Assembly: GCA_048013815.1 (NCBI GenBank)
Contig: CM106586.1
Span: forward strand, 10,416,001-10,480,000
Length of the DNA: 64,000 nt
DNA from: Setoptus koraiensis
Taxonomy: Eukaryota > Animalia > Arthropoda
Reading direction: 5' to 3'
Shown here in pieces: positions 1 through 64,000 of the stretch. The first letter of the stretch is position 1. Every line of letters begins with the position of its first letter. The position numbers and the translations under genes are program-made. The notes under the pieces were generated by a model. It searched no databases. It was not told the DNA's origin and saw only the letters and a list, made by a program, of their open reading frames with translations.

Positions 1-2037
<2,037 letters not shown>

Positions 2038-3515
2038 AATTAATTAATTGATAACGAGAAGAGAAACACACACACAAACACACTATGTAAATTTGCTAGG
2101 AGTCATATTAAAAAGAAAGAAGATCAACATGTAACCAAATTATGATAGATCCTCGTCAATTCTCTGGGCCGTTTGAGCTATCACCCTAGGAATACCAAAG
2201 AACTGGTGGTGTTATAAAATTGAAAGTTGTCTCAATCGAACGCAGAAGCAGTTTATAATAAGATTATACTTTACCTTTCTCCAGATCTTGAAAACAAATG
2301 TGACCTAACAAAGGATTGTCTCTCTCATAAACTATCAAGGTGATAATTTAACAATTTTTATACAAAAGAAACAAAATTGTCATTGATCACCATTAAGCTA
2401 TTTAAGTGACGATATATATATATTTGGATGCACCGGTTCGTCAATGTCATGTTAGGAATTAAAGATAGTAACCTGTGCAAGCTAAAGATAAAGAGCTCAA
2501 ATATTATTTGCCTTCATTCATATACTTTTTGTCTCTCTCTACGAATAAAGATTATTTCTTTCTTCTCGATATTCCATTTTGACCTTTGCATCTTTTCTGG
2601 GCACCAGTCGCAGTATCATAACGACGCAGATTGTCGACGCGATGAAAGAGATACGAGCAAGTTGCATTATGTAACTATGTATCTAACTACGTATGGCTAA
2701 TTGAGCAAGTCAACGGTAGCTAACAAAGCGAAACAGATCGCTAGATGGCGACAAAAGTTTGACACGGGAAACGAGCTTATCCAACTTGTATAACATGCAA
2801 GGTAAATGAATGTATAGATGGTGCGATGAGATCGATTCAAACAAGTGCTTTTATACGTTATTCGGTATATCGGTGTGAAGGCACATTCAGTAATAGATGT
2901 ATATGATAGTAGTGATGATAAAAAAGTTATAGTAAGATTGGATGGCGTTGATCGATTGCACACGAACACACATATAACAGAGTGAGAGAGTGGGGGAGAG
3001 AGGAAGAGCAAAAGTAGAATTAAATTAGTTATACGTATGGCTGGGTCCCTTGCAATTGTAGGCCGGCGCATATGAGATATTCATGGCATATCGTCAATCC
3101 ATTTCCTTGCTTGCTGTTTGTTGGACAATATGAAGTGCGATATTGGTTGGGCGATATGATGATAATAATAGAGTAGCAGGCACATGCTTAGCCCAACCAT
3201 TCACTACTAGTGTTCGGAGGAGGAATATTACAGATATTAGATGGAACATAATCGTTGTGTGCGCATTATGGCGCCGTGTGTATTATGTAATGACTGAACA
3301 CAATCAATATTAAGTTATTCATAATGTTGTTGTCGTAGTCGTTTCGATCGATGTTAACAGCTCACAGCTAACAGCTCACAGTAGCTATGCCAGCGTGCCG
3401 CCTAGCATGGTGAACTATGGTCTATCTGTTGTCTGCGTATTTGTGTTGGTTCGTTTGTTCGTCGCTGATAATAATCATTAATCTGCTTGGCGCCGCTTAA
3501 ACGTGCCCCGTCGTC

Positions 3516-3579
3516 TCGTATGATACGAGTGGTATGATTCGAGTCGTATCATACGAGTCGTATCATACGAGTCGTATGG
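3516..3579. repeat. 14-bp minisatellite, ~4.5 copies, palindromic unit TCGTAT(G/C)ATACGA-G
   Basis: Units start at 3516, 3530, 3544, 3558 and 3572; read directly. Confidence 0.9.
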
Positions 3580-4621
3580 TCTCGATTAGTGCGATCACGA
3601 CAGTGTCGCTAACAATCATCATGGCGCTGTTTGCAATGATCATGGTGGCGGGCCATCGCCAGCCAGTGTTGGGCCAACACTGTTCGCAGTGTGACGGTGA
3701 TGATGGGCAAGATAGATCGTCGACGAAATTGCGTAACAAGTCGTCGCATTATAAAAACTCGTGACGCCATGGGAGAGACTTGCGCGCGACACTGGCGACA
3801 AGTGCGACAATTGCGAGAGGCCAGCGATATTATGGCGAGCATAGAGGGCGCAGAGAGTGCAGAGAGCGCAGAGAGTTGCGGGGGGGGCGACTTGCGGACG
3901 GATTGACGGCTTGTGTCTATTTATTCATTTATAATGCGTGTGCGTCTTTGGTCGTTGTGCGCAAATTAGTTAGTCGTAATGCGCCTAATTAGTTAGTTTA
4001 TCTATATGTAGCAATTTGTTGTTGTTGCTGGCGTTGTTTGCGTCACTGGCAAGCGCCTTTTCGCCGGCAATGCGCGTCAGTGGCAGCGATTTCGGGCCTT
4101 TTGCAACACAGCCAGCACCCAATAGCGCAATTGTCAATTGTCAGCTGGCTCGCAACATGTTGCGAGTCAGCTGACAATGTTGTTGAGCTGGCTTGGCACG
4201 CCGACAACCGGCACCTGTAAGGCCAGCTGGCCGGCCACAACCAACAACAACAGCGGCCCATCGCTGCGACAGTATCGCACAACAATTAGCGCCATGCTCT
4301 TGGCGGCTCTGGCCGCCATATTAATTTTGCCCGTCGCTCTCATCATCCGCTGGCCTCCATTTGTCCGCTTGCCCGCTTGTCCGTGCGTCCGCTTGCCCGT
4401 TCGCCCGCTTGGCGACAACGACGACAATGGCCGCTTGTCGTCGACAAGTGCGTGCGTTTGCGGGCAAAAGTGGCCACCGTCGGCCGTCGTTGCGGGCGCG
4501 CTCACCGGGTCCCGGCGAGCTGCGTCGCGTTGAGCATCGAGGCTCGACAACGGACGCTCGACAATCAAGCGAGCTGTCAATGGTCGACAGCTCGCCATTG
4601 GCCGTCACATGGGCGCCAGTT

Positions 4622-4666
4622 TGTGTGTGTGTGCGTGTGTGTGTGTGCGTGTGTGTGTGTGTGTGT
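4622..4666. repeat. Interrupted (GT)n microsatellite
   Basis: Direct reading. Similar tracts lie near 8701-8720, 15267-15323 and 15605-15621. Confidence 0.95.
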
Positions 4667-5558
4667 GGCTGCTCTCGAGTCGCGCACCGCACAATATGTG
4701 ACACATATACCTATCACACGTACGACGTATGACGGGTTACGTAAGAGTGCGCGTGTTGTGTCCGCATGCCGGGCGCGTGTTGCATTCCGATATGGCGATA
4801 TGGTATTCCGATAGAGGGCGGCGAGACGGCGTTGCTTCGTGCGGCTTCGCGACACGAGCAGTTGGGTGTTGCGAGCCACACGACACGAGCAGCTCGGTTT
4901 CAAGAGGATCACAAGTGCGGATTGTGGTTAATATATGCAATATGTGCGCGTGCATTGCGCCTCTACTCTCTACTGTACGGCCGTCGTGGTCACTGTCGTG
5001 CGCGCGCCAGCAACAACCATCTTGTTGGCATTGTTGTGGGCCAGTGCAGTGTTGTTGGCCAGCAACACAACTGTTGTTGTTTTTGGGGCCCCACTGGGCC
5101 CCAAAAAACTGCGCACACCAAAAACAGAGCGACTTGGAGCGGCCACGTTGGCGTGTAATTGTGGGCTGCATCGAGCGACCAGTGGCCGCCGACTCGTGCG
5201 CCCGCCGAGAGCTCGCCTGTGTTGCTTTGCCGGACCGGAAGTGACGCGAGGACCAAGGAGCAGCGTGCACGGGAGCCGCGCGAGGGTGTGCATGTTGTGC
5301 GGTGCTCGCACAATGTTCGACAATGGTTGTTGTGCATGCTGTACATGTTATACATGTGATATATGACAGTATATATATTGTATGTTTTTATAAGTATAAA
5401 TAGTGATGGCGTCTATTTCGATTACTATGTGGCTTGTGTGCGCTTGCGCAGCGATTTGGCGTTGCGTTGTCGTGTAGTCGCGCTGGCAGTCGTCGCCGTC
5501 GTCGTCGTCGTCGAGTATATAGTTTGTTGTTTTATCCGCTCGCTTTGTGCGCTCGCTT

Positions 5559-5621
5559 TATCCGCTGGCTCGCTCTATCCGCTGGCTCGCTCTATCCGCT
5601 GGCTCGCTTTATCCGCTGGCT
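5559..5621. repeat. 17-bp tandem repeat TATCCGCTGGCTCGCT(C/T), ~3.7 copies
   Basis: Units start at 5559, 5576, 5593 and 5610. Confidence 0.9.
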
Positions 5622-6339
5622 GGCTGGCTTGGCATTGCTGGCTGGCTAAATGTTCATTGGCTAAAGTGAAGCTAGCAGCGACGCCGAATGAAATAAGAGA
5701 ACATCGTTGTCGCTGTTGCTCACCGTCGACGCACCGGGTCGCATTGTGCGCCGTGGCGCAGAGTGGCGCAGAGTGGCGCAGAGTTATGCGGCCAGCCAGA
5801 CGTAGAGGGAGCCACAGAGAGCCGACATTGGCTAGGCGAAAGTGGCTCGCCGACACAAGCTCGACGAGAGCAGTGACAGTGCGATATGAGCTCACTGGTG
5901 ATGCAAGCTACATGTTTCCATAACTGATTGCGAGTGACGAGTGACTCACAACGCGATGTGAGCTCACATATAACTTGCCTGATACAAACACACACAAGCT
6001 CGTTGTTGTTGTCGGTGTCGGTGTTGCTGTGTCATTGGCATCGGTGAGTTGGAGCTGGAGCGACACACACACGCACACGCACACGCTTAGCAAGCTTGTT
6101 ACACTTGTTAAACAGACCAACGAGCGCCGAGCGAACAACAACAAAAATATCAAGCGAGCTGCGGATAAATATAGCAGCCAGACAGATTATTTAATCTATG
6201 CGCGCCGGCCTCATTGTTTGCGGCGCGCACGCGACACACACACCGACGCGACACACACACACGACACGACGCACACTCAGGCGAAACTGTTCAGTGTGAA
6301 AGTGAAGTGGCCATGACAAATCAGTTCAACGGCAGCCAA

Positions 6340-6500
6340 CGACCAGCGGCAACCGCCAACAGCAACCAACGACAACCAACGACAACCAACAACAACCAAC
6401 GACAACCAACAACAACCAACGACAACCAACGACAACCAACGACAACCAACAACAACCAACGACAAACAACGACAAGCAACAACAACAAGCAACAACCGGC
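6340..6500. repeat. CAA-derived 10-bp repeat (AACGACAACC-like) with higher-order structure
   Basis: Direct reading of recurring caaccaacga/caaccaacaa units. Confidence 0.85.
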
Positions 6501-9500
6501 AACTACCGGCGACTACCGGCAACGAACCGAGACCGCGAATTGAGACCGCGAACCGAGAGCCAGCGTGAGAGCCAGCGTGAGAGCGAGCGAAACGTGCGAC
6601 CGCGAGTAACAAGTTACAGCGCCGGCCGAGACAGAGAGTGGGCGACCTTTAAACGAAAGTGAAAAGAGTTTATCCCGCTGCGGCCACGAGCGACGAGCCA
6701 CGGGCCACGAGCAAATTCAAAGCAGCAAATAAATCAAATCAACGCTCGCCATCACGTGCTCGACCGGTCATAATTTATCACCGTGCACTAATAGATTGTG
6801 AATAGATTGTGCCGTGTGTGTATGTATAATTGGCGCATTACTCATCGCGCCCTCTCATCACAAGTAAGTAGAGATAGTGTCGCCCCCCATTACCAGTCAC
6901 CAGAGTGACGCAACAACAATGAGCGGCTAATAACAACACTGACGCAACAACCTCAGCGGCGCCACAACAACAACGATGTCAACAACAACGGCAACAACAA
7001 CGGCAACAACAACGACGACAACGACGACAACAGCGACAACAAGCACAACTAGACACTGCGAGACAATGCTACAACACAATGAACGCACACAACAATGGCC
7101 GGCAACAGCCTTGCCAGTTATGAGCGGTTGATGCAAATGAGCCAATTGTCAACTTGAGCCAACCGCACTTTGGTTTCGTTTATTTATTTGGTGAGGCCAC
7201 GCTGGCCCGAACGAGCGCCCTCATTTGGGCCCCATTTGCGTGTTAGAGGTCTGGTGTGTGCAGCGCAGCTTTGTCAACTTTTCCGCTAGTGGCGCCGTGG
7301 TCACTTTGTGGTGTCACTGTTTGTGTTGTCGCTGTTGCCAATAATTATCTTTGCACTGTCGCGCACAACGCGTAACGATGCCAAACATATCATAATACAT
7401 ATATATTACATAATAACGCATAGAGTGAACAGGTGAACAGAATCACTGCATCCCGCAACGAGCGCAATCAACGCCACAACACACGCACATTTGCACAACA
7501 AGTTGCACGAGCAAATCAAGACACCGTCATAAATGGTTATTGTTTGCACGTTATTATTTCGTCATCGCGTTGTCGGCTGTCGTCGCTAGAAATATTCAAG
7601 TTCGTGTTTCAACATTTCAGTATTTCAATAATCGATATTTCAGTATTTCAATGATCGATATTTCAACATTTCAACTTGGCCATAGTTCAGTGTTTCAGTA
7701 ATCAATGTGCAATCTCAGTTCACCGCTGACCACACGCTCTCGGCAGCAGCCAATTTGCAATTAGGGCGCCCAATTATCCAATTGCCAATTATCCAATCGC
7801 CAACTGGCCAATTGGCCCCAGCAAACGCGCGCCACATCGCAGCATCGTCGATCGTCATTATCGGGCCCGATAATAAGCGACCAATGTGGGCAATACCGGC
7901 CAGAGGCATCCGCATCAGCAAACACGCGCAACAAACGAGCCCAATGGTCAATTGTTGCCACCGTCAACAACAGCACCAACAACAACAGCAGCATCAACAA
8001 CAGCAACAGCACCAACGACACCAACAACGACGACACCAACAACTACGACAACAACAACAACAACAACTCACGCACAATCAAGGGCCAGCAATCAACAGCC
8101 AGCAGCGACTGAAAACAGGTAAGCCCCATTTCGCGACTCGCAATCGCCAGCCAATCACCTCTGGCGTTATTCGGTGTTTATTCGCAGCTTGTTTGCCCCG
8201 CTCGTTTGAAGCTTATTCGTCGTTTGCTCGCCCTTTATCTGGGGCCCGCTTTTTATCCGGGCCCCAGATAGAGTTCGCATAAAATGATTTCGCTCGGCCC
8301 AAACTGACAAGATAATTGGCGGAGCGTGCGATGCACACGCCGCCATGCAGCGCATACCGACACGGCGGCACGGGGCGCCCCCTGCAGCCCCGTTGTTAAC
8401 ACACATAGACACCCGTGCCGCCGGCCGGGCCCGGCGCTGGCTCGACGGGGCCCATTGTGTCAGTGGGTGACTCCGATTACATAACGCACCCGGTTGAGGC
8501 GCACACTACGGTGAGCACACTACAGTGAGCTCACTGCAGTGAGCCAGCCAGCCAGCTAGCGCACTCGGCCATGGGGCCCCCGGTGGGTGCCGCTGCGAGC
8601 TCGCGCCGCTTCAGTTTGGTGGCGCGGTTAGCGGCACGAGGCGGCGAGGTGGCGCTCGCTGTTTATCTCATTAGCGTCGATTCCCGATAAGTGATTTCTC
8701 GTGTGTGTGTGTGTGCGTGTGCGATGCATGGGGCGCCATTATCCGCTGGCCGGCGCTATCTGGGCTCCGAGTGGCACCCCGACGGTGTCGGGATAGCGGT
8801 AACTGATGCGCGGGCCTGTAATCCGAGCGAGCGAGCGCGCGCGCCGGCCAGCCAGCGAACCCGGCCAGTTTTTTGGCGCGGCTCGTCCGTGCAGGTAGCT
8901 GTCTCGGGTGGCGGCGCCAGTCACGCTGTCTCCGCTGTAGGGGCGCCCTTGAACGGCAGCGGCCGCTTCAAAGGGCACGCGCCCGGCTGGATATTCCGGC
9001 TCGGATCTGTTCGGGCTGCCGGTGCGCGCTGCTGGCGACTGCGCCCGGGCCAGATTTACCCGGCCGCCAGTCCGGATCGACAGCCAGTCGGATCGGTCGG
9101 GATGCGGCGCGGCCGTGGCCAGAATTTCAGCTGTTCGTCCGAATCGCCCGTTCGCCCCGTTCGAATCGCCGGAATCCGGGGGCCCCGTCGAGCTGCCGCG
9201 TCGGCAGCGTCATAGGTGTTGTGCGAGCGTGTTCCCGTTGACTCGGCGCGCGCCAGCCAATTGACATGGTTTGAGATGGGTTGACAATCGGGCGAGGCGC
9301 CCAGCACGCAAATTGGCTCATCGTAAATCGTAAATCGTAAATCGCGGATCGCGATATATCTAATTTGGCGCCGACGGATCGCCATTCGCTGATAGCGGCT
9401 ATCAGATAGCGCCGAGCCGCGGTTCGGGGTCGGGCCGGTTGTTGGTCGCGCCAGCCTCGTTTGATTGATGCTGGCCAGTCGCGGGCAAGTCGACGGTTCG

Positions 9501-10344
9501 CGGCCAGATCGGCAAGTCGATGGCGAGACGGGGCCGGCCAAACGGAGCTGCGGGCCGGCCCGCAAGCCGGTGCCCCGTCGACGGTGACCGAGCGACTGTG
9601 TGTTGGACTGTGCAAACCGTGGACTACACTGCATATCTGCATCTCCATTGGGCCTCACGGTGCACCGCGCTGCCGCTCGCTGCGCGGCCGATAGGTGGCC
9701 AAGGTGGCTGCGAGTGCCAGTTAATTGACAAGCTATCAATCAGAATACATGCCGTGTTGTATTAAGTATACAAAGTGCATTGTTGGGCATTGTTGCGGGC
9801 ATCGTGGGCACTGGTTAGACTGCGAGTTTGAGTGACGGCCGACTAATAGACTCATTAGATTAGAGTGCCATCATTAGAGTCTAACGATGGGAGTCGCTAA
9901 CGATTGGACAGTTATCGCGCTGATTTGTTTGCGCGCTGTTGGGGCCAATCAAGCGCATCCCATGATGGTCCGATTAAATCAATTATCTAGAATCTAGAAT
10001 TATCTATGAATTATCTGGCTATTGCAGCGCGATGATTGTTGTTTTTTCTTGTTGCATTGTTGCTGGCCCCCGCTCTAACAATAGCAATGTAATGTGTGTC
10101 ATTGTCTATTTATGAGTGGCCAGTATACACCAGTTGGCGGTGAGTTATGGCTGCCGGATATAGAGTAATGATGCAATCGCCAATGTAAGCCAATAGCGAC
10201 CGGCTGGCCGGCGACAGATAAGGCGCTTTGTGTGTAATATATATTATGAGCGTTATGTTATATGTGTTATCGCGGCAGCGCACCATGTTGGGCCACCGTC
10301 ACTGGGCTGGCTGTTTGTTGTTGGGGCCCCACAAGCGCAAAACA

Positions 10345-10450
10345 AACAGCGCCGACGACAACAGCAACAACAACGGCCACGACAACAGCAACAACAACGG
10401 CGACGACAACAGCAACAACAACAACGGCGACGACGACGACGACGACGCGC
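10345..10450. repeat. Degenerate (CAA/CGA/CAG)n tract with 24-bp higher-order unit GACAACAGCAACAACAACGGC(C/G)AC, x3
   Basis: Direct reading. Related tracts occur at ~6960-7060, 7960-8070, 11540-11665 (complement), 14908-14965, 21541-21605 and 22695-22812. Confidence 0.85.
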
Positions 10451-10946
10451 AACAGCAGAGTCGCAATTAGCAGTTGAGCCATGCGAAGTGTGTCGGCGAG
10501 TCACAGTTTATCGCCCGGCCGCTTGCGACATGGGGCCACAACGAGGGCCACCTAGCGACGGCGGCGACCTAGCGACAATTGCGACTCCTCAGCAGATTAC
10601 GAGCTCGCCCATTGAGTGGGCCCGTCTAATCGCTCGTCGCGAGCTGGTGCGCCAACTGCCCTTGATCCGGCTCGAGCAATCGCCCAGAGTCGCCCAGAGT
10701 CGCCGAGGGTCGCCGGGCGCCGGCGACCGCCCAGCATCAACGAGAATCTGTTAGACTGTGATTGTACAACGGAATGGCCGGCGGTCGCCGAGTCGGGCGC
10801 ACAAGCGGGCCCGCGGGTACGCGGCAACGGCCAATAAAGTGTTGAATCATTCAGACAATGTTCAACATGAAGAGTATTTATTGGATAATACCCGACAAGT
10901 TGCCGCTGCCGGCACTTGGCAGCCGTTTAGCGCCCACTTTTGCCGG

Positions 10947-11015
10947 CCGACTCTTGGAGGTTTTGGCAGCCGACTCTTGGAGGTTTTGGCAGTCGACTTT
11001 TGGAGCTTTTGGCAG
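10947..11015. repeat. 23-bp tandem repeat CCGACTCTTGGAGGTTTTGGCAG, x3
   Basis: Units start at 10947, 10970 and 10993; the third is diverged. Confidence 0.92.
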
Positions 11016-14000
11016 TTGGACGACGCGCGCGGCAAGACGGGCGAGCCGACCCGATGATTTGTGGGTGACGGGCGCGGACAAATCGGTGATGCGAGTCTAG
11101 GAGAGCAGTCAGTCATCTGCGAGTTTATCTCTCGCTCTCGTGAGCTGCTTGGGCCGGCCCGCCGGCCCGGCCGCCCGCCGCTATATTATAAGGCAGCGAG
11201 CGCTATAACACAGCGGCTACAAAACGGTATACAAACAATAAATGTATAAATGGAGCGAGATTTGGCGAGCCGTTGCGAGATTTTCGGTCTAGATTTCGGG
11301 CAACATCGGCGGCGCTAACTACGTCGTTAATAACTAGCGCTCGTTACACAAATCACCGCCGTGTTGCGCAACTTTGTGCGACAATTCAGCCGAGCGAGCT
11401 AAGTAACTAATGATTTGCCACGTCATTATTTATTATCTCGCTTGCGGCTTGCATAATCTCGCTTGCGAACGACAAGATTTGCAAATTTTAATAAACGGCG
11501 GCGAGCGCTCCCTTCACGCTCCACATCTCGAGTCGTTGTCGTTGTTGCTGTTGTCGTTGCTGTTGTTGTTGCTGTCGTTGCTGTTGTTGTTGCTGTCGTT
11601 GCTGTTGCCGTCGCTGTCGCTGTTGTCGTTGCTGTCGCTGTTGTCGTTGCCGTTGTCGTTGTTGCGTCGCGCTAACGGTGACGCTGTTAATGCGACTGTG
11701 TGTTAATCTCGACACACAAGACGAATCACGGCGAGCAGCGTCTTTGTCATATTGCCATTACGTCTATGGCTGGCCCGTTGGCGCTATTATGTGTGCTGTT
11801 ACATAATAGCGCCAACGTTACATAATAAGCCGATTGTTTCTCGTGTTTGCCGAATGCGCTCGCAGCTCGCTTGGCAAAGTCGCTTGGCAAGATCAGAATC
11901 GGGCATAGAGATTGGGATTAAATACACTGGATCAGCGTTGCATGTAGGCTGTTCGCGTTGGCGAGCTCGCCGAGTCGTCGCCAGCCCGCCGTCTCGCCAG
12001 CTCGGCAGCTCGCCGTTCGTTAACAGTTCGTGTTCTAGCGCAACGCTATTTATTTAAGCGCTATTTATATTCATATTTAAATACACAATTTATGTTTAAA
12101 CGCGATTTATGTCTCCGTGCGCAAACACGATTTTCATTACAGATTTTTGTCGCTAGCGCGATAAGTTTTGCATAATTTTGCACTTGCACACTAACAAGCT
12201 CGCCGTTGCCGTTGCTGCTGCTGGCCCGAATCTGGCGAGGCGTCGCCTAGTTGACTGATTGCGAGCTTGCTCTTATTTTATGACTAGATATAAGCTGGCC
12301 GACTGCAGTGGCAGTCGGCGCGACGCAGCGCCGAAACAAAGTCAATCAAGTGGATAATGATTTCTATTATTAGTGCATTACTTAGCCGATCTCATCAATC
12401 AATCAGCGGACGGCGACGGCGACACTCTCGGCGCGCCGTCGGAGCCGTCGGAGCCGTTGCAGCCGTCGGAGCTGGCGGCCAACTTTTGGCGACCTCTGGG
12501 CTGGCTTTTGTCTCGGGCGAGCGCCCCATTGGCACTTGCCGGAGACACAACCCGTCGGCGCCGATCGCCTTTCGAAATGGCCTCAATTCGCCAATTCTCC
12601 GATCCTTCGATCGCCGATTCGCCGATCGCCGATGCGCCCGTTCGCTCGCTTCACCTTGCCAGTGGCGACAAAGTGGCCAACTGAAAACTTGCCACGCGGC
12701 CAGTCCAACTGACTCGCTCGCGCTGAAACGGCCAACGGGGGCCCCCGACAAACTCGCCCGTTTTGGGGCCCCCTTCTGCACAGCGGGCAGCAAGCCGCTC
12801 GCGGCCATTGTTTGCAAAACAATGTTTGGCGCCGTCTTGCGCCCCCTTGCACCGCCTTGCGCCCCCTCGCACCGTCTTGTGCACCGGTTCGGCTAGATGC
12901 GCCACTGTCTACATGCCGCCATAATTAGTTAAATGGAAACAACGGCCACTTTGTTTGTGTCACTTGTTTGTCTGGCCCGTTGGCGTCTCGTTCGGGTCTC
13001 GTTCGGGTCTCGCTGGGCCTGCGTTGGCCCCTTATGCGCCCCTTGTTCGTCTGTCGCAATGTCGCCCCATTTGCGAGTGCATGCGACCCGCACATACAAA
13101 GCTATGTCACCGGTGCCGGCCCGTCGACGGGCCCATCATCACGCAGCATTTGCACCATAATCAGCCATGTTATTCCAGTACATCGAAGGGCCGCATGACA
13201 TTGTAATGATTACAAGCAGTGCGCACACTCCGGCCGCCGGCCTCACCTGGCTCGGACCGGCCCGACGGAAGCGGTTCCGTCGGACCGCGATCTCCTGTTG
13301 CCGCTTCGATCAGTTAGAATATGCAAATCTGACTCGTTCCAACTTGCAAGCTCCAAGCAACCAGTTGGCCAGTTTTCGACGGCGCTCTCGATAGTTTGAT
13401 TGAGAAGATTTGAATTTTCTTGACTCTTCTTGAATTTTCTTGAATTTTTCTTGATTTTTCTCTCTCTTCTCAAAAGTTTTGTTCTCAATTCGAGAATCTC
13501 AACGGAACGCTCGCGACGATGCACGCAAACTCAACGGGTCGCAGTCGACGAGTCGGTTCGCATCAGTTGGCATCGCTGCCTGCTATTACATGTATGGCGA
13601 GTTATGGCGAGTTGTAGCGAGCGATTGTTGCGCAATGGTCCATTAATTAATCAAAGTGTCTCTGTGAGTGCCAGAAAGTGTCGTGTTCGAGTCGCAAACA
13701 TGCCGTGTTGTTGCTCACTGATCAATGAGGCGCCTCATTGAAATCACTGCGCCTGGCCAAGTGAAGTGATTTCAATGAAGCAAGCGATACACTCAAGTGA
13801 TAAATCACATTACATTAGCCGTTTATGTCTCTTTATTTGTTGGTTGCTCGCTGCAGCCGAGTCTCTGCTCACAAAGTTACTTTTGGCGCTTTGTGCACTC
13901 GACAAAACCAGCTACTGGGGGCCGATTTATTTCGCCGTTGACAAGACCCCTTTGCCGGCTCCCAAATCGACAATCACAATCACCGTTATTTTGCCCATTC

Positions 14001-14201
14001 TTGCATCACGGTCGCGTCACGACGACGTCGTCGTGGCGTCATCGTGGTTGCCTCGTGAATCACGATTTGTGATCGTATCCGATGCGACGTATCGTGATCG
14101 CATAATGATCGCGCCATTCGAAGTGATGGCATCGCGATGGCGCATCACATCAACTGGCCCGTCGCCGTTGTCAGTTCCTTGGTTAGACTGCAAAGGCCGA
14201 G

Positions 14202-14326
14202 CTGCAACAATCGGGCCGCATCAAACCGCGACCATCGGGCTGCGTCAAACCGCCACAATCGGGCCGCCTCGAGCTGCGACAATCGGGCCGCCTCGAGCTG
14301 CGACAATCGGGCCACATCGAACTGCA
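14202..14326. repeat. 24-bp tandem repeat CTGCGACAATCGGGCCGCCTCGAG-like, x5
   Basis: Units start at 14202, 14226, 14250, 14274 and 14298. Confidence 0.9.
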
Positions 14327-16188
14327 GCCGCCAGACCGGAAGCGTGGGCACGCGGCTCCGTTGCAAGCGGGCATTGCGCTGCCCCCGTTCACTGGCCACT
14401 CGTTGCTTCTGTTTGCCACCGTTTTGTTTACCGTTTTCCGCATCGCCCAACACGAAATTGGCCGAAATCGGTCAAAATTGGCCGAAATCGTACGAAATCG
14501 TGTGAAATTGGCCAAAATCGTCCGAAATTGAACGTCGGTCATTAGCGACGAGTCATTAGCCTGGCACTGGCCTGCACAAATTGTAAATTGCGGCGGGCGT
14601 GACGCAATTGAAATTGTTGAGCGCTCCAATTATGATTGTCGCGTCGAGCCGATAATGATAAGTGACAAGCAGCTGACGAGCACCCATGATAGACTATCGT
14701 AATTGATAGTACAGCAATAATTAGTGTTATCATTGGCCGGCAGGGAATTATCCGATTCGGACTGTTGGTTGGTATGCAAGCGTGCACTGGCAGTGCGTGT
14801 ATGACGGGCGCCGCCGCAACCATTTGTCATTTGGCCTAATGGCGTAATTGGTGGCCTAATGGCGTAATGGCATAATGGCAGCATAAGCAGCAGCCGTTTG
14901 TGTCCCGTTGTTGTTGTTGTTGCTGTTGTTGTTGCTGTTGTTGCTGTTGTTGTTGCTGTTGTTGCTGTCGATTACTCACATTGGCAGCCAGCCGACTGAT
15001 TGGCCGCCAATGTGGCTTCTGTCGGGCAATGATGCAATTGTTGTCAATATTATTGACTCAATAAGTGACGTGTATGATGATCAATTGCATCATAGTGCGG
15101 CGCATAGATGGTTGTTGCATCATCGCGCTGATGCAACCATCGATGGCCTCATCAACTTGTAAGTTACAAGTTGGTTGCGTCAGACAGTGCACAAAGTAAA
15201 CATGCGCGTAAATCGCTGCTTGCTTGCTTGTTTGTTTGCCTGCCTGTTTGTTTGTGTGACTCCCAGTCGTGTGTGTGTGTGTGTGTGTGCGCGTGTGTGT
15301 GTGTGTGTGTGTGTGCGTGTGTGTGACGTAACAACGTCATTAGCAGTGATAAGCTAGAAGCGGCCACAAATAGATGGAGTCGTTGCCGTTAGTTTAAACT
15401 AGTTTTGCAAATGAACAAATATTTACAAGTGCACACACTCTTGTCGGTCCGTTACTCTGTTTGTGTGCTCGTGGGCAATATAGCGATACAACGGTAAAGC
15501 GATATAGCGATACAACGGTAAAGCGATGCAGAGGCCAGTTACATGCTGCAATGACGATAGGCTACATGTTACGTAACAAGCTGACCAGTGTCGCTGCTGT
15601 CCTATGTGTGTGTGTGTGTGTCGCAATCAAAACTCGCTGTTGCATCATTAGCGGACTTGCCAATTTTGCCGGCCAGCCAAACTTGTGCTCATAGACATTG
15701 TAACTCGGACCGGAGGTCACGTCGGTTGCCGGCCCCCCATTTGGGGCCCGTCGGTGTCGGGGGCGGCCCAAGCAGCACGCTGGCTACAACACTGCGCTGC
15801 CGGCATGACACAGTGTCATGCCGGCAGCTAATGGCGACATTAGCCGGGCATTAAATTCGCGCTTCAATTGAATGGCGCCGCTATGCGGTCTTGGCACAAC
15901 CGCCCAGACCGCATCCCGGCGCCACAGTGCAGCATCCGTTGACCGGGCTGCTGCATATAACAAAACAATCGCAACAAACAACCAAGCAACCGGGCCCAAT
16001 CAAGCGGCACGCACGCCATTGTTTGAAACAATTAACCAGCCACTTGGCGCCGGCCAGTTTTCTTTTCACGGGCGCCACTCCGGACAGGGCAATGGCCAAG
16101 GGCAGTAAATAATGGTCGAAAGCACCAAGTTGCAAATGACCAGCGCCAGTTTGATGGATTTTCGCGCCAGACTGACACGTCTCAGGAG

Positions 16189-16274
16189 TCTGAAGAGTCT
16201 GAAAAGTCTCGCAGGTCTGAAAAGTCTCGCAGGTCTGAAGAGTCTGAATGGTCTGAAAAGGCCGAAAAGTCTGA
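16189..16274. repeat. 9-bp-based tandem repeat (GTCTGAAAA/GTCTCGCAG), ~9 units
   Basis: Direct reading; the 18-bp higher-order unit GTCTGAAAAGTCTCGCAG is duplicated. Confidence 0.85.
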
Positions 16275-19200
16275 CAACAGTCCAACTCGGCCCCCACTTG
16301 AAACACCGTGTCTAGACAGCACAATTCGATCACCTGGGCGCTGCGCAAACTTTGTCAAGTAAGCAAAAGTTTCGCCTCCGTGTTTCGCCCCCATGTTTCG
16401 CCTCCAAGTTGCGCCGTTCATACAAACTTCGGAATCCCAAGTTCGGATCGTGTGACGGACTTGGAAATTTATCACAATTTTCATTGGCGCACATTTTCGT
16501 TCGGGCACAATAACACGAAACACGTCGTTTTCGGTTCGGTTCCGGTAACATATTTCCATTTTTCTTTCTTTTTTTTCATTTTTTCATTTTTTATCCTTTT
16601 TGTCAGGTTTGACTTTTGGCAATTTCGAGCAAATTTTCGGCTTCCATCAGACACGTTCCATTTCGTGTCGTCGATCATTTTTCCCTACTCATGCCTCGCA
16701 ACAGCCTCGCATTTCGTGAGCTCGCACAGGGCCGAAATTGTTCGAAAAAAAAAATCGATTGCACGATACGTGCGCCGTTTCGGCCGGGTATCAAGCCGAA
16801 ATAACTGGCAACTGGGTTCTAAGCTAAAAGCTGATACTTTTCGCCGCACGCCGAAAAAACAATACCATCAACCATTTTTCTCGAAAATTGCACACTCCAC
16901 TTCCGAAGTGGTCCCCACCAAGAAGTGAATCAGGAAATTGGATTCTCGTGCTGGAATTCATTTTTCACCGGACAGATTCTCATCCGAAATGTCTGGAAAA
17001 TGTCCTGAGTGGAGCCCATTATAAGGTAATCGTAATCACTAATTATTGGCAAAGTTTCGCGCTATAGTGTGGCGATTCCATTAGAGAGCAGGTTTTTTTC
17101 AAACTATTCCGAATTCGGACAGCTCAAACAATTTCGGGCTGGCCACAACCAAACGACACCAAAGCTATTGCTTGTCCGCTAATGATAACGCGGCAGTCGG
17201 TCAGTTTTCGGGACGATTTCGGGCTCGGCGGCTCGCTTGACAGTTGCTCGATCAGCTGGGCCCACATCGACAACTATCATTAGATCATGTGTAGTGATCA
17301 AGTTGCCAATCAGCGTTATTACGGATTGCAACGATAGGTGCATTGCCACGACAGTGTCATTACAACAGATGCGAGATGGGTTTTATCTTTGCATGCGTGC
17401 AAAAAGTTATAATCCCGGCGAGAGTTATTGATTAAACGGGTGAAAGTGAGCCGAGAGTAAAAAAGTTGCCTGACCAATAAGCTGTTGGGCTATGACATAA
17501 GTTGACTGGACGACAATGCGGGCCGGCCATTGTCAGCCAGCCGAGAACTGACAGTTGTCGGACACAACGAACGTGACAAGCAGCCCGTTATGATGTGTCA
17601 GCGTGTTCACATGCGCAAAAAAGCCCGATTGATCACCTGCTCTTTTTCGGTGCGTCCGAAAAACTCATATTGGATTTCTTGGGGCCACTCGTAAGTCTTT
17701 TGTCAAGCGCCGTTTTTCGCGTTTGGCCGTTATTTCGCCAGACGGCACATAGCCGAATATTTGCGGTGTCGTGGGTTCGGTGCGGCCGGGCCCTCGAAAG
17801 CCGAGGCACGTACTGCCAGGCCGATCGGCCAGCAGATTGGATTGAAACAACTAATAGCCCCGCTGTCTTCGTGACGCAACGCGGTCCTCAGTTGTGTGTG
17901 CGTTGGCCATTATTGAATGGTGGCCACTCGAAATTGCTCGACTGTCGGGCGCGTTCCGCTGGCCGCGAGCGGCGCCGAGAGATAAAAATGGCCAAGTGAC
18001 CAACTGGTCAGCCAAATATTGGAGCTGTTTGCACACGGACCGCGTCAAGTGGTTCGCGCGCACCGGCTTCGAGATACGGGCGACCCAATGGCGCCACACT
18101 ATTGGGTGCCGATGTTGTGTTGCTCGCCGGGCAAAAAGTGGACAGAGCGCGAGGGCGAGCGGCCCGCAATCAATTTGATCCAATTCTGCTCGCCAGCGGC
18201 TCGCCGCCGCTCTCGGCCGCTGCTCTCGGCCGCCGTCGGCTGCTGTCGGCTGCTGTCGGGTCCCCGGTGGCGCCAGCGCCGTCCAGCGCTGCTCATTGCG
18301 GCCGCCAGTCGCCCGTTCGCCTGTTTGTCTGGCGAGTGCATTGTTTTTGTTTGTTGAGGCGACATTTGCGGGGCCCGTCTGACACGCAGTTACCGCCAGT
18401 TACTGGCCGGCTGGCTGGTGCGAGCGGCTCAAGTGAGCCCGACGGCACAATCTAATCAGCCCGCGAGTCGCCATTTATCAGCCCGGCGGCTGGACGTGCC
18501 GGCCGACGCGACACATAACTGTAAATTGTGGTGACGTGCGCTAACAATGTGGCGACATTGTTACCATTTAAACGGACGAGCGAGACGAGCGAGACGAACG
18601 ACAAGCCGAGGCGCGTGCATCCGTTCGATTAGCCGAATTATCGGCTAGCGAATTAGCGGGCCGGGGGCGACGGCCCGCCAGCTGGCCGGCCGCGCGCGGC
18701 CGGAAGTCGCCGGATTGAGCTGTCCCGCGCGGCCGTCAAGTTGGCCCATTCGACGCCGAAACGGCCCGGTAACAACAACAACAACAGCAAGCGTCTGAGG
18801 CCACTCACAAGGCGCACGGCAAGCCGCTGTAACTGCGAGCTGTTTGTTTGTGCTAGTGGCACCGAGCAACGTTACATAACTTGTAAAATATTGCCCCTGG
18901 CCAGAGCATACACGTGCAGTAGTAACAACAGTATGACGGCGCTCAGCGACGCCACAATCACAAACAAAGTGCGCATAAGTGGCCACGACCAGACCGGCCG
19001 CCGGTCAGTTTGGTTCAAACGCATTTAGCTGAATAGTTTTGTTTGGCCGCTTGTCGGCCGCGTTCAGTTTAACGCGGTCAACTCCGACCAAGTCGCGTCT
19101 TGGGCCGGCGGCCCGTTCGCATTCGGGTTCGGCGGGCCCCCCGAGAGGCGCCCCGCCAACCAATTTACTTATCTGGCCACTAGAGCGTGATTTGATACAC

Positions 19201-22200
19201 CTGCGTCCTGCCGAGCCACTGCTGGCCGCCACTTGCAAATCAGACTGGCCGCCAAATCAGCTGGCCGGCAAATCAGTTGGCCAGCGCGTGTGGGTCACAT
19301 AGCGACTTTCGCGAGTCGCGACCACTCGTTCACTTGTCATTTGGCGACACGCACTCACCTGTGCAGCGAGCCCGTTGGCCATTGTTCGCGGGACTGAATC
19401 TCAGCCTGGCGCCGCCGCTCGGCCGATCGCTGCAAAATAGCTGGTGCGTGTGCACGCCGGCGAGCGCCGACCGTCGGACTTGGGGCTCCCGAGGCTCTTC
19501 GTCTGCGGCAAAACAACATCAGCACGCACGCGACCAAATAACAATGCAACCAACGCAGACAGATTAGCGATCTGGCGGGCCCCGGCGAGCGGCCCAACTC
19601 GCCAAATTAGTCTGGCCAAAGGGGTCTGGCCAGGGCAGTCTGACTGGTGATGCTTGTCGAGCAAATCAATCAATCTGGCCGCTCGGGCGATGTTGTGTTT
19701 GTACGTTTGTTTGTTTGTTTGTTTGTTTGTTTGCTTGCTTGTTTGTTTGTTCGTTTGCGCGATTACACGCTAGTGGGGCCCTGCTCACCTGTGTGACTTG
19801 CACACTCGGTCAGTCTGACTGAGCGGGCCCCACGGCGCCGCTCGCGCGGCTTACAAGATAATGAGATGATGGGGCCGGCGCGCAAGTGGTCAGTGGCTAT
19901 CGCAACGGCACACACTCGCGCGCGCGCCCAGTGATTTAATCGGGCGCCGGCCAGAGTCGGGCCGGCCAGTAATAAGTTGGCGCCAAGGCCATTATTGTGC
20001 GATATTGATTGTCATCAATTCTGGCAAACAAACAATTGGCCCAGAAACAACACTGAAATTGCAATTGTTTTCGCCAATAAATCCATACATTTGGCGGGCC
20101 CATCGTGCGCTCGTTCGCGTGCCCGGCCCCCCGCTCGACGTCCGAGGGGGATTTCGGGCCGACGGGCCCGAAATTCCGCCTCGGAATCCCGGCGGCTGCC
20201 CGCTCTGCCGCAGTCGCTGCAGTTGCTGCTGCCGTTGCTGTCGTTGCTGTTGTCGCTCCAGTTGTTGTTGTTGTTGTTGTTACCGAAATAGAACGGCCTT
20301 GAGCGGGCAATATATCTCTTCGACTTGTTTTACAGCCGTCGGGCCGATATGGCCCAATGCGGCCCGCGACAGCAGCGGTTATTCATTAGTGCAAGTGGTC
20401 GGGCGAGCGGGCCCGTCAATGGTGGCGATTGTGTGACAATCATCATGGCTGCTGGCGACGCGAGTAACAGTAGACGCCCTCAGCGCCGCACAAGGCCGAC
20501 GTATCAAATGAGCCTTGTTCGAGTGGCCCCATTTCCCGTTTCTGATATGCCCGATGCCCGGCCGCGAACGGCTCGCCCGTCACACGGGCCGGGCCCGCCG
20601 CGTCCGTTGGCCCGCCGAGCGACGGTTGCTCGCCAAGTCGACTCTTTATTATTTAGCGAGCGCTTGCCAGAGGAAGCGACCCGTATCCGGCGAACGGCGA
20701 ACGGCGAACGCCGGCCCGATTCCGCCGCGCTTCCCGCGCGGCCACGAACGGCACCGGGCGGCGAATGTCAAGGCGAGCCCGATAGCTAGCGCGAATCACG
20801 CTGGGGCCGTTATTTTGTTCGTTTGGTCGTAACGGCTCAGTTGGCCCAATTTGCTCCAATTTGGCCCATCTGTCTGATTTGGCCCGTTTGGCTGGGCCAG
20901 TCAGATTGGCCCGATCGGCCATCGAGATTGTTGGCCGCGCGGTTGTTAGTTGTTGGTCTACTTTTTCGTGCCATATCCGCGATATTTGAGGATGATTCAT
21001 TGCGCTAATATAAATAGTCGGACATGGCGAAATTTTGTGTGACGTGGGTCTAGTGGCGTACACACGGATCGCGTTTGTAGACAATGCCAATCCAGCGGCA
21101 ACACATTAGTGCCATTCGTTTAGCGAGAGTGCTCCGCATGAACAACAATTGATTGCATATTGGTCCGCTGGGCCCCCTAACCCGCCGACGGGGCCCCACT
21201 TGCGTCGTTTGCATGGGTGGCGCGCGACGGGCCTCAGACATTTATTAGCAGTTGAGCGGACACAGCAGATGGGGGGGGACCCAGCCGAGCGCCGGACTCG
21301 TGTCAGGGGCCACGCGCTCGGCCCCTTGATTAACTATCTTCATTAGCGGCCGACATTACGTAATATTGATTATATGACGACGTTGTATGTGAGCCGCCGG
21401 CTAACACAGTAACAGAGGGGCAGAGAGCTCTATTAGGGCCGGAACAGCCCGTCCGTGTCTCAACTGATTTCTGGCCCCCCTCGCTCGGCCATCAATTCAT
21501 CGAGTGTGAATGCGTAATTTGCAGTTTGTCAGGCGACGCTGTTGTTGTTGTTGTTGCTGTTGTTGCTGTTGTTGCCGTTGTTGCTGTTGTTGCTGTTGTT
21601 GTTGTGCATAACAAGCAGCCCGACATAATAGGCTCGTGTGCAAAGTACCTGATATTAGTGATACATTATCGTGTAGATGCGTAGCAATTATTCACGCGTG
21701 AATCGCGCCCCGGCAGCCCGACAAACCGCCGACACACACAAGACAGCAGACAGCAGATGGGGCAAGGGCGTCGACGGCTCATCCGATGTGACGGCGCCGG
21801 CTTAAATTTCCCGTGCCGCCAATTTCCAGTGCCGCCAATTTCCAGTGCCGCGAACCACCGAAATGGGCCCGTTGGGGCCCCATTTGGCGCTGCTGTCGGC
21901 GACACACACACACATCGGCACTCAAATGATACACATTTCAGTTTATACATGCACAACATACAATATACATACGGTATGGGCAATATGGTGCCCAACAAGC
22001 AAACGGTCAGCATCGTGTGTCCAGCGGCCGTCACCGGAAACGGATGACATTTGGTATGCGTGCGTCGCTCGTCGCTTGCCAAATGTGTGCGCTCACTACC
22101 GCTGAAATGTGACACATCGAGCCATGGGGCCCCCTTAGTGGCCTTTAGTGGCCACGAGACAGCAGCGGCGCCGAAACTAAATATAGGGGCCAACAAATGG

Positions 22201-24227
22201 GAGTTTTCCAGTGGCCGGCGCGGCCACTGAAAATGCCGGGACGGCCGTCGTGCACTTTGCACCGGCGGCGCCACTTCCCCCGGCTCGGGGGCCCCCCGAG
22301 TGGGCTCGCAAGTATGTGTGACTGACATGTTTGTGCTTGTTTTGGGCGAGCTCGACAAGTCGGCCGCTGCACACACGCACAATGGGGCTGAGTGAAACAT
22401 TATTTTTCATGCCATTTGATAATGGCGGCCAGTTATCACTCTGGCTTCCGCCCCCACCCACCCCCCCTCATCGCTTGCCCGTCCTCAGGCTAACCTTTAG
22501 GCCCCCTGCCCCCCTCCGCCCGGTTGCATATTTGGCATCGTTTAGGTGACAAGCAGCTGCTGGCCCACTTTGTGACTTGATCGCTCGTCGCTGGCGCCAG
22601 CCAGCCGCGGGCGAGACGCGCATTACGCAACGCGCGATTTGTGACGGCGCCTACGAGAGGCCTAATGAAAAAAGGGGCCCCATTGGCCCCACCGGCAACA
22701 ACAACAACAGCAACAACGACATCAACAACAGCAGCAACGACAACAACAACGACAACAACAACGACAACAACAACGGCGAAAACAACAACGACAACAACAA
22801 CGACAGCAGCAGCAGGTGACGGCGGTGCACACGCACGATAGTTTTGGCGCTTTTTGTCCTGGCTCGCACCGTGGGCTCGCACCGTGGGCCCGCGCCAAAA
22901 TGCAGACACAGGGGCCCCACTTTGAGGGGAGCCGAGCGGCAGTGACAGCCGTAATTAGCATGACCATAATTCCATTTGTCGAGCCATTACATAACGCGCA
23001 ACGCTTTGGTTGGTTATTATTAATTTCTGTCTTTATCTCGTCCATCCATCTATCTAGCCATTTTAATTGCTCGGCCGATGGTCGTCGACTGGAGACTCTC
23101 CAGTGGAGGGGCCAACAAGCGGGCCGATTTGTCGGCCGCGCTTGTTGACGTGTCCGTCTGCCCATCAGGCCGGCTTTTTTAATCCCGGCGCCACTTGTGA
23201 GTAATGGCTGCTCCAGTTTTTTCGTGCGCTCGCCACCGTTACCGTTGGGCCCCACAACGACAGTTGTCGCTCTCGTTGTTGTTGCTGTCGCTGTTGTCGC
23301 TGTCGCTGTCGCTGTCGTTGGTCCCTGGAAAGTTTCGTTTCCCGCTTGCTGGCTCGGCAAGCGAGTCGCCAAACAAGCCCCGACCCACAAATCTGGCAAG
23401 CGCGCTGTTTGACAGTGGCTGAAGCCAAGTGGAAGCGAAAGATTACTCACTCTCTCGTGGCCTACGTAGGCACCGGCGGACGGTTTCCGACGACACCGAC
23501 GACGACTGGCTGCCGGCAGCGAAAACAACATTTGTTTTGTTTTGTTGTCGTTGTCGTTGTCGTTGTCGCTGCTCCGCTCGCCGGTTCTGTTGTTGCCTAA
23601 TGCCCCTGTTACGCAATTGTGCTAATATTACATAATAACGACCATCTTGTATATAGTGGTTGTATACAGTGTGTAAATTGTGTATGTGTGTGTGTATAAT
23701 AACAAATAGCGCGCCAGTATCTACTGAGAGCGCTATCTACTGAGGGGCCCAATGAGTGAATTTTAAATTGAATGGGGGGGGGCTGCTTTTTACAATTGTC
23801 ATTTCAATTGCGCCGCCGTATTGTGAACAACGACAACTCTTTGTTCACCCAAACCCACGCTGCAAAGCCAATATGTTGCTACATGTCGTGTTACACTGGC
23901 GACGGCCGGGGGCCCCACACTTGGCTGCCGGCCGAACTGTGGGCCCGAACAAGTAACAACTGGCACTGTTTACTTTGGGCCCCTGTGCGTGTGATGCCGA
24001 AATTGTTGTTGTTGTTGTTTGTTTATCTTGCAGACGATAAAATGGTTGGCTGTTTGGCGACAAAATTCCAGCGACGCAATCTCGCCGGCCCGCCAGCAAA
24101 AGTTGAGCCCTCAGCTCTCGCTGGCAAATGAGAAAATCTCTTAATTCCCGCTCGCTGCCAGCCCGTTGCTCTATTTGGCCAAGCGGCGACAAAAAGCCAC
24201 ACAGACAAAGGGGCCAAATTTGGCCGA

Positions 24228-24727
24228 NNNNNNNNNNNNNNNNNNNNNNNNNNNNNNNNNNNNNNNNNNNNNNNNNNNNNNNNNNNNNNNNNNNNNNNNN
24301 NNNNNNNNNNNNNNNNNNNNNNNNNNNNNNNNNNNNNNNNNNNNNNNNNNNNNNNNNNNNNNNNNNNNNNNNNNNNNNNNNNNNNNNNNNNNNNNNNNNN
24401 NNNNNNNNNNNNNNNNNNNNNNNNNNNNNNNNNNNNNNNNNNNNNNNNNNNNNNNNNNNNNNNNNNNNNNNNNNNNNNNNNNNNNNNNNNNNNNNNNNNN
24501 NNNNNNNNNNNNNNNNNNNNNNNNNNNNNNNNNNNNNNNNNNNNNNNNNNNNNNNNNNNNNNNNNNNNNNNNNNNNNNNNNNNNNNNNNNNNNNNNNNNN
24601 NNNNNNNNNNNNNNNNNNNNNNNNNNNNNNNNNNNNNNNNNNNNNNNNNNNNNNNNNNNNNNNNNNNNNNNNNNNNNNNNNNNNNNNNNNNNNNNNNNNN
24701 NNNNNNNNNNNNNNNNNNNNNNNNNNN
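24228..24727. other. Assembly gap (500 N)
   Basis: Run of exactly 500 N; the round size suggests a scaffolding placeholder. Confidence 0.99.
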
Positions 24728-26623
24728 GTGACTCGTCAGATTGTCGGCCAACTTGGCTCATACTTGACGGCGCAGCCCATTGAGCGCCGCTGGCGGCGGC
24801 GGCCAAGTTGCCGCCGGGATTAAAAAGACGGCCGGGATAAATCCAATTTAATGGCGACCATTTGAATGGAGCGACAACATTGTGATCACGGCGGCCATTG
24901 GATCAGATTGGATCATGCCAGTGAAAGGGCCTCAAATCCCGGTTTAATGAGATATGGTGCGCGCCAATTGAAATCAGACGCGCCGATATGCCGCCAGAGC
25001 GGCTTGGCGACACGATGCTGCCAGGCTAAGCTCGTCATGCCCAATACTGCACGTGATGAACGTGATTATTTTTTAGATTGTTTGTCGGTGGCGCCAGTTC
25101 ATTGTTGCGGGCACCATTTCGCTGGCCGCCGGGTTTTGGCTGAATTTTCGCGCCAGCCGAGCAGGCTATTTACGACGCGACACAACACAAACAAACGCAA
25201 AGTAAATAGTCGACTTTTGATCTGGCCCACAGTGCCTCTTTCCACAAGTGTTGTCCAGCGCAACGTCTTGACTAGGTGACACGAGTTAATAGCTGGCCGG
25301 CATCATAATCAGCGTTTAGCAGGCTCGCTCGCCAGCGCTGCGTCTGGCCGGCCGAAAACCGTTTCCCGAAGCTGGCCGAAGCTGGCCGAAGCTGGCCGAA
25401 ACTGGCCGAAATTTGTCGCTGTCGACGCTCGTCTGGGGCCAAAATATGATCTGATGTGAGCGTGTGTGGGGCCCGTGTGAGGCCAATAATAAGCAGACGC
25501 TTGACTCGAGCGGCTTGAGCATTATGATGTGACTCGTGATGCCGAGCCGGCGATTGAGTAATTGTGGCGGTATGGTCCTATGCAACTTGCGCAACTCGCA
25601 AGCGTATTTAAGCTGTTAATCGTTATGGCGAACGTACCGTTGTTACGGCTCTTAATAGCACAATAAATCTTGTTTACCTGTCCGCCCTGCCGCCCGACGG
25701 GGCGGCCGGCCCAGCGCCGACGGCTCTGTCGCTGGCTGGCCGGCTGCTTGGCTCGGGCTGGCCGGCTGCTTGGCTCGGGCCCTCGCAGCGGACGGCCGAC
25801 GGGCCGAGGTCAACGGGTTGCGCGGGCCGTGTGCAGTTTATTTCAAGGGTGCATAAATTTTCGGGCATTCCAACGGGCATATCCTCACATGCTCACATGC
25901 TTGCGTCCTCATATCCTCACATGCCTGCATTGTCATATCCGCCGGCCGCTCGCCATAACAAGTCGCTCCGAACGAGCATTCAGAGCGAGCGTTTCGGCTG
26001 AATTTTCCCCAGCTCGCGCCAACCGGTCGTCGCTTGCCACAATGGATATCCACGGCACAATGCAAAGACACAGTTCTAATCGTTATTATGATAATCGTTA
26101 ACATTAACAACACAATGGCAGCATGATTTAATATACTCTCAAATGATAATAACTGGGCCCGCCAGCCAGCCAGCCAGCGTATCATAGATTGTCCCATTGT
26201 GCATGCGTGCGTTTTTTGCTCGTCGCTCTCGCTGGCCCCAAATTTACAAATCCAATCTGCAAACTGCGTCACTGTGTAGCTGCAGTTTGTCGGTGCATTC
26301 GTTGGGGGCGCCTCGCAACGTCTTGCCGGCTCGCAACGTCTTGCCAGCTCGAAACATCTGCCAGCAGCAGCATCATTTACGGCCTGGCGTTGTTGGCGCC
26401 CCTCGGAGATTATTCCAAATTACCTAGCTACGCATCGGCATTTCGCCCCCGCCCCCTCGCCGAATCAAAGATGATGCGAGCCAGAAGTAACGGCGCCTTG
26501 CCACCAAGATAAGAGATCCGAAACTGGATAACATCGGCCAAGCAATCGCCTAACTGGGCTCGGATATGCGCGCGCCCCCGGTTCTTTCATTGAGTCAGTG
26601 TATCAAAAGTCGCCCTTTACACT

Positions 26624-26731
26624 CACGCGCACACGCACACACACACACGCACACGCACACGCACACGCACACGCACACGCACACGCACACGCACACGCAC
26701 ACGCACACGCACACGCACACGCACACGCACA
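26624..26731. repeat. (CACACG)n-type microsatellite, strictly alternating purine/pyrimidine, ~108 bp
   Basis: Direct reading. Confidence 0.95.
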
Positions 26732-27420
26732 AAACAATAATAATGCAATTTAACGAGCGTATCAAAATTAGATCGCGGAAACAGACCGAGCGCAGCGGCT
26801 CTGGTCGCAGCCACGAAAATAACTAAATGATTATAGGCGACAGATATAGACAGATAAGTTGACATTACTGGCGAGCCGGGCGCGCAATCGTTGCCGAGAG
26901 GGGCGCGCAATCATTGCCGAGAGGGGCCAGAAACAGCCCAAGTTGGCTCAGCCGGATCGCCAGACTAATAACGAACGTCTGTCCGTCTGAATAGCTCGCC
27001 GGCCGGGCTCGTGCGTTGTTACAATGCACGGCACATGTTAGAATAAAACATGTGTGCCGAGCCCCAAATCAAATAAAAATACGGACCGCCGGGCAGAGCG
27101 GGCCCCCGTGCGGGCCCGCCAACTGGGCAAGCTTGCCAGGCTCAATTAATGCCAAGAGTGGCCTGTGTGGCGCGCCTCGTTGTTGGCTCGGATAATGTGA
27201 GTCGGATCGGTGCAACTGGCTGCTGCCGGCGCCGGCGGGATCTCCGATGGCAGTCACCCGATCATGTTGCTAATTGTGCTTTCTTGGCGGCCGCCTTTGC
27301 CCAATCTCTGGCCAAATCATGCCAGCCGCCGCGTGGGCGGCCCACAATGGCTTGCGGGCGGCTTAGCGGGTCCGATTGCGCGCTGGCCTACGGCATTACC
27401 GGCGAGAGAGAGAGAGAGAG

Positions 27421-27497
27421 ATGATTAACGCCACATGATTAGGGAGAGATGATTAGCGAGAAATGATTAGGGGAGAGTTGATTAGGGAGGGATGAGG
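27421..27497. repeat. 14-15-bp tandem repeat ATGATTAGGGAGAG, ~5 copies, preceded by (GA)n at 27404-27421
   Basis: Units start at 27421, 27435, 27449, 27463 and 27478. Confidence 0.85.
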
Positions 27498-29378
27498 CCC
27501 AGGTGAGTGTGGGCAACATTATGACGGTACCATAAATAATTCACACCCGCTCGCACACGATAATGCACGGCCGCGTCTAGTTAAACAGGTAGTGGTGGCG
27601 TTTTCTGCAGCGTGATTGTGTGTGAAAAATCGCCGCCGAAATTTTGCCGTTAGACAAGTGGCAATGCCCAGCGAAAATGTGCACTGTGTGTGGAAAAAAA
27701 AAACACTTAAGCGATAGAGCGTTAATTGGGGCTAGCTCGCCAAATGAGCTGATCGCCAGCCACTGTTCACAGTTGGGCGACACGTTGGAGAAATGTGTAC
27801 CGTAAATTCGGTAAATTCGGTAAATTTCGGGGGCTAATCTCGCCACGGTTTTCGAGCCGAAACGTACGACGCTGTTTTTTGTAGGCCGTTTTTCTCGTGT
27901 GAAAAATGAGCGTGAAAAAAGTGTGTGTGTGTGTGTTTGAGCCGAAATAAATTGTGAAATTGCAATCTATATTTTATTGATATAACAACAGACGGCACTT
28001 GTAATATGCGTTATATGCATGCAAATTATTTGCTTTGTTAATATGTTAATATTCATATATATATGATATAAGTCCCGCATAAATTAGGCGACGCTGCGGA
28101 AATTGCATGAGAAAAAAAAAGGAGCAAATCAATTGGGTGCGGGCTCGGCGCCGCATGCTATACGCAGATAATTCATGCATACATGCATAATATATTTTTG
28201 CGGCGGCCGCATATTGGCGCCCGAAAAACAGATATATGGACCGCATGTCATCGGTGGTTACTTTTTCGGCACTTTTGCACACATTGACGAGCACATGACG
28301 ATTTTTTGGGTGGCAAGCGGCCAAGAATCGGCCTGGCTCGGCTAATTTTGCAAAATGATCGGCTAATATCGCGATTTGCGATTCGCGATTCGCGAATGAT
28401 TCGCGCTCGACATATCGAGGCGCCATCGGAGGCACAGTGTGTGACGCTGTCAGAATTACTAAATTGACTACATTGGCAAATCGCGCCAACAAACAAGCAA
28501 ACCAATTTTTTTTCTCTCTCCAATTTCCAATTTCGGCTCGCCGAAATGGCGAAATGCCGAAAAAAGTCACCGAAAGCATCACTCACACCATCAGCTTTAT
28601 TTTGCGTCAACTTTGTTCACAGTTTGATAATTGTCAGCGTTGTTTTCGTTGTTGTTTATTATCCGCCACATCGCGCCACTAGTTTATGCGGCGACGAAAA
28701 ATGAGCAGCGGCCAGGCCGCACATCACGCATCAAAAATATAAAAATATAAAAATAAGAAGAATACACAAATACACAAAATATACGAAAAGAGTATACAAA
28801 TGAGCGTCGACACTAATATAAAGTAGTTTGTTTTGTTTGCTAGCTAACGCACATATTATGTAAATGTTCGATGATAGAAATGTCACAGCAAGAAACAAGA
28901 AATATTTATACTAGTATCATCAAAAAAGCATAAGGAACTGGAAGAAGAGATTTGTTGCTGCTTTTGTTGCCAATTGGCATGCCCATTACACACAAATGCA
29001 CTGATGTCGTTACGGGAATTATCCGTCCAGCTGGCCGGGCGCGTTTAAAAAGCGACGACGTCGACTCGTTTTCGAAAACGACGACGTTTTATACTCGTTT
29101 TTGCGCGCAAACCGCAACGGCCCGAAATGGCGCTTACATTGCATTAAATAGACAGAGATAGATACATTTGCAGAATGTTCAATCTTTTCGCTCGCCCAAA
29201 CAACCGAATGAGATAAAGAGACTGCGTTGCTTCCGTTACTTCAATTTGTTGTTGCGGTTTGCCGGATAACCAACCACCAGCATCAACAACAACGCCTGGC
29301 GAGTCAGTTGTGGCAACAGCGGCCACAACAAAACATCAATCCCACTGTCTATATAAATCAGATTGTGTTGCATCATCT

Positions 29379-29379
<1 letters not shown>

Positions 29380-29435
<56 letters not shown>

Positions 29436-29444
29436 GCTGCTGTT
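29380..29444. repeat. (TTG)n microsatellite, ~19 pure units
   Basis: Direct reading. Confidence 0.95.
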
Positions 29445-31313
29445 ATCAGTGTGCGGATATCAGTTGTGTGAGCATATCAGTTGCGAGGGGCGCCCATTGC
29501 GACATACTGCTACTGGTTGTAATAGAATCTGTCTGTTTGAATTGCAGATTAGATATATCTCGTTGGGGCTGTCAGCCTTGATCAGCAATCATCAATCAAT
29601 GGCACTATTACTACGAGAGATCATTAGTGCACGGTAGCGCGAATAATAGTATTGAATGGGTTTACTTATTTGGCTATTCTGGCATGCACTTTCAACGATT
29701 TGCGTGGGCAGCTGGGGCCCCATGAGACCAGTTTGCCAAGTCGGCCAGTTTGGTTTTTGAGCAGTTTGAGGGGGAGGGGGGAGCCAAATTGGCCGACTCA
29801 ACAACAACCATCCGACAGCGATTCGCGAATGCCCAAAATGCCAATTTGCTGAGTTAAGTGAGTACAAATATGGCCGCTCAGGGCCGCTGGTCAATCTGTC
29901 GCTGGTCAAATTCATTCAATTATGTATGCAACAGAGAGATAATTTCGCTGATAATTCAATATGCTCTCTCTCTCTGAATCGATCGCACCGCCAGCTCGCT
30001 GATTGTTTTGGTCAGGTGACGTTGTGTTGATTTTGAGGCCGTTTGTCGCCGATATCGTCGGATATCGGCGACACACGGCGAGCAACAAACGAGTCGACTA
30101 GGGTTCCGAGTAACCATTAGTATTAATGTGATTTTGTGGGCCGTTCAACTGGTCTCGGTGTCTCAATCTCGTGGCCAATCGTCTATTGCAATGCACGAAT
30201 TGTTTGTGGGGCAAGAAGTGAGAATTTTTGTCTGAGTGAGTGGATTATCAAGATGGATAAACAATTGGATTAACTGTAGTCTATAGATAGAGTGCTAAGA
30301 AGCGACTAACGCACGCAGACTTTCATGTCTAATTTATTCCTCTTACGCTGGTGGATCTTTCTTTCCAATTTCTTTCTTTCCAATTTCTGTTTTATTTGAT
30401 GGCTAAAAAAGTGAGCTCTCACTTGCTTTTTTTCAAGTGACTTTCACAAAAAACTACTCCATGGCGCGCGTTACCTTACTAGATTGTCGACCGGGATCAG
30501 CTAGCGGCAGCCGGGCCCCCCTAGCGCCGTCGTTTCGTTATTGCGTTCACGCATGAATTTGTGAATGTGTGAATTAATATTTTATGAGCGACCTTATCAA
30601 GCTCTGTTGTCTCGTTGCCACAGACTATGGATTTAAATCTAATTTAACTTAATTCGCCTCTAATCTTCACATGTATGTCTTACACAGTACAATACAGGAG
30701 TAATGTTCATTCATTGGATTCATTAATTGGATGCTGAACGGCTTTCAACGGGACCTCTACAACAAAGTGCTCATTCGTGAATATCCATACAGAAGCGATA
30801 AATTTTTGGCGGACATTTTTGTGGAGAATCATAATAATCACACATTATGCGCTCATTATCACTCACATCGTCACGAGCAACTGCCCATCTATCTATGACG
30901 CAATTGCCATTGTCTATCGACTGGATAACAGCAACAACTGGAAATCTTGAAATCAATTAAAATTAAGAAAATTTTTCACTCACAAGCTACGCACAATTTG
31001 AATGTGAAAACAACCCGAAACAAAAAATATTTACATGATTGCGACACCAACATTCAAAGTAGAACATTCTAGCAAGGGGCACTATCATTGCATCATTGAC
31101 AATCGGTGATAGTTGATGCGATAAATTAAAGTAATACAAAGAAAGAATTAGAACACACAAATCGACAAATTCAGTTTATCCAAAACAATCAACAGCATCA
31201 TAGATAGATCACAGAACAAGTGATTCGTTCGTCATAAGAATAAATCCACTCACTTCCGGTTTGAAAATTCGCTCACTGCCACACACATACACACACACAC
31301 ACAGTCTAGAGTG

Positions 31314-33311
31314 ATGAGTCGTTTCGCCCCAGCAAACGACACTGGATTGCCTGTATTTAGCTACATGGCGGCACCATTTACTAACTCAACTAGCGGCGGC
31401 GGCGAAATTATTCCGGTGCCGCACCATCATGATCAACAAGCAGCCAGCATATTGAATGATAACAGTCTAATAGCTGACGATGGCGAGTCGGCCATCGATT
31501 TGCGATCGCCCATTAATTTAATTATATTAATTATATTGATCAGTATTATATTTGTATCTATAGTGGGCAATTGTTTAGTATGTGTGGCCATATTCACAGA
31601 TAGACGCTTGAGGAAATTAGGCAACGCTTTTATAGTATCATTAGCTATTGCCGATTTATTTGTCAGCTGTTTAGTGATGACATTTGCCTTATGTAACGAA
31701 CTGATGAATTATTGGATGTTTGGCTCGTGGTTTTGTGACGTGTGGATCAGTTTTGATGTAATGTGTTGCACTGCTAGCATATTGAATTTGTGCGCCATCA
31801 GTCTAGATAGATTTATACACATAAAAGATTGTTTATTATATAATCAATATATGACAAAACGAGTGGCCATAAGCGCCGTTATGGCCATTTGGTTCATTTC
31901 CGCTTTGGTGTCGTTCGTGCCAATAGGTATGAGCTGGCACAGGCCGCCTACGTCGCCGTTAATTGCCTCTACGACGGGGGCGCCCGTTGCAACACAGAAT
32001 GGCACGCACTCAATTGAACTGGACACAAATTCAGTCACCATTGAGGACACGGGCAGCGGCCCTGAAAATGGGGCCAAAGTGCGAAAGAAACGCGACAACG
32101 ACAACATATTGGAACAATTGTCGCCCTTCGACCAATTTGATAATAGTTATCTCGGTGATGATGATGCAACAAACAACAATTTTAACACCAACGAGACCCC
32201 GTCGTCATATCCATCTACTGCTGCGGCTGCTGCTACCGCCAGTGGCGGCCCCTACGAGATAAGTAGCGACAACAATAGTGATAGAGTCGCGGGCTTGCGA
32301 GCCGCGGCCCGGCCCCGCCACCCAAGCCAGCAACAACAGCACACAACAAATACCCTGCCCCTGGTGCTAGCCAGAGAGCACAGAACGGCTCGGCTGAGAT
32401 TGAGGCAATTAGAGGCAGGCGACAATTATGAGGGCGACGCCGACGCCGCTGAAGTGGGCGGCCGACGTAAGCCGATTAATAGCATTGTTAATTCCAATAG
32501 AAAACAAGAAAGAATTCAATCTGTGATACAGCAACAACAGCACCAACAACAACAGGCGGGCCCCTCAAACGCACTCAATCACATTGGCGATCATATCAGC
32601 AGCAGTGGCAGCGGCAATTTGGGCCACATTGCGACGCCAACAAACGCGCAGACGCTAGCCAACGACCCTAGGCGCCCCCGACCCGACAACGGCCCCACCG
32701 GCGCGCAGGTGATACCAGCGGCTATCGATAGTAATAACAAGATTAATGAAAACTCATTGGACGAATCTCTCGAATTGATCTCAACATCGCCAGTAGCGGG
32801 CCCAGCGGCACAGCCAGAGCAACGACAGGCAAAGCATTTAGGTCTGGACAGCGACAGCCCGGCACTCGTCACCACAACTGTCGATGCGACATACGCCAGC
32901 GTGGCGCCCTCTCCCGGGGGGCCAGCAGCATCAGGCCAGGTGATATCGGTGGGCCGGCAGCAACAACAGCAGCAGCAACAACAGCAGCAGCAACAGCAGC
33001 AGCAACAACAACGCCAACAACAACGGCAACAACGGCGCCGCTCAACAGCTCGTGATATGGGCGCCCCCGCAAGCACCAAGACCCAGGTCAAGGTGGCGCT
33101 GCCACAATGTGCCTTCGTTTTAACTCCGACATACGCAGTTATCAGCTCCACTATAAGCTTTTATATACCGTGCATCATAATGTTGGGCCTGTATTCGCGA
33201 CTGTTCGCTTGCGCTAGGCGCCACGTCAAGAACATACAAGCCATCACAAAGATACAAACATTCAATAACCAACTGGACAGGTCAGCTGGCGTCGCGTCGC
33301 CCGACCAACAA

Positions 33312-33358
<47 letters not shown>

Positions 33359-35258
33359 ACTACAAAAACAACAACAGCAACAACCGCAACAGCAGCCACA
33401 ACAACAGGTCGCTCTGCAAATAGACCAGCAACAGCTCAAGAGCTCGGCCACCGCGGTCACCTATATGGAGGGCCGCACGGGCAGCGTTTCCGCCCACATT
33501 GTGCACACCACCAAGATACCCGGCGGCGGCGCCGCCGCCGCGCCCGTAACAACGGCACCAACCCCAAAAGCGCCAAGTGCCAACAAGCGCAACAAGCCGG
33601 ACGGAAATAACAACTGTCAGTTGTTGTTGTTGCCGGAAACTAACAGGCAGCAGCGCAACGGGCGCCAACAGCGCCAACGAACGGCCAACACAAACAACAA
33701 CAGCAAGAGCTCTGTCAAGATCAAGTGGCTCAAATCAAAAATGAACGGCCGATTCAACAAATGGAGCAGCCTCAACATTCCAGCCCACGAGGGGCCCCAG
33801 GCCGGCGCGGCGCCATGCTCGAAAAGCAAGAGCGAGCAAGACGAGCAGCGAGATCAGAAGAGGTCTTCGTCAGTGGACGAGCTAACGGGATTGTTGGACG
33901 ACTGTGCGCATCCCAACCAACCTCAAACGCAACCACAATCACAACTACAGCCACAAACACAAATAGAGATAGTAACGCCAACTGACAGAAACAACAACAA
34001 CAACACCGAGATTGAAGAAATAGAGTCAGTGGAGATGGAAATGGCCATAGACGATGCAAGTGACATCGGTGCCAATGACAACCAAATCCAATTGACCACT
34101 ATGACAATGATCAGCAGTGACGCAATTAATTGTATGGCAGCAAACATAAACAGCAACAACAACAACAGTCAGCTGATGTCGGCTGCAAACAATAATCAGC
34201 TGTTCGGAGAGCCAATAGTTAATAAGATGATCAATAGGAATAAACAAGACAGAAATAATCATCGCCAATATCGTAATGTCAAAGACGTCAAACAGCAATG
34301 GATAGAGCAGCAGCAGCAACAACAACAACAAGAGCAACAACTGCACAATAACAACCAACCGACAAGCTCGCTGGCAGACGATCAGCCGTTTCCGGAAGTA
34401 GGGGGCTCGGGTTCGCCGCCTGGTGGCCAGCTGGCCGAGCTTGGCCAGTGTGACAAGGCGGATAGATTTAAAAGTTTGGACCATCCCAAGTTGTTGGCTG
34501 GCATCATTGATAATTTTGTAGATGAGAAAACAACAAACATGATAAAAAGTGATAATCAATTGGTCAGTCCAAATAGCAAATTCCAGCAAACGCAAACGAA
34601 ATGTGTTGGCCAGCAAAAGAGTGAATCGCCAGCAAACGATTTCTATACTACGAGCGCCAATAGCAAACAAAACAACGCCAGAACACTGGCCAATGGGGCC
34701 CAATACAATGCCGATGTGCAAATGTCCAGCCAGAGTAGCAACAAAAACAACACCAACAACGGCCATCATCAGGCCGCCACTCACAAGGCCGCCATAACAT
34801 TGGGCATAATCATGGGCACCTTCCTGTTTTGCTGGGTACCATTTTTCTGTCTCAACATTATCAAGGCCTTTTGTCATGACTGCATACCTAGCTCGGTTTT
34901 TCGCGCCTTCACCTGGCTGGGCTACGCAAACAGTGCGCTCAATCCCATTATTTATGGTATACATAATAGTGAATTTAGGAATGCCTTTAATAGGATATTT
35001 TTCAAGCATCTCAGATGGCATCAGGCGAGCAATTTCAGAGCCTCCAGCTACTACAATGACCTGCAGCATGTTGCCAGAAATCGCCTACATGGACGCCACA
35101 ACAACAACAACAACAACAATAATACTAATACTAATAATGCCGATAGCAATAACAGCAACGCTAATAACGGGGGCTCACAGAGAACACACAGCAATAACCG
35201 ATCGCCCTTGATTAATCAACAACAGCGACGTGAGCAAGACACTTTCAACAGATACTAA
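31314..35258 (+). CDS. Dop1R1: D1-like dopamine receptor (class A GPCR), no coding intron, 1314 aa, with giant low-complexity ECL2 and ICL3
   Basis: TM1 GN; TM2 SLAIADLFVSCLVMTFA; TM3 FCDVWISFDVMCCTASILNLCAISLDRF (amine-binding Asp); TM5 TPTYAVISSTISFYIP (catechol serines); HKAAITLGIIMGTFLFCWVPFF; LGYANSALNPIIY. These segments match arthropod Dop1R1 as I recall it. The first ATG is 31314; the track's 31311 is GTG. Confidence 0.92.
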
Positions 35259-35444
35259 CGAGATATTTACGTTATTGTTCGCGTTACGTAAGAGAGTTGT
35301 TGCTTCTGTTGTTGCATTGTTTGCAATGTTTTTACACGAGCTACAACAAGAGTATACCAACATCAGCAGCCAAATTAATGAGCAGATGTACAACAACCAT
35401 CTAACCCATTAAAATGTCTATAATAATTATTAATAATGATATTT

Positions 35445-35450
35445 AATAAA
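35445..35450 (+). promoter_or_regulatory. Candidate polyadenylation signal (AATAAA) of Dop1R1
   Basis: AATAAA ~190 nt after the stop codon, in AT-rich context. Confidence 0.5.
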
Positions 35451-36238
35451 CACATCTCAACCAGATCTCTCTATCAGTAAGCGCACCACTATGTGACCAA
35501 CATTTAATCGTTTGAACCAACTGCGGGCAGCTTGATTGAACGCTAGTTGTTCTCATAATATTTTGTGATGATTTGATCAATCGATGATCGATCAGATCGA
35601 AGAAGAGCGTTTAATAATACAAAAAGAAAACGGTCATCCATACTATCTGTCTCGGCCGAAATGTTCTATTGCTAGCAAATTCGGTTCACTTATTTCTAGC
35701 CAAACACAGACATATTTCAGCTAAAAAGTCATTCAAAGTAATACAATGCTGAGCATGGTTCTCACACTGTTAACCGTCCACATTAAGCTAAAACTGGTCA
35801 TTACCTTTATAGTTTCTACGATCTTTATGGAGTTTCGGGAGCGCTTTTTTTCAACTTGAGCACACTTCCGTTTTCATTTGGTGCTTCCTAAACTCTTCTC
35901 TTATGATGACATACACGGATAATGTTACAATCAAAGACTAGCTCAAAATGCAACGAGGGTGAAAAAAAAAGATTATCCTTACACGAACCACAAATGTTTG
36001 TTAAAGCACAAACCACTTTGAAGAATGGCCGTAAAAGATTATTCGTCCTCTACTACGATGGCGTGCAATGTTTTCATTATATTTACTTGGTTATTTGTTT
36101 AATTTTTATTTGTACTAACGGAACATGGCCTTGTTGCTACTTATTGTCAGTTCAGCAGTCTTATTTGACCGATTCTCACTAACTGTTAAATTTACAGTCA
36201 GTTGATGAGTCGAAACTTGACTAATTATGTTTCCAAAT

Positions 36239-37137
36239 TCACAGCGTATCGCATATCGTGTAACCTATTTATTTCACATAAGCATGGTGTGGAAAGGAGA
36301 GGGTGGTTGTGAGTCATCAATAAAATATCACACTTGTCATGAAACAATTCAAATTGAGCCACTTACCTCGGCGAGTCGAAAAAGATTCGGGATCGCTAAC
36401 CGGATTTCTATTAATTTCATACTCTAGTTCATTGATCTGAAATCTTATCTTGTGAGCTTCGTTGTCTTGATAAATAATTGGTTCGAATTGCACTGATTGA
36501 TTACAGTAATAGTGACTTTCGGGCTCAGTTGGAAATTTCATTTGGACATCCGATGTTCGCCAAAGGAAATTTCCCAATTCCCTCCTCAAGTGACCATTGG
36601 CCAATTCACCTGTCATCATGTAAATGAAATTTCTAGATTTGTATTCAGTAAAATACATAGTTATCATGCCACAATTGAATATTATCTCTATTTTAGGTAT
36701 AAACTCATCCAGACGATTGTTAACAATGCCTTTGTCTCCCAGATCAAGTCGATAGTCTACATTTTGTACTCCATCAGTGATAAAGAAGGCGCCAGATAAC
36801 GACAGTTTAACTCTGTTGTCTCCGCTCAACAAATTCAACGACGACGGTGTGTCTATTTCGCTTGCTGTTAGATCGTTGCTTGTAACCTCCCATTGTTCGT
36901 TGTCCAACAGCGATATTGTTATGATTGGTGAATCTTGATCTGTTCCGTCTCCTCTATTTCGGGTAGTTTTTTCACCTTCAACACCATTCAGTTTAACAAA
37001 CTGACATTGCGGGTAAGCACTTCCGCTGCTCTCTGTTATAATCTTGAATACGTATAGAACTCCCAAAATTGCTGTGTTTAGTTTATAAGCAAATGAAATA
37101 AATTCAGATTATTATTATCTATACGTTCGAGGATCAT
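36239..37137 (-). CDS. LAMP-domain-like protein; tentative exons 37137..37125, 37071..36367 and 36264..36239
   Basis: Beta-rich ORF with a LAMP-like four-Cys pattern (PQC, FNCG, YYCNQS, TICD). A strong donor G|GTAAGT at 36367/36366 splices to an AG acceptor that supplies the last Cys. The first mini-exon and the start codon are speculative. Confidence 0.5.
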
Positions 37138-38164
37138 GTCGCTTTTGCGGGGAGAGCGGCCTCATCGACAGAACTCACAGCTAATTGTGATGATCATTAT
37201 CAATAGTAGCGAACAGAGACCCATCCTAACAGAGGACTTTTTTCTGTACTCTCTTGAGTGGACATCGAGTATTGCCTCGGCCATTTGATAAATTCTAGCT
37301 AACTTGGATGGTTCAGCGCAAAAATCTCATAAATAGTCTATTTATCCTAAGTTACTTAAATTACGATATTCTATTGGCTCCCAATTTTGACTGTCTCATT
37401 CAAATAATTTGTTACAAATATAAGATATCACAACAGATAATAGTTCAGTCTGATGGATCAAATCATCGATATAATCGCTTCGCTGACTTAGTTTGGCCAA
37501 GTCACATCAAAACCACACCACTATCTAAACAGACAACATCCCATCCTACAAACATCCCCAGACAAAATACTACTGACGCTTGCTACCATGTATTGGACAT
37601 GTGTGATTGTATCATGGAATTGCGTGAGGTCTCATATCTCAGATAAGAATTACGTTTTCACATGCTTCAACACTGAATGTAGACAATTAGCTGATAAGAA
37701 TCCTTTCGAAAAACCCTATACCACAGTCTAGATTTTGTGCAATGATATGTCCGGATGACGCCATCATCATAATGAGAGATGGAATAATGACAATTTTGAT
37801 TGTTGGAATCTTTAGTGGACTTAGATTGCCGATACCATTTTGCACTAACAACCGACGATCCAGCAATAGTTTGAATTGGACACTCAGTTTTACAAAAATG
37901 GTCCTACTTGTTGCATCTATGCCATATTTAATATTGAGCTATAAAAGCAACTCTCGCATGCGAGTCAACAGACTAAATACAAAATACTATTTTAACATTT
38001 TCATAAATTATCACTTAGTAAGTATCGATACATTTGACCAGCTTGAATTCTTGTAAAGCATATAATCCGAAAGCGCATACAAAACAATTGGTATGGTTCT
38101 TGTTCTTAAATTCAATCACAGGTTGTTGTATAGTCGATGTTCCTATTTACAATAATAGGTCATT

Positions 38165-39297
38165 CTATAGAGACACACATTTTTGGGCTCCGTATGATGT
38201 TACAAGTCCCAGAACTGTTGAGATACAGCCTATAGTCAAACCTCCAACTTTTCCTCCGACAATTAAACCTGTATTGAAATTAACAGTATATGTCAATATT
38301 GTAATTATAAGAACATTTTTCTGATGAACGATTACATATAGAACATATTCATCCTTGACTACTTACCCAATGGGCCGCCGATTAGGGCGCCAGCAACACA
38401 ACCAGTTATGGGTACAATGACTGTCAGATTTCTATTTGCTTTGTGTAGATGCTGATGGCCTGTTGTGATATCTTCGATTGTGGAATTTATATTATTTTCT
38501 ATGGAATCAAGACGATCTCTTTGCCTGTGAACGGCCTCATAGAACTCTCCAAAGAGTCTCCTTAGCTCTAGTGTATCCCTCTCCAGTTTCAGGAACATCT
38601 CTTGCTCGATGACATCATCAATAAGTTCATCACAATGGGTTTGGCCACCATTGCTGATGTATCCGGCATCGTTACAATAGTCATACTGGGTGGACTCGTC
38701 TAGTTGGTCCAATTGATCCGTTGAGCAATATGGAGACGATCTCAGAGTGGGAACTCGGTTGATATCCTCATTGGCCAACATGAACTCGCTGGTTGCCCTA
38801 ATTAAACTTGATCTTGTGTCGTCTAGTCTATCCAATAGTTCTTGGGCGGCGGCTGTTTTACATTGACTCTCTAATCTAGTCAGTTCCTTCAGATCACTGG
38901 TCAATTGTTTTATTGTCGATATAGCTTTGACTTGTTCATCTCGTATTTTGCGCGATCTGTCATCTCGATTCAATTTGGTCTGATTTGATCTGGCTGCGTC
39001 AATTAATAGACAATGCTCATGGAGCTTTTGTAGGTGTTCATCTTTGATGATGCTAATGGCACGATCTACGGCAAATTTCAGAAATTTTGAGTGCGTTTTG
39101 TTGGCAACGTGATTCTTTTCATTTTGAGTATTGTTTTGTCTCTTGTTAAATCTTTTGACGTTGTAATCGTTGTTATAAGAGTTGGTGTCCGCAACGTCCG
39201 ACTCTGCACCCTCTGATTTGTTTAATTTTTCTGAACTGGGGCTCTTTCTAGTAATGGTGTTGTTCTCTGGAGGAGATAGCCATTCTGCTGGCGGCAT
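38165..39297 (-). CDS. STX17: Syntaxin-17 (autophagosomal Qa-SNARE), 344 aa; exons 39297..38367 and 38268..38165
   Basis: SNARE heptads (LERDTLELRRLF..VHRQRDRLDSIENNI). A 98-nt GTAAGT..CAG intron joins the Gly-rich hairpin TM GALIGGPLG|LIVGGKVGG that is characteristic of STX17. The protein ends QKCVSL. Confidence 0.9.
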
Positions 39298-40742
39298 CTT
39301 TCGATTGATCTAGATTGGATGAGCCTGTCAGATGTTTCTTTTTTTCCTCTTGACCTCAGATAGAAAATTTACACGGCTTTCTAGGGTGTGGCTTTGGATG
39401 ATCAGGCGACAAGGTGGAAAATGAACAAAGTCAATTCCGTTTGTCTCTGATTCTATAAATCGATATTATAGCTCTGTGATGAGTCAACGTTCGCGGGAAA
39501 ATTCTGTATAATAATCAGTTCCTGGATTTCAAACATTGCATTGTTTGCTCAATAATTAATTCCGATCGGTTTCTTTGTTGTCCGGGTAACAAATTCACTT
39601 TTATAGTCAGTGCACTGCAATTCCAGTGATGGTGACAACAAAAAAACAATATTTTCAATTGTGATACTATGGTATAGGCTACGAATCTTGATACTATGGT
39701 ATAGGCTACGAATTGTGATCGTGATGTAATGGTAATAACGAAATTGTGATTAGTGTAAAGATAAAGTGAACTCAATGTTGTTCACACAAGCGACACTTGA
39801 CAGAGACGGCGTGACAGGGGTAATCATTTGTTTCACAGCGTCTGTATTTATAAGATAAGTTATTATTATGCAGTCACAATATATAATAATGTTTGTCTAT
39901 TTTTGTTTTTCAATAACATTGGTACTTTGGAAAGTTGTTTTGCGCAATTCCCACGATTCCGTCTGATGGAGCTAGCCAATGACGACTCTGAAAAAATGAC
40001 TGCTCGACGCAATGCATCATACTCATTTGTTTATCTGTCTTGTCACGAGTTTTGGCTCAATTTTTGAAAGTTTTCAGCATTTTATTGTTCCGTTTGTAGC
40101 GATATATCACAACATGCAAGCTATTGCGTGAGTGGGTATGGGGTCTGATGAAAGTTTTTTCGTTGATCCCCGGAAGCCTCCACGATATATGAGGTACTTT
40201 GGAGTTGGAGCCTTTTATTTTCCAGCAGTCATCGTCCTCCAGTGAAGAACCACTGTGGCGAACGATACATTGTAGGTACATTGGATGGCAACTGAACTTT
40301 TCTCGCTCACCTCTGCACTGTGCTGCACATGCTTACGCCCTGTGCTGGCACCAACAGCTGCGCCCGTTCTTTTAGCGTTTGCAACTCTAGACGAAAATTT
40401 GCAGTGCCGAGCCCGGAGTCGTGTTGCTTGCTGCACACGCTGTGCGCCAGCAGCATTCGCAGTGCGTTTGTCGGATGTACTACGATACTCATTCAATCAA
40501 TCAGTTGAGTTGGTCTGTTTTGAGGGGCGCACTCACGGTCCACGCCGCTTTTCGCATCGGCTCACTTCCATGTGCAACGCAGCTGACAGATAAATTTCAA
40601 TTCTTCGCTTCTCTTGCATTGGCTGACATTAGATTAGATATTCAATTATTTTCATATTTTCTTGAGGAATACAATCCGCACGAAAAAATATTATTATTTT
40701 ACCGAAATAATTGTCACTGTAACAACAATATAAGCCGCCAAT

Positions 40743-41246
40743 ATGACCAACACAAAGGGATACAGGCGTGGAACGAGGTACATGTTTGCAAAGAAATTTC
40801 GCAAACATGGTCTCGAGCCGCTGTCCACGTTTTTGAAAGTCTATAAGCGTGGCGATGTGGTGGATATCAAGGGCAACGGTGCCTTCCAAAAGGGAATGCC
40901 CCACAAATTCTATCATGGTAAAACAGGCAGAGTTTACAACGTTACCCCGCATGCCTTAGGAGTTGTTGTTAACAAACGTGTCAGGCATCGTATCATACCG
41001 AAAAAGATCAATGTTCGCGTTGAGCATGTGAAACACTCGAAATGTAGAGAGGACTTTTTGGCACGTGTCAAGAGGAACGACGAACTGAAACGTCAGGCCA
41101 GACTAGCCAAGGCAAACAAGCAACCTGTGCCGAAACTTCAACTCAAGAGATTGCCGGCTCAACCTAGAGAAGGAGAACTAGTAAGAGTTAACCGATACAA
41201 CAAGCCAAGAGAGTTGCGACCACAAGCCTACGAGCTGATTGCCTAA
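40743..41246 (+). CDS. RpL21: 60S ribosomal protein L21 (eL21), no coding intron
   Basis: [49 protein letters not shown] and [16 protein letters not shown] are diagnostic. AATAAA follows at 41260. Confidence 0.98.
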
Positions 41247-42497
41247 GGTGCCCACGATAAATAAAACATAAAAAAGAATAAATCAACGTATCAGAATATG
41301 GAGCGTATCTCAGTATTTCCGTTCATCTTGTTGCCATTATCTCATCTGTATATTTCTTCTATTCCTGCCATGAAGGAGAGTGGCAGAAAGTCGAGGTTTC
41401 TGCCACTTTCTGCTACAGTGAGAACCATCTCTACCGTTCCTGCCAAATGGAAGAAACGGCGGAAAGTGTTGAGAAACCACTGAGTTTCTACGGTAGCACC
41501 AGATCCGCACCGAAATTTCTATACATTTTCTCACAAGGTAAACCTCTTAGGTCGGACACTCAGATCGAAAAGAAAATTATGCACTCTGGTCCGATAAATA
41601 GTGAAACCGTCGAAATGGATATTCTTTTATCCATGTTTTTTTGTTGTTCCTGAGATAATTGGATAATTCTTGCGGCGCATATCCCCCTAATTTATAAGGG
41701 TAGAAAGCGCACTAATTGAGAAATCGAGAGAATTTTGGAAATTTCTTGCAAAAACGTTCGCACATGATAAATTTAAGCAAAATTTTCAGAAAATCGCGAT
41801 TATTTCGGAGACAACAAAAAACGTGGATTTCTAATAGACCTTTTCTTGTCCAGTTTGATCTGGAGAGTCGATTTTGGCCGGAGTTTGCTGGATTCGGGCG
41901 TTCACGAAAAAGAGGTTTATCTTGTCAATCCTTTACTTCTATTTTCGCCGCGGGAGCCCTTTTTTGAAGTTGTTTTCGGCTAATTTATGCGATGAAACTA
42001 GCTTAACTACAAGATAGAGCGAAATTTGTTTCGTGACCTTGATTGCGGCGTTACTCCAGTTAGTCCTGGTTTCCATGACAAATGCTAATGAAATTTAATA
42101 ATAATTATGATAATTAGTGCAAAAATAGTTTAGCAGGGCACTCCCTAACAGCTCAACCCTTTCTTTGAGCCTAGATATTCTAGTTCTTAACTCTCGCTGA
42201 ACCTAGTGTAATATAAATTTACTCAAATAGATCCGCTTGGTGATGGACACTGATCAGTTTCTCTCGATTGTCTAGTATCTGTCCATTGTTTAGGTACTAC
42301 ACTCAATTTCTTAGATCTTAGCACAAAAATAGACTTGGGTTCATCACCATCAAATGGTTTGTCACCAACACTGTTTTGCCCACATTGTCTGTCAAAAGGG
42401 CGATCGAGAAGTAACGAGACATCTAATCGCTAGCTGAGTTTGATCTAACCAGCAATCAATTGGACAGTTTGTAAATGATTGAGACGCGGTATCAACA

Positions 42498-44616
42498 ATG
42501 ATTTCATCATCAGATTCTAACACAATCAATATGAATATCAAGGAACAAGAAAGACGCTCCGAGAAACTTCATAAAGACCAAGAAGTTTATGAAAATGTTA
42601 ACTATAAATTTTTAAATTGTCACATCCTATCATCAAAGAAATTTAATATATTCAGAATAGGCTTTCTTCTCATAAACTATTTTAACGTGTCAAGTATCCC
42701 TTACTATTACGATCACGCCAAGTACGGCACTGGACGAAGAGTGTACAGTGTGATTGCAAGCCAATCTAAATACAAAATAGTCGCGCAGTATATACAATTA
42801 CTCTTTGTATTTGTCTGTCTCTTTCAATCTGCATATAACGGGTTCAATTCGTCCCCTAATACAACCGAAGAGTTTGCAGCAGTTTGCCCTATAAACGATG
42901 ACAATACCAACCAAATTACCGGTGTATCCGGTATTTTGTGGCTCTATTTAGGATATTTTTTACGCTTAGCGGGACAGATTTTCACCTTCGACCCTTGGAA
43001 ATCTGCAAGGCAAGAAAGTGCAAGTCTCAATATTTTGACATTTGGATTAACATTCAATACATTCATTCAAAGACTGTACAATCTATTCAGATATCAACAG
43101 CCCTGGTACGATAGCAGACAAGGAATAAGAGGATCAAATTGTAACAAAGAACATTATCAGGTTCATGGCATCCATTCCGATCAATCTGATCATCGTAGGT
43201 CATCAGCTAAATTTCACGAGAGTTTGTTTGAAACAGAATTATCCCTTAGAGAACTTTGTCAGTATTGTTTTACTAGCAAGCCTTTGAGTAAGCAATTGAT
43301 AAGAAAATATCCAGTATTGAATGCAATGAATGATCGAAATCTATCGGAATTTGACTTTGAAAACGGACCTATATGCTCTGCGAAAATTTATAAATTCATC
43401 ACAGTATACACCCTCTTTTTAATGCATGTAGCAGCATTTTTTACAGCTTGGTCTGTCGCTATGGATTTATATATATGGACCATCTGGACACCGATAGAGT
43501 TACACAACTTGGAAGACGTTACGAATTTCTGCCTCAGAACAGTCATGATGGGGTCCCTCAATTTTCTTAACATTGCAACACTTGCCGACACTTACCTGCT
43601 CTTACTGATAACTGTCATGATATATAGTAGATTAAGTATTTTCCATCATAAATTGACAAACTTCGCTAAGGAATGTCGCCTGACCAATCAATTAAGCAAT
43701 CATGGCAGAATAGTCCAGCAACTGAAAAAGGAGTATCCTTCGCTCAAACACTACTACAGTGTCAACGCTAGAAGGATTAGTCTTGATAGATCCGCGTTTC
43801 ACGAATTTATGGATGGAGGAATGATCGATTTTATACCGTCAGCGGTGCCTTTAGATATGAGAGAGGGGTACAATGAGGATTGTGTGAAATTATTGGACAT
43901 TTTTCATCAGTTATTGTTTGAATTCAAACAATTTAAGCTGCACATGGGCGTTAGAGCTGATCTGGATGTTCTTATCACATTATGTACCACGACATGGTTG
44001 ATCAGTACGATGATTGTTTGGTACTTCGATTGTTCTACATGCAACTACAGATTTATACCGTTGGTGATATATTTTTCTATAGTATGCATTGGATGTTCTG
44101 TAAATATCATGACACAAATTGTGTTTCCCGCAATTGTATCGAACCAGGTAAGCGTCTGCGAATCGTGCACCGTTACCAGTTGCAAAAGGCTTGCTTAGCT
44201 ATGAGTAAAAACTAACATTCCGAATTGTACAACTTGATATTTTCACTCTATCCGTAATGATTTAAAGTTCAAAATAATACATCACAAGCTATTGCTCCTA
44301 CTTGTCAACCAACCGCTTTTGTATTCGAGAAATATAACGCGCATTATGGACACATGTCTCTTCTTGCAAACAAAATCTCAGATATCTATGACGTTGTTTG
44401 GCACGATTCATTTGACCCACGATCATTTTCTTAAGGTGAGTAGATTTGTTTTTGCTTCATATTGCTCTTCTGCCGATGCGATTAATTTATCTTCAATTTG
44501 ACGACTAACTCGCCCCTTTATCCCCTTACATGCCTTGACATTCGTAGATATTTGTGTGGCTCACGACAGCGGTATATACATTTATGCAATTCACAAAAAC
44601 AACCGCAAAGAATTGA
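42498..44616 (+). CDS. Gustatory-receptor-like 7TM chemoreceptor A, 628 aa; exons 42498..44147, 44268..44435, 44548..44616
   Basis: Multiple hydrophobic helices and two phase-0 3' introns (CAG|GTAAGC, AAG|GTGAGT). The spliced C-terminus reads ISMTLFGTIHLTHDHFLK|IFVWLTTAVYTFMQF, resembling the GR TM7 TYhhhhhQF motif. The exon structure is identical in three paralogues. Confidence 0.78.
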
Positions 44617-44805
44617 GGCAACATCGCGCACTGCAAATGTAACAAAGGCACTGTTGCTACGATTATGCAAATCCTCGAGTATATTCAAAGGATATTACCC
44701 TGACTTTTGGCATCCAAAACCTTGTTCGGGACGCTGAGCAGCTGAATACGTTTTGCCAGGTTAGATCGGAATCTGAGGATATCAATAGGTAAGGTTTCCT
44801 TGCCA

Positions 44806-47800
44806 GTGCTTGCTCCTGCTCGAGAAAAAAAAAATACACGATGGTGATTATCTTACGTAATCACGGAAATCAGTCTAGTTGAAATGCAATTCCACCATTC
44901 TTTGTTGTCAACAACGATAATTCCAATGAAAACATATTTACAAAAATCGAAAACAAAATAAACACAAAGCTAAACAAAAGAAAATTATACACCATAAATT
45001 TGTATTGATTGGGGTCAAAAAGTTAAATATTCTGGGCGTTCAGATTGAAACGAAATAGTAAACATCTGCACTTTTATTCGATCTTTCATGCGCGTTGTGC
45101 ACTGGGCCCACGCTATTTGCCCACCAATCTGCTGATTCGAAATTATAATTGATCATTATTCGAGAAAACGTCACTATTAACATAATTTAGCACGAGCTAA
45201 GTACGACGTGTTGAAATACAATCGAGTTTTCTCATTAATGTGTTGTTTCGGTTTTCTGACGTAACACAACCTTCCAACGAACATGAGTCGAAGGGGAGTT
45301 TTATCACATTTTATTGTAGGCCCTCACCGACAATTGCTCTCAGAAAAATTGAGAAAGGGGAAATGAATGATTGGATCTAAATCTGCGCAATAGAGGGGCA
45401 TTTGTTTTTCTAATCAATACTTCTAACGACCTCAACCGGAAGTAGCTTTCTGTGCGCAGAGTTAAGGCCGAACATTCCTTGTCCTTTCTCAGGATTTATG
45501 AAAGCAATTGCAAATGGAAGATTGCCGACTGTCAGATTATAGTCAGAGACGCCGGTGATACAGTTTATAGAGACAATCGTCGATTGATTATTGCTTTTGC
45601 AGCAGTCATTTTCGTATAATAAAAATATCAAACATGACCAAAAAAGCTAGATCAATTAATTCCGACAATGTAGAGTCCCCATATTTAATAAAATTACATT
45701 CATTTGACGCTCGCAGTGAATGTATGCAGATATGTTCGAAAAATCATCACAATCAAATCGAATTGCCTTGGACCATCAATAAGTCATCGTCGCTAGCACC
45801 TAGGAATTGTGCACAAGCTACAATAACAACCCCCACACCACCGGCAACTCAATCAACTTCAGAAGAGTTCAGATTCAATATTTTCGCGTTGGGCCGCCGT
45901 CTGATAGCCAACTGCAACATTTCGGTGTGCCCTCACTACTATGATTTCAGGAGATACGGTTGTGGACGTAGAGTGTATCAAGCTATTGCAAACGATTCTA
46001 AAGCTCTAATAAGTTTGTACTGTCTAGTGGTAGTTTATCTATCTATCTGGCTGGTTCAATCAGGTTATAATGGGTTTGGTGGTAAGGCCATTGTCTTGGA
46101 TAATTCTTCAAAAAGTGGCTCCTCTCTATTCAGATCACTGAACTATATTTGGAGCACTGCGATAAAAATTGTCACATATGATCATTGGCAACGAATGCCT
46201 AGACATCTCCGGCGACGTATAAATTTATTAACATTCGGATTCACAATAAACGGGCTCGTTCAAAGATTGCACTGCCTATGGAGATTTCAGCAGCCTTGGT
46301 TTAACACTAAGCAAGAAATGCGAGAATTGAGACATTTTTCTCTGTCACATCCACATGGCACCAACAGTAGACGCGAAGATTATGATCCTGCTAATTGCAT
46401 TCGATATGTCAATTTTCTATCAAGCCCCAAATTCACTATCAAGGAATTTTTGCAATATTGTTTTACTAACAAGCCATTGAGTGAAAAATTGATCAGAGAG
46501 TATCCGTACTTGAGAGAGATGACCAAACGTGATATATTGGAACTGGATCTTTCAAATGTCGTATGTTCTTCGAAGTTGTTCAGAACTATGACTGTGGCAA
46601 CCGTCGTTGCGATCTACCTAATGTTTGCTTTTCCTTTTGGCACAATGGGCATGGACATGTTTATAGCCAAACTTCACAAAGTCAGGAAATGGGATAACTT
46701 ACCACATGTTATTATAAACCTATCAATAGGGGCCAATTTGGTTATTTTGGCCTTTCTTAACGTACTGACATATGCCGACTTTTATCCCCTTCTTGTTTTC
46801 ACCTCTATACTTCGCGATAGATTAGTCATTCTTAATCTTAAATTGGAAAATTTCATTCGTGAATGCAACATGAACAATCGAATCAGCTCATGCTGTAGTA
46901 CGATCATTGAGAAGAAAATAAATGATGCTTCATTCGTATTCGATTTCAACGGAAAAAGAGCAAAGTCTGGAATCGATCCAAAAAAATATAGCTTTCTTCG
47001 CCCACCAATTTCAAACCATGACAATAGAAAACGCTTGGAATCTCTCGTAGCGATACCCTCAGAAATAAGGCAACAATTCAATAGAGATTGCGTCGATTAC
47101 TTAAATATGATCCATCAGCTTTTGTTTGAATTCAAACAAGCCAAATTGAATCTTGGCGAAAGGACCGCCTTAGATATATTCCTAACATTATGTACCTTGA
47201 CATGGATAATTAGCTCACTGATAAGATGGGAATTCAATGTCAATAATGTCAATTCTATACACGATGGACGATTTAAACCGATCATGGTCTTCTTAGGTTC
47301 CTTGACCATCATATATTTCATCTATGTCTTTGTTCAGATTCTTTTTCCGGCGCTTGTCTCTAACCAGGTAAGCAGCTCTTCAAGATCCATTCCTGCTTGA
47401 GATCAAGCCTGTTTAACCGAATTTTTTTTTTTTTTATAATGATTTTCTACGTATGCGTTCTATTTTAAAATTACGACGATTTTATTCATACTTGAAAGTT
47501 TAAACAAGTAAATCGAAAGCTGTTACTTGTATTGGCCCAGCAGCGCCTATTAGATAGTAGGAATAGCTACGCGATTATGGAAACTTGTCGCCATTTGCAA
47601 ACGAATTCCGAGGTAGCAATAATATTATTCCGAACAATTCCCTTGACCTTTGACCATTTTTTTACAGTAGGTAACATAAACACTGATATTTATCTACTTC
47701 ATTCTTGACAGTTCAGTCGAATCAGTTTCTCTAACATCTTTTTCTCTGTTTAGGTGTTTGTTTGGCTCACGACGGCAGTCTACACATTCATGCAATTTAC

Positions 47801-48335
47801 ACAAATTGACTTCGGTTAAGGAGCACCCATCCGTATCGAGGCAACAACTATTATGCCGAAACACTGTGCTGAACAGCAGATTCGAGATCAAGACTGACTA
47901 CAAAATATAACATCTACCCAAAGAAGTGACTATGTTTAAACACATAAATCCTTAGATAGAGAGTTTTCGTTGTGACATTGACAATTCGTAATTAATAGCT
48001 AAAAGATTGTACCCCCGCAATTTCAAAGCAATATACTCTAAAATTAGCGATTCTAGTAGTATGGAAATTATGCTGAATCGGGATTCACGAATTGGATGGA
48101 TACTATTGGATATGTGGACGAAAGATAATTTAACCGAACGTTTGATGTCCAATTGTTGATCTGGCTCTGTTCATAGAGAGTGCGAAATTTGATCCCACTG
48201 TTTAATACACACTCGCTCAAAAAATCAATATACTAATGGTAAATCCAAGCTTTTACGAAGGCTACTGCAAGTAGAGTTCCAGTTTAAATAGATTGGCAAT
48301 ATCGATTGATTGTCTGTTTGGAAAGGTAAAAAAAG
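44806..48335 (+). repeat. Segmental tandem duplication, copy 1 (GR-B with flanks and ABCC leader element)
   Basis: Matches 50102..53700 at the left edge (CAGTG..GAAAAAAAAAATACACGATGG), across the upstream region, CDS, introns and 3' flank. Offset is ~5.3-5.4 kb. Confidence 0.9.
45634..47819 (+). CDS. Gustatory-receptor-like 7TM chemoreceptor B, 655 aa; exons 45634..47367, 47499..47666, 47754..47819
   Basis: Paralogue of A with the same 168-nt middle exon; ends VFVWLTTAVYTFMQFTQIDFG*. All introns are GT..AG. Confidence 0.78.
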
Positions 48336-48381
48336 GATTTATTTGAGCTGTGTTAAATGTTTATGGAATCTATAATATGGA

Positions 48382-48945
<564 letters not shown>

Positions 48946-50101
48946 CGTAACGATAACAACAGTGGAGATTTCTCATGAACTCAGGAGATTAATCCTCGTT
49001 TTATGGCATTTTCTTGGGTAATAAAAATAGAAAAACCAGTCCATATTCAGAGCTTGTCGATCGGACTGTCTATTTTCTTGTCCAGCTTAGACCCGAGCGA
49101 TGAAAGGGCCTTTGGAACCTTTGGATCTCTCGGCATCTTTCGAACACTGTCTAGACACTTCTTCTCATCGTTTCGCTTGTTTTAAGTTTGTCGATGGTGG
49201 CTTTTCGCTCATCGTCCTTTCAATTATTGCATGTCCCCCATTATTAGCATATGTAGTTCATCATATGAGCTCTGTTTCTCTCCATACCGCACCCGAATCG
49301 ATCTTCATGTGAACAAATCAATCTGGTGTGGAGTTCCGATTTTCCGCAAAATGACCTTATCTCAATAGAGGAGTAGATAGTCCGGTTTCATAACTAACAT
49401 ATCAATGGATATTCATGGATATCCAAATATCAATCGCATTTCTTGTGAAGCTCCTGCCTATTCATTCGTTATTCAGTTACAATCAATAGCGATTGATCTC
49501 ACGATCGAGTAACCAAGCGCATCACGTTCTCGTGACAATCAATGAAAATTCGCGCAGTATTGGTTAGGTTAGTAGCTTTCGAATATGCACGTATGCAATT
49601 TCAAAACTCAGATTGTTTATTCTAAGGATTGTCGTTCGAATAGTTTCCCCGTACTCGCGTAGAGTAGCACTGTGGTGTTTTCATCGTGACGAAATGTTTT
49701 CTAACCTTACAGCCGGGCCTCTGCCAACTATAATTTCTCAATATTGATTTCCCTCGCCAACCTCCAGTTGGAATGTTTCACCCCAGTTCAGACAATGTAA
49801 TCGATTGCAGAAAGCAATAGCAAACTATTATAATACTCATTACCTAAACAGACACTTTCGGGAATCTCTGCTCACATCTGTGATCGTTTGTCATCCAGAA
49901 TTGAGAACTCTATTTCTATGGCATCATTGTCTAGGATCGCTTGACTCCCGATAATTTCTCTATTAAAATGATTACATTTTCTCCATTTGAAAACGGAGAT
50001 AGTTTCTCTGTGATAAAGATTGTGTCACACACGATTGTGTGTTACAACAGAAACTCAGATGATTCTATAGTTGCTCACTATAATAGGATAAAGAGGAGAC
50101 T

Positions 50102-53100
50102 CAGTGTTTGCCCCGCTTCGAAAAAAAAAAATACACGATGGAGTTCATCTCACTTAATCACGTGACCAGCAGAGTTAAAAAGAAACTTGCAGATCAAAGT
50201 TCTATGATTCAACCATTATTTGTTGTCAATAGTGATATGCTAATGAATGCAAATAAACATACAAAAAGTTTCGGTGCTTCATAAGGTCACCGATAATAGC
50301 GTGATGCTTTAAACACAAACTATAAACTGACTATGTTGCCATTGACGATACTTGAATCATGAATTTTTGATGATCGTAAACAAAATAAACACAAAAACAG
50401 CCTTTCCTGATTCGATATTTCGAAGGTTGCATATTTTATCCTCGAAATCGTATTAGAATAGGAATTTGTCCCAAGTCACTTTCGGACTCATGAAGCAGAG
50501 TAATTCAAATAAAATTGACGCCTGAGTAATATTTTCCGTGTGGGACTACCCACCGAATTGGTAAGTAAATGGTATCACCATGTTTTGTTTTTGGTAAACA
50601 CGATAAATTTATGATTAAATATACGAATGAGGCTGAAAAATTGAACATTCGTTGCGTTCGGGTTGAAACGAAAGAGTATAGGAGACATTTGTAGTTTGAT
50701 TCAGCCTTTCATACGCGATGTGCATACAGGACCGACGCTAGTTGCCCACCAATCTGCCGAGTCGAAATTCTAACCCATCCGCGATTCGGATAATCATTTT
50801 TTTGTTAATACAATTTTCATTGTGCAGATCGAAACAGTTTATACGAGTTCAGTGCAACGTGTTAAGAAGCAACTAAGTTTTCTCATTCATGTATTGTTCC
50901 GGTTTTTCGTTGTAACACGACGACCAGTGAACAGAAGTCGGCGAGAAAAATTGTCACGCTTCAGTGAAGGCACCCTGACCTTAAAATAAATAGGAGATTT
51001 TCGTCAGTCTAGACACTGGCGAAACATATTGCAGAGATAATTGTCGATAGGACTAATTGTAGCTTTTGCAGCCGCCATTTTCGTAACACAAACAGTATCA
51101 AACATGATCACGCGAGCGAGATCAATCAATTCTGATAATGCAAAGTACTCAAGTTCGGTTCGACTGCGATCAAGTTCGGAAAATCATTGGAATCAAGTTG
51201 AATTGTCGAGAAGCATCAATAAGTCACCACCGCTAGCCCCTCAGAATCGTGCACAAGCTACAACTACAAACCCACCGACCACCGAATCAGCTTCAAAATG
51301 GTTCAGATTCAATGTGTTCACCATAGGCCACTTTCTGATAGGCTTCTGGAACTTTTCGGTGTGCCCCCACTATTATGATTACAGAAGATACGGTTCTGGG
51401 CGTAGAGTGTATCAAGTTATTGCAGACGAGTCTAAAGTTCTAATAAGTCTTTACAGTCTCATGTTGGTTTATTTAACTTTTTGGCTAGCTCAGACAGCTT
51501 ACAATGGATTTGGAGGTGCGCCCATTGTCTTAGATAATCCTTCTACAAGCGGCTCCTTTCTCTTTCGAATACTGAACTATATTTGGAGCAGTGGGATAAA
51601 ACTTGTCACCTATGATCATTGGCACCGAATGCCTGAATATCACCGTCGACGCATAAATTTATTAGCATTCGGATTCACATTCAACGGGCTCGTTCAGAGA
51701 TTGTTCTGCCTATGGAGATTTCAGCAGCCTTGGTCGAACACTAAGCAAGAAATGCGAGAATTGAGACATTTTTCTCAGTTACATCCACATGGCATCTACA
51801 TTAGACGCAAAGATTATAATCCAGCTCGTTGCATCCGATATATCAATTTTCTATCAAGTCCCAAATTCACTCTCAAGGAATTACTGCAGTATTGTTTCAC
51901 TAAAAAGCCATTGAATGAAAAATTGATTAGACAGTATCCGATTTTGAGCGAGATGACCGAGCGTGAGATATTGAACATAGATCTTATTAGTGGGTCTGTA
52001 TGTTCGTCGAAAATGTTCAGAAGTATAACTCAGGCAACCACCTTTGCAGTAGGCCTATTGTTCTCTTTCCCTTTACTCACATTAGCAACAAACATCTTTA
52101 TAGCAGAGATTCACGGACTCAGGAAATGGAATACCTTCCTAAATATTGTTATCAATATATTGAAGGCGATCAATATATTATTTTTGACTTACGTAAACAC
52201 ACTAACTTTTGCCGACTTTTATCCACTCCTTATTTTCTCGACTGTACTTTACAATAGATTAGTCATTCTTAATCTTAAAATGGCAAATTTCATCCGTGAA
52301 TGCAACCTAAACAATCAAATTAGCATGTGCTGCACCATGATCTTAGAGAAGAAAATCAATAATGCCTCAGTCATATTCGATCTCAACAGAAAAAGAGCAT
52401 TGTCCGAATTCGATCTAGGAAAACGCACATTTGTTTGCCCATCAATTCCCGGCCAAGACAATAGAGAACGCCTAGAATCTCTCGTAGCGATACCCACAGA
52501 AATCAGGAAACAATTCAATAGAGATTGCATCGAATACTTGAATGTTATCCATCAGCTATTGTTTGAATTCAAACAAGCCAAATTGATTGTTGGCGATAGG
52601 ACTGCCTTAGATATATTCATAACATTATGTACCTTGACATGGATAATTAGCTCACTGATTTTATGGGAATTCAAGCGTTCTTTAAGAGACGGACGATTTC
52701 AACCGATCGTGATCTTTCTAGGTTCCTTGACTCTCATATATATGATCAACATCTTCGTTCAAGTTCTTTTCCCGGCGCTTGTCTCTAACCAGGTAAGCAG
52801 CTCTTCAAGATCCATCCCTGTTTATTAGAAATTTTATTTTTTTTCTGATTATTTTCTACGTATTTTAAAATTACGACGATTTTATTCATACTTGGAAGTT
52901 TAAACAAGTAAATCGAAAGCTGTTACTTGTATTGGCCCAGCAGCGCCTATTGGATCGTAGGAATACCAACGCGATCATGGAAACTTGTCGCCATTTGCAA
53001 ACAAAATCTGAGATATCAATGATATTGTTTCGAACAATTCCCTTGACCTATGACCATTTTCTCACTGTAAGTAACAGTATGAACTGATGTTTCTCTACTT

Positions 53101-53700
53101 CATTCTTGGCAGTTCAGTCGAATCATTTTCCCTTACATCTTTTTCTCTGTTTAGGTGTTTGTTTGGCTCACGACGGCAGTCTATACATTCATGCAATTTA
53201 CACAAATTGACTTTGGTTAAGGAGGACCCATCCGTATAGAGGCAACAACTATTATACCGAAACACTGTGCTGGACAGCAGATTCGAGATCAAGACTGACT
53301 ACAAAATATAACATACACCTTAAAGAACAGACTGTATTTCGACATGAAAGTCCCAAGATAGAGAGTTTTCTTTGCAATATTCATCATTCGTAATCAATAG
53401 CTGAAAGATTAACCGCCTGTGATTTCAAAGCAGTCGATGATTTGATATGATCTAAAATTAGCGATTCTAGTGATAGGGAAATCAGGCGGAATAAGGAAGA
53501 TGATTTAACAGAGCCATTGTGTTGTTGACCTTCATCGGAAGCAAGTGCGAAACTTGATCCTGCTGCTGTATAATGGTTGACATTCCCATTAGCTCGAGAG
53601 ATACATGACAATTCCAAGTTATTTCAAAGGTTATTGGATTCGTGCCGTGCCGATCTGACAAGATTGCCAATGTCAAGTATTCAACTGCTTGGAGAGGTGA
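50102..53700 (+). repeat. Segmental tandem duplication, copy 2 (GR-C with flanks and ABCC leader element)
   Basis: See copy 1. For example, 47461..47498 and 52861..52898 differ at 1 of 38 nt. Confidence 0.9.
51104..53220 (+). CDS. Gustatory-receptor-like 7TM chemoreceptor C, 640 aa; exons 51104..52792, 52899..53066, 53155..53220
   Basis: Closest paralogue of B. The ATG at 51104 aligns with B's ATG (AAACATGA context); the track's 51041 start is TTG. Same introns and same TM7 end. Confidence 0.78.
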
Positions 53701-53950
53701 GTTAATTTTTCTATGCGTGAAAACGGCGTATCAATAACATAGGATTCGAGTTTTTTTCTGCAATCTTTCAACCATAAACAACGGCAGAGACTGATTTATT
53801 CTCGACACTAGGGTCGGTCAGCGCCAGAAAAGCCATAGAACCTCGCACGCACATCTTCATGGAAAGCCGTCTCACCAACTTGTTGGCTACATTCAGGCTT
53901 TTATTCGCAATAAAGGCTACTTTAGGCCACTTTGAGCTACTTTAGTCACG
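53661..53950 (+). pseudogene. Truncated 5' ABCC fragment (leader element and first codons)
   Basis: Encodes HIFMESRLTNLLATF versus MHSFMESSLANLLAAF at 55042, with the first ATG replaced by ACG. It breaks off in a 10-bp tandem repeat (GGCTACTTTA-like x4) and a stop codon. Confidence 0.8.
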
Positions 53951-54547
53951 GGCTTCAATTGAAAAAGTCAATAGCCATTTGAGGCTCCCATTCGGATGAA
54001 TAGAGGTTCAAACCATTTAGAACCACACTATTGTCAAGGCAGTAACTATTCGGAAGATTCAAAAACGCTGAGCTCAACTTCGGATGCAAGATCAAGCGTG
54101 ACTAGGAAATACAACGTCTACCCAATAAAATCACGATCAACAGATCACGTCTAGACACATGAGACTAGGCTAAGACTATGAGTTTTCAATGATACATTGA
54201 CAATCCACAATTAATGGCTCAGTAATTAACCGTCAGTGACTGCAATGGTCGGTATACTCTAAAACAAGCAATTCTAATGGCAGTTGAGTTTGGCGGAAAG
54301 GTATTCACGAATCGGATGGTTGTCATGGGTTATATATAGGAGAGATTATTAATCTTGCTCTGCATACGAGATTTGCAAGACTTAATCCCACTTCTCAATT
54401 GCTCGGGAGATCGCTTTACTTTAATTATAACTCCAGATAGCTGTGAGGGTTATTTCAGGTAAAGCTCCAGTGTGATTAGATTGGCAATGTCAATTCGACG
54501 CCTGGAGAGGTAAAAAATAATAAAACAAAAATCTATGTCAATTACGA

Positions 54548-64000: not shown

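Follow-up and report, generated by a model that had tools for sequence, protein, structure and literature searches.

A predicted Dop1R1-type dopamine receptor with a very long second extracellular loop in the mite Setoptus koraiensis

The 64,000-nucleotide stretch of Setoptus koraiensis DNA analysed here (the window) carries a gene that is very probably an intronless eriophyoid orthologue of the arthropod dopamine receptor Dop1R1, in which the second extracellular loop (ECL2) and the cytoplasmic loop ICL3 are both inflated, the ECL2 insert is translated, and the enlargement is a trait of the acariform lineage. On this reading, the two loops have been inflated by intrinsically disordered sequence that is in part repeat-born. 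In named orthologues these loops ordinarily measure ~25 aa (ECL2) and 60-100 aa (ICL3), and the corresponding values for the window protein are 388 and ~516. From the sequence we infer that a basic site located ~47 residues past TM4 may be a convertase site. Actual cleavage of the loop is rather unlikely, and comparison across species lends it moderate but not decisive support.

The receptor gene and its inserted loop

The open reading frame occupies positions 31311..35258 of the forward strand, with an ATG at 31314 and an in-frame TAG directly upstream, and its product has 1314 aa. There is a match to Pfam 7tm_1 (PF00001; E=6.2e-52) in two stretches, which identifies the product as a rhodopsin-class (class A) GPCR. 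The features of the gene are as follows.

31314..35258 (+): complete coding region of the Dop1R1-type receptor, a single ORF of 1314 codons plus stop that lacks introns
31314..31508 (+): residues 1-65, the N-terminal tail on the extracellular side, which carries sequons NDT and NST (from the translation; the AF2 helix of TM1 starts at residue 66)
31509..31943 (+): TM1-TM4 core, residues 66-210, aligned to D1R residues 7-185 (AF2 helices at 66-95, 103-131, 137-169 and 182-205)
31734-31736 (+): Cys3.25 (C141), invariant in alignments
31755-31757 (+): amine-binding Asp3.32 (D148), invariant in alignments
31806-31814 (+): DRF, invariant in alignments
31944..33107 (+): ECL2 insert, 388 residues (211-598), cysteine-free and rich in Q, A, S, P, T and N (open frame, AF2 disorder)
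32076..32093 (+): KVRKKR ('site A'), residues 255-260, loop positions 45-50, a canonical R-X-K-R with K at P6, R at P4, K at P2 and R at P1
32664..32687 (+): DPRRPRPD ('site B'), a degenerate basic patch with only a minimal R-X-X-R, located by loop-only alignment where most presumed eriophyoid orthologues carry a central polybasic run
32958..33011 (+): poly-Q of 18 residues, a CAG/CAA microsatellite (Tandem Repeats Finder rows 32957-33036)
33108..33110 (+): codon of Cys45.50 (C599, the end of PQC), the partner of Cys3.25; an invariant column in the D1R ECL2 Cys region
33111..33233 (+): residues 600-640, covering the distal part of ECL2 and TM5 and including S611, S612 and S615, the catechol-binding serines (D1R residues 184-264; AF2 helix 605-648)
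33234..34778 (+): ICL3, ~516 residues of Q/N-rich low complexity with CAA/CAG arrays and 0 in-frame stops, where the remaining forward frames have 21 and 29
34779..35009 (+): residues 1156-1232, covering TM6, ECL3, TM7 and helix 8 and containing CWVPFF and NPIIY (D1R residues 276-352)
35010..35255 (+): cytoplasmic C-terminal tail, N-rich (from the translation)
35445..35450 (+): AATAAA, 187 nt past the stop codon, which is probably a polyadenylation signal

Sequence comparison confirms that the encoded receptor is complete, D1-like and a member of the arthropod Dop1R1 group; an earlier, sequence-only reading of this DNA had proposed a Dop1R1-type identity. Human D1R is the best solved-structure match of the window protein (E=2e-57), with weaker structure matches to the beta-1 adrenergic receptor (1.6e-55) and the octopamine beta-2 receptor (1.1e-48). 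The nearest named relatives of normal length are the tick and ant proteins called 'dopamine receptor 1', at ~250 bits, and alpha-1 adrenergic receptors and D1R-based dLight sensors score ~140 bits against the window protein. In a maximum-likelihood tree whose outgroups were Oamb and one D2-like receptor, and which did not explicitly include Dop1R2/INDR and DopEcR, the window protein is nested within arthropod Dop1R1 on a long terminal branch (0.61). There is no identical protein on record. An eriophyoid placement is in line with a DDX3-like helicase in the window, which shares 75% identity with its counterpart in Fragariocoptes setiger (Eriophyoidea) and no more than 66% with any other named match.

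To judge from the alignments, the residues needed for a working catecholamine receptor are all in place. D148 (Asp3.32, for the amine) and S611, S612 and S615 (Ser5.42, Ser5.43 and Ser5.46, for the catechol hydroxyls) are invariant across the window protein, its clade and ~100 named Dop1R1 sequences. Cys3.25 and Cys45.50 are likewise invariant alignment columns, and a disulfide is predicted between them. The class A motifs are found at residues 164-167 (LDRF), 1172-1178 (FCWVPFF) and 1210-1214 (NPIIY). Thus the window protein belongs by best matches and tree position to the same family as arthropod Dop1R1 (DopR1/dDA1, including the Ixodes, Dermacentor, ant and Tribolium receptors), and it shares with them the TM3 Asp, the TM5 Ser triad, the cysteine pair, CWxP and NPxxY. 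It is unlike them in size, because those receptors have ~380-520 aa and a short ICL3.

The ECL2 insert fills the 388 residues between SWHR, where TM4 ends at residue 210, and Cys599. Human D1R structures align to the protein as three separate blocks (query residues 43-222 for TM1-4, 590-670 for the ECL2 Cys and TM5, and 1158-1229 for TM6-7), and therefore an ECL2 stretch that spans ~20 residues in D1R spans ~385 here. There are 0 stops across the loop in its own frame versus 13 and 28 in the remaining forward frames. With the base composition of the loop, 388 codons would stay open with a probability of 1.4e-6, and the stretch was open in 0 of 20000 shuffles. The sequence-only reading had described an open loop of ~390 codons from 31941 to 33107; the loop is real and ends there, and its start is better placed at 31944. 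The N-glycosylation sequons and poly-Q that had been noted in it are also present (NGT and NET, and the run of 18 Q), together with a further sequon, NNS, and KVRKKR lies exactly where it had been reported, upstream of Cys45.50.

There is no hydrophobic segment in the loop, for which the highest 19-residue Kyte-Doolittle mean is 0.61, and this argues for the standard topology with the loop on the extracellular side. AF2 modelling of a fragment of the window protein produced helices for TM1-5 and a pLDDT of 30-40 over residues 217-547, save for isolated low-complexity helices. For the full-length relative P0022, all seven TMs were recovered with a core pLDDT of ~90, and most of the loop fell under 50. 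The loop is thus predicted to be disordered, and the earlier view of it as a disordered ectodomain agrees with both kinds of prediction. A hidden TM segment or a folded domain within the loop was also considered, and neither was seen by hydropathy or AF2. The insert lies between the end of TM4 and LPQC, so that the ligand-facing part of ECL2 (from Cys45.50 onward) and the TM3-ECL2 disulfide pair would be untouched, and at this position it could protrude from the receptor as a floppy appendage that bears glycans.

Long loops in other mites

Loop length was compared among orthologues as the distance from the TM3 DRY to the TM5 Pro5.50. This distance is 454 in the window protein and 117-575 in its clade, and it is only 77-95 in ~100 other named arthropod Dop1R1 sequences, which bears out the statement that the arthropod norm is a few tens of residues. 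Intermediate values are found in four sequences of the dust- or scabies-mite type (255-285), in the related P0238 (174) and in the Tetranychidae (112-130), the last being a mild enlargement in spider mites. An enlarged ECL2 is present in 15 of the 15 closest relatives, which are presumably eriophyoid given their grouping with the window protein, and in each of them the loop region is open over 120-509 codons. For Dermatophagoides farinae, Euroglyphus maynei and Sarcoptes scabiei, the public proteins named 'dopamine receptor 1' have an ECL2 of 189-209 aa. The sequence-only reading knew of no such architecture in amine receptors and had named common long loops among mite orthologues as the finding that would speak against it; such loops are what the relatives and the dust and scabies mites have, and the architecture is not unique. 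On these comparisons, acariform-mite Dop1R1 has the enlarged ECL2 as a trait of the lineage, and this genome is not peculiar in carrying it. We found no description of it in the literature on mite dopamine receptors, on long or furin-cut ECL2s or on split receptors, and there is no mention of dopamine or GPCRs in the Aculops genome paper.

The astigmatid records consist of a D. farinae 'dopamine receptor 1-like protein' of 823 aa, the partial E. maynei sequence OTF78727.1 and an S. scabiei 'Dopamine receptor 1' of 792 aa. Like the window receptor, they have an exonic insert at the identical place, from TM4 to Cys45.50, and they carry a basic site (RRIDKR/RQKR, RIEKR, RLKRFKR) 36-62 residues past TM4. 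They differ from the window receptor in that they form a separate clade and have loops of about half the length, and in that their genes have introns. A shared origin of the eriophyoid and astigmatid inserts was considered and set aside, because there is no detectable similarity between the loops of the two groups (hhalign probability 0.03%).

In the close pair P0007/P0010, dN/dS is 0.44 for ECL2 and 0.19 for ICL3, compared with 0.015-0.026 for the TM blocks. The length of ECL2 ranges from 120 to 509 residues across the clade and is only 143 in the closest relative, P0022, which indicates fast, weakly constrained turnover. The relatives' loops nevertheless keep conserved peptide islands (KLNY, PIENQSS, PDFVSS and NPLD). 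A profile HMM built from 11 other loops scored the window loop at -16.7 bits, below its own shuffles, and position-specific matrices for the islands gave P=0.04 (KLNY), P=0.96 (PIENQSS), P=0.60 (PDFVS) and P=0.31 (NPLD) on it. Matches to the islands picked out by eye (DNY, PINS, GDHISSS and NNKINENSLDES, which are in the correct order) are without statistical support. By both methods, homology between the interior of the window loop and the relatives' loops is not demonstrable, which leaves the open frame and the basic site as the sole indications of constraint on it. We infer that the loop is tolerated and weakly constrained.

The basic site and competing readings of the loop

The RKKR of the window protein is at loop position 47. 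This is inside the range of 36-60 residues past TM4 that contains a dibasic site in 13 of the 19 long-loop orthologues, which come from two mite clades (P=0.0008, circular shifts). The recurrence of this position is retained in a thinned set of both clades (P=0.007). It is significant only when the two clades are pooled, and in phylogenetically thinned eriophyoids alone it is not significant (P=0.16 and 0.07). There are also 20 clusters of R-X-[KR]-R in ECL2 versus 5 in ICL3 of the same 12 proteins (P=0.005), or 16 versus 4 in the thinned set (P=0.013), and the density of the motif in ECL2 is 3.4 times that of the cytoplasmic ICL3 at equal Arg+Lys content. The surroundings of the RKKR are predicted to be unstructured (AF2 pLDDT of ~32 near residue 255), and the site is predicted to lie between TM4 and TM5 on the lumenal side.

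There is about an even chance that the loop is translated and never cut, as a tolerated and essentially neutral low-complexity expansion. The RKKR would then be a chance product of an insert rich in Arg, Lys and Gln, or might serve as a charge patch or in glycosaminoglycan binding. A lone R-X-[KR]-R in the 388 residues of the window loop is consistent with this reading, as 0.14 are expected and its presence is not significant by itself (p=0.135). The clade members P0002, P0022 and P0023 have no R-X-[KR]-R in ECL2 at all, which points the same way, as do the weak recurrence among thinned eriophyoids alone, the absence of recognisable homology between the window loop and those of its relatives, and the rapid turnover of loop length. 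A never-cut loop accords less well with the excess of R-X-[KR]-R clusters in ECL2 over ICL3, and with the recurrence of a dibasic site at a similar distance from TM4 in two clades whose loops are otherwise unalignable.

Those same two observations would fit a second reading, which we regard as possible but unlikely, wherein the ECL2 of acariform Dop1R1 is a built-in pro-region that convertases cut at the basic site ~45-50 residues past TM4 (KVRKKR in the window protein) to yield a two-chain receptor. In such a receptor, TM1-4 and TM5-7 would be joined by helix packing and by the Cys3.25-Cys45.50 disulfide. Most clade members would also be cut at the central polybasic run, which would release or trim the middle of the loop. 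Perhaps the excised segment, which in the relatives would include the KLNY, PIENQSS and PDFVSS islands, serves as a plug, a tethered modulator or a secreted peptide. We know of no natural amine receptor with a 7TM bundle split into TM1-4 and TM5-7. If a two-chain receptor is indeed formed, it would be the first natural amine GPCR in which the 7TM bundle is split post-translationally.

It is very improbable that the loop, or most of it, is spliced out as an in-frame intron or 'exitron' to leave a short ECL2 in the receptor that is made. Splicing might be suspected because the GC content of the loop is ~56%, compared with ~36% in the TM-coding parts, and because GT...AG pairs are inevitable within 1.2 kb. 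However, a routinely removed intron needs no open frame, whereas 388 codons are open here (P about 1e-6) and the region is open in all 15 relatives. The ECL2 dN/dS below 1 in the close pair and the conserved islands inside the relatives' loops also argue that the region is translated. In the deposited models of D. farinae and S. scabiei, the loop is within single exons even though these genes have introns elsewhere, and intronless genes are the rule in eriophyoids, at >80% (PMC7738191, in the form quoted in PMC11879100). For the oribatid Oppia nitens, whose ECL2 is short, an artefact of annotated splicing was considered and rejected, since this ECL2 lies within one exon; the short loops of relatives are therefore genuine and are not long loops that have been modelled away. 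The relatives' Logan contigs L004 and L005 terminate in low-complexity sequence and lack poly(A), and are thus not demonstrably transcripts.

Least probable of all is a decaying or non-functional copy, with the loops inflated because selection has relaxed across the entire receptor. The threefold normal length of the protein, its DRF in place of DRY and its long terminal branch might suggest this, but its ligand-binding and activation motifs are all intact, its TM blocks are 82-88% identical to those of relatives (local BLASTP alignments), the TM blocks of P0007/P0010 have the dN/dS of 0.015-0.026 given above, DRF is common to the clade and the majority form in an 87-sequence Dop1R1 alignment, and there is no second, short-loop Dop1R1 of this clade among the 150 best representatives.

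Known receptors with long loops or two chains

Two-chain receptors produced by proteolysis include the TSH receptor, with its A and B subunits, and the adhesion GPCRs, which are cut at the GPS; GPR107 is reportedly cleaved by furin (Tafesse et al. 2014). All of these are cut on the lumenal or extracellular side and their pieces stay together, in some cases via a disulfide. The cuts are located in the N-terminal ectodomain, and thus the 7TM bundle stays one chain. A cut in the ECL2 of the window receptor would be unlike these examples, because it would split the bundle into TM1-4 and TM5-7. Co-expression of split forms of rhodopsin, the beta-2 adrenergic receptor and the muscarinic M3 receptor shows only that such halves can reassemble.

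In amine receptors, ECL2 is the lid of the orthosteric pocket and is ordinarily short and tightly constrained. Among the mites discussed here are species whose genomes rank with the most streamlined known in animals. That whole mite lineages have 100-500 additional, predicted disordered residues in ECL2 shows the extent of insertion that is tolerated by the TM4-proximal half of this loop. It also raises the question of what the insert does, for example whether it gates access, acts as a processed pro-loop or docks a partner. Cleavage at the basic site, if it takes place, would make the receptor a natural example of a split amine GPCR. Should the loop be no more than tolerated filler, the finding matters for annotation, since such ORFs should not be 'corrected' through intron modelling.

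The human C3aR is a class A GPCR with an ECL2 of ~172 amino acids that is flexible and glycosylated and in which the Cys3.25-ECL2 disulfide is retained (PMC10518620). It is similar to the window receptor in combining an unusually long ECL2 with this cysteine pair. It differs in that it is a peptide receptor, its insert follows the ECL2 cysteine (Cys172, near the start of the loop) rather than preceding it, its ECL2 takes part in ligand binding via sulfated tyrosines and acidic residues, and the loop is under half the length of that in the window protein. The C3aR ECL2 is not known to be cut.

Dop1R1-type receptors have been explored as targets for the control of arthropod vectors (for example PMC3265452 and PMC4368516). 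A mite-specific appendage on the extracellular side of this conserved target may therefore be of practical interest for dust mites, scabies mites and gall or rust mites.

A D1-type dopamine receptor gene

The receptor gene consists of a single uninterrupted open reading frame (ORF), and an in-frame TAG is located two codons before its start codon. An imperfect (CA)n microsatellite (31275-31305), presumed to be 5' UTR or promoter, lies directly 5' of this start codon.

Features of the receptor gene
31311..35258, forward strand: uninterrupted ORF with ATG at 31314, encoding 1314 residues
33108-33110, forward strand: codon of the conserved cysteine (C599) of the second extracellular loop (ECL2)
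187 nt 3' of the stop codon, forward strand: AATAAA

Eriophyoid genomes are described, where PMC11879100 quotes PMC7738191, as tiny, with two chromosomes and >80% of genes intronless, and an intronless receptor gene fits this background.

The product matches Pfam 7tm_1 (E=6e-52), and its nearest solved structure is the human D1 dopamine receptor (D1R; E=2e-57), to which HMMER aligns it in three separate blocks.

HMMER blocks shared by the window product and D1R
Residues 43-222 = D1R 7-185: TM1-4
Residues 590-670 = D1R 184-264: ECL2 cysteine and TM5
Residues 1158-1229 = D1R 276-352: TM6-7

The window receptor and its relatives keep Asp3.32 (D148), the TM5 serines S611/S612/S615, Cys3.25 (C141), CWxP and NPxxY. 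A word-index search limited to long proteins returned 11 strong relatives (817-1337 aa) from Logan, JGI and ENA assemblies, and an exhaustive HMMER search with residues 1-660 ranked these 11 and further relatives first, followed by proteins of normal length. Through cluster look-ups and another word search, the latter were identified as 'dopamine receptor 1' of ticks, ants, spiders, insects and crustaceans. Named 'dopamine receptor 1' proteins score about 250 bits, versus about 140 for named amine receptors outside Dop1R1. The gene most likely encodes a functional D1-family (Gs-type) dopamine receptor, whose Gs coupling is predicted from family membership alone.

The second extracellular loop and its distribution

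The window ECL2 spans 388 residues (nt 31944-33107) between the end of TM4 (SWHR, residue 210) and C599, which is found within LPQC. The sequence-only reading located the cysteine codon and the basic run KVRKKR (residues 255-260, 32076-32093) correctly, and the NGT and NET sequons and poly-Q run that it described are present in the loop. The receptor frame of these 1164 nt has no stop codon, versus 13 and 28 in the alternative forward frames. Given this base composition, a run of 388 codons would remain open by chance with a probability of 1.4e-6; none of 20000 shuffles did so, and the CAG/CAA microsatellite accounts for only ~100 nt. The loop contains no hydrophobic segment (maximum 19-residue hydropathy 0.61), which predicts a standard topology with the loop on the extracellular side. 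An AlphaFold2 model of residues 1-660, built from an 87-sequence alignment, contains the TM1-5 helices, with pLDDT of 30-40 over residues 217-547 save for isolated low-complexity helices. The poly-Q run (549-577) is likewise modelled as a helix, and KVRKKR falls within the disordered portion. For the closest relative, P0022, the full-length model has a confident 7TM bundle (pLDDT ~90), and most of its 143-residue ECL2 is below 50.

Loop length was compared among all fetched proteins by the distance from Asp3.49 (DRY/F) to Pro5.50.

DRY-to-Pro5.50 distances
About 100 named arthropod Dop1R1 proteins: 77-95
Window receptor: 454
15 other members of its clade: 117-575
Dermatophagoides farinae, Euroglyphus maynei, Sarcoptes scabiei and P0145 (dust- or scabies-mite type): 255-285
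P0238, which groups with these four: 174
Spider mites: 112-130
Oribatid mite Oppia nitens: 89
Ticks, Galendromus, spiders and scorpion: 80-93

In a maximum-likelihood tree (370 columns, loops excluded), the window receptor, P0001-P0011 and P0022-P0025 form one long-stemmed clade (SH-aLRT 99), and its other members are presumably eriophyoid, given this grouping. The closest relatives derive from Logan SRR25685063, SRR29510489, SRR29837402 and SRR29131048 and from ENA ERZ761561, where the contigs measure 4-23 kb and one has ~600x coverage. Such a pattern is consistent with eriophyoid mites having been sequenced together with their host plants, a situation that PMC11879100 describes. A second supported clade unites O. 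nitens, P0238, S. scabiei, E. maynei, P0145 and D. farinae.

There are three public mite proteins in this second clade that are named dopamine receptor 1 or 1-like (D. farinae, 823 aa; E. maynei, OTF78727.1; S. scabiei, 792 aa). Their loops of 189-209 residues each lie within one exon of genes that have introns elsewhere. The short ECL2 of O. nitens (~25 residues) is also inside a single exon, which indicates that the short loops of relatives are genuine. Because O. nitens groups with the long-loop astigmatids, their insert either is younger than the divergence of the two or has been lost in Oppia. The Oppia gene (3001-6265 of locus L003, GCA_028296485.1) is 3265 nt long and encodes 438 aa, with ~1.9 kb modelled as intron; its listed ORFs break in TM2/TM3 and in TM5.

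The sequence-only reading knew of no such architecture in amine receptors and took common long loops among mite orthologues as evidence that would refute it; such loops are indeed common (15 clade members and the dust and scabies mites). On the proteins compared, a long ECL2 is a lineage trait of acariform-mite Dop1R1 and not a singular feature. No published mention of it was found in the literature searched. Intermediate inserts of ~30-70 extra residues are found in P0191 (Tetranychus urticae), P0221 (Panonychus citri), P0027 and P0026; these spider-mite or prostigmatan-like inserts are Ser/Pro/Thr-rich and carry no dibasic site. These inserts point to an insertion hot spot in the TM4-proximal half of ECL2 throughout Acariformes.

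For the close relatives P0007 and P0010, dN/dS amounts to 0.015-0.026 across the TM blocks, 0.19 for ICL3 and 0.44 for ECL2, values that are rough because dS is near saturation. In a loop-only alignment, most clade members share short islands in a constant order, namely [AD]KLNY, PIENQSS, PDFVSS, a polybasic run at the centre and SN.V..NPLD.S. Degenerate islands in the same order, seen by eye in the window loop, were rejected by two tests: a profile HMM of the other clade loops scored the window loop below its own shuffles, and island PSSMs gave P=0.04 to 0.96. With 2.7 times the length of the P0022 loop, the window loop is an especially expanded and diverged example. No similarity was detected between loop profiles of this clade and those of astigmatid mites, and the two inserts may have either independent origins or a common one diverged past recognition.

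We consider it highly probable that the window loop is a translated, clade-typical and weakly constrained insert. Splicing of the loop out of the mRNA appears improbable beside its open frame and the single-exon loops of other mites, and a decaying gene, given the low dN/dS of the TM blocks in P0007 and P0010 and the retained receptor motifs, more improbable still.

Basic sites and possible cleavage

By itself, a single furin-type R-X-[KR]-R motif is not surprising in a 388-residue loop (expected 0.14, p=0.135). The first 12 long proteins to be aligned contain 20 such clusters in 4127 residues of ECL2 versus 5 in 3618 of ICL3, the two loops having equal Arg+Lys content (12.5% and 11.8%); a binomial test gives P=0.005, and 0.013 with one of each close pair dropped. 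Furthermore, a dibasic [KR]R occurs 36-60 residues past TM4 in 13 of 19 long-loop sequences, drawn from both mite clades.

Basic sites, by residues past TM4
Window: RKKR, 47-50
P0001: RRRR, 49
P0010: RNRR, 52
P0009: RWRR, 37
P0004: RRPKR, 51-55
P0007: RYRKR, 46-50
D. farinae: RRIDKR, 40-45; RQKR, 59-62
S. scabiei: RLKRFKR, 44-50

This recurrence was matched in 0 of 3000 residue shuffles. Circular shifts that keep clusters intact give P=0.0008 (all 19) and 0.007 (thinned to 15), and for the thinned eriophyoids alone P=0.16, or 0.07 if an upstream Arg is required. We thus have moderate confidence that these motifs are enriched and positionally recurrent in ECL2, a view that hinges on pooling the two clades.

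The insert occupies the TM4-proximal half of ECL2, leaving Cys45.50, the pocket-lining residues after it and its TM3 disulfide partner unchanged, so that the receptor core could still function with a long, disordered and glycosylated appendage extending away from it. Among published receptors the C3a receptor comes closest, with its 'unusually long ECL2 of about 172 amino acids' (PMC10518620); there the insert follows the ECL2 cysteine, whereas here it precedes it.

If the insert is translated, it is somewhat more likely that the loop is never cut, and three clade members (P0002, P0022 and P0023) lack any R-X-[KR]-R. Convertase processing at KVRKKR, and at the central polybasic run in many relatives, is a tentative possibility. 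Such a cut would yield one chain with TM1-4 and another with the rest of ECL2 and TM5-7, and, as the sequence-only reading proposed, the Cys3.25-Cys45.50 disulfide would link the two. That the halves could reassemble is plausible in view of split-receptor experiments on other class A GPCRs. Among natural two-chain 7TM receptors, the TSH receptor, the adhesion GPCRs and, reportedly, GPR107 are cut in the N-terminal ectodomain, and none is known to be cut inside the bundle.

ICL3 and other genes in the window

The window ICL3 (33234-34778) is likewise inflated, with ~516 residues and two poly-Q runs. Two short islands, resembling T-W-L-K-F-G-R and E-x-x-P-F-L, are present in most members of the clade alignment, and their counterparts in the window receptor are KWLKSK and QPFPE. 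These islands may be cytoplasmic docking motifs. Long antisense ORFs lie opposite ICL3 (34026-35069, reverse strand, 347 aa) and ECL2 (32591-33151, reverse strand, 186 aa). Their translations are low-complexity and Cys/Leu/Val-rich, and they appear to be by-products of the T-poor, CAA/CAG-rich sense strand and not genes.

Other genes in the window
307-2037, forward strand: intronless DDX3/Belle-type DEAD-box helicase, 576 aa
55042-59358, forward strand: single-ORF ABCC-type transporter, 1438 aa (Pfam only)
59969-61087, reverse strand: trypsin-family serine protease ORF, 372 aa (Pfam only)

The best named match of the helicase is from the eriophyoid mite Fragariocoptes setiger (75% identity; other named matches <=66%), and this match served to place the window's source among eriophyoid mites. 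Two 'UNVERIFIED_CONTAM' proteins deposited under Acipenser sinensis, a sturgeon, are also among the highest-ranking matches, and one of them is the top match. This points to non-fish contamination, possibly mite-like, of the sturgeon assembly.
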